This document shows positions 1-64,000 of a stretch of 64,000 nucleotides of DNA, piece by piece. A program made the position numbers and the translations under genes. The DNA is from Felis catus. Lineage: Eukaryota. Where the stretch lies: assembly GCF_018350175.1 (NCBI RefSeq), contig NC_058372.1, forward strand, positions 30,504,001 to 30,568,000, given 5' to 3'. Every line of letters starts with the position of its first letter. The stretch's first letter is position 1. The notes under the pieces are model-generated. The model had not been told where the DNA came from. It saw nothing but the letters and a program-made list of their open reading frames with translations, and did no database searches.

Positions 1-1154
1 CTCATGTCACTATAAAGGCCTATATCAGCACCCAAAGCAACCTTCGTGCACCCTCCCAGGCACTTCTAACTTGGGTAGCCGCTGTCCTGAGTTGTAGCTG
101 CTTAGAGGAATTTTGTCTGTGTGCTTGGTACAAAGGGCATCATGCAGCATATACTCTTACACAACATTTTGCACATATGTTAGCAGAGATCCCTGGCCCT
201 TTAAATAGCCTATGCTCTGGCAGGAAACCCCAATATTAATTGGTAGGTAAGAGAGCAGTGTGGGGGGGGGGGGAGGTGTACAAAAATAAGTACAAACCTT
301 CAGTGTGCCCTCCTGTCTGGGCCCACTTTCCCCCCATCATCTCTGACTTCAGTGTAGAAGTCTAGGTTTATACAGCTCTAGCAAGTCGAACTAGACGATG
401 GTCTCAGAGGCTGAGGAACCCAAGGCCCAAGATTAGGCAGTAACTTCCCACATGGTCCTTGAAGAGGGAAGCTGAGCCTGGGTTCCGGCCAGGGCTCCAC
501 TAGATCTAGTGGCTCTTCCACAGGGTGCTTCCCCCCACCCTCTCCCTGGGCCTGGTCCCAGGCCTCATAGCTCCACTCCCGCCAGCCCTCACCTCCCACA
601 CCGTGGACCTCCCCCAGCCCAGGCCCCACATAGCACTGCCAAGGGTGCCCACTGCCCTTTTGCCCTTCGCCACAGAAAGGCTTCCAGTTCTTCACCTTTT
701 GTGCCTAGAGCTGAATCCAAGACATGGAGGTCGGGCAGAAGCAGAGTTCAACAGAGCTGGGAGCCCCGAGGTGGGGCAGTCAGGTGGGACCTCAGCTTTC
801 CTCAGCCTCCACCACTACCAGAAGAGAGAGACGAGCTCTACAGTTTGTACACCAATTTATTTGCGAGGAACACCTGGGGACTTGAGGCTAGAGAGGCCCA
901 TGGTGGGAGAAGGGGCAAAGCAAGGCCAAGAAACAGCTGAGAGATGGGAGGAGAGAAGAGTAAAGCCATCAAACCGTGAGGACTTGAAGGGAAAACTCAG
1001 AATTCTGGAGAGGGGACCTGGGGGAGGGGCTGAGTGGGAAGAGGGGTGTTGGGTGTCAACTAGGAGGCCAATAGGGCCGGTAAAAGGGACTAGAAGTTGT
1101 TCTGGCTCTGCCACCCAGATGGAAATCAGGAAGATGGATGGCAACTAGCAGGGT

Positions 1155-1160
1155 TTTATT
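1155..1160 (-). terminator. AATAAA poly(A) signal of LY6G5C (a second AATAAA lies at 856-861)
   Basis: tttatt on + strand about 22 nt past the stop codon. Confidence 0.7.
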
Positions 1161-1181
1161 CTAAAAGTCTCTGCGGAAGTT

Positions 1182-2328
1182 CTAAGGAATATAGAACACT
1201 CTGTTCTGAGGGTTATTGCAGAACTCCAGGAAGCAGCATCGAGAAAATATCCAGAAGCCAAACACTGGAGAAGAGCGGGTATACGAACAATCACTCATCT
1301 GCTCCTTGCGGCGGCAGTCACTCACCATGATGTCAGAACCACTGCCTGGGGAAGGATGGCAGCAACCAGTGATACAGACATCTCAGGTCCCAGGCACAAT
1401 CCCAGACTCTTCCATCCCCTCCCTCCACATGGACTTACCATCACTGATCCCACACCCTTCCCTGACCCCCCCAAATGCCAAGATTCCTGGAACTGGACAG
1501 GGGCAGGAATGCCAGGGAGTCACCAGCTATGGATCCCATGGAAGACTGGTGGGAAAGAGCCATTCAAAATAAAGTGATGCGGGGCACCTGGGTGGCTCAG
1601 TTGGTTAAGCATCCGACTTTGGCTCAGGCCATGGTCTCACAGTTCGTGAGTTCAAGCCCCGCATCTGGCGCTGTGCTGACATGACAGCTCAGAGCCTGGA
1701 GCCTGTTTCAGATTCTGTATCTCCCTCTCTGCCCCTCTCCGACTTGTGCTCTCTCTGTCTCTCTCTCTCAAAAATAAATAAATATTAAAAATTTTTTAAA
1801 AATACAGCGATGGTTGGAGGGGGCTGAGTTGGGTCTTGCTGGGGGAGAACTAGCACTTCAGCTGGGACCATAAAAAAAAAGTTGGGAGATGTATTGGAGG
1901 TCAGATTGCAAAGAAAAGGTGTTTGTCATCATTTTATGGAACAAAAGAGAAGTTGGTATCTCTTGCTATTATATATATATTAGAGGGGGAAAAAATGTGT
2001 TCACAGGGACATTCATTCCTGCCCTGCTTGAGAGAGGAAAAAATTAGAAGCAACCTACAGATCCGTCAATAATGGGATTGTCAAACTCTGCTATGCCCAT
2101 GCCATGGAGAACCATGCAGCAGGTCAGAAGAACAGGGAAGCTGTTTACAAACTGATATGGAAACTTAAAATTCCCATGACTGTTCATTTTAAAAAACCAA
2201 GTGCAGGGTGCCAGGGTGGCTGAGTCAGTTGAGCATCTGACGCTTGATTTTGGCTCAGATCGTGATCCTGGGGTCATGGGATTGAGGCCCACGTTGGTCT
2301 CTGTGCTGAGCGTGGGGCCTACTTAGGA

Positions 2329-2373
<45 letters not shown>

Positions 2374-5300
2374 CCCCCCCCCACCACCATCTTCCTCCCT
2401 CACTCCCTCTGTCTCTACCTCTCTCTCTCAAAAATAAATAGATGATAGATAGATAGATAGATAGAGGCACCTGGGTGGCTCAGTCAGTTAAGCATCTGAC
2501 TTCAGCTCCGGCCATGATCTCGTGGTTTGTGAGTTCAAGCCCTGCATTGGGCTCTGTGCTGACAGCTCAGAGCCTGGAACCTGCTTCAGATTCTCTCTCT
2601 CTCTCTGTCTCTCTCTCCGCCCCCCCTCTAAATAAACATTTTTAAAAGTTTTTAATTAATAAAAATGTATAAAAAGCAAGTGCACACCAGTGTTTACAGT
2701 GGTATGCTACTGTTTATGGAGGAAAGAAAAAGAGGTGAAACAACATATTTGCATAGAGTGAGATGTACACAAAAGATCACAGAAAGGATATCAAGAATGT
2801 GGAAAGATGTGGGGCATCTGGCTCGCTCAGTAGAGCATGTGACTCTTGATCTCAGGGTTGTAAGTTCGAGCCCCACGTTTGGTGTAGGGATTACTTAAAA
2901 ATGAAAAAAAATCTTTAGAAAAAAAAGAGAATAGGAAGATTAGTTTTGTGTTGTTTGTGCATGAGAGCTGGGTGGCTTGTGCCAGGAGTGGGAGGGAGAC
3001 TTCTCTTTGATGAGGTTGAGTACTCTGATATTGAACCAAAAGCATAATAAAAGGACTTGAATTTTAATTTGAAGGCAAGTTTATGCAGTGGTTGTTAAGA
3101 GCACCATCTCCGGAATCACCACAAATTGTGGTTCAGCTTCTAGGAGAGTTGGGCAAGATTTTGACCTTTCTGGGCGTCTGTTTCCTCATCGGTAAAATGG
3201 GGATAGCAATAATAAAAAACCTGTCTGAGAGGGTGGTAAGTGCTTAGAACAGTGCTGGCACATAATGTGTTCTGTGTTTGTTAAAAAGAGCGGAGGAGGG
3301 GGCCCCAGCTGCTCAGTCAGTAGAGCATAGGACTCCTTGATCTAGGGGTTGTGAGTTCAAGCCCCATGTTGGGCATTGAGCCCACTAAAAAAAGCAGGGG
3401 TGGAGGGCGGGGAGTGAGGGATCGTGTGGAAGAGCAGGCATGAGAAACAGGGACTGCAGTTTCAGGAAGTTGAAACTGAGGTGGAGCTGTCCAGAGGGCA
3501 ATTTCACATGACAATTTGGCCTAACATTCACATTCATAAGGAAGCAGAGCAAATCCTCTGGGGAGAGTGAAGTGGGAAGACAGCTAATGCCTAAATTTTG
3601 GTGAACGTGAACCATTAGGGGTCTCCCTGAACAGACAGAGAGAAGGCAGCCTGAGGAGAAGCCGGGGGATCTAGTGATCACAAGCCTCCCCCACAAGGCC
3701 GGGTGCTGTAAGAAACGCATACGCCATGGGGCGCCTGGGTGGCTCAGTCGGTTGGGCGTCTGACTTCAGCTCAGGTCATGATCTCACGGTCTGTGAGTTC
3801 GAGCCCCGCGTTGGGCTCTGTGCGGACAGCTCAGAGCCTGGAACCTGTTTCGGATTTTGTGTCTCCTTCTCTCTCTGCCCCTCTCCTGCCCTGCTGTCTC
3901 TCTGTCTCAAAAATAAATAAAAACATTAAAAAAAAGAAACGTGGACACCAGCCAGCCCCATGAGGGAACAGGAGGGGTGGAAGTGGAGACAGAGAATGGC
4001 TCTGAAGGTGAGGAAGGAGAGAGCATGACAAGCACTCTCTAGGTAGGGGTTGTAGGAACCAGACTGTGGGGTACAGCTGAGAGATGCAGCTCAGGAATGG
4101 GTCGGGCCAAGGACAAGCAGCTCACTGTTCTTTATGAGCAGAGTCATGCAGCTGCTGCCAGGAGGGGCAAGGCAGATGTCAGATCCCAGAAGGCATCCCA
4201 ACTCCTTGGTCTCCAAGAGGCATCGATAGCAGCGCAGATATTTGGAGAACTGAGCTGGATGAGGGGGTTCCGGATTGACAGGATCAAAATTACCTAGAAC
4301 ACAGAGCAACACTGACTCCAACCCCACCTAATTTCCAGGCTGGTCAAGCCCATTCTTCCCTCCCCAGCTTCCCATCTCAGAAAACCATGAAATCACCCGT
4401 TCTTTAAAACCATCTGGCTTAATCCTCTATCAGAGGCTTTCGTCAGTTTTAAAACCTCCATTCTCTGCTCTTATACCTCCTGAAATAAGGAACTCATTAA
4501 GGAATTCATTTACTCATTCAACATGTATTTTGAGGTACTACCATGTGCCCAGCACTCGGCAAGCTCCTAAGTTCAAAGACTAAGCAGAAGCAGTTAATTC
4601 CAGCCTGGGCAGTTCTGTGAGGACAGTTCTTCTTCTGGGACTTGGTTTCACAGTCTCCCCACCCCTATGGACCCCCTTTTGAATATGCTTTCTTAATCTG
4701 TAATGTTCAGTGAAAACAAGAGTGCATCATCACAGGACAAGAGGAATCTATGCTTTGTGTGGACAGGAGACTTCGAGTGGCCCCCCATCACATTATTTGT
4801 TTGGTGGTCTAATCACTGGAAAGACCCATATTAAACTTTGTCCACCAAAGCCTTCCCCACCTACGTGTATATATGCTCCCTCTTCCTCTTGTTCCAGGCC
4901 CAGATCACATGTCAGTGAGTCCCCAGACCCAGCAGAACACCTAGTGGGAGGCAGATACTGAACAAACACTTTGAATCCTGTTTCTATATAGACAGTGTTT
5001 TGCAGCCATGTTGAGGAGGTTATCAGGCTAGATTCAGCCTTGTTCTACTGGGTGGATCCTGGTTCTGTTATCTAGCATGTTCTCGGAATCCTCCCTATTC
5101 TGTACTGCCCCAGATTTAAATGGAGTCCTTTCAGTATCTGCATTTAGGTCACTGCTGTTGAGACAGCCCTGGGGTAATAACTAGAGATCTTCCTCAGAGT
5201 GAACAGCAGTCCATTACCAGTCCCTAGGCATTATCTCACCAAGTCCATCCATCCCATCTTTCCCTCTGCTTGGTTTTACCTGAGCATCCTGGGCAGATGT

Positions 5301-5461
5301 GCCCAGACACCTGGTATCTGTGGGTCTCTCTATCCAGCAGACCAGGAGACCCTTCTGACCCCTTAGAGCCACTTACCAAACACCAAGCTCCTCATGACCA
5401 GCACTATTAAAAGGACCATGTACAGGGCTTGGGAGGTGCTATGAAGGCCCATGGGCTCCAT
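1182..5461 (-). CDS. LY6G5C: Lymphocyte antigen 6 family member G5C (secreted-type Ly6/uPAR protein), 138 aa, 3 coding exons
   Basis: Exons 5377-5461 (MEPMGLHSTSQALYMVLLIVLVMRSLVF), 4126-4293 (GNFDPVNPEPP...LRCYRCLLETKELGCLLGSDIC...SCMTLLIKN) and 1182-1345 (SSGSDIMVSDC...RCCFLEFCNNPQNRVFYIP*). All GT-AG, phase 1/1, 417 nt, 10 Cys, no GPI tail. Confidence 0.95.
1581..1803 (+). mobile_element. CAN-SINE (SINEC)
   Basis: ggggcacctgggtggctcagttggttaag head, (CT)n, A-rich tail, degenerate TSD aaaataaagtgatg/aaaatacagcgatg. Confidence 0.9.
2206..2665 (+). mobile_element. Two tandem CAN-SINEs (about 2206-2440 and 2465-2665) with (CT)n and (GATA)n microsatellites
   Basis: Two tRNA-derived heads, CT tracts and A-rich tails. 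Confidence 0.85.
2811..2920 (+). mobile_element. Short older CAN-SINE
   Basis: ggggcatctggctcgctcagtagagcatgtgactcttgatctcagggttgtaagttcgagcccc followed by an A tail. Confidence 0.8.
3085..3285 (+). mobile_element. MIR fragment
   Basis: MIR core tgtttcctcatcggtaaaatgggga...taagtgcttagaacagtgctggcacata. Confidence 0.7.
3299..3392 (+). mobile_element. Short older CAN-SINE
   Basis: gctcagtcagtagagcataggactccttgatctaggggttgtgagttcaagcccc followed by an A tail. Confidence 0.75.
3728..3935 (+). mobile_element. CAN-SINE (SINEC_Fc-like)
   Basis: Canonical head and tail; flanking aagaaacg repeats. Confidence 0.9.
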
Positions 5462-5699
5462 ACTCCGGCTACCTGCAGGGCCTGCTGCCTACTAGCCTCC
5501 AGTTGGGGCTTATATTGGTGAAAGAGAAGTTGGCCAAGAGGAAAGAGAGAGGCAACACCCATTTGGGGTGGAAATCAGTCCCAGAACAGCCAGAGAAACA
5601 GAGTGTCCTCACCCACGGCCACTCTAAGACCTAACATCCTGGCTTGGGGACAGGACCCAGACAAAAGGGGAATGAGAGGGAAACTTTTTTTTTCATATT

Positions 5700-6140
5700 T
5701 ATTCTACAGAAGTTTACTGAATCACTGTATCAGGTGTTGGGGATACAACATTACACAAAATCCCTGCCCCCACAGAGCTGTCTAGTGGGGGAGACAACAA
5801 ACAATGATGGGGCGATGGAGGGGGAAGGATGAGTACTTCCCGGGGAGCACCTGGGCAGTCCTGAGCACTGACCAAAGGAGCAACAAGATCAGAGTTCTGT
5901 TTGTAAAAGATTGCCGAGGCCGGGAAACCAGTTAGGAAGCTATTCCTGAGTCCCGTCACAAGATGGCGGCCTGGTCTGGCAGAAGAGAGGCAAGGAAAAG
6001 ACGAATGAATCTGACATTTATTTAGAAGGAAGACTGGACAGATTTGCAGTTAGACTGAATATGGAAAGAGGAAAAGTGGGGGATAGGCTTGCCCAAGGAG
6101 GTGATTGGTGGTACCATTTTTCAAGATGGGAACAACGTGG
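5700..6140 (-). mobile_element. LINE-2 fragment
   Basis: Purine-rich L2 signature gggaaaccagttaggaagctatt...agatttgcagttagactgaatatgg. Confidence 0.55.
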
Positions 6141-6199
6141 AACTGTCAGAAATCTAGAAGCGAGGACACCTGAGTCCCGACTGACCTATTTAGCCCAGT

Positions 6200-7620
6200 G
6201 GCCCCTGTGGGTTCCAGGTAACTAGCCAGCACCTTTCCTTACGCCCCCTTTTACCCCACCCCGCCTAAGCTCCGCTGCAGGTCAGTAACTCTGATCTCCG
6301 GCGCCCACAAGGCTCCGGCACCGGGCTCTCGCTCTCCGAGCCTGACTGCACTTCAGGGCTCCCAGGAGGAAGCGGGGGCCGCCCTCTGGCCACTCTCAGT
6401 TCTCTGCCGGGGTCGGGGGTGGGGGGGGGTGGCTGGCTGGCAATGAAACCTGGGAAAACATGCCTGGCGTCAGACCTAGCCTTCCGCCCCTAACAGACGC
6501 CCAGAGCACCACGCGGCTTCCCCGGAAGGAGGCGCTGTGGCACCACCAACCCACCGGGCAGGAGGCTAACGCCGCAACCAAAGAGCGGAGGTGGGCGTCC
6601 CAGGAGCCCCGCCCACGTCCTTTGCTGGGGTCCGCCTTTACTGTGGGGTTCGCCCGCTGAGCTCCTTCAAGCGACCAGCTCAGCACGCACCTCGCCAGGT
6701 CAGGGTCTCTGAGAGACTCAGGGTTTTCCCTTTAAGGGTCGGGGGTGCTGTAGGAAGAGCTCGGCGTACAGGAGCAAACCACCTGCTCCAGTTTCTGGTC
6801 TGGAGGTTTGGGGTGCGGCCCTGAGAGAGGGCTCCCTGCTTACAGTCCCAGACCATCCGAGAATCATTTGGCCTCGGGGCGCTGATGGGGAAGATGGGAA
6901 GAAATCGACTCAGATTTGAGCCAAGAAAGACGGACAGGAAAGAAAGAATACGAAGGAAAACGCACGCCACTGCGTGCCCAAGAGCCTTGGGATAAATGAA
7001 ATCAGACAATTGTATTATTGAAAAATCGGAGTAATGAAGATTTGGGGAGGAGCGCCTGGCACCTGCATAAATGTCTGCTGAATGAACGACAGAGTGGTAG
7101 ACAGAATCAGAGAGCGGAGGCTCCTCTTGAAGCGAACGGGCAGAAAGGAGTTAGAAGGGAATTTCACAGCGTCCTCTGAACCCGGCCTGCGGATAGCCGG
7201 AGGGAAGATAGGGGCGGTATTTCGAGGCTGGGTTCGGTGCGAGCTAGGAGAGTGGTTCCACGGAAGGGGCGTGGCCTCAGGGCATTAATCCAGTCCCAGT
7301 TTCATTTTGCTACTCCTCAGTCTAAACGGCTGGGCGCGGCCAGTGCGCTTGCCGAGCCTGGTGAGTTCGTTGCCGCGGTGATGGGCTTGGTGGAGGCTTT
7401 CCAGGGGTGAAGAGGCGGGGCGCTGCTGTAGTCGCCATGGTGATAGCAGCCGAGGACAGTTTCTGCGCGGAGTGCCTTGGGGACGCGGGATACCGGTGGG
7501 GGTAAGCAGCCGAGTGACGAAACAAAGGAGGTGGGGCCTGAGGAGAGAATGCTACAGTCAGGGCTATGGGCGGGGCAAACAAGGGGGCGGGGAGCCAAGT
7601 TCTGTTCGCTGAGCAGCTAG
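6200..7620. promoter_or_regulatory. Intergenic CpG island with GC boxes and RFX-like motifs
   Basis: High CpG density; GGGGCGG-type boxes near 7211, 7424, 7568 and 7584; X-box-like GTTGCCGCGGTGAT (7369-7382) and GTCGCCATGGTGAT (7431-7444). Confidence 0.75.
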
Positions 7621-8127
7621 ACCAGGCGGTGTGGAGTGGAACTAGAGAGCAGCGATCTTTAACCCGCATATAAATGAATGAAAGAAAAAAAAAAAAAAAA
7701 AAAAGACTTGGTTCCTGAGGGAGTTGGGATGGCTTGTTGGATGGATGAATGAACGGATAAGTACCTGGCCCTCACTCCCTTGTGACAGCTGGGAGGGAAA
7801 CACCTGACCCTCTCGGGGGAGTCGAGCAAATCCTCAGCCCAATCACCAAGCCCTGAGCCTACTCCCGCAACTCACACTGAAAGCAGCGCAGGGCGAGCCC
7901 GGGCCCAGCCCAGGGCCCACCTCTCCTTCCCAGGTTTCCTGCCCAGGTGTTAATCCTTCTTTGTCCCAGCCTCCATCCTCTCTCCCCGTGTACCCAGCTC
8001 CTCGGGGGCGCCTGGGCGTCCAGACCTTGCCTGGTGCCCAGTAAGGCAAGGTCCAGAGTTCCAGCAGATGTGGGGGGTCTGCATCTCGGCTGTTCTTCTC
8101 CTGGGACTGTTGGAACCCTGCTATATA
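6680..8127 (-). pseudogene. Decayed LY6G5C-like Ly6/uPAR paralog (putative unannotated pseudogene)
   Basis: TATATAG at 8121-8127; exon 1 8031-8084 (ATG, frameshifted signal-like LLELWTLPYWAPG, GC donor); exon 2 7776-7938 (GNLG...LALRCFQCELRE*AQGLVIGLRICSTPPRGSGVSL, 13/33 gapless identities to LY6G5C exon 2, donor A|GTGAG at nearly the homologous position); exon 3 from 6881 (strong acceptor, ...RMVWDCK vs LY6G5C IMVSDCR). Confidence 0.7.
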
Positions 8128-9761
8128 GGGTGAGGAGTGGACAGGGAGCTGGTCCAACCGGGGGCAGGGGGTGGTGTGTGTGGTGGTTCTAAAAACAAAG
8201 AGCTGATGTGAGCTTTATCACGTGGGGAGTAATCTAAGGAGGTAGACTGAGGCCCCTGGGGTTCGGTGGTCCAGAATTCAAATGTTAAGCCTCCCCTCTC
8301 CCCACCCACTTCAGTTATCTGAGGGCTCTTCATGGCATCCACTGTTCTTTATGCAGGAAGAAGGGGAAGGGGGAGGTGATGGTAGAGGTCAGTCAACAGA
8401 GTCCCTAGTGGCCTTGGCCAGGAAGGGGGAGTCCTTTGTCTCCAGGGTGTGGGAGGTGGGGCTAAGTGCCCCCTATTTGCATTCAAGGAGGTTGTTACCT
8501 TAACTGAACAGACTTGTTTTCCAGGAGGCTAACTGTCCTGGTGGATCCTGGAAGGTGAGGTTCAGAACCATCCAGCTGGACCTACAGCTTCATGCTCCAC
8601 ACTCCCCAACCTGTTTGCCCCCTGGGATGGGACAGAGGAACAGAGTGCCAGTATCAACTCTCCAGTGTTTGCTAAAGGTGGAGCATTCTGGAGCTGTGGC
8701 CACCTCTTCTCTTTTGACCCCAATTATCAGGTATATCACCTGACAAGTCTCAGATCACCCTTCCAGTGGAGACTCAGTATGCCCCCACTGAAGGAGCTGG
8801 TGAGCTGGTGAGGGCAGACAGCCTCTGCCCAGAGACTGAGGAGGAGCTTCATGCCCTGGGGTTCCAGGAGACACTGATATTAGCCAGAAGCTATCTAGGA
8901 TATTAGAACATTGTTGCTTGCCCACGTTGAGCTTGTTCAAAACAGAGGGCCAAGGAGGGTAACCCTGGGAGCGTTTCAGCTAAAAGAGGTTTCCCAAGAA
9001 GAAGGTGGCCAGGCAACAAACTGACAGGTGGGAGGAAAACTCATTCTGTTCCATGAAGTCTGAGGATTGGAAATAGGACAGAAGTTACAGGAAGCCAATT
9101 TCCTTGGGTTCACCTTAGGGATTTTCTTCTAATAGCGTCCAGAAAGGTGAAGTGTGGCTCTGGGAAGCCTCAGTCCCTGGCAGGCCCTGTCACTGAACTG
9201 CAACAGATGCGTGAAAGCGACAAAGGCACGGTGAAGAGGTGTGTAGGGTTTGCCGCAGAAGACATGGGGAGTGGGCTGTTCCTCACTCCCCCTTGGAACA
9301 GCAAGAGCTGAGTAAGGAAAACTGGTGATACTTAAGGTGAAGCCATGCAGGTTGGAGATGGAAATCTGTAGAAGAGCCAAGTAGGGGAAATCAGGTACTA
9401 GAAAACACTTTGTAAGTGAAAGCTCTGGAGCTCTTAGCAAAGAGGGGGCAACCGTGAGCTCCTACAGTGGCTGCAGGGTTATGCAGGAAGGACTGGGGCG
9501 CAGGCTAGGGAGGCTGCACGTGTGATACTACTAGACACACTAGCCAATGGGGAGGCTTGGGGACCCACTACATGAGGAGAGCTCAGGTTGGGGGCTGGAG
9601 GCCTGGGAGAACAGCAGGGATGGGGAGGGTTAAGTTGGCCGGCTGGAGTCAGGTTCCCCAAAGCCCGGCTCTTTGCAGCTTCAGCTGTCACCACTACCGG
9701 CCCCAAGCTCCTGGACACTTGGAAAGTCACACAATTAGCCAGCCTGTAGAAAAAATACCTT

Positions 9762-9767
9762 TTTATT
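9762..9767 (-). terminator. AATAAA poly(A) signal of ABHD16A
   Basis: tttatt about 230 nt past the stop codon. Confidence 0.75.
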
Positions 9768-9994
9768 AATTATTAGGAATAATCCATTCACTGAATGCGG
9801 GGTATATGTTGGGGAAGGTTAGGTACTGCCAGATGGATGAGGGGAAACGTGCAATAGGGCAGTGAGAAGGGGGACAGCCCCCCACTTTCCACAAACTATA
9901 AATAGCAACGTGAACACAGAGAATCACAAATAAGAAGAGCCTTCCTCATGTCTCCTCTTATCCCACTCTTTCAGAATGAGTCCCACTGTGGTCC

Positions 9995-12900
9995 CTAGAG
10001 GTGCCAGGGCATCTGGAAGTTCGGGGCCGGGAGCGGGGTGCAGTGCGTGGCCTCGAAGTTGTGCAGATACTTCTGAGCCTGAAGGAAGAGGGCAGGACAG
10101 GTGGGGTGCAGAGCACCGCAGTATACAGCACCCCCAAACACCTCCACAGCCTCTGAAACCACCTCCCACACCCTACAAGCTGCCACTTCCAATGCTTACA
10201 TGGTATCCCCTGTCTCCAAGCCCCCTGGCCATCCCGGCACCCCCTTCCTGCCCGCCACCCCTCAGCTCACCAGAAACAAGGCCAGCTGCCGCCTTCCGTC
10301 TGCACTCATGTCCTCCCCTGTAGAGAAGAGCCGCTCATGAGCCATGCATCTGGGTATTCATCCCCCTTCCTGGCTTCTTCCCAACACCCCCTCCTGCCAC
10401 AGGACGTCCTTACCCACACTCCAGGGGAAGTCAGGCCCGTGCTCTGCCTGGTAGGAGCGGAGGACGGACAGGCACCAGTCCTCCTCCACCTCCCAACGGC
10501 TATAAATCGAGGCTGCTCAGGGAGAGAAAGGAGGGCTTGTCAGTGACCTGGCCCGGCCAGGCCCCCACCCAAAGGCCTCACCGCATCCCCCTGCACCTTC
10601 CTCCAGCTGTGAGGAGGCTTCCAGCCACTGCCTCACCACTCGAAGACCCTCCTCTGCCATTACACGGGGATACCTACAGAGGGAGCACCAGGACGAGAGG
10701 TCAGGACCCAATTCTCTTCACTCCTCATCCCTAAACCCTCTTTCCTCCCTCCCTTGCCACGCCAGTGTCAGTAAACACATGCACACACACGCGCACACAC
10801 TCTCGCTTACCGATACTGTAGGAGCTTCAGCAGGAGGTCATTGCCTCGGTTGGACATGATGTCCTCAGGAACCCTGGGGGTGAGAACAGTGTACACTGGA
10901 GGGGCTGGAGGTTGGGGAGGAAGGGTCTGGATACCTAGGTTTCTGGTGGGCAGAGGTGGGAAGGGCAACTTCCTAGCTACATCTGGGATCTAGGAGGGCA
11001 GAGGCTCCCAGGCACTCACGTGGTGGTGATGATCTCATCCTTGGTTCTGCGGATCAGCAACACAGGGCCCTGGTACCTTCAGAGGACAGTGTGGTGCTCA
11101 GAGGGAGAGGGGACAAGTGGCCACCCCACCCTTGCACTGGCTGCAGCCTAACCCCCTACTATAGCAGGGCCCCACAGGCTAGCCCTTCACTCAGGGGTGA
11201 GAAAATATTTAAGAACAGGCATGGCCCACATTCTGGCCTTACTGGGAGATCTGCTTGAACACCCAGCAAAGCCTGTACAGTGGGGAAGTGGGGAAGGGAG
11301 TTACACGCCGGTTACTGGCCTGCCCTCACCTGCACAGCTGTTCTGCATTGTTCAGATTGAGATGCTGCCTCACGGTCCTGGTCACAAGGCCCCCTAGAGT
11401 GGGATCAGAGTGACGGGATGGCAGAGACAAAGCCCTTGCACAACATATAGTTCCCCACTGTTCACAAAGAAAACTAAGGCCCCAGACAGGGGAGCCCTCC
11501 TGCTTTTCATCCCGTTGGGTGACCCACTCCCCACCTACATAAAAAGGAACCATCTCCAGTTAGAATAGTTCCCAGTTCCAGCCCACCCCTTCCCTGGAAA
11601 GGCAGGCCTGGGAGCTGCACTCACTCCAGCTATCTGGCATAACCTTCAAGGCCAAGGGCACCAAGTCATCAAAGGAGGCATCCAGGATCACAGCACTAAT
11701 GTCTGGGTAGGACATGGCTGCCCATGTGGCTGGTACCAGAACAAGGAAGAAAGGTGAGGACCGAGGGGCTCCTGCCCACCACCCCACCTTTGTCCCATTG
11801 ACCCTACAGGCTGACACCATCATCTCTACTAGGTTAGCCCCAGGTCCCCCTTAACCCCTCACTTCACTTGGCCAGGGCACTGTATGGAGAAGACGGAGAG
11901 AGAATATCAAAGTGCATCGAAGACCACGTGCAGAGGAAAACTTCACTTCCCTGATCTCCCCGCTCCAGGACCCTGGTCTGCTTCTTTTCATAATGGGCAT
12001 AAGGTAGAAGGAAATGTGAACGTATACAAATAGGATACCATCTTCCAGACACACGCAGATATCCCTCCTCCGTCCTCTCCTCCCTTAAGCCTCTACCCCA
12101 CTGCTGGGCTCTCAGGGCATTTCCCTACTGCTCTTTGAGGGGGGTGAGGGTGGCATAATTTGCCCGGGGAGGGGGGTAGGTTGGTACCAGTGAAGCCACC
12201 GATGGACCAGGCATAGATGATGATGTCCTGGGGCTGGAAGCCCAGGCGGTGGATGGCAAACTGGACCACCACATCCATGGCATTGGCCTCATTCTGAGGA
12301 AATGGCACCCCCTGCAGGAAGAAGGGCAAACTCAGGAGTGGGTTAGCACCAGAGGCTGGTTCATGGGCCACTTGCACGCTTCCAGCACAGAGCTACCCTA
12401 CAAGAGACAGAGGGTGCAGAAGAGAAGGGTGGCGAGAGGACCCGCACTCTCCAGAAATGCCACTTCTCACTGTGGGGTGGCATCATGGTTCCCTGTCCTT
12501 GGCACCCAGGTGACAGATGAGTGAGAGCCACCAGAGAAATATACACCCCTTTTCCTAATTCCAGTGGCTGACCAGAGGGAGACAGACCATAACCATAAAT
12601 TCAGGAAAAGAAAGGGATTTCAGAGAGTGTCTCACCGTGCTTCCAGCAAAGCCTGGATGATTCCAGCCCAGGACAGAATATCCAGCTGCAACACAGGAGG
12701 AGGAGGAGGAGGGGCTATGACCTTGTGGCCTACACCTCCCCCACCTCCAGCCCCGGGGGGAAAGACCAACACAACATGGGAGCTCTAAACAACCCCAAAT
12801 TTAGAGATGAGTAACTCCAAGCTTTCTCAGAATGGGGAGATGACACCAGAGGTTCTGAGGCAGCAGAAGGGAGAGATGTGATTATGTCATGGGGACAGAA

Positions 12901-15900
12901 TGAAGGCCATAATGTTAGGGACACAGCCCAAAGGGAGGGAATGTAAGGTTGGCAAAGCGAATGGGGAGTAAACTTTCCCCCCAAATGTGAGAATTTCAAA
13001 CCTCACTCAGACAAGGTGATCTGGCCCAGGGAAGTTATACTGGTGTGGGAAGGTGGGGACATTCCATTCCAAAGGGCAGAGACGAGTATTGTGCCCTGGG
13101 CCTACCTTCCAGAGGTGTAGAAATGCAGCCCACCTCATAGAAGCCCGCGTTCCCCTCACAGCAGATCACCTACGGAAGGAAGCAGGAAGGAGGGCTGGGA
13201 AGGAGCCAAGCTGGGACTGAAAATCCCCCGTGTAGCAGGACGTGGGAGCTTTACAGGGAAGAGGAAAGGGCCTGTTGTCTTCAACGGGAATAGAAACTTC
13301 TAATTTTACAAGGTGCATGAGAGGCAGAGTGGATGCAAAAGCTTAGCAAACTGAGGAAGACGAACTGCTCGACCACTCAGCAGTGTCGTTTTCCTTGGAA
13401 GACCACCGGAGGACAGCTCTCAGAAATGGGGTTATGGATATTTTTTTCCTTTCTAGTTTTTGGGTCTATTTTTTTCATGACTGTTTCTTTTGTGTGGCAT
13501 GCCAATCACTTTCCATCTCTGGGCCCCAGACTTAGAGTCAGATAAACTTTAATTTCATGGGGCCCCGAGCCCAAACTCAGAGATGGTGGAGCTTACATGG
13601 ATTCTCATAGCAGCTGGGCAGTGCCGGAACCAGGAGTCAGCTCCCTGGACTGCTGACTCAGTGCTCTTTCCATGGCTCCCTCATGGAGGCAGGATAAACT
13701 GGAGGCCAGGCTACCTGGATTCAAATCCCAGCTCTCTCACTTACTGTGTGGTCTGGGAAAATTATCCCAGGCTCAGTTTCATCATCTGTAAAATGGGCTC
13801 TCCTAAAACTAGTACCTCTTCTGCAGGGTTGTTTTGAGGATTAAATATATGCCTTCTATGTGATAAATGCTGTCTAAGTGGTGACTATTACAAGATTACT
13901 TTTTGGTCCTTGAATGTCAACTCCTACTTCATCTATTTCCCTGTGGTAGGGTTTTCCTACGCCAACATGTCTTGAGGGTGGGGTGGGAGATGGGATTATC
14001 CCCAGATGTACTTCTTAGGGCTGCTGTAGAACTGAGGTCCCCAGAACCTCCACTGCTCTCCCTGCACCACTTTTGGGCTGGGCTCCCTGCTCCCTCTCAC
14101 CAGCTTCTGTCCCTGAGGCTCAGCTGTCCCCCGCCGGTCCACAAACATGGTGTCAATCTCGTTGCCATCGCAGGCCAGCAGCTTTGCCCGGCGCCCGTTG
14201 CACTGAGTGGGGGAGATGTTGTGAGGGGCAGGAGGTCACATCCCTGGTAGGGGGAGAAGGACCATCGGGGGTGGGGTGGGGGCAGGGGGCCTCACCTCTT
14301 CCACCAGCCGGGCCTGGCCCTGCAGCAGCATGGGCATGAGGGCCTTCTGGAGCAGGTACACTGAGCCTGGATATAGCATCCGGCGCCCCAGAGTGTGCGC
14401 CACCAAGTAGCTGTGGGGAACATGGGGTTAACGAACCCTTGACCTCAGTAGGACCCAGGGATCATCCTAGCCCTAGCACTCAGAGACTCTGGGGCCTGCT
14501 TCACCCCTGACCTTTACAGTTTTGTTTCTTGACCTTTACAGCTTTGTTCTCCTCTTTCAGGACATAATGAAGTAATATATGTACCAGGCTGGTGTTCTTC
14601 AAAATTTTTTTTACTACAACCTTTATAATATGCACATTTTATATTGTGGCCCAGTACACACATCTATATTTATAATACTGAAAATTTTAGGAGATAATAT
14701 TTTCTATATGCGATAAGTAATTCTTATTAATTAAGAGAGAGGGAGATACAGAATCGGAAGCAGGCTCCAGGCCGGGAGCTGTCAGGACAGAGCCTAATGA
14801 GGGGCTGGAACTCACAGACCGTGAGATCATGACCTGAGCCGAAGTCGGCCGCTTAACTGACTGAGCCACCCAGGCNNNNNNNNNNNNNNNNNNNNNNNNN
14901 NNNNNNNNNNNNNNNNNNNNNNNNNNNNNNNNNNNNNNNNNNNNNNNNNNNNNNNNNNNNNNNNNNNNNNNNNNNNNNNNNNNNNNNNNNNNNNNNNNNN
15001 NNNNNNNNNNNNNNNNACACTCAGCGTGGAGCCTGACACGGGGCTTGATCTCACGACTGTGAGATCATGACCTGAGCCGAAATCAAGAGTCAGATACTCA
15101 GCCAAGTGAGCCACACACGGACCCCATAGCAAAGTTATTATTAACTATGATTCTGTTAATGTATAAATGCAACTTATTTAAAGGCCCCCTATAATACTTT
15201 AAAAAATGACAGCTGTAGGGGCGCCTGGGTGGCGCAGTCGGTTAAGCGCCCGACTTCAGCCAGGTCACGATCTCGCGGTCCGTGAGTTCGAGCCCCGCGT
15301 CGGGCTCTGGGCTGATGGCTCAGAGCCTGGAACCTGTTTCCAATTCTGTGTCTCCCTCTCTCTCTGCCCCTCCCCCGTTCATGCTCTGTCTCTCTCTGTC
15401 CCAAAAATAAATAAACGTTGAAAAAAAAAATTAAAAAAAAAAAATGACAGCTGTAATTCACTCGATTTCAAGATTCATGAATGGACAGTAGTTTGAAATA
15501 TACCACACTAGACTGCAGACTCCACCAGGGCAGAGACCTGACTGTTCTGTTCTGCAATATGCCCTATTCTGCCACGTAGCAGGTGGCTAGAGCCTGACAA
15601 AGAGGGGCTTAATAAATATTTACTTAACAAATGCACTAATCTAGACAGAGAAGCTGTGGTAGGTATCTGAGAAAGACAATTAACCATTTCCAGTTAATCC
15701 TGAAATAGGATTTGTCCCCAGAAAAAAACAGATATGTACCACCCTGTCCAGCATCCCCTCAAAACTGCAAATTTGGTTTGTCCCTCTGACCAATCGTCAC
15801 ACAGGCAACACTGATCACTAAATCCATCCCTTTCCTTGGTATCTTGGAACTGCCTCCCAGCCCCCAACAATAGAAAATTACCACAGCATCTGCTCTACTG

Positions 15901-18900
15901 TAAGGGAGGAAGGCTTACTGTTGTCACTTCTGACATCATCAGTAGCCACAACTTGGGCTTTGCTGTCAAGTACCCAGGCAAAGTAGTAACCCTTCTGAAT
16001 ATGTTACTCTACTTAATATACCAATCCTATAAAGTGCGTTATTCATGGATGCAGAAATTGTAGCTTGCTTAAGGCAGAAGAATCTAGGAGTAGAGAGGCC
16101 AGGTCAGGGGCACAGCTGTCACCAGATGCCACTCCAGCTAAGGCTATGTGTCTCCACCACACTCTCAACCTCATTGTTCTCTCTCAGCCTCGTTAGAAGG
16201 GCTTTTGTGGGGTGTCTGGCTGGCTTAGTCGGTAAAGCATGTGGCTCTTGCTCTTGGGGTCGTGAGTTCAAGGCCCATGTTGGGTGTAGGGCTTACTTAA
16301 ATAAATTTTAGCAGCACCTGGGTGTCTCTGTCAGTTAAGCGTCTGTATTTGGCTCAGGTCATGATCTTGCCATTCGCGGGTTCGAGCCCCACACTGGGCT
16401 CTCTGCTGTAAGCACTGAGCCCACTTTGGGGCCTCTGTCTTTTCCTCTCTCTGCCCCTCCCCAGCTCTCTCTCTCAAAAATAAATAAACATTTATAAACA
16501 AGTAAATTAATTAATTAAAAATAATAATAATAAAATAAAAGAGCTTTTGTGTCAGACAGAATTATTAATATCCCAACCCTTCATTCACCATCTGTGAGAC
16601 TACACCTCCCTGAGCCTCTTTTCTTCACATATAAATGTAGATTAAAAACCATCACAAATAATACAAAATACATAGCACTAGGCCCAATAAATGGCAGCTA
16701 TTTTATCCATAGCACCCAGTCCTGGAGTCCTCACCCGATGTCCCCTCCACCCCAGATGGCCTCTCTTCCCTGCTGCTTCTCACCTGGTGATCTGACAAGG
16801 CAGCTTCTTGACCCGGTTGAGGAGAGTGTCTGCTGTCCCCCGATGCAGGGGCTCTGGGCGAAGCAGGGCCACGCCCTGGCGGGAAGGGCCCCCTCGAGAC
16901 TCCTTCCTGAGGATGGAAAGATGTAGGGGAGGTTGGAGTCAGAAGCAGCAAGCTGAGGTCCAGGAATGAGGAGATGGCACTGGAAAGGAGGCCCTGGGGC
17001 CCAAGATGGGGATGGAGGTGTGGGACAGGACAGAGCAGGATGGAGTGAAAGAACTGGGGCCTCACCGGCTGCTGGGCTCTTCCCAGTGGAAGTCCACTGG
17101 CCAGCTCTTGAAGTCAAAGTTGTAGTTGGCAAGCTGCCTCTGTGGTGGGCAGGGAGAGAAAGAGGAGGGGAGGAAAAGGGAAACTAAGAAATTGGGGCAG
17201 GCCCACCTATCCACCCTTGGCACCCTCATCCACAGGACTGGCCCCCACACATCATAGGGAGACAAGTCGAGGTCAACACACTCCTAGTTCATAGAGGGTA
17301 AGCTCTGTCACAGCCAGAAAAATCAGGCAAGAGAGGATACCCTATCAGGTATCAAAACTGGCCTGTCTGCTTCCAGAAGAACTACTCAACACTCTTTGCT
17401 TTTCCAAAATATAAAACTGACCCACCCCAAGAAGGGGTGGCTGGAGGTGCTGGTGCTTTTGAGGGAGGAAGTGGGGGCGGGGTCTGTTGGCTGGTCATAC
17501 CCCTTTCCCCCACCGGGTCCTTTACATGATGTTGCCCTAGAGGATCAAAATGACTGTCCTAAGGTTGGGTGAGAGGGAACAAGGGAAAGTAATGTCTACA
17601 GTGAGTGGTTCCTTTGCATTGGAATCACCTGAACGAAGCCCTCTCTGCTCCATCCTCACAGCCACCTCCCTTCTCTCACCTTCGGCAGCCATGGGCTGGT
17701 GATGCCAGCCAGGCTATCGATGCCTCCAGTCACCCCACGAAGTCTGTCCACGTGCTCTCTGAGGGTGGCGGGAGCTGTGTCTGACTCTCTGCTGTACCCT
17801 CTCCCTCACCCTGAGAGCTCCCAGTGCTCTATTTTGAGAGCTCTTTTTATTTTCTGTCACAGGAAATTTTTTCGACATTTTCAAAAATAACTTGACTAAG
17901 GAAAAACAACAGAAACACTGTACAAAAATATAAATGGCAAAACAAAACAAAATGGAAGAAAAGCAAATTTCAAGCAGGCTTTGCTCAGACCAGGCCTCAA
18001 ATCCAGACCCAGCCCCTTCCTTTGCTCTGTGACTCTGCTTGTCACTTAACCTCTTTTTTCCTGTGTCCTCAGAGGTATAATAATGCCACCTCGTGTGGCT
18101 ATTGTGAGGATTGGGAAGGGCGTATGCAAAATGCCTCAGACAGCGGCGTGGTAGAGCTTCATTACGTAGCTCTGTAAACGGCGGCGTGGAACAACCAGTA
18201 ACACGATGATGGTAGGGTCACAGCTCTTTGATCCCAGGAATCCCTAACAGGGAAGAGCTTTATAGGGCCCCAAAGCCCCTTCTCAAAGATAATCACACTC
18301 CAGCACCAGCTGGGCTGGCACAACTCCAAGGACACTATGCCCTGGCTTTTCTCCCTCCTGGCACCACGCTGTGCTTCTGGGCACAACAGTGGACACACCT
18401 GTCCATCTTGACCCATCCCTGAACAAAACTAGCATGGTGTTCAATGCACACAGCCAAAATAAACAACACTTACAGAACCGAGCTGCTGTGACAGAAGACC
18501 CCCTTCTAAGATGTGGAATATTTCCACATCTAGACAATTCTTACAGATGGAGGGGAGAAGGGTGGAGGATTGTTCCAGTGGAACATCCCGTTAGAAGTGG
18601 TAGGGAGGAAAATTCTCTGGGTGGACAGTTCACTTGCACAGGGGAGAAGGGCTACAGCAATGTGCAAGCAAAAACCTACTGCCATGGGTGGCAACACAAC
18701 TCCTCGCCCTGGCAGAAGCTGGTGCCCAGTGCTCTGGAGAGGCAGCTGAGAAAGCTGCTGCCAGGGCACCTGTCTGGCACCTTTCCTGGGACCCCTTACC
18801 TTGTTTTCTGCAGAGTGGTTCCTATGTGTTGCCTCCAAGATGGTGATGAACTGCCGGTACTGGGGGTTGGTCCAGCGGCCGATGCCTGGTAGAGAGAGGA

Positions 18901-21900
18901 TAGGAGACAGTGTTAGGAAAACTGGGAAGAGCAAGCTGAGTAAGTTTCAGGAAAAGGATTGGAGATGGGCATGGAGAAGGCCCTGGAAAGGGAAGTGGGA
19001 GGGAAAGGAACAGGTGGCCCAGGGTCTGGGGAAATAGGAGAGTTGAGCTGACCGCCTTTCTCCATATCTAGCAACTGGCTTCAGTGTTCTGCTACCCAGC
19101 ATCTTCAGTTTGTTTCTTTATAGGCTGGCAACCCTCAACGTTCCAGAATGTTCACTTTGCTAGTCATGCAACCTTACTGTTGCATGCAACACACTATCAT
19201 GCAACCTTACTGTTCATCCTTGTGAACACTGAGTCTCTCTTTTTTTCCCTGCCACCCTTCTTCACTGCTTGCTTTCCATCTCTTTTCTGTATAGTCTAAC
19301 TCCCTGCCATCTGGCCTCATGGCTCCTGCTCTTGCCCCGTAATCACTTCCTCACTGAATCCGAAGTCTCCTTTCTCCATCCCCACTCTCTTGCAACTATG
19401 CCTCTCTACACTATTCCTGTCCCCTGAGACTCCTTCTCTGCTTCCTGGGTCCATCTTTGCCACCTTCTGAATCCTGGACCACTCCTCCCCTGCCTCCATT
19501 CTACTTCCCTCTCTGAAATAAGAGCCATCCTCAACACTGCACTCATTCCTCTCTTCACCGGGCCCTTTGGCGATCACATCTGCTCTCCCTTCACTGCCAA
19601 GGAGTCTCAAACCCTGACTTCTCTGCTTCCGTTGACCCGACAGGTGTCATGTGCCAGGCACTGTCCTGACATGGGAGATAGCAGGAAACAAGACACACAG
19701 GTCCCAGCCCGGAGAGCTAGCACTTTGGCTGGGGGTGGGGTGGGGCTGGAGAAAGACAATAAGTAAACAAGAACATTTCAGAGAGGATTAAGTGCTATAA
19801 AGAAAAGAAAACCAGAATCAACTAGAATGCTATTATTATCAAGGGTAGAGACCCCAGACAATATTAAGAATGAAGGAAGGTGCAGAATGATTTGTATGTG
19901 ATGCCATTTGTATCAAAAAGGCAAAATGCACAAATGAATGGCTATATATGGTTTATGCTTACCACATTTCATAGATTCTAAAATGCATAGTTTTTCACAT
20001 TTGAAAACAAATTGGAATGTATTTTACAATTCCTAACAGCTTAGATTTGATCAAATGAGGTATATCTTTCATAAAAGGATAAAAATGTGGACCAGGAAAG
20101 AAACCACACCAAGTGACAATGGTTACCTCTGAGGAAAGAGGAACACAGAAGTGGGGAAGATTCCAACAGGAATGCCAACTCTGAATGCAATGCTTCAGAA
20201 CTTTATTGACAAAAAGTATGTGAAGCTACATGACAGAATATAAGCATTTCAGTTCATGACACTTTGTTCTCTGGACTTCTCTATATTTATGTACCCAAAT
20301 TAAGAATAAATAAAATTTGGGCTGCCTGGGTGGCTCAGTTGGTTAGGCATCCAACTCATGATCTCATAGTTCTTGAGTTCAAGCCCCACATCAGGCTCTC
20401 TGCTGTCAGCACAGAGCGCACTTCAAGATCCTTGGTCTCCCTCTCTCTGCCCCTCTCCCACTCATTCTCTCTCTCTCCCTGTCAAAAAAAAAAAAAAAAA
20501 AAAACTTAAATAAATATGTAAAATTTAAAAATAAGACAAAACCCAGGACTGGAAGCTACTTTTAGGTGAGGTGGTCAGGGAACGCCTCTCTGATGAGGGA
20601 GCCCACCCCAATGGAGATCAGCAGGCAGGACACCGAAGGCAGAAGGTCCCCGCTCCAGGCTGGATATGACTGCAGCCATGCAGCTCCTAGTCTACCACCT
20701 CTCTCCAAGCATCCCCTCACCCAGTTTTCTTCACGTGCATCGGCTGAGGGGCAATGATTTGGACTCTCTCTTCATTTTTAAGTTGTGAGATATAACATAC
20801 GTGTGTCCAATATATATCCAGTTTAAAAAATACGAAGCAAACATTCCTGTGACCATCACCCAAGTCAAGGAAGAGAACAAAGTCACGTCCCTCCAGGAGC
20901 CCTCCCCATCCTGTTCCCTCCCTCTCCCAGGTAATCACTCTCCTGACTTTCAAGATAAGCATGCCTGTGTTTTGCCACTTCTGTATGCATCCCTCTTGAA
21001 CTTTACATAAGTAGAAACACACTGCATACATCATTTGTTAGTCTTCTTTAAAAAAAAATTTTTAATGTTTATTTATTTTTGACAGAGAGAGAGAGACAGA
21101 GCATGAATGGGCTAGGATCAGAGAGAGAGGGAGATACAGAATCTGAAACAGGCTCCAGGCTCTAAGCTGTCAGCGTAGAGCCGACGCAGGGTTCGAACTC
21201 ATGGACCGCGAGATCATGACCTGAGCCAAAGTCGGACGTTTAACTGAGTCAGCCACCCGGGCGCCCCTTGGTAGTCTTCTTCTTGCATTCAACATTACAA
21301 TTGTGAGACCCATCTGTGTTGCTGAGTGTAGCTTCAATTTGTTCATTTGCATTGCTGTATTGTGTTCTGCCCTAGAACTAGACTCCCTGCCATCCTACTA
21401 TTTGTGGCCATGGACTTGTTTCCAGTTTCGGATTATTACAAACATATATACGGACATATGTGGAATTATTGTAGGGTATATGCATCTCTTCTAGATAATA
21501 GCAAAGTGTTCTGCCAATTAGCTTTTCATACTTACAACCACGCCCTTTAAGAAAAAGATCATGCCTTCAACATTCCCAACTATTCCCCCTCAGGGCCCAA
21601 CACAAAACTGTATTTGCAGAAGTGACTTCATAAATATTTACCCAGTGAGGGATAGATCCAAACCAGGCTCCCTCTTAACCTACCTCGGAGGCAGGCCACT
21701 CCTGCCAGGAGTAGCAGCAGTGTCCCCGCATAGTGAGAAAACGGCACCACTTTGGACAAGCTCAAGTAACCTGGGAGGGGAGAGGCATCACATGAGAAGC
21801 TCTCCCCACTGCCCCAACCCCCACCCCGTACCCTCTCTTTGGGACAGCCATGCCCTCTGAGGAAGAAGATGCCTGATGGAAGAGGGAAGCCAAGCCATCC

Positions 21901-22076
21901 TCTCAGGTCCCCTCTCCTCTTTAGGGGGGGTCAGCTCAGCTGCCAACAACCTGCCCACCACCTTTGAAACCACACTGACCTTTCCTGTATAAGTAGAAGA
22001 AGGCGAAGGGAGAGGAGTAATAAGAGATGGACCAGAAGACTGAAGCCTGCAGCAGAGAGATGGGGACAAGCAATCA

Positions 22077-22126
<50 letters not shown>

Positions 22127-23952
22127 CTGCCATTTCCAGGCCTAACCTCTGAGCAAAGTGGATAACCTGAGGGAGATCATATCAAGTACCTATTCTGTGC
22201 ATGACACAGTAGGTGCTTAATATTTGTTAAAAAGGCAACATATCAGAGCATAACAGAGGCTGGGAAAATTAGGTACGGGTTCTGTTTTCTTCCTCTCTCA
22301 TCTCCAGACATAATTTCATCACATTGAAAGGCCAGTTTCTCTTTCTACTCAAGTTAATCAAGCCTTTTCACTCGGCCCACTCAGGACAGCACCTGGCCTG
22401 GTCCCCAAGAGATGCACAAACGTCACCATAGGAACCCTGCCAGAGAAAACAGCTGTCTTTGCAGCCAAAGAGGTTAGTTGCCAGGGAGGACAGGTCACTG
22501 GGGACCACAGGACTCAGCACCTGCAGATGGTCCCAAAAGTAAGCAGTTTCCTCAGGGCTCAGGCTGCCCCAGAGAAAAAAAATGCACACACCAAAGGGGA
22601 CTGCCAAGTATGTGCACTTGACAGCACATCCGTGTGTGTGTTGAAGTCTCTTGCAGAGCCCAGAACATCCCCCACCCCCGGGGGGAATGCCTTCTCCCAA
22701 GCTGCGGGGGAGAAAATTCGGGAGGGCAAGTGGGTCGGAAAAGATGCAGTAGTCCCAGATGGCAGGGCAGACGTACCAGTGCCAGGATGCTGTCCGCATG
22801 CTTCTCCAGGGCACGGGGTTGATAGTACGTATCCTGCCAAAGCAGATGGCTGTGTCAAGGGCCGTGTCCATTGACAAGCCCTTCCCCTTCTCTTTTGAAA
22901 GCCCTGATTCGTGTCCTCTGGTTCTAGCCTTCAAAGCTATCCCTCCTGGGACATCCCTGTCTCCCACAGAAGCCCCTCTTCCCACCCCCCACCCCCACTC
23001 CAAACCTCATTTCCTATCCCAGACCGTGAGAACATACCGGGCTGGACTTGGGAGCAAAAGTGAAAACATCACTGGATGATTTCTGCTCCCAGTTTCAGAT
23101 GGGTTGTGGGCATGTGCATACGGGGAGAGGGGTTAGAGCAGCAGAAAGGAAAGGCACCATAACAACTTTAAGAGGGAAAGAACAGAAATAACAGTGGGGT
23201 GATTAAAGAAGAGAATGTGGCTGAGGGTGGACGGTTTGTAGAGGACAGTAAACATAATCTGAGACTACCAATAAAAAGGTGGAGACCGTGTAGGGGCACA
23301 GCCTACCACCACCCTCAGCTTTCACGAATGCAAGGACCCTGGGGTCTCCAAAGTAGGTTGGGCGGTTGGGTGGGGGGCAGCGGGTCCGTGACATATTCAA
23401 GTCATGTTGAAATTCAAGGCCAGGGTAAAGGGAAGATAAAACAGAACCAGGGAAGGCACCTAGCAGGAAGAAATCGAGAGTTTGACGGCAAAATCATCCA
23501 GCTCTCGAATCCGCGCAGGGTCTCTTCCAGGACGTAGAGTCAAATGGGACCAGCACGAACCACGACAGACAGGGTGGGGGGCCGCGAGAGGAAAAAGCAA
23601 GGAGTGGTAGTCGGAATGAGAAAGCGGTGGCAAACCGCGATAAAGGAGGCAGCCAGTCCGCAGGCGTGACTTTAACCCAGGAAGCACAAAGAGCACTTCG
23701 CAGACAACTGGCTTGACAACCAGGCTCCCCCGATTTCCAATAATGGGCGCTTCTGGGGAGCAAAGGCCGCAAAGGGGTTTGGGCCGTACCATGTTTTTGA
23801 CCAGGGGAGAACTCGACTCACCCAGGAGCTGGAAGGGGGGGTAGTGACTGAAGTTGGAGTCTCGGGGACGCCGGACGGGGCCCTTTCCGAGTCCCTTTCC
23901 CGGTAGATTTTGTAGAGCCGGGGCCTAGGACGCAGCTCAGCAGCTTCGCCAT
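9995..23952 (-). CDS. ABHD16A: Phosphatidylserine lipase ABHD16A (BAT5), 20 coding exons; exon 1 is 1 nt short in this sequence
   Basis: Exons 23822-23952, 22777-22833, 21980-22046, 21684-21770, 18800-18885, 17066-17139, 16784-16906, 14296-14410, 14101-14202, 13106-13169, 12636-12685, 12188-12311, 11625-11729, 11330-11393, 11020-11076, 10811-10873, 10597-10673, 10414-10512, 10271-10317, 9995-10078. MAKLLSCVLGP start, nucleophile motif YAWSIGG, TKDEII, EATHCTP, MPWHL* end. Total 1676 nt versus 1677 expected for 558 aa plus stop. Confidence 0.96.
14735..15125 (-). mobile_element. Two CAN-SINE segments on either side of an assembly gap
   Basis: Reverse-complement SINE motifs (gtgagatcatgacctgagccgaa...ctgagccacccaggc) on both sides of the Ns. 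Confidence 0.85.
14876..15016. other. Assembly gap (141 N)
   Basis: Run of n characters. Confidence 1.
15218..15442 (+). mobile_element. Young felid SINEC_Fc with perfect TSD
   Basis: ggggcgcctgggtggcgcagtcggttaagcg...cagccaggtcacgatctcgcggtccgtgag (CpGs intact); TSD aaaatgacagctgta on both sides. Confidence 0.95.
16209..16540 (+). mobile_element. Short CAN-SINE (16209-16290) followed by a full CAN-SINE (16311-16540)
   Basis: Two SINE heads; AT-rich tail. Confidence 0.85.
20318..20510 (+). mobile_element. CAN-SINE
   Basis: gggctgcctgggtggctcagttggttagg head, CT tract, poly(A). Confidence 0.85.
21050..21268 (-). mobile_element. CAN-SINE inserted in an older L1 fragment
   Basis: Reverse-complement SINE with TSD tagtcttctt; flanks (about 20770-21540) resemble an old L1M 3' region. 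Confidence 0.85.
22078..22122. repeat. (AC)n microsatellite about 30 nt upstream of the ABHD16A exon 3 acceptor
   Basis: About 22 AC units. Confidence 0.95.
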
Positions 23953-24180
23953 GGCCCCCACTCGGGCCGCTGCTCTCCCAGCAGCAGGTCCCCCTGCTGG
24001 CCCCGCCCTTCCCCGGCCTCTAAGGTATTGCGTGCCCTTGACGTCAGCACGTACCGGCTCCGCCTCGTGCCGAGCGGAGACATTTTCCGCGCTGCCTGAG
24101 ACGGGCTTCGGGCAATTGGACCTACGGGTAGAGCGATGGTCAGAAATTAGTTGGAGGCGTTTGGAACGCGGAGAGTTACA
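23450..24180 (-). promoter_or_regulatory. ABHD16A CpG-island promoter
   Basis: CpG-rich; full CRE TGACGTCA at 24039-24046; GC box near 24000; CTCF-like CCAGCAGGGGGAC on the minus strand at about 23988-24000. Confidence 0.8.
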
Positions 24181-24807
24181 ACCTTATCAGGTGTAGTCCA
24201 GTCACTTATTTCTGTCCCTTAATATTGGCAGACTCTTGAGCGAAGTGGGAACGAGAGGCAGGATTAGGAGCACTTGACCAGAGCAACGGAAAAGAAAAGG
24301 TGTCTAGGAATACATCAAATCAAAGAAATGCAAGATTTTATGAAAAGAATTACAGAAGTTTTTGAAGGAGGTAAACTGAAGGCTTGAATAAGTGGAGAGC
24401 TACGTCGCAGTCATGGATATGGATAGGAGGACTCAGTATTAACGTGTGTGAAATACTGGTTTAAAAAATAAAGGATACATTATCGTTCTTAAGAGTGGAT
24501 GAACCTCAAAACCGTAGTACTGACTGGAAAAAAGAAAGCCATAGATTACATACAACCTGACACCCCGTTTCAAAAAGAAAATTTAATGGTCAAGTAAGTG
24601 CAAGATAAAGAGCAAATTTGGAATAGTGTAACACAGCATAGAGGATCTTTGAAATGGTAATACTGTTATTAAATAGACAGGTTTGTCTTTTCTTTGTACG
24701 TTACACCTACATTATATGTAAATTCTTTAGCTTTTTATTGCAGTAAGCATATATACATAAAAGTGCACCATTTGAGTATATCGATGTAATCAGCATCCAG
24801 GTAATAC

Positions 24808-24962
24808 CGGGGGCAGGGGGGACATGGATTAAATAGATGATGGGGATTAAGGCATGCACTTGTTGGGATGAGTACCCTGTGATGCATGGAAATGTTGAAT
24901 CAGTATATTGTACACCTGAAACTATTATAACACTGTATGTCAACCAACTGGAATTAAAAAAA
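24808..24962 (+). mobile_element. Carnivore L1 3' end
   Basis: ggggattaaggcatgcacttgttgggatgag...tattgtacacctgaaactattataacactgtatgtcaac followed by an A tail. Confidence 0.8.
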
Positions 24963-24969
24963 CATTAAA

Positions 24970-25500
24970 GTGGCTCCTGGGTGGCTCAGTCAGGTCATGA
25001 CCTCACAGTTCACAAGTTCGAGCCCCACATTGGACTCGCTGCTGTCAGTGCAGAGCCAGCTTCTGATTCTCTGTAACCCCCCCACACCCCCCCATCCCTC
25101 CCCTGTTCACGTGCTCTCTCTCTTCTCTCAGTAAAAAATAAAAATATAAAAATATATATGCCATATATACTACTTTAAAAGTAAATAACTTTTAAAAGTA
25201 AATAACACATTAAGAACTATTAGAGCTAGGGTGCCTGGGTGGCTCAGTTGTTAAGCATCTGACTTCAGCTCAGGTCATGAAGTCATGATGTCGTGGTTTG
25301 TGAGTTTGAGTCCCACATCAGGTAAGCACAAGCCCTGCTTTGGGGGAACGCTGCTTCCCTGCTTCTCTTTCTTTTTCTCTCTCTCTCTCTGCCCCTCCTG
25401 TGATTCTCTTTCCCTACCCCTCACTCACTTGTGCTCTCTCTCTCTCTCTCTAAAAAAAAAAAAACAAAACAAACAAACAAAAAAAAAAAACACAAAAAAC
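24970..25500 (+). mobile_element. Two CAN-SINEs (about 24970-25140 and 25229-25500)
   Basis: SINE heads and tails; the second has the TSD ttagagcta. Confidence 0.8.
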
Positions 25501-25959
25501 TCTTAGAGCTATATGAAGATCTGTTTTGAGAATCCTATCCTACCTGGGGTAGAGAGGTGAATTGGTGAATTCTGCAAACGCTTGTTATTCTCTTCTTTTA
25601 ATAGTAACGTAATATACTCATCAGGGGTGCAGAAGAGATGTGTGGTGTGCCATAAGCTACACGGAAAATCATTCTAAATTATTTATAGGGTATTGGCTGG
25701 GTGTGCAGTCTTGTACTGAGTTCTGTGGAGACCAACGTGAAGATTCAGCTTCTGCATTTATGGTTGGCATCTCTTAGGGTGAAGGAGAGAGCACAGAATG
25801 TACTTCCAGACTGAATGGAGGTGAACAGCTGTGCTCCCTTCTGTGTTGGCTTTTTAGCATGAAGAGTCTTTAATCTGTGTCCTTCAGCTGATGTAGAGTC
25901 AGAAGTGTGAGGAGATCATCTTCAGAACAGACTGGACTGGGTCTTTTCCCCCTTGGGAC

Positions 25960-26100
25960 TGGAAGGTGGTGGTCACTTTTTCCCCAGTAGACAGGAAGCT
26001 GGGCTTTATCTCCCCAGCATTCCCATCCCCTCAAGAGGACCGTGTCACTCCAGACCGGGGAGTGTGAGTCTTTATCTGGGTTCTGTTTCCTCCGTGGGGC
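25960..26100 (+). promoter_or_regulatory. LY6G6F proximal promoter with GATA and ETS motifs (megakaryocyte type)
   Basis: ACAGGAAG at 25991-25998; TTTATCT at 26005-26011 and 26071-26077. Confidence 0.6.
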
Positions 26101-26138
26101 ACCAGGTCCTGGGCAAGAGAACTTGGCAGGCTCTCCCC

Positions 26139-29134
26139 ATGGCGGTCTTATTCCTCCTTCTGTTCCTATGTGGCCCCCCGCAGGCTGCTGCAGGTAAGGA
26201 GCGGGAGGTGGGGGATTCTTCAGCTATTTGCAAGGTCGTGAGGAACTATTGCTGTTTCTCCTTAGGGGCCTGCAGATGGCATGTGACTCAAGAAGATAGA
26301 TTTACCCCAACTGACTTCCCCCTACCTCTAATTCTGGGGAAGATCCAGAGAAAATGAGGGTCCAGATCATGGACAGTTTCCTTTAGAAAATAAAAATAGA
26401 CACATAAGTGCTTCTAGAAAAGGAAAAATGAGAGGAAGAGAGAAGGGTGTGTGCCAACTATTCCAGCCTTTTCTCTCTTGCCTTCAGATTCTCTCACCCA
26501 CTGGAGGAGAGAGGAAGAAAGCCCTACCCTCTTCTCCCCTCAACTTTTTTTTATAGCTGTCATTTGAGAATTGTGCTCATAGCAAGACCCATGCTGGGAG
26601 ACCCCAGAAGGAGCAGAAGCCAAGAGTTAGAGGTCAAGTGGGAGCTGTTGATCTGATGGAGGTTTCTAGCACCATAAAACCCCCTCTCCACAGACAATAT
26701 CCAGACCATCTATGTAGCCTTGGGGGAGGCAATGGAGCTGCCATGTCCCGCACCACCCACTCTGAGTGGAGACGAACTACTGTCCTGGTTCCGCAGCCCT
26801 GCAGCAGTCTCCTCCACTGCCCTGGTGGCCCAAGTCCAAGTGGCCAGGCCTGGGAGGGGGCCTTCCCCAGAGCCTGGGAAGTCTGTAAGGGCATCCAGGC
26901 TCAAACTGCTGGGGAACTACTCTTTGTGGCTGGAAAAGTCCAAAGAGGGAGACGCCGGTCGGTACTGGTGTGCTGTTCTGGGTCAGCACCACAAGTACCA
27001 GAACTGGAGGGTGTATGATGTCTCCGTGCTCAGAGGTGAGTGGAGGCATGCAGATGGGGGGGGGCCACCGGGGGCCAGGAAGCCCAGCAAAAAACTAAGC
27101 GGTCCCTCTCTCCCCACAGGATCCCAGCTATCCGCGAGGGCTGCGGATGGATCCCCCTGCTCCGTCCTTTTATGCTCTGTGGCCCCTGCCAGACGCCTAG
27201 ACTCTGTGACCTGGCTAGAGGGAAGGGGTCCTGTGAGGGGCCATGTACAGTCATTTTGGGGCGATGGGGCTGCCCTGCTCTTGGTGTGTCCTGGGGAACA
27301 GCTCTCTGAGTCCAGGGAACATAGACCAAGAATCATCAGCTGCCTCATGCCTCATAACAAAGGGGTCAGCTTTAGCCTGGCAGGTAAACTGAAGGAGGAT
27401 ATGGGAGAGGATGTTGTCTCTGGCACATTCTGCACCTGCTGGCCAGGGGAGGAGGACGTGACTTTGTAATTGGCCAGATTTGGGTTGGGGGTGATTTCTG
27501 GTGGAGCAGACCATCACCTGTAGGGAGAAGGCTTTTTTCTCATTGGCCAACTCTATAACAGAGAAGGGGGTTGATTAAGCCACCTTTCTGGTGGAATAGA
27601 CCATTGGCCATGAAGAACAAGGAGGATTCCAGTGGGATATGCCATTATTCAGAAATAGGGTAACCTAGGATTTTTGTGGGCTATCCCATTTCAGAGAGGA
27701 AGTAAATAAGAATTATTGATGGGGGAGTTGTCTTTTTTTTAATTTTTAAACAATTTTTTACATTTATTTATTTTTGAGAGACAGAGTGAGAGTGGAGGAG
27801 GGGCAGAGAGAAGGAGACACAGAATCCGAAACAGGCTCCAGGCTCTGAGCAAGCGTTCAGCACAGAGCCCAATGCAGGGCTCGAACCCATGAACCGTGAG
27901 ATCACGACCTGAGCCGAAGTCAGACACTTAACCGACTGAGCCACCCAGGCACCCCGGGAGTTGTCTTTTGAAGAAAAGATATATGCACTGATGTTATAAT
28001 GGCCTACTGAGAGTGAAAGGAGAAGGAGAAAAAAATGTGTCATTGTTTTACAATTAAAAATCCATTATACACAGACAGAATGCCATTAGATGTAGAATGA
28101 CCCATTTACAAGGCAGGAGGGAGGAGAAAATTGCCATTAGTTTGGAAGGCAAAGGCCAGTTAATGAGCAGTGCCTGGGTCTTTTTTCTCTCTACATCTAC
28201 AGCACCTAATGTGGCGCCTAGCATTTGGTGGGCACTCAGTGAATGCTTATGGAGTGAATGAATGAAAGAATGAATGAATGGAAGGCACTTTACTTTCTCT
28301 TGAAACTTTGGATTACTATTAAGGATATGAGGAAAGATTGCTCATAGGCTGCCAGTTATGGCCGCCAGTCTGCTCTGGAGTTAGCTGTTCATATATGGGA
28401 GGGCGTGTATTGCTATTGGTTCACAGGCTCAGGATGAGAGGCTTGAAAATGGGCAGAGTGGGGGCAAAGATGCATATGAGGTCTTCTGGTGGGAAGAGCC
28501 CACCAGACTATGGGGAGAGGCCTTTCTTTGGGGTATGGGAACAGACCCCTCACCACCTCCCTCCTTATCCCTATTGTCTTGCCCCTACTGTAGCCTCCAT
28601 GGATGCCTCCCCTGCCCTCTGTGCCCGTGGCACGGGCTGGGATGTATCCTGGATCCTGATGCTGTTGCTTGCAGCAGGTCAGGGGTTCACCATCCTGGCC
28701 CTCAGCATCATGCTCTGGAGACAGAGGGTCCAGAGGGCTCAGTGCAGAGGTGAGTCCCTCCCTCCCAGAGGAAAGAAGAGAGCATGTGGGTGTGAGGCAG
28801 AGGGTTGCCTCTATACCCTATTTCTCTAGGGGAGGAGGGCAGTAAGGAATATAGCTCTGAATTATCTGATAATTTCTCTGCTGCACCCCATATGGCTCCT
28901 TCTTCTTAGATGCCTCGATTCCTCATTTCAAACCTGAAATCCAGGTCTATGAGAACATCCATGTGGCCCGTCTCAGGTGAGAAACACTAGGGGGTACAGG
29001 CTTAAATCCCAGAGGAGACTGGGGTTGGGATGGGTGTGGAATCCTAATTCTGAGGAGGTGGAGTATGGAAGTATCCTTAATCTATCTTTCTGCTTCACAA
29101 AACCCACAGCCCACCTGCCCACAAGATCAGATGA
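26139..29134 (+). CDS. LY6G6F: LY6G6F (G6f), type I membrane Ig-superfamily platelet protein, 302 aa, 6 exons
   Basis: Exons 26139-26193, 26694-27035, 27120-27383, 28594-28749 (TM), 28910-28976 (QVYENI, Grb2-type YxN motif), 29110-29134 (PPAHKIR*). Ig motif EGDAGRYWC. Confidence 0.95.
27735..27955 (-). mobile_element. CAN-SINE in LY6G6F intron 3
   Basis: Reverse-complement SINE; TSD gggagttgtctttt. Confidence 0.9.
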
Positions 29135-29273
29135 TCTCGATGACATCTGCTGGGAAGTGTGACCTGCTGTCTCTCCAGCCATCTGGCACCTGAAAGATTC
29201 GCCTGAAAACCCTGGCAAGGGGGGAGGGGCTGAGAGTGCTACTTTACAGTCCAGCTGGTCTCCAGCAGTCAAG

Positions 29274-29274
<1 letters not shown>

Positions 29275-29308
<34 letters not shown>
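29275..29308. repeat. (GT)n microsatellite
   Basis: About 16 GT units. Confidence 0.9.
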
Positions 29309-29309
<1 letters not shown>

Positions 29310-30428
29310 ACGCATGCTTGTGTGTTGGGGGGGGGTTGCTGAAGGAAAGGAGAAGCATTATCTTGTGACATCACCTATGAGAAAGTGTGGTCTCCTGTTT
29401 TATAATAACCAGGGAAGGGGTGACCCTAAGTGCCCAGTCCCATGGGATTGAGGGGAGCCTGGGGTAGGGGGCAGGGGGTGTGGAGGGGTGGGGATGGACA
29501 GAGAGGAGACAGAAGAATCCAGAGACTTGAGCAATGGTGGAGTATCAGTCTTGGGGAAAGCAAAGGATAAATGGAGGAAAGTGAAGAAGAGAGAAGGCAA
29601 GGACTCAAGTAAGAGGAAGAGATGGACAGAGAGAAACAAATGGAAGCATCAAGTAGGAGGATGGAATGACAGAGAGAATGGGAAGAAGACTCAGGTGGCC
29701 TCTAAATTAAGCCAGACCACCCCCCACCTCCAATCCTTCATCCCTGCTCAGTCTCATTTTCCCAGAGAAGAAGGTGAGGGAGAACAGGCACCTTTAATCA
29801 GACCCCAGACTTCCTTGCATGGAAGGGGAGGGCACTGAGTCAGGATGAGGGGTGGCTGTGCTCAGCCCCCACCCTGAGCCACCCTCCTTATCCTAGCACT
29901 TCATTGTGGCATCCGGAGTGGCAGAGGCTTATCAACATCTTGACATCCTGGGAGCTCCAAGAGTCCCATGGTATCTCCCTGGGGAGAGGGAGTGTCCGCA
30001 AGGGTGGGCGGGTGGATTCACTGGTGGGGTGTGTAATTGGGCCCTGTGTGCTGGGCTGTCAGTGAACCCTGGACAAGTCTGGGCTGGCCAAGCAGGGAAG
30101 GGCATTGGTGCTCCCAACTGGTCCACTCCCCGGTCTCAGGCAGAAAGGATCTGGACTCCCAGCCACATCCTTTTGTGTGCTCAAGCTTGGACCTCAGTGG
30201 AGAAAAGCTTTCACAGGAGTGTCACCAAAAGCCTTCATGCTACAGCAGCTTAAGCTGACCTGTTAGCAAGGAGGAGGACGGGAATGACACAGATGGAGAG
30301 TGAGGTGAAAGTTGGGGTTCTAGTCCCAGCACCCCAACCAAACCCACCAAGCAGCTATGGTTTGCTTTTAGAGAGCACACGCACATACACACCACACAGA
30401 GCAGTGTCCTAGACTCACAAATAGCACT

Positions 30429-30437
30429 TTTATTAAA
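30429..30437. terminator. Overlapping poly(A) signals: AATAAA on minus (LY6G6E) and ATTAAA on plus (candidate for LY6G6F)
   Basis: Sequence tttattaaa. Confidence 0.6.
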
Positions 30438-30851
30438 TTTACTCTTCATAGTTCCCCAAGAACCTCCTTCCTGAGTTCCTAACCTGCCAAATTAATCTTT
30501 CCTAGCAAGACTGTCCTCCTCACCATACCTGGTGCCCCTTCAATCCCCGTGCCTGGGACCCACAGCTCCATCAAAACACCTGCCTTGCCCAAGACCTGGA
30601 GCTAAGATAGAGCATCAACATCAGGCAACTAGAAAAGATAAAAGGCATAGAACAGGTGTTCTTTACGAGGCTGGGCTCTGGGCAGGTACCTATAGGGGTT
30701 AGAGCAGTGCCTGTAGGAATCAGGCCTTGGGAAGGGTCTGGGAAGGTATTGGGCCAGAGACCTGAGGTCTCTTCAGAATCAGGTTCTTGGGCATATCTCA
30801 GATGAGGTGTTTCCAGGGTGGTGGTGATGGTGGAGGAGTCCTGGTTTGAGG

Positions 30852-31995
30852 CTAGTGGAGTAGGTGGGCTCCCCACATGAAGCTGGCCACGAGGAGGAGC
30901 AGGGTGATGAGGAGGGGGCTGGGGAGTCGCTGCAGCATGGTGGCTGTGTTGCACAGGTTCTGCTCACAGCAGTGGTGCCGCAGAGCATAGGAGCGTGACC
31001 AGTAGGTGGCATGGCCCTGCAGAGGGCACTGGGCCCTTGGGAGGCAGCCTTTCCGCTCGATGATCTCACTCTGCTCTGTGGGACAAAGAGGGAATGCTGA
31101 GGCCCGGGCAGGAAGGAGGCAAAGACTGTGTGTGGGGCAGCAGGAAAAGCAGGATGGATGGATAGAGATGGGCCTGGAGTAGAGCCATGGGACCAGAGTC
31201 CTACCTGAGGTGCCGATACTGATGCCACAAACTTCGTCATCCTGACACTCGGTGAGAACAGGATAGCAGGGTTTGCTGAAGCTGCAGGTGTAACAGCGGA
31301 GCCGTCCCCCGGTGGGGGACGTGGTGAGACCTGGGGGGTCAGCAGAGATCAAGAGAGGCAAACAGGCCAGTGAGAGGCTCGAGCCCAGACCTGCGACAGG
31401 GATTCACAGAGAGATGTGACACACAAAGTGGGGAGAGGGAAGTGGTGAAAGGGAGGGAGGAGGGCAGGCAGAAGTAGAAAAAAAGACACAGAGGAGGGTG
31501 GGGGGACAACTCAGGAAAAGAGAAAGACACAGAAGCCAGAGGGATACAGAGGTTGTGAGAAGTGCACAGACATGACAGAAGCCACGAGAGTCAGAGATGA
31601 ATGCAGAGAGTGACACAAAATGCCAGACCGGGGAAGGCAGGGTGGCGGTAAAGAGGTTAAGTGAATGGTGCCACAGACAAGAGCGAATTAAGAACCGACA
31701 CTGACACTAACCAAGGGACCCAGTAAAGAAGCAAAAGATGAGATAAAGGACAGGGGAGACAGAGGTCAGAGGCATGTCCAAGAGATGCTGCAAGGAAGAG
31801 ATAGTTATTCTCAAATGTCTTCGGAAAGAAACTTCTTGTTCCACCTTCGCCTGGCCTGAGGCCATTCCCGGTAGCTCTTCCTTCTAAAGCCCTTAACTCT
31901 CTTCTCCAGTCTTCCCCGCTTCTCCCCACCGGCCCACCCTTACCCAGTGCCCCACAGAGGAACAGGAGGCACAGACAGATGCTGGAGGAGCGCAT
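30852..31995 (-). CDS. LY6G6E: LY6G6E, GPI-anchored Ly6 protein, 133 aa, intact
   Basis: Exons 31944-31995 (MRSSSICLCLLFLCGAL), 31205-31330 (LRCYTCSFSKPC...ECQDDEVC), 30852-31075 (KGC...QC...CCEQNLCN plus hydrophobic tail). 10 LU-domain Cys; syntenic position. Confidence 0.92.
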
Positions 31996-33438
31996 GGCTG
32001 GACCCAGGGCTCAGGAGTCTGGGAGAATGTGATCTGCACCCCGAGGTCCCGAGAGTTGGAGCATCTGAGTGAGACAGGGAGGGACCAGTAAACAAACACA
32101 CCTAGGGAGTGAATCTGGGGGGGGGGGGTGGAACCAGGACCAGATCCACCAGCCTGACGTGGGAGGGTCCTGGGCCTCTGCTCTTGCATCCCACATCTCT
32201 CACATCCTCTCTGCCCCCTACTTTAGTCTGCTCCAGTCTTCAGGGTCTTCTCCGTTTTGTGTTTGTTACTCTTGGCTGCGTCTGCCGCTCCAGAGTTATG
32301 TCTGTCACCTTCCCCCTCACTCCTCCCTCCCTCCCCTCCTCTCAAGCTGTTCTCGGCTCTGTCAACTCAGCTCCCTGTCTTTGTTTGCTCCATTTTTCCC
32401 CTCTCCAAGCATTTGAGTCTCTCAAGGTCACCCTCCTGGAAGCCCTGACCCAGAATGGCTCCAGTGTGGTGTTTGAATGTGAAATGAACACTACCCTCTT
32501 CCACCTGCCCCTCCACACAAAGCTCAGCTGTCTAAGTGGGACCCCACCCAGCTTCAGATCCCTTTGATCCCCCCAAGCCTCAACATTTGTACCCTATAAT
32601 TATCCCTCCCAGCTTTACTACCACGAGGGAGGAATTAATCATGGGTGGGGCCAGAGGGACAGATGTGTTTCCACTGGAGGGGGGGGTGTGTGGCTCAGAA
32701 AGACTTGGAAGGAATGTGGGGATAAGATTTAGAAGGTGGTGGTAGATTCTGGAAAACTGGGTTTAAGACATTGGGGAGGAGAGCCTGATCTGAGGCATCA
32801 GAACAGGGATGTGCCAGGAGTAAGATAGAGGAGGGAAGGCAGAGGAGACAGATCTCCAAAACATTTTTTTTTTTAATCTCAGGACCTCTTCACCTCTTAA
32901 AAATTACTGAAGACAGAGCAGAGTTTTTCTTTGTGGGAGTTAATATTGGTATTTACTATATTAGAAATCAAAACAGAGCAGTTTAAATAGGTTTATTTAA
33001 AAATAAAAATAATAAACCTATTACATGTTAACAAAACATAGTTTTGTGAAAAGTAACTTCTTTCCCAACAACATAGAAAAGTAGTATCCCTCCACACTTT
33101 GGGGAATTACATAAAAGTCAGGCTTAAAAGAAGATGGCCAGGTTTTCACATCTTCTTCTGCACAAAGTCTATTGGGATATGTTGTTTTGGTCGAAGTATA
33201 CAAAGAAAATCTGACCTCACGTAGGTATAGTTGGAAAAGGAAGAACACTGAGGACCTTCCAAAAGGGTCTTAGGGCCAGGAATTCGGGGGCCACAGCTTT
33301 AGAACAGCTGCTGAGGAAGGAAGAATCTGGGGACTCCAGAGGATGCTGAGGGCTCTTCCTGCCATGGGGGCCCCTCCCTGTCCCCAATGGGGCCCCAGTG
33401 CCTGCTGGGGGAGATTCTTTCCTCCCTTTTTATTGCCC

Positions 33439-33467
33439 TATAAAGCCCAAGGCAAGGGGGATATAAG
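33439..33467 (+). promoter_or_regulatory. TATA-like boxes upstream of LY6G6D
   Basis: TATAAA at 33439-33444 and ATATAAG at 33461-33467; ATG at 33533. Confidence 0.55.
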
Positions 33468-33532
33468 GCTGGCAGAGCAGGGCCAGGGAGGGGGGGTGGG
33501 AGAGAGAGGTGATCCTGACACAGGCAGACACA

Positions 33533-34127
33533 ATGAACTCCCCAGTTGTCGGGGTCCTGCTTGGCACCCTGCTGGGGACTGCCTTGGGTAAGGAGCAGCC
33601 CATCCCCCTCTACCCACACTGGCTCCTCAGTCAGCCCGGGTCAAGCACCTCTTCTTTCCTGCCAGGAAACCAAATGAGGTGCTATGACTGCAAAGGAGGC
33701 CCTGGCAGCTCCTGCAAAGAAACCGTGGCCACCTGCAGGGAGGGAGAACGCTGTGGCTTCCTGGAGCGCAAACCCCAGCCAGGCCTGGGACCGAACAAGC
33801 TATCTGGAAACCGTGAGTCCTCAGTTTCTCCCTCTTCCCCCAGCCCTTCCCTGCCTCCAGCTCCTACTTCGATCCTTCTGGTTTCCAGAACCTTCTAGGC
33901 TCAGTCTGGCTCTGGGCAGATGGTGCCTTGGCAGAGTAGAGCAGTCTTAGAGCCCTCTGGCTCTGGCACAGCCCCTCAGCAGCCCACTGTCCCTATGTTC
34001 CTACTTCCCCCTCTTAACTCTCCAGAGTCTCATAGGCCCATTCACTCACAAATGGTTGAAAAAGTTCTGTCCCTTGAGGTCAGGGACCAAAATAGTAAAC
34101 CAAACTTGCAGACATTAGATAAGGACC

Positions 34128-34172
<45 letters not shown>

Positions 34173-35584
34173 TTTGAAATAATTTTTGAAAATTATTTAG
34201 TAGAAATAGTATAGAGAGTTTTCTATTTAGTAAAAATAGTACAAAGAGTTCCTGTATATCCTTCACCTCCCTTCCTCTAATGTTAACATTTTATATAACC
34301 ACACTACTATTATCAAAATCAGAAAATAACAATAACACTGGTACTACCAACTCATCTCCAGACCTTATTCAGTTTAGCCAGTTGTTCTACACATGTCTTC
34401 TTTTGGGGTCCTGTACTAGAGCCAAACCGAATGAGAGTTCATCCACTTGCTGCACAACAAGCCAATAAAAACAGGCACCGAGCTTTGGCAGAGAAGAAAG
34501 ATAGGCCATTTATTGGTGCCATCCAAGATAATGGGGAGCTGATGCTCCAAAGTCCCACCCCCTCCCGAACTGCTTGCCCATGAGGGTTTTTGAGGACAAA
34601 AGTGGGGATAGGGTTCTTCTGAGAAAGTGGACACTGTTGACTGGAAGTCCATGAGGTCATGCTAGCAGGTGTTCTAGTGCTACTTCGTCTGGTCCTCGGA
34701 CATCTTTTCCATCTCAAGAGACTTTGAATCTCCAAAATATCTTTATTCTTTATGTTAGAGATTTCATTAGGTACATCTAATGATCATATCTTTAGGATAG
34801 TGCTGATTTTAATTACTTGTCTTACAGGTTCCTTCGAGTGAGACGCAAGCATTCCTATCCCTTGAGCCTAGGCTACGTGTTCCTTTGGCCAGCCCGGCTG
34901 TGCCTGGGGCTGATAGGACCTGTAGTGTTCATTTCTGCATCTGAACTGACAGTCCAGGACCCAGACCAGGATCCCACATCGCATTTTAGCTCTCGTGTCT
35001 TCTTAGTCTCCTCTGATCTGTGACAGTTCTGAGTCTTTGTCTTCCATGACCTTGACACTTTTGAAGAGTCCTGATAAGTTATTTTATAGACTCTCAATTT
35101 AGATTTATCTAATATTTTCTCATGATTTCTAGATTGCAGTCATGAGTTTTGGGCAAGAACAGCACAGAAGTGATGTTGGTCTGTTTCAGTGCATTGAATT
35201 AGAGGGTTCACAGTGTCAGTGTGTGGATTTTGGTCATTTGGTTTCATGGAGCTGTTTTTTTGAGGGGGGCAGAGAATCCCTTTGGGCTCCTTGAAGTCAC
35301 ATCCACTCTGCCCTAGAAGGCAAGTCCTCATGCGAAGAGTCCGACACCCCAGTCTCGTTCTCTCCTCAGCCTCAGTGACCTTGATTCATCACTATCCAGC
35401 CTGCGTGGCGGCCCATCATTGCAATCAAGTGGAAACAGAGTTGGTGGGAGATGTGACTTACACAACCCACAGAGACTGCTGCGTCGGAGACCTGTGCAAC
35501 AGCGCCGTCGCGGACACTGTGGCCCTGCCATGCCTCCTGGCTGCAACAGCCACCACACTGGCCTGGCTCTTGCCAGCACTGTAA
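33533..35584 (+). CDS. LY6G6D: LY6G6D, GPI-anchored Ly6 protein, 138 aa
   Basis: Exons 33533-33587, 33666-33812 (MRCYDC...SCKETVATC...RCGF), 35370-35584 (ACVAAHHCNQVETE...DCCVGDLCN plus hydrophobic tail). ATTAAA at 35678-35683. Confidence 0.95.
34130..34169. repeat. (GT)n microsatellite
   Basis: About 20 GT units. Confidence 0.95.
34412..34951 (-). mobile_element. Solo ERV1-class LTR inserted into an old L1M fragment in LY6G6D intron 2
   Basis: 540 bp with TG...CA termini; 4-bp TSD GTCC at 34408-34411 and 34952-34955; the L1-like flanks rejoin when it is removed. Confidence 0.75.
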
Positions 35585-36944
35585 AGAGGGTAGTAGGCTC
35601 AAGGGAAGGGAAGGGCACAAGGGAGCGAGGGAACAAAGGAGATTCGAGGTGAGAAGACAAACAGCCCTCTGTGAGCCATTAAAATCTATCCACCACCCTA
35701 GACCTGACTGGAAAATTCTATCTTTTTTGATGGGAGAATTGCAGGAGTATTATGGGGGCGTCCATGCTCTAGTTTAGGGGTTATCAAGCATCAGTGGACT
35801 TAGTTATAATGGTGTACTCCTTAACCAATGAAACCCCAAGGGACAATGGAGAATCTGCTCTAAGTGACTTCTGGTCCTATTGCTAGGGAGAGTCTTCCCC
35901 GGCAGTGAGGACCATGAGGGCATGAGGGGACTGGTCTCTGGGCTAAGTGGGGGTCATCAGAAATCAAAGAAACTGTTTGGGTTTGTTCCCCTTTCTCCCA
36001 TTTGCCACTTGCTTCCCAACGTGACTCTATAGGATTGAGAAAGGAAACGTAAGCACCATGCTAGGAGGGTTGCTTGGTGCCCTGCTTAGTAGCCTGGCCA
36101 AGTGAGGCCCTTGACTCTAGCCTGAGGGACTGAGGCCTGTTAAGAGGGTCCTGGATTCCATCCCCATGCAACTCTCCTACCCTTTTTGGTGAGCCCTGAA
36201 GCCAGGTTGCACCTCCTTCTTGGCAGTACACCAGAGGTGTGGCCTAAATTTGGGATAAGAATTGTCCCTCCAAACACTGAGACCTGTGTGCCAACCTCAG
36301 GCACAGGAAGGAAGGATAGAGGCCTGAAAAACCCATTTCTCTATTTGCCCCAGCCCAGCCTCTCAGGGAAACCCCTGAAGGATTCTTGGGGGAGGGAGGG
36401 AGCTGAAAACATCATTTCCCGAGAGGGGGCCTCTGACAAGAGGTCTGTTGACAATAAACACACAATTTATCAGACATAGACATTTATTACACAAAATGGA
36501 AAGAGGTGATCATGGGAATGGGGTATGTATGGGGGTCAGGGTTTGGGGAATCAACCCCAGACAGTGAGGTCATCAGGTCCTTCCTAGGAGCCTTCGCTGG
36601 GGACAGGACAGAAGACAATTTCAGGCCCAGGTCCCCATCGCTCCCGGAGTAGGGCACGGTAGAGTGCAGGAGGAAAAATAGAGTGAGGAGCTCTATTGGG
36701 GAAGATTTGGAATGGTCCAGAGGGATATGGGCAGGGACTCAGGAGAAGCAGAGTGGAGGATGTAAAGTGGCAGGATGGGTAGAGAGACCATTGTCTAATT
36801 AAAGAAATGTGAAGAGTCTGGAGAAATGTTTTTCTGAGCAAAGGGAGCTAAGGAGAGGCCATTGTAGGGAGCCGGGGGACACAGAGACACAGGGCTCAGC
36901 TCAAGTTAAGGCAAGTGGGAGGAGGGGCAGCTATGGAGTGAGTC

Positions 36945-39283
36945 TCAGTGCAGCAGCCAGAGGCCAAGGCCAGCCAAAGAGGTCAGGAGGACAAGGGCCA
37001 GGGCCGGGGTGGGCCGAGGGGCTGGGCTGTTACAGTTGTCCTTGCTGCAGCAGGTAGTGTTATAGGTCAGACCCAGCTTGTGGTTGGTTTGGTTGAAGGT
37101 CTCCCGACAAGGCTCTTCGGGTGTGCCACATCGAAGGTTGGAGAAAACCCACATCTTACCTAAGGGTAGGAGTGGACAGTGGGGTCAGCTAGGATGGGCA
37201 CCTGGCATGCCTGTGCCCACCTCCCCTCCCCATGCACCCACCCAGGCTTCCTTCCCTACTCTGCCCCTGGCCCTCCCCTCTTTATCTCTTCTCAGTAAGT
37301 CTGACTGTCCTCCTTCACTTCCTTCCCCCACCCCCTCACCCCAGTCTTGGTCCTATCACTTGTTGGCTGTGAGGCCTTGGACTTGTCAGTGTCTCTTTCT
37401 GAGGCTATCTCCTCAGTGTAATGAGAGCACCCACATCATAGGATTCTTGAACATGAACTCAAACAATCCATGTAAAGTCAGAGAATGGTACCTGGTACCT
37501 AAGAACCCTTGGCCAAATATCATCATTCCTGTGATTGTCTGTTCCACCTCAGTCTGAGCTACAGTTGGGCCTCAGCCCTCACCAATAGAGTCTCCCACCG
37601 GTCCCCTCTCCCCACTAAAGAGGGGGATGTTACCGAGGTACACATTTGTTGTCAGGCACTGTTGTCCTGGTTCTAGGCGGCAGGACTGCCGGTCCACACA
37701 GCCCAGCACAGGGACCTTGTAGCAGGAGTGACAGCGAATGTCAGCTGGGAAGACACAAGTCAGGCTGAGGTGATGGGGTGTCTGACTCACCTGGGGACCA
37801 GCAGAGCTGTGGGGTAGGGTGGAGAAGAGCCAATCAAGTAGGTGTTCTAACCTGTTTGGTTTGGTAGTGACAGAGGAGGTGAGTAAAGCAGCAACAGTGG
37901 AGGTAGGGGAGGGTGGAGCACTGCTCTGTGAATGCCCACACACTAAACACTGTCCTTCACCCCACCCCATGGGGGATGAGTCAAGAGGGGTAGAGCTACC
38001 AACAAAAACACAGGGCTGGGGATAGATGGAATGTGAGAATACCGTGGGCAAGGAATGGAGGAGGTGGGGGAAAAGATAAAGGAATTCAGAAGACGTCACA
38101 GATGGAGACTTGAAATTGGAAGAAATATTACAAATAAGAATGATGGTTGCAGCACTTGCATAAATGGCTTGTAACTTGAGGCTGGCAAGAAAGCCACCTA
38201 AGGCCAGCTTTTTATTTTTATTTTTATTTTTATTTTTATTTTTTTTAAGCTCATTTATTTTTGAGAGAGGCTGCGCTGTCAGCGTAGAGCCAAATGCGGG
38301 GCTCGAACTCACGGTGAGATCATGACCTGAGCCAAACCAAGAGTTGGACGCTTAACTGACTGAGCCACCCAGGTGCCCCTGTGGTCAGCTTTAGCAATTT
38401 ACTCTCACCACCTGGGACCGCCCTGGGACCGCCGTAAGTGTGGGATCCTGTCATTCTGGCGGCTTTGAGGAAGAAAAGAAAAATATCTGGGAACCAGATC
38501 ATCAGATTCCACCTGAGCACCTTACCAAAAGGGAGAGAATGGAAGCAGAAAGTGTCACCCTCCAAGTTCCCACCTCAGCTAATTGCAGGTTTGGGTGAGC
38601 CAAGTGTGGCGAAGGAGGGGTTCAGTCCAAGAGTAGAGGGGTCCGGTGACTGCACCTCTGTGCAACAAATCCATTTCACTCTGGGCGTGAGCAGCCTTGG
38701 CCTTCCCTCCCTAGGAGGCTGGGATATCGCCCCAGTTTCCCAGGAGATTCTAAGAGATCCCTGGGACCCTCCAGAAGGCTTATATCCCTGGGGGTATGCT
38801 CCCCAGGGAAGCCCAAGGGTGCACTAGAAAAGGTCACTGCCTCTCAGAATGACTGAGAACAAAATCTGATGGAGTAGATGGGGAGGGTGGGATGCACAAG
38901 AAGTCCCAGACTGGATGCCTAGGTTTCTGGGAGGACTCTGCTGAGTGCAGATGGTAAGAGGAGAAAGCAGTAAGCTGGGTCCCAGAGAGTTTGGTAGCGG
39001 AGTAGAGGAGAGGGGACCTGGAGCCCTGGCAGGTCTTGGAGGTGGGGAGAAGTGTGAAGGAGCCAGGAATCCTTGAGAAATGGAGCAAAGACCCTGTGAC
39101 GGGGAAGCCTGGTTCTGGAGGCACAGGAGAACTGAGCCACCAGTTGGGGCACTTGGGATCCTGAGCAGTGGGCAATGGAGGGCGGTGGGTGGGGCAAGCT
39201 GTAGAAGTCCTTGGGGCCCCTAGATGCTCACCTGAGACCCAGCAGAGCAGAGCAGACAGGGTGAGCAGCAGAAGACCTTTCAT
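36945..39283 (-). CDS. LY6G6C: LY6G6C, GPI-anchored Ly6 protein, 125 aa
   Basis: Exons 39232-39283, 37634-37744 (DIRCHSCYKVPVLGCVDRQSC), 36945-37159 (TCCSKDNCNS plus hydrophobic tail). TATAAA at 39373-39378; AATAAA at 36483-36488. Confidence 0.96.
38208..38379 (-). mobile_element. Internally deleted CAN-SINE with (TTTTTA)n tail
   Basis: Reverse-complement SINE head and tail with the middle section missing. Confidence 0.8.
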
Positions 39284-39770
39284 GATGAGGATCCTGAGAA
39301 TGGTAGCAAGTACAGCAGCTGACAGTAGATTTTCAGGGATCCGGCTCTGGGAGTTGAGTGGCCTTTTTGGAATTTATAATCCCAATGGTCCCCTCCCTTC
39401 CCTGCCTCTGGTGGCCCCTCCTTCTCTATTTACACACAGCTGACCAGGGATGGGGAAGTACTAAGCAGAACTGGGTGAAGGAGTGGGGATGGGAGAGAGA
39501 GGTAGCGGAGGATAGGTGAACTAGTGGCCAACTCCATTTTGGTTCTTGATTTCAGGTCAAGACACCCCTCCTGGTTCCCAGCTGACAGCCCTGCCTGCCC
39601 AGTCCTCTGAAGAGGCATCACCAAAGGCCCCTGTGATAGTACAGTGGCTGTGGTGGCGGTGCCTGCTGCTTCCTGGGAAATGGACAATGGGATGTGGCCT
39701 ACATTAACTGCCAAATTTGGGTCCCTGGGGGGAACTGGTAGGGGCAGGTGAGCAGAAACTGAGGATGGAG

Positions 39771-39960
39771 AGGCTCTTGGGTGGCTCAGTCAGGTGAGCA
39801 TCTGACTCTTGATTTCAGGTCATGATCTCAGGGTCTGTGGGGCTGAGCCCCGCATTGGGCTCCACTGCTGAGCATGGAGACTGCCTAAAATTCTCTCTCC
39901 CTCTGCCCCTCTCCCCTGCTTGTGTGCTCTCTCTCTAAAAGAAAAAAGAAAAAAGAAATT
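39771..39960 (+). mobile_element. CAN-SINE
   Basis: ctcttgggtggctcagtcagg head; A-rich tail; flanking aggatgga repeats. Confidence 0.8.
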
Positions 39961-40351
39961 AAGGATGGAAGAGGCCAACTTAATCTTGATTCAGCCCTGA
40001 CTTGATCTTCCCAATCCCTGCTTAGCCACAGGACAAAGGATGAAGGGTTTGCGATGTCACCAGGGGCTTCCATGATGTCACAAGAACAGAGGCATAGGCT
40101 GGGGCTGCCTGCTAGGGAGGTGCTGCCTCAGGCCCTTAGAAGGTTCTCAGAACTTGCCCTGGCTAAACTAGGGCTTGGTCTGGCCTGGGTTGTTCTAGTT
40201 CAGTGAGGGCCAATGAAGTCCAGGGTGTGGGGCATGTGCACCTGCTCCAAAGTGTCTCTCAAATCAAAACCTGCCAGTCTGGGTGGGGCACCACTGGCTG
40301 GGAGGGACAGCGTGGGCACAGAGGTGAAGTAGAAGCTAAAATAAGAATAGA

Positions 40352-40388
<37 letters not shown>

Positions 40389-40590
40389 GTGAGCACTTAG
40401 TGCTCCTATGTGTCAGCCATTGTGCTAGGTGTTTTACATGTATTGCTCTTTTTCTTTCTCAATCCTCTATGAGGTAGGTGCTTTTATCCCTGTTTTACAG
40501 ATGAGCGAACAGGCCCAGAGAAGTTAAGCGACTTGCCCGCACGTGAAGTCAGGATTTGAACTCAGCCAGCCAGCCCGGACGCTCTGGGCC
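40352..40590. repeat. (AAT)n microsatellite followed by a minus-strand MIR
   Basis: About 11 AAT units, then ttttacagatgag...cccagagaagttaagcgacttgccc. Confidence 0.75.
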
Positions 40591-40829
40591 CCTGCTAGCT
40601 GTAGGAGTTAAAGTTTTGCGAAAGTGTTCTGTCACCAGCCCGAGCACCACTTTTAACCGAGTATTGTTTGAGAGCTGTGAAGGGCTCCCAGACGGATCCC
40701 GGCAGCTGGTAGCCCCGCCCTCCTTTTATCGGAGCGCCCAGACCCGCAACCCCCCCCACCCCAACCCCTTGGTTTCCCTCCGGTCTCCTCTGCTGATCCA
40801 CTCCCTCCTCTCCCCACCACATCCCAGTC

Positions 40830-42491
40830 ATGGCCCTGGTTCTGCAACTGCTGCCGGTGCTGTTGGCGAGGGCCCAGGGAGACCCCGGGGGTAAGCCATG
40901 CCCCCAGGAAAGTTGGGATAGGTGCCAGGAAAGACCGAGGCAGGGGGCGGCGCGGGGGTGGGGGAGGGGAGGGTGGTGTGTGTGGAAAGATGAGGAGCGC
41001 AGGAGAGCAGAGGAGAGGGGAGAGAGAGGAGACGGGAGTGGGATTCGTCTCTAACTGTGGACTTGCCCTAACCACTGCTCCCTCCAAACCCAGCTTCACT
41101 GGACGGCCGCCCTGGAGACCGGGTGAATTTCTCCTGCGTAGGGGTCTCGCATCCCATCCGCTGGGCCTGGGCGCCTAGCTTCCCGGCCTGCAGGGGCCTG
41201 TCCAAAGGACGCCGCCCAATCCTGTGGGCCTCATCCAGCGGGACCCCCACTGTGTCTCCCGTCCAGCCCTTTGCTGGTCGCCTACGTGCCCTGGACCCTA
41301 GTATCCGGCGGCTGGAGCTGCTCCTGAGCGCGGGGGACTCAGGCACCTTTTTCTGCAGGGGCCGCCGCGAGGAGGAGAGCCGTACTGTGCTTCATGTGCT
41401 AGGGGACGGGGCTGACTGCAGGGCACTGGGGCCTGCCCACGGTAGGTCCAGGTCTTTGCGCACGGGGGCTTAACTCGAACACAGACCCTGGGGAGGGAGA
41501 GAGGCCTTGGCTGGACGTTCTTGACCTGGAGAGCTAGTTCTCTGTTCTCGCACCCCTGACCTCGGCATCCACCGCCATCCCCTCCTCCGTTTCCCCAGGG
41601 TCCATGTATCCCCAGCTCCTGATCCCACTGCTGGGCGCTGGACTAGTGCTGGGACTCGGGGCGTTGGGCGTGGTCTGGTGGTGGCGCAGGTGAGCACAAT
41701 GGGAGGGGCTTGAGGCGGGAAGGGCAGGACTAGAACCTTCGCAGACTTTAGCTAGATCTAGAGCTGGGGCATGTGGTTTAGAGAAAAATGGGGGAGGTCA
41801 CAACTTGGGCCGAGGCCACAGACTGGTGTGTGGAGCCCTGGCTTGGAAGGTGAAGCTAGAGCTGGAGGAGGATCAGAGCATGGGCGGAATTATTGGTGGG
41901 AGTGGAGCCCAAATTGTTTGTGGGTCTGACCCTTCCGAGTTGCTGGGTTGCTGTTGGTCCCGAGGAGAACGAGAGACAAAACTGATGGCCCTCAAAGACT
42001 CCTACACATCCGTTACAGGCGATCACCCCCGCCCCCGCCTCAACCACTCCCCAGATTTGGTGAGACTAATTCCACCTCATTTTCCTTCTACTGCTCCCGC
42101 ACTTCCCATCTCTCAACTCCTGAGTCTGAGCCCTTCCTGGGAGCAGACAAGTTGGTCACTTTCTCTCAATTCTTCAGCTCTGTCCCCCCCATATAGATCC
42201 ACTGGTGAAAGTCGAGACCCAGAGGCCAGCAAAGGAGGAGGAGCCTAAGATCACAGGGGACCTGGACCAGGAGCCGGTAAGGGCCTGGGGATTGGAAGAG
42301 GGCTGGCCAGAATCCCCGAGGAAAAGCCTGTGTCCCCCAGGGAGTCAGATCTCTGAGACCCTTCTGCTTTCCTGCCCACCTTTCAGAGCCTGCTCTATGC
42401 AGACCTGGATCATCTGGCCCTCAGAAGGCCCCTCCGGTTAACCCCAGTGGTCCCTGCTGATGCCTCCACCATCTATGCGGTTGTAGTTTGA
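40830..42491 (+). CDS. MPIG6B: Megakaryocyte and platelet inhibitory receptor G6b (G6b-B isoform), 241 aa
   Basis: Exons 40830-40890, 41094-41441 (IgV), 41599-41689 (TM), 42019-42059, 42197-42276, 42387-42491 (ITIM LLYADL, ITSM TIYAVV). GC box and GATA motif at 40713-40730. Confidence 0.96.
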
Positions 42492-42689
42492 AGGGAAGTC
42501 CTTATTCCAAACCTCGAACCTCGCAAGCTGGGGCTTCTCAGCTCTCCACAACTTTCGGCCCCTCCTTGGCTCCTCACTTGGAAAAGGAATCCACCATGGG
42601 ATAGAATCGAGCACTAGCCTGAGAATCAGGAGCCCTGGGTTCCAGGCTATCTCTGCCACTGATCTTGCTCCTTCAGCTATCCCATCTCA

Positions 42690-44030
42690 TAACTTTCTTG
42701 TCTCCTTCACCACTAGTGCTCTTTCTAAACCTGATCAAGCCCTGTCTCCCTATCTTAAGACATCAACAACTCCTTAGATAGTTGTCCTACTCTTCCTTTC
42801 CCTCCACAGTCCAGCTCTTTGAACCAGGGGCCTACACCCATATTTTCTTCTCCTTTACTCCACCCCCACTGCTCATCTGCTCTCCATGAGGTTGCCAGTG
42901 AGGTCCTGATGGCCACACCCAGTAGATTTTTTAGCATTCATCTGGTTTGGTCTTTGATCACGCCCTTCTTTAAGCTCTGTTTTTCTTTAATGCTGGTGTC
43001 TTCCTTTTGGACTCTTTTTCCTTGCTCCCTACCACCATGGTATTCCCCACCATTCTAGGTTTGTCCTTTCTTTATCGGACTTCCCTCTCTTTGGGAATCT
43101 GCCATCCGCAGCCAGTTCTCAGCCCTCACCTCTGCAAACAACTCAGAACTCTCTCCAGCTCACATTTCTGGGAATGGGATCTCCCAACTATCCCTGAGAC
43201 ATCTCTGTCTGGTTGGCCGTAGGCATTTTGCACACAGCATATCCAAAACCCAACTCATTGTCACTTAATACTTCTCTGCATTCTCTGTTGATCAACCCAG
43301 TTGCCTAAGCCAGAAACTGGGAGTCATGCAGACCTTCTTCCGCTCACTCCCACACAATGAACCAAGTCCTATTTTAATGTCACTGTGAAATCCTACCCTT
43401 CTTCACGCCCAGGGCTACCACCCGAATGTACTCTCATTTCTTCCCTGGTCACCCATAGCCCCACCTCATCCTCTTGCCCTTGTCTTCCTCCCTCAAGCCA
43501 GAGGGGTCCTCCCCAAATGGTAACCTACTCCTCATGGCCTATATTCCAGAACTGCAGTATTTCTTTCCATAACCTTCAGCTCTGGAGCCATGGGCCTTAG
43601 CTTTGGGTACAAGGTGCTGCAGCACTCTGCCTACTCTCCAGGCTTGTCCCTGTCACTCCACATGCACACAACATGCCAGCCTTGGAGAGATTCTCCCCAG
43701 CCTCCAAATATGCCTTTGCGCAATGCAAGTCCTTCTTCCTGGATCACTCTTCCTCCTCCTCCCCACCACCTTCCTGGCTAATTCTTCTTTATCCTCAGTT
43801 GAAATGTAGCCTTTCCTGGGAAGCCATTCCTGACCCTCTTTGCCTACCTCTGCGTACATCTTGATGCCTTAGGCAGTCTCCTTATTTATCTCATAGCAAC
43901 AACATCCTGTGAATTGTTCCATCACAACCTGTATTTCAATTTCATATACTGTGAGTTCCCTGATATCAGGAGACCGACCCTTTTTAATTTTACTGCTAAG
44001 CCTCAGTAAATGAGTGAATGAAAATGAATG
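42690..44030 (+). mobile_element. Fragmented LINE-2
   Basis: acccagttgcctaagccagaaactgggagtcat core; aatgagtgaatgaaaatgaatg tail. Confidence 0.6.
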
Positions 44031-44553
44031 TCCCTGGAAGTGTCACTTCTTCCTCTCTATCATCTAGGAGTGGGTTGGTAATCTACCAGTTTCTGAATCA
44101 TCTGACATTTGGATAAATTGAATGATCCACCCATACTCTTTCTTCTCTCCCTCATATGTGCTGCCCACAATAGAAATTCTATCCTGTCCATCTTGTGCCC
44201 AAACACCTATGATAGGGCTGGGCAATGAGTCAGTAAGTGCCTAATGAGGGTTTGATGAATGAAGGAGGCCTCCTTCCCAGCACTAACCCCAAATTTCAGC
44301 CCTGCCCCTACCCCTCTGCCCCAATAAGACACAAGCCACAACCCAGTCTAAAAGGTCGGTTCTGTTTATTATCTCTGAGGAAGATGACTCACCCAGTGGA
44401 CTCTATCCTTTTTCCCACACTAAGCCCTCCCCCCCCCATCTTGGGGCCCTCTCCCCACTACTACCTATTCACTGTCCTCTATCTAAGCCTCCTTCCCCTT
44501 CTAATCCCTATGCTGCCCTACCCCTGGCCAGCCAGGACCCCAAGGCCAGGCCC

Positions 44554-46483
<1,930 letters not shown>

Positions 46484-47149
46484 CCCATCCACACAGTCTC
46501 CCCCTCCGGCCGCGCTGATTTCTTAGTTTTCTCTTTTTACTTCACCTGTCTGGGAGAAGAGACAGAAAGGGAGGAGGGCAAAGAAAGAGACATGCACAGA
46601 AGGGCGTAGGGGGTGGTTAAGAGCGCCCGGGTCTTCCTTCTGCCATCTCCGGGCGCCCCTCCCACTTCGCCCCACCCCCTCCAGACGTTCCCCTCCCGCC
46701 AACTCCATTCCACCCCGCACCCTTCGGGGTCTGCTTCTTTGGAGGGAGTCCGAGGAACAAGACCGGGACCCCTAATCCCTAAAACACCTGTTGCCCCTGT
46801 TCGGGGGCTTCGCGAGGTCCCTGCTAGGCGCCCCTCTTGGCAGCCGCTAGGATGCGCTCACTCCCTAAAAATGCAACGGTCCCGCCCCCTTAACCCTCAG
46901 CTGCTCGCTGCCATAGGGACCCGAAGGGAGGCAAGGGACCCAAAGGGGTTATGGGACAGGAGACAGCTGGGGAGATAGTCAGGGCCTGGGAGATGGAAGT
47001 TCTGAATGCCCAACAAGAAAGGGAGAGAGGGGCAACGAGGGAGGAATTAGAGCCTAAGGAGTTAAATATCTTCTCTCCACCCCTGCCGGTCCTGCTACCC
47101 CTAGCACGACCCAGTAGAAACCAGACCGAGTCCCGGAGGACTGGGAGAG

Positions 47150-47800
47150 GTCTAAAACGAAATCCAAGGGGCGGGGAAACCGGGGGCGTGGTCCCAGGGA
47201 GCGGGCACCACTCCCGGCTCCAGGACCGTCTCCCCGTCCATCTCCCCCAAAGTCTACCCAGCTCAGCTCCGCACCCAAATTTCGGCCTCCTGCACTCTGT
47301 CGGGTATCGGGCACGGGCCCGGCAACCTCAAACTCTGGCCCGCACACGGTCCGGGGGACATCTCCAACCCCTAGACTTACCTCTAGCGGCCACCCAGACT
47401 CCAGCGCTCTTGTGTTCTTGGCTGGGGCCCCACCCCCCTGAGGACAGAGTTGGTTGGAGAAGGGAGTCCTAGTCTTCAAGCCTCGGGGGCTGGAGCTCTT
47501 GGCTTTTGAAGGGTCCCTGGGTAAGGCGAGCTCAAGAACTACGGTGGGGCGGGGGCGCGACTGTCTGGCGGCTCCGGGGCATTGTCTAAGCGGGACGGGG
47601 CGGGGCTCCTCGAGGCCACGCCCATTCCGCCCTGCTACGCCGCGCCCGCTCCACAGGGACTGCGCTCCCCTTCTCCGAACTCGGCCCCGCCCCGTGAGTG
47701 CTGCCCAGGCCCACCCAGATATGGAGGGCCCTGTCGGCTGGGCAGCAAATGCGACATGGACCGCAAGACAGCGTTATGGTGGACCGGCACGAAAAATGGA
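47150..47800 (-). promoter_or_regulatory. DDAH2 CpG-island promoter and non-coding first exon
   Basis: CpG-rich with several GC boxes (about 47547, 47597, 47685); donor AGAG|GTAAGT at 47380. Confidence 0.7.
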
Positions 47801-48157
47801 AGCCTGACCACAAATACCCCTCTTCTAAATTCCTGGCTTCTGCCCTGAGCTCAAGGTCACTGACCCACCTTTCATTCTGTGTTACCCACACTGCAGCCCC
47901 CTTTGTGCAAAACGACACTACATTTTCATTCTGTATTTTATTACTGAAATACATTGTCCTACCCACACCCCCACACAATAAAAATCTTACCTAGATTCCC
48001 CATCTTTCCCCTCAGCCCCCCAGTCAGCCCTACATAAGTGCTCCAGGATTCTCTGCCCACTGGCCATTTTGGAGTGTGTCCATTGGGTAGCCACGTGGAA
48101 ACCACCTGGTGCCTTTGTGGAGAAAATAGAGGGGGGGCACAGAGCCCCAGGAGGGGC

Positions 48158-52919
<4,762 letters not shown>

Positions 52920-52923
<4 letters not shown>

Positions 52924-53260
52924 AGTTGCGACGGGGACCAGGAAGCGGTCGGCGCTGGGGAACTGGGAGGGGCCCGGGCCAGGGAAGGCGGGTCTCACAG
53001 GCAGGGATTCTCTACCCCCAGACCTAGGGCTGTCCCTTCGGCGCAGCACAAGCCGGATCAGACCCGCTTACACGAGACGCGACCTCCCCACCAGCCCAAC
53101 GTACCCCGCACCCCGCTCCTCCAGCTCTATCCCCTCCCGGGCTAGATCGGGAGCCGCTGACTCACGGGCCGGGCCCGCCCCGCCCTGAACCTGGGGAGGG
53201 GACTGGAGGGGGCGGGACTCGACGATCTAGGGAGTAGGTCCAGAAGGGAGATCCTCAGGT
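52920..53260 (-). promoter_or_regulatory. CLIC1 CpG promoter
   Basis: GC boxes at 53174-53185 and about 53210; AP-1 site TGACTCA at 53158-53164. Confidence 0.65.
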
Positions 53261-56200
53261 CTCTTCGAGGATAAGGGATGGGGGTGTTAAAGAGAGGGAA
53301 TCCTGGGAACCTCCTCGTTTCTCCGCCAGTCTCTTTGAACACAGGATTTTTTTTTCCTGCCTCAGTTTCCCTGCTGCATTAATCAGAGGACACTCGCACT
53401 CCTCCCTCACACGAGAAACAACATCAGCAGCTTGGTCAAGCCCATGAGGGTCTAGGGAAGGAATTTTAGAATGTGAAGGTGGTCGTTTATTCCCTTTTCC
53501 ATATTCCTTCCAGACTCCAGGAGGACAGGGACCTGGAAATGGACACTGAGATTGGGGGAAGAGAGTGGTGAAAGGTAGGGCAGGGGATGGGAAGGGAGAC
53601 AACCAGGCCTTGTGCTAGGGAAACAAGAAGCTGAGCCAACGGGCCTCATCACTGGGGGAGGTCTGCTCCTCCTCAGTAGCCTGGTCAGCTTTAATACTTC
53701 CACTTCTGCCCCCATTCTGGGCCCCTTCCTGTGCCCCTTGTCCTTCTCTGACTGATTGATTGAAGATGGGAGAAGCGGGGAAGGGTGGGATTTTTATGGC
53801 CACAGAATAGAGCTGCACTGATCCTGGAGGGGATGGTAGCTGGTCCTATTATGGAAGAAAAAAAGCAAAGATCAGATGGAATAATGTAAGTGGAGTCCTT
53901 GGGGACACAAATAAGTAGGGAGGCAGAGGAAGAGTAGCTTGATTTTCGAGGTTCTGTCAAACTCTTTATGATCTGCTGAAAAATGGCTTTATAATACATC
54001 CTCCAAACTGGATATATTCCAGCCTCCATATCCCGAATCTCCCTCCTACCCTACCATACCTTCTCTTTCTTCCTCACCACTTGCTCACAAGAGACCTACA
54101 GTTCCAGAAAAACATGGTGGAGTGCAAGCATATAGGAGCAAAACAGGCCTTGACACTTAAAGAAAGGGAGAGACTTGGGGGAGGACTGGGGCAGAGTGAG
54201 AAACATGCTGCTGGAAACTAACAGTTAGTGGTTTCCTCTCCTGCTTCCTTTTCTGTGGGTTTTCTCCTCTCTGGGGGAAGGCCTATTTCTCTCCTCCCCA
54301 GAGAGGAGATATATTGTGTTTGCTTCCTTGAATAGTAAGATCCTATAAGGTTGTAGAATGATTCCATGAGTGTGTATGGGGGGGGGGGGGAGTCTTCTCC
54401 ATGGGTGATCCTCAAATTCTGCACACAGGACCCCTTCCATCTGAGGAAAGGAGGTCAAACCAGCCCTATTCCTAGGGTCCTCTTCTGTTTCAGCTGGTCA
54501 ATGTCCATCAGAGAATATGCCCCACAAAGATCTCCCTTCTGGGAGACGCCTCAGGCAAATAGGGCCAGCCCTGAGCTGAAACAGGTTTTGGCAGCTTCTT
54601 CTCTGCCTCTCTTTTCTCTCCTACAGCTTTATAGCTAGAGCTGGCTTGATTATCAATATTGACTTTGGCTGGCTGGCTTGGCTACCCAAAAGGTATTTTG
54701 CCTTAATTTCCCAGATGACAGGTAATGCTGCCCTCTCCCGGTACTATTCAGGAGAGCCCCCTGGATTTGAAACCGGGGGCTGCAGCCTCAAATCCTGCAT
54801 CAGCGAAGTGTCCCTCTGGTCTCATCTCCTTACCTCTGCTTTTCTCCTATCTTAATATCTATCCTTTTCTTTGAAAGGTGGTTTCTTTTTTCACTCCTTC
54901 CCCTTCCTTGGCTTGGTAAACCAGTCCCTAATCTCTTTTCACCCCAGATTGGAAGGTGTGTCCCTCTCTGACACGCCTTAGAGTTATGATGGTCTCTTCC
55001 AGGTTTCCATAGCTCCATTGCTCAACCGTTTGCCAGGGGTAACCATTAACCTAGCACTTAACTCACTCCCCAGCTTTCTTGCTAGAGGGGATTTTCCAAT
55101 TATTGTTTAGCAGAGCCAGATTATCCCACCATCTTCTCTAACCTCTTGGATGGGATCTCCCCATCTCAGGGTACCCTGGACAAAGTTGGGGAGGAGGATG
55201 TATTTTTTAAAGTATATACTTGTTTATTTCTGTCCCCCTCACAATCTTCTCACTTACCCTCCCGTCACACACACTAAAAAGTAAGTTTCATGAAGTCCAT
55301 ACTTAATGTTCAGTACTTTGGGTCTACCACCTGACCCAGAATAGGCACTAAATAGTTGCTGAGTGAATGAATAACACCCCTCTGTACTTAGGGATGTGGG
55401 TGTGTGTGCATCTGTAGGAGGGGTACAGACATGTCTCAGCAGGAGTGTAGCTGTTCTTATCAGGTCTACTTCTCTCCACCAGACTTTGGTGTAATTCGAA
55501 TGCTTCCACTTCCTTGTGGGAGACAAAAATTATAATTGAGACCCAGTAGTTCCCTCGTTGGGGTGGCAATACCCTGAACCAAGGATATAGGCAAAAGAGG
55601 ACTAGGATAGGAGTCTTGCTTATTTCTGTTTATTTATTTAAAACACGTGGCTTTTACTAAGTTTACCAGGCACTATTCTAAGCTGTTCATAAATACTAGT
55701 TCAGTGGGTACAAATATTAATTTAGAGTTGTTGGTACAGGTTTAATAATGTGCTTATCTTCGCTCTCCGGAAAAAAAAAATGCAATTCGCCTCTGCCCCT
55801 TTAGGCTGCTCCCCCCAACCCGCCTAGACCAGTTAGTTCTGTAGGCTCTGACTCAAGCTCCGCTTCCGACTTTCACAGGCTCCACCCCGCGTCAATCAAA
55901 GCCCAAACCGGGAAGGCCTAAGGCCCGAGTGCTAAGCAACGGCACTGGCGGCGGGAAGTTTGAACGTTCGGACACCGCCCCATATGCGAATAGACCAATC
56001 AGCGTCCAGCCGTCTTAGCAACAGCGATCCTCTCCTCCCTCCAGTCCTGTCGAAATCTTAAGCAGGATCCGGATCTCTCCGGCCAATAGCGGCTTAGAGG
56101 GGCGGGGCGTGTGCGCGCGCACCCCGCCCCCACTCAGGTGTGCCTCTCTTGCGGGAGGGCGGCTCTTAGTGACGCGGTTTCGCGCACGTAGCTACCCAGG

Positions 56201-56619
56201 TGACTGAAAACGCGGGGAAGTGCCGCGAGTGTCCGCAACTGGGGTGGGAAGTCGAGAAGTTAGGGTGGCGATAGTGGGGGCGTGGTTGGCAGAGGCGGGG
56301 AGAGGAGACGTGCAGACTCGGCCCTCAGGGCCCTCCAGCCAAAGTACAAGCTCCGGGTGACCGGAATGTGGGTGGGGCACGTGGGGTTTTGCAGTCTGGA
56401 CTTTGGTGATATACCTAAGAAGTCGCCCGTCAAAATGTCCGCAGATGTTAAAAACAAAACGTTACCGCATCTCTCCCCGGCCCTTGCAGCCCTGCGCCTC
56501 AGCCTTCTCCCAGTTCGGGTGGATTTGCGTGTCTACGCACCCCCTATCCCAGCCTCCTGGCGGTGAAATCCCGCTCCTGAACCGTCTTCGTTTTCTGCGC
56601 CCGCAGAGCGTCCAAGGCC

Positions 56620-61070
<4,451 letters not shown>

Positions 61071-61699
61071 GTAAGTCTCACACATGTGCTGCAGGTTAAT
61101 GCATTCATTCTACAGACTCACACAAACCACCCCATCTCATAGTGCTGAGAACTGCCATTTCCCAAATGCTGGCTAAACGCGTTTAATCCTCACACCAATC
61201 CCGTGTGGTAGCTAGTATCCTCATTTTGTGTTGTCAGCACAGATATACGTATGCCCATTGATGGTACAGACTGGCACACATGCAAGCAGCAGAAACAATC
61301 ACAAAACACTAATGCACACATGGTAATATCTTTTTTTATTGAAGTGTAGTTGATATACAATATTAGTTTCAGGTATACAATATAGTGATTCAGTGTTTAT
61401 ATACGTTACGAAGTGATCACCATAACTCTAGCTACCATCTGTCACCATGCAAAGTTATCACAGTATTATTAACTATATTCCTTATGCTATACATTGTGTC
61501 TTTTTTTTAATAACTGGAAGTTTTGACCTCATATGGTACTGTCTTTACTTTTTTTAAGATTTTTAAATTTTATTTTAAGTACAATCAACTTCCCAACGTG
61601 GCGCTCAGACTCATGACCCCAGGATCAAGAGTCACATGCCAGGCCCCACATGGTACTATCTTTAATTATAAAAACCACACTTCACATTTGAGCTATTGT

Positions 61700-62705
61700 C
61701 TGTTGACTTTCAAAATTGTGTCTCTATTTCTGAGCTGTATATGTGGAATGCTCACCGCACATCATCACCAGTTGCAATTTCTATAGGCAGTTCAAGCTCA
61801 GAGCATCTAAACTGATGCCCACTGGACCTGTTCGTCTTCCTGCATTCTTTTTTATCTGCATAATGGCATCGCTGGCAGTACTGCTTCTCAGCCTTGGATT
61901 GATGCTTCTCCTTCACCCTTCATATTCAATTATTCACTAAGGCCTATTGATTGTACCCTGAAATGTCTTTCTCAGCCATCTCTCTCCCTCTTTCCACTGC
62001 TCTAACTCTGGCTGTAATCATTTCTAACCTTGGGCATTGTATTCACCTTCAGATTGGTCTCTGTGCTTTGAATCTCTTCTTTTTCCAATCTGTCCTTCGT
62101 TCTAAAATACTTGTCATTCCACAACAGAGATCTGAGCATGTCACTCCACTTTTTTTTTTTTTTTAAACCTTAAGTAAAAACAAAATAACATAAACCTCAG
62201 ACTTCCCTGTTCTCCGTGGGATGGAGATTAACATCTTTAGCAGTATGATGTTCAGGGCCCCTCCCATTCACCCCAATTTAAACTTCCATGATTATTTTCC
62301 CAAGCCTTTCTTAAATCCATCCTTACTGGATCTGCCCTATAGTCCAGTCATTTGGGCCACTTTCCATCATGGAAATACACCATGCCCATGTTTATGCAGT
62401 TCCCTCTGGAAAGTTTTTCCCTTGTTCTTCACCTGTCAGAATCTTACATCTTCTTCAAGGTACAAGCCAACTATCACCTTCGTGGTGAAACTTTCACAGG
62501 CACCCATAAGGAGACTGACACACACCTTCCCATTTGCTCTCACGTTGCCTGTTTGTTTTCTAGTTGCACTGTCACGTCAGGTTGGAGTTAGCGGTCCGTG
62601 AATCTGCTTGTTCTCATAGCCGTGAGCTCCGTACAGCGGTCATTCCTGTTACCTCAGTGCCTGGCACATGGCCTTGTATGTAGTAGCACCGAGTGAGTGA
62701 GTAGG
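61700..62705 (+). mobile_element. Fragmented LINE-2
   Basis: L2-like pyrimidine-rich sequence ending cagtgcctggcacatgg...gagtgagtgagt. Confidence 0.55.
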
Positions 62706-63274
62706 TACACAAATGCAAACACATTGGTCACGTCATCTGTACAAACTCAGAGCTGAAACCTTTGCTAGCCTACAGGTGCGCAATCCTTTACCCACCTCAC
62801 CTGCCCTGCACTGTGTGTCTTTTAGAGGTTAATTTAGGATAATCTGAGGTCATCTCCAGGTAATTGGGATGCCTTCATTACCCACGCATTCTACAGGTGC
62901 AGATCTCTAATCTCAACCAGGGATGAGAGAGAAGGAATTCTCAGGGGAGAAGAGATCAGCATTAAAGGGGAGGGGAGGAATGCAGATCCCCCCAGGTAGG
63001 ATCCAGCGGGGCATGGAATCACAACTTGAATCATGAACTAAGGACCCAGTTGGCCTCCAACTGGACAGGGCACCAGGAAGGTGACTGAATGTCACATTAT
63101 GCTCTAAAGAGCACTGTGCTCACAGTCTGGAGACCTGAGTTTGAGACCCAGCTCTAGATTTTGGACAAGCTGCTTGTCTAAGGGCTTCATTTCCTCAGCT
63201 ATAGAATTAGGAGGTTTAGCTTGACTAAGATTTCTCCTGCCACTAGCAGTACGTGAGTCAGAAAAACCTAAGTA

Positions 63275-63481
63275 TTTTTTTTAATGCTTATTTATTTTTG
63301 AGAGAGAGAGCGAGAGAGAGAGAGAGTGCTAGTGTGAGCACAAGTGGAGGAGGGGCAGAGAATCCAAAGTGGGTTCTGTGCTGACAGCAGAGAGTCCAAT
63401 TCAGGGCTCAGACTTGCAAGCCGCAACATCATGGCCTGAACCAAAGTCGGATGCTTAACTGACTGAGCCACCCAGGCGCCC
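63275..63481 (-). mobile_element. CAN-SINE
   Basis: TSD gaaaaaccta(a/g)gtatttt. Confidence 0.9.
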
Positions 63482-63753
63482 TGAAAAACCTAGGTATTTT
63501 ACAAGAAAGTCTGCTTGTACTCTCCAAGGTGGGGAAGGGTATTCACAGACTGACCTACACAGCTGCTGGTGGAGCTCTCTGTGGCTAAGGAGCAGAGGTG
63601 CCTAAAACCTACCCTCGAATCCAGCCTAATTCTCCACTTTAACCTGGGGTGTTCTAACCCAGGGTAACTGGCCATAGACTATATAGTGTGAGATACATAT
63701 CCTCGGGCCATAGTGTCTCCATAGGTTGGTTCTTTATATAAAGTAGCATGCCT

Positions 63754-63935
63754 GGGGTGGCTGGGTGGCTCAGTCCGTTGACTTTGGCTCAGGTCATCAT
63801 CTCACAGTTTGGGGATTTGAACCCTGCATCGGGCTTTGCGCTGAGAACTCAGAGCCTTCTTTGGATCCTCTGTCTCCCTCCCTCTCCGCCCCTCCCCCCA
63901 AAATATATAAACATTAAAAAAATAAATAAAGTAAA
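63754..63935 (+). mobile_element. CAN-SINE
   Basis: ggggtggctgggtggctcagtc head; A-rich tail; flanking catgcct repeats. Confidence 0.85.
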
Positions 63936-64000
63936 ATAACATGCCTAATGGCTTGCTCTAATACAGAAAATAATTCATGGGCTCACAGGTCCTTGCAGAG

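Follow-up and report, generated by a model that had tools for sequence, protein, structure and literature searches.

A decayed LY6G5C-type LU-5′ exon within the upstream leader region of LY6G5C in the cat MHC class III Ly6 cluster

The LU domain carries ten cysteines, five of which lie on the LU-5′ exon. Ly6 genes of the MHC class III region follow a common plan, in which a signal exon, an LU-5′ exon and an LU-3′ exon are joined across phase-1 introns. LY6G5C is one of these genes. The human annotation counts it among the genes in which three exons are mutually exclusive (PMC6071210), and human read-through transcripts ABHD16A-LY6G5C have been reported (PMC3520980). A long isoform is annotated as UniProt 'Isoform 3' in human and as 'LY6G5C isoform 1' in chimpanzee and orang-utan, while N-terminally extended models exist for Tursiops, Odocoileus and a camelid. 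A human CpG island 'located in LY6G5C' has been reported as differentially methylated (PMC5068768). The cat MHC annotation as published has no entry between BAT5 and LY6G5C (PMC2453318).

We analysed a 64-kb window of Felis catus DNA (64,000 nucleotides, the whole stretch under study) that includes this interval. A sequence-only reading had proposed a hidden three-exon paralogue of LY6G5C here on the minus strand, with a signal exon at 8031-8084, an LU-5′ exon at 7776-7938 and an LU-3′ exon at 6680-6881. All the sequence features that it described were located: TATATAG, the ATG, CAG/GCAAGG, the 92-nt gap, cag/GAAAC, A/GTGAG, the TAG, and the ag at 6883-6882 followed by RMVWDCK (slashes mark splice junctions). 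Our analysis supports the middle element as an old, unprocessed copy of an LY6G5C-type LU-5′ exon in the ABHD16A-LY6G5C interval, on the strand of LY6G5C itself; we refer to it as the fossil. The proposed exons on either side of it match something else, namely leader exons of LY6G5C itself (Table 1).

Table 1. Positions within the window of the fossil exon, the leader segments and the neighbouring gene features.
Feature	Position	Strand	Remarks
AATAAA, probable ABHD16A end	9762..9767	minus	upstream limit of intergenic interval; ABHD16A assignment inferred from exon ORFs
TATATAG	8121..8127	minus	37 nt upstream of cat ATG 8084; read from sequence
Leader exon A	8031..8097	minus	homologous to first coding exon of ape long LY6G5C isoform (UniProt human 'Isoform 3')
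Fossil acceptor, cag/GA(AAC)	7939/7938	minus	read from sequence; donor A/GTGAG at 7776/7775
Fossil LU-5′ exon, LY6G5C type	7776..7938	minus	163 nt; core homology 7793-7891
TAG, in frame within fossil exon	7859..7861	minus	read from sequence
CpG-island-like stretch	6200..7600		between fossil exon and LY6G5C exon 1; GC 0.49-0.68, CpG observed/expected 0.53-0.86
Leader exon B	7218..7475	minus	inside CpG island; homologous to ape long-isoform second exon and to camelid and deer leaders
Leader exon C	6691..6913	minus	homologous to Tursiops truncatus LY6G5C N-terminal extension; GAG/GTGCGT donor-like site past 6691
LY6G5C exon 1, coding part (signal peptide)	5377..5461	minus	profile match 5366-5485; phase-1 end at G/gtaagt
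LY6G5C exon 2 (LU-5′)	4126..4293	minus	168 nt; living counterpart of fossil; Pfam UPAR_LY6 26.5 bits
LY6G5C exon 3 (LU-3′), coding part	1185..1345	minus	

Homology of the fossil to LY6G5C was detected at the protein level. A tblastn search of positions 5000-10000 with LY6G5C exon 2 returned the fossil with 13/33 identities (29.3 bits, E=2.7e-5), and the second-best match had E=0.096. In a control of 300 dinucleotide-preserving shuffles, best matches averaged 19.5 bits (sd 1.7) and none exceeded 25.0 bits, so that the fossil outscored all 300. Across the 64-kb window, the fossil and LY6G5C exon 2 were reciprocal best matches (E=3.6e-4 and 5.2e-5), and the fossil outscored every alignment of LY6G5C exon 2 to the other genuine Ly6 genes of the window. 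MAFFT, unguided, placed both pieces of the fossil that the stop separates on the homologous LY6G5C columns. The signal is confined to 33 codons, and a LY6G5C profile scored the fossil at 5.5 bits only. Pfam UPAR_LY6 (PF00021) gave no match at E<=10 for the pieces 7862-7936 and 7776-7858, which at 25 and 27 aa leave the search little power; LY6G5C exon 2, the positive control, passed the UPAR_LY6 cut-off of 24.8 bits.

To place the fossil within the family, we compared ungapped BLOSUM62 scores over the same 33 columns. The fossil scored 54-67 against eutherian and marsupial G5C, 36 against platypus G5b, 31 against a turtle protein and 18-24 against therian G5B. These values rule out a G5B copy and mark the fossil as G5C-type. 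The exon borders are homologous as well, with Gly-Asn just past the acceptor in both exons, donors 4 nt out of register, and lengths of 163 and 168 nt. At the nucleotide level, identity to LY6G5C exon 2 was 46/99, with 48% at first, 64% at second and 27% at third codon positions, and a sensitive blastn comparison of the LY6G5C gene with the 3.6 kb upstream of it gave no significant DNA match. This low identity, together with the absence of DNA-level similarity elsewhere between the two regions, points to an old event.

The copy has decayed. Three of the five LU-5′ cysteines are present, Cys1 (TGC 7885), Cys2 (TGT 7876) and Cys4 (TGC 7828), while the Cys3 position reads TTG/Leu (7847-7849) and the Cys5 position GGT/Gly (7802-7804). 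The open reading frame is interrupted by the in-frame TAG, the acceptor is weak and purine-rich, and a TGA (7773-7775) directly follows the proposed donor. The length of the fossil, 1 mod 3, breaks the phase-1/phase-1 rule that the 168 nt of LY6G5C exon 2 obey. Because of the stop, the loss of two cysteines out of five and a length incompatible with phase-1/phase-1 splicing, the fossil is dead in this genome. For this exon the sequence-only reading was borne out, both in the resemblance to LY6G5C exon 2 (identities, retained cysteines, stop and splice sites near the homologous places) and in its view that the copy is dead in this felid.

The proposed LU-3′ exon gave a different result. The match of MVWDCKQ to LY6G5C exon 3 scored 13.9 bits (E=3.6), below the mean of 17.1 bits for best matches in shuffles. 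Of the five LU-3′ cysteines the segment keeps one, its motif region holds a single Cys, and the CCxxxCN ending is missing; neither the LY6G5C profile nor tblastn found a significant exon-3-like segment between 7775 and 5500, and Pfam gave no match on the ORF 6683-7009. Instead, 6680-6881 falls within the region of leader exon C. Residues 37-99 of the Tursiops model (P0022) aligned with cat 6913-6725 at 57% identity (tblastn, E=2.7e-17), crossing the proposed acceptor 6883-6882 and placing dolphin IVLGTQ opposite cat MVWDCK. With a chance-level score and a dolphin leader alignment that lacks MVWDC, 6680-6881 cannot count as a proven LU-3′ exon. Some doubt comes from four weak exon-3-like fragments that form a collinear chain (6856 to 5903): this chain scored 54.2 bits against 26.6 ± 9.0 for shuffles, beat 299/300 of them and topped the non-genic segments among 104 genomic controls, although it stretches over 950 nt where the exon would have 160. 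More of the old gene could survive here than our best explanation allows.

Similarly, the segment 8031-8084 showed no detectable similarity to Ly6 signal exons. A LY6G5C profile search recovered the fossil as well as the true exon 1, at 5366-5485, and nothing at 8031-8084, which matches the ape LY6G5C leader instead. The human comparison used solely the protein sequence of UniProt 'Isoform 3' (P0053): residues 3-9 correspond to cat 8091-8071, residues 11-22 to 8066-8031 in another frame, and the alignment stops exactly at 8031, right before the GC-type donor CAG/GCAAGG. Relative to the ape frame, the cat has an indel of 1 nt that lies between 8071 and 8066. The ape frames at 8031-8084 differ from that adopted in the sequence-only reading, and its frame-shifted 'LLELWTLPYWAP' looks like a by-product of this cat-specific indel. 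From the cat ATG (8084-8082) to 8031 there are 54 nt, giving phase 0, whereas the fossil, whose cag/GAAAC lies across a 92-nt gap from the 8031 junction, requires phase 1. The phases of the proposed exons, which were searched one by one, are therefore incompatible with the class III Ly6 plan. The TATATAG motif may serve the upstream LY6G5C leader as a core promoter element.

Homology to LY6G5C leaders of other mammals extended over all three segments, 8031-8097, 7218-7475 and 6691-6913, with tblastn E values from 1e-4 to 3e-17. The queries were models from apes (P0019, P0051, P0053), Tursiops (P0022), Odocoileus (P0028) and a camelid (P0016). Exon B was matched by P0051 (residues 20-105), P0019 (residues 36-83), P0016 and P0028; stops and a shifted frame disrupt this exon in the cat. 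In the ape models, exon A splices to this CpG-island leader (about 7218-7475) and not to the fossil. For the leader exons we depend on LY6G5C models from other mammals. Some of these are partial or labelled 'LOW QUALITY', and their open frames are not conserved in the cat; since the frames are broken, the leader is probably non-coding there. We infer that the cat CpG island is orthologous to the one in human LY6G5C. A search of 5000-10200 against Rfam gave no match. The proposed three-exon gene thus gives way, its outer exons matching LY6G5C leader exons in apes, dolphin, deer and camelid, and the interval, for which the sequence-only reading had no named gene, belongs to the extended LY6G5C transcription unit.

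The camelid model also bears on the age of the fossil. P0016, which is identical to Camelus dromedarius LY6G5C over its final 95 residues, aligned gap-free to cat 7920-7768 with 22/51 identities (E=1.2e-6), in a frame different from the Ly6 frame. Because this model reads across the fossil, the fossil predates the divergence of cat and camel. Back-inference of codons from P0016 indicates that the camelid Cys2 codon must be NGG, which cannot encode cysteine, that there is no stop where the cat has TAG, and that Cys1, 3, 4 and 5 may be kept. The duplication is best explained as an event that followed the separation of G5B and G5C and preceded the cat-camelid split.

The sequence-only reading had suggested that the copy might be intact in other mammals. 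When 1.84 billion representative proteins were searched with a profile, no third G5-type gene or clade appeared, and none of the 41 matches from the protein library was a distinct eutherian paralogue. A 79-aa stop-free frame (7862-8098, minus strand) that holds the first half of the fossil found no homologous proteins. With a camelid that lacks Cys2 as well, these searches speak against the suggestion.

We consider it probable that 7776-7938 is an inert LU-5′ fossil of a LY6G5C duplicate, skipped within the first intron of upstream-promoter LY6G5C transcripts, and that the flanking 'exons' are leaders. The alternatives differ in how much of a gene they place here. That a complete three-exon tandem paralogue died in place, parts of it being later re-used as leader exons, appears unlikely. 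The proposed exons do stand in the correct order and on the correct strand, exon A has 54 nt, its own ATG and a TATA-like motif upstream, the acceptor at 6882-6883 is strong and pyrimidine-rich with MVWDC a few codons beyond it, as in LY6G5C, and the exon-3-like chain is unusual. However, the exon-3 match on its own is at chance level, four of its five cysteines and its ending are missing, the dolphin alignment runs through the acceptor without MVWDC, the chain is overstretched for such an exon, and the hydrophobic frame of exon A, which is unlike Ly6 signal exons, seems to arise only through the cat indel. We give equal weight to the converse, that only LY6G5C exon 2 and its intron borders were copied upstream in an exon or segmental micro-duplication and a second gene never existed. 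Exon 2 is indeed the sole statistically detectable homologue, and a third G5 clade is absent among the representative proteins. But the fossil lies 3.6 kb upstream, past LY6G5C exon 1, an odd site for a simple internal exon duplication, and at such decay fossils of exons 1 and 3 are expected to be undetectable, given how little signal is held by Ly6 signal exons and by LU-3′ exons, which are short.

Chance resemblance, by which a GC-rich stretch would happen to read like a CxxC...C peptide, is the account we find hardest to credit. It could draw on the shortness of the match, the 46% nucleotide identity, the lack of a Pfam match and the many frames and several Ly6 queries from which the proposal arose, yet no shuffle reached the observed score, the match is reciprocal and significant window-wide, strand, borders and length all agree next to the closest relative, and the scores are specific to G5C of both eutherians and marsupials. 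Scarcely more credible is that the element still codes elsewhere, other mammals having kept what the cat lost, whether a third G5-type Ly6 gene in intact form or an alternative LU-5′ exon of LY6G5C. The camelid lacks the stop and may retain four cysteines, and codon positions 2 and 3 differ in identity as in a divergence phase under coding constraint. This pattern is nevertheless biased, because the alignment was discovered at the protein level, and the NGG codon at camelid Cys2, the library without a distinct eutherian paralogue and the 79-aa frame without matches all argue against coding. It is also improbable that LY6G5C took over its CpG island, alternative upstream promoter and leader exons from a third G5-type gene, now dead, whose 5′ end was captured and of which an intact copy may survive in some mammals. 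If true, this captured end would be the source of the long isoforms that lack a signal peptide, and would possibly correspond to the differentially methylated human CpG island.

We return to the inert fossil among leader exons, for which the following course of events can be proposed from sequence. An ancient same-strand, unprocessed duplication of LY6G5C would have copied at least exon 2 and its splice sites, and the copy would have become non-coding through the TAG, the loss of Cys3 and Cys5, a weak acceptor and a phase-breaking length. Transcripts of LY6G5C from the upstream promoter would begin near 8100, use leader exon A, splice to CpG-island leader exon B or C (the latter at about 6691-6913 and beyond), pass over the signal-peptide exon and join LY6G5C exon 2. 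The fossil would then sit in their first intron. The cat presumably transcribes this leader. Inheritance of the upstream promoter from the dead duplicate is possible, if somewhat doubtful, and might explain how LY6G5C came by its odd upstream leader.

What remains is a modest molecular fossil, not a new gene, because outside the fossil the proposed gene consists of alternative leader sequence already annotated for LY6G5C. The MHC class III Ly6 cluster gains a dead member or, at the least, a dead exon, through a LY6G5C-type duplication dated before the cat-camelid split. The fossil has no obvious effect on function in this genome. In annotation, the ABHD16A-LY6G5C interval is to be treated as LY6G5C leader plus pseudo-exon.

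The closest known relative of the fossil is LY6G5C exon 2, 3.6 kb downstream on the same strand. The two share the LRC-xx-C start, two glycines, the I-C of Cys4 and the PP that follows, besides their exon borders. Unlike its living counterpart, which is nearly invariant in placentals, the fossil has an in-frame stop, Leu and Gly for Cys3 and Cys5, a length that is not a multiple of three, a weak purine-rich acceptor and third codon positions at random identity. The neighbouring G5-type gene LY6G5B has the same three-finger LU-5′ layout and CxxC start, and platypus 'G5b' has 12/30 residues in common with the fossil, including those ahead of the first Cys, whereas therian G5B is far less similar to it than G5C is. 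Unprocessed pseudogene fragments with 5′ ends re-used as alternative promoters or leaders offer another parallel, with a dead copy likewise upstream of its living paralogue in a transcribed leader; here, descent of the leader or promoter from the dead copy is suggested by position only. Taken together, the long LY6G5C isoforms of human, chimpanzee and orang-utan and the extended Tursiops, Odocoileus and camelid models have leader exons homologous to proposed exons 1 and 3 and to the CpG stretch that separates these. The fossil exon itself is absent from the ape, dolphin and deer long models, whereas the camelid model crosses it in a different frame.

Every gene in this region of the window is carried on the minus strand (table; LU-5' and LU-3' denote the exons coding for the first and second halves of the Ly6/uPAR domain). 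ABHD16A exon ORFs start above ~10500 and the gene probably ends at an AATAAA at 9767; 6680-8127 therefore falls within the 4.2 kb separating the end of ABHD16A from the first LY6G5C coding exon. In the published cat MHC annotation the BAT5-LY6G5C gap is empty (PMC2453318). Cat LY6G5C has an in-frame TAG (5489-5491, minus strand) where other mammals start MHFMAGPAGS, and its first in-frame ATG is at 5461, so it probably starts ~12 residues later than in mole and primates. Further along the window, 14876-15016 is a run of 141 N.

Features of the LY6G5C region, in window coordinates
Feature	Coordinates	Strand	Remark
LY6G5C LU-3' exon	1185-1345	-	
LY6G5C LU-5' exon	4126-4293	-	
LY6G5C signal exon	5377-5461	-	match at 5366-5485 of a profile from eight mammalian LY6G5C proteins
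Putative leader exon C	6691-6913	-	
Putative leader exon B	7218-7475	-	
LY6G5C-type pseudo-exon	7776-7938	-	
Putative leader exon A	8031-8097	-	

A sequence-only reading had proposed that 6680-8127 holds a decayed LY6G5C paralogue of three exons. The sequence features it listed were all found at their coordinates, and the resemblance of its exon 2 to LY6G5C exon 2 was borne out. Translation of the minus strand in the frame from 7936 gave 13 identities without gaps over 33 codons (7891-7793). The fossil retains the Cys1, Cys2 and Cys4 codons and carries a TAG at 7859-7861, Leu for Cys3 and Gly (GGT) for Cys5. In a tblastn search of 5 kb with the window's LY6G5C exon 2, it scored 29.3 bits (E=2.7e-5; runner-up E=0.096). 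When those 5 kb were shuffled 300 times with dinucleotide composition preserved, the best matches had a mean of 19.5 bits (sd 1.7) and a maximum of 25.0. The two sequences were reciprocal best matches across the 64-kb window (E=3.6e-4 and 5.2e-5), the fossil scoring higher against LY6G5C exon 2 than did any of the window's real LY6G6 genes. Unguided MAFFT alignment placed both stop-separated pieces of the fossil on homologous columns. Both exons have Gly-Asn directly after the acceptor and end at a donor A|GTGAG, in a register differing by 4 nt, with lengths of 163 nt (fossil) and 168 nt. Pfam UPAR_LY6 matched neither fossil piece; on the living gene it gave 26.5 bits for exon 2 and 18.2 bits for exon 3.

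Upstream of the TAG, no stop interrupts the fossil's Ly6 frame over 79 codons (7862-8098, minus strand), a run that takes in exon A and the 92-nt intron proposed between it and the fossil. The composition of the GC-rich stretch probably accounts for this, and a protein search with the 79-codon frame found nothing. Just downstream of the fossil, a T-run of ~24 nt (7683-7706, minus strand) may be the tail of a repeat inserted on the plus strand; the camelid protein model has differing sequence and gaps there.

Over the same 33 columns, ungapped BLOSUM62 scores of the fossil were 54-67 against ten eutherian and marsupial LY6G5C proteins, 18-24 against therian LY6G5B, 36 against platypus 'G5b' and 31 against a turtle protein. 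The fossil is therefore of G5C type, and the duplication postdates the separation of G5B from G5C. At the nucleotide level only 46/99 positions were identical to LY6G5C exon 2, and sensitive blastn of the LY6G5C gene against the upstream 3.6 kb revealed similarity nowhere else, indicating that the duplication is old. Identities at first, second and third codon positions (48%, 64% and 27%, respectively) would fit a spell of coding constraint, a pattern biased by the alignment having been found at the protein level. We conclude that this segment is a single genuine ancient LY6G5C-type pseudo-exon.

The remainder of the proposed gene was not demonstrable, since exons 1 and 3 failed tests that exon 2 passed. 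The LY6G5C profile had no match at 8031-8084 or 6680-6881, and ORF 6683-7009 did not match Pfam UPAR_LY6. The LU-3' likeness claimed for exon 3 (MVWDCKQ versus MVSDCRR) reached 13.9 bits (E=3.6), below the mean best shuffle score of 17.1 bits. Four weak exon-3-like fragments, collinear at 6856-5903 (minus strand) in mixed frames, did sum to 54.2 bits, a score reached by 1/300 shuffles (26.6 +/- 9.0). When 104 real segments of the window served as controls, only two covering LY6G5C exon 3 and one with a true Ly6 LU-3' exon scored at least as high. This chain, which extends over 950 nt versus a 160-nt exon and was scored by a test devised post hoc, gives only a hint of an exon-3 remnant.

Nor is the interval without a named gene: N-terminal extensions of several LY6G5C models map onto it. 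The ape long isoform, annotated as 'LY6G5C isoform 1' in chimpanzee and orang-utan, falls in one cluster with UniProt human 'Isoform 3'. In this long isoform, residues 3-9 (SRDADLP) correspond to cat 8091-8071 and residues 11-22 (CWGAGPCYTGHK), in a different frame, to cat 8066-8031 (CWNSGPCLTGHQ), the alignment stopping exactly at the proposed exon-1 donor. The following ~85 residues map to exon B, within a CpG-island-like stretch, and LY6G5C exon 2 comes next; the deer model P0028 also uses the CpG-island exon. The Tursiops extension matches cat 6913-6725 (57% identity, E=2.7e-17), coinciding with the proposed exon 3. It continues uninterrupted across the acceptor suggested there, dolphin IVLGTQ standing for cat MVWDCK. 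Exon 1 is therefore real but belongs to an upstream leader of LY6G5C, spliced past the fossil in the ape models. Its hydrophobic reading after a 1-nt shift appears to stem from a 1-nt indel specific to cat and located between 8071 and 8066; in apes the frame of this region is not signal-peptide-like. As judged from these mappings, the pseudo-exon would lie in the first intron of the LY6G5C upstream-promoter leader. In cat the leader frames are disrupted (the ape Met codon is absent, and a frameshift is followed by several stops), and the leader is thus probably non-coding.

An intact fossil in other mammals, which had been considered possible, was not found. Among 1.84 billion representative proteins, a profile search matched only 41, comprising LY6G5C orthologues or fragments, two LY6G5B (platypus, possum) and one turtle protein, with no third eutherian G5 clade among them. 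The camelid model P0016, whose sequence over the final 95 residues is the same as in dromedary LY6G5C, has an N-terminus that crosses the fossil in another frame (cat 7920-7768, gap-free, 22/51 identities, E=1.2e-6 window-wide), indicating that the fossil sequence predates the carnivore-camelid divergence. Camelid Ly6-frame codons, back-inferred from P0016 residues and hence degenerate, hold no stop at the cat TAG position and permit Cys1, 3, 4 and 5, while the Cys2 codon is necessarily NGG; the camelid exon would therefore not be intact either. Among the rodents, LY6G5C models of Peromyscus, Psammomys, Meriones, Mesocricetus and Ctenodactylus (P0023, P0043, P0044, P0050/P0097, P0020) have lost conserved LU-domain cysteines or are flagged LOW QUALITY, and LY6G5C itself may be decaying in those lineages.

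The CpG-island-like stretch (6200-7600) is ~1.4 kb long and overlaps exons B and C, at 0.7-2 kb upstream from the start codon of LY6G5C; its GC content rises to 0.68 and its CpG observed/expected ratio to 0.86. In human, a differentially methylated CpG island 'located in LY6G5C' has been reported (PMC5068768), and the cat and human islands may be orthologous. LY6G5C is also among the genes with three mutually exclusive exons in the human annotation (PMC6071210), and read-through ABHD16A-LY6G5C transcripts have been reported (PMC3520980), both consistent with a complex LY6G5C 5' end.
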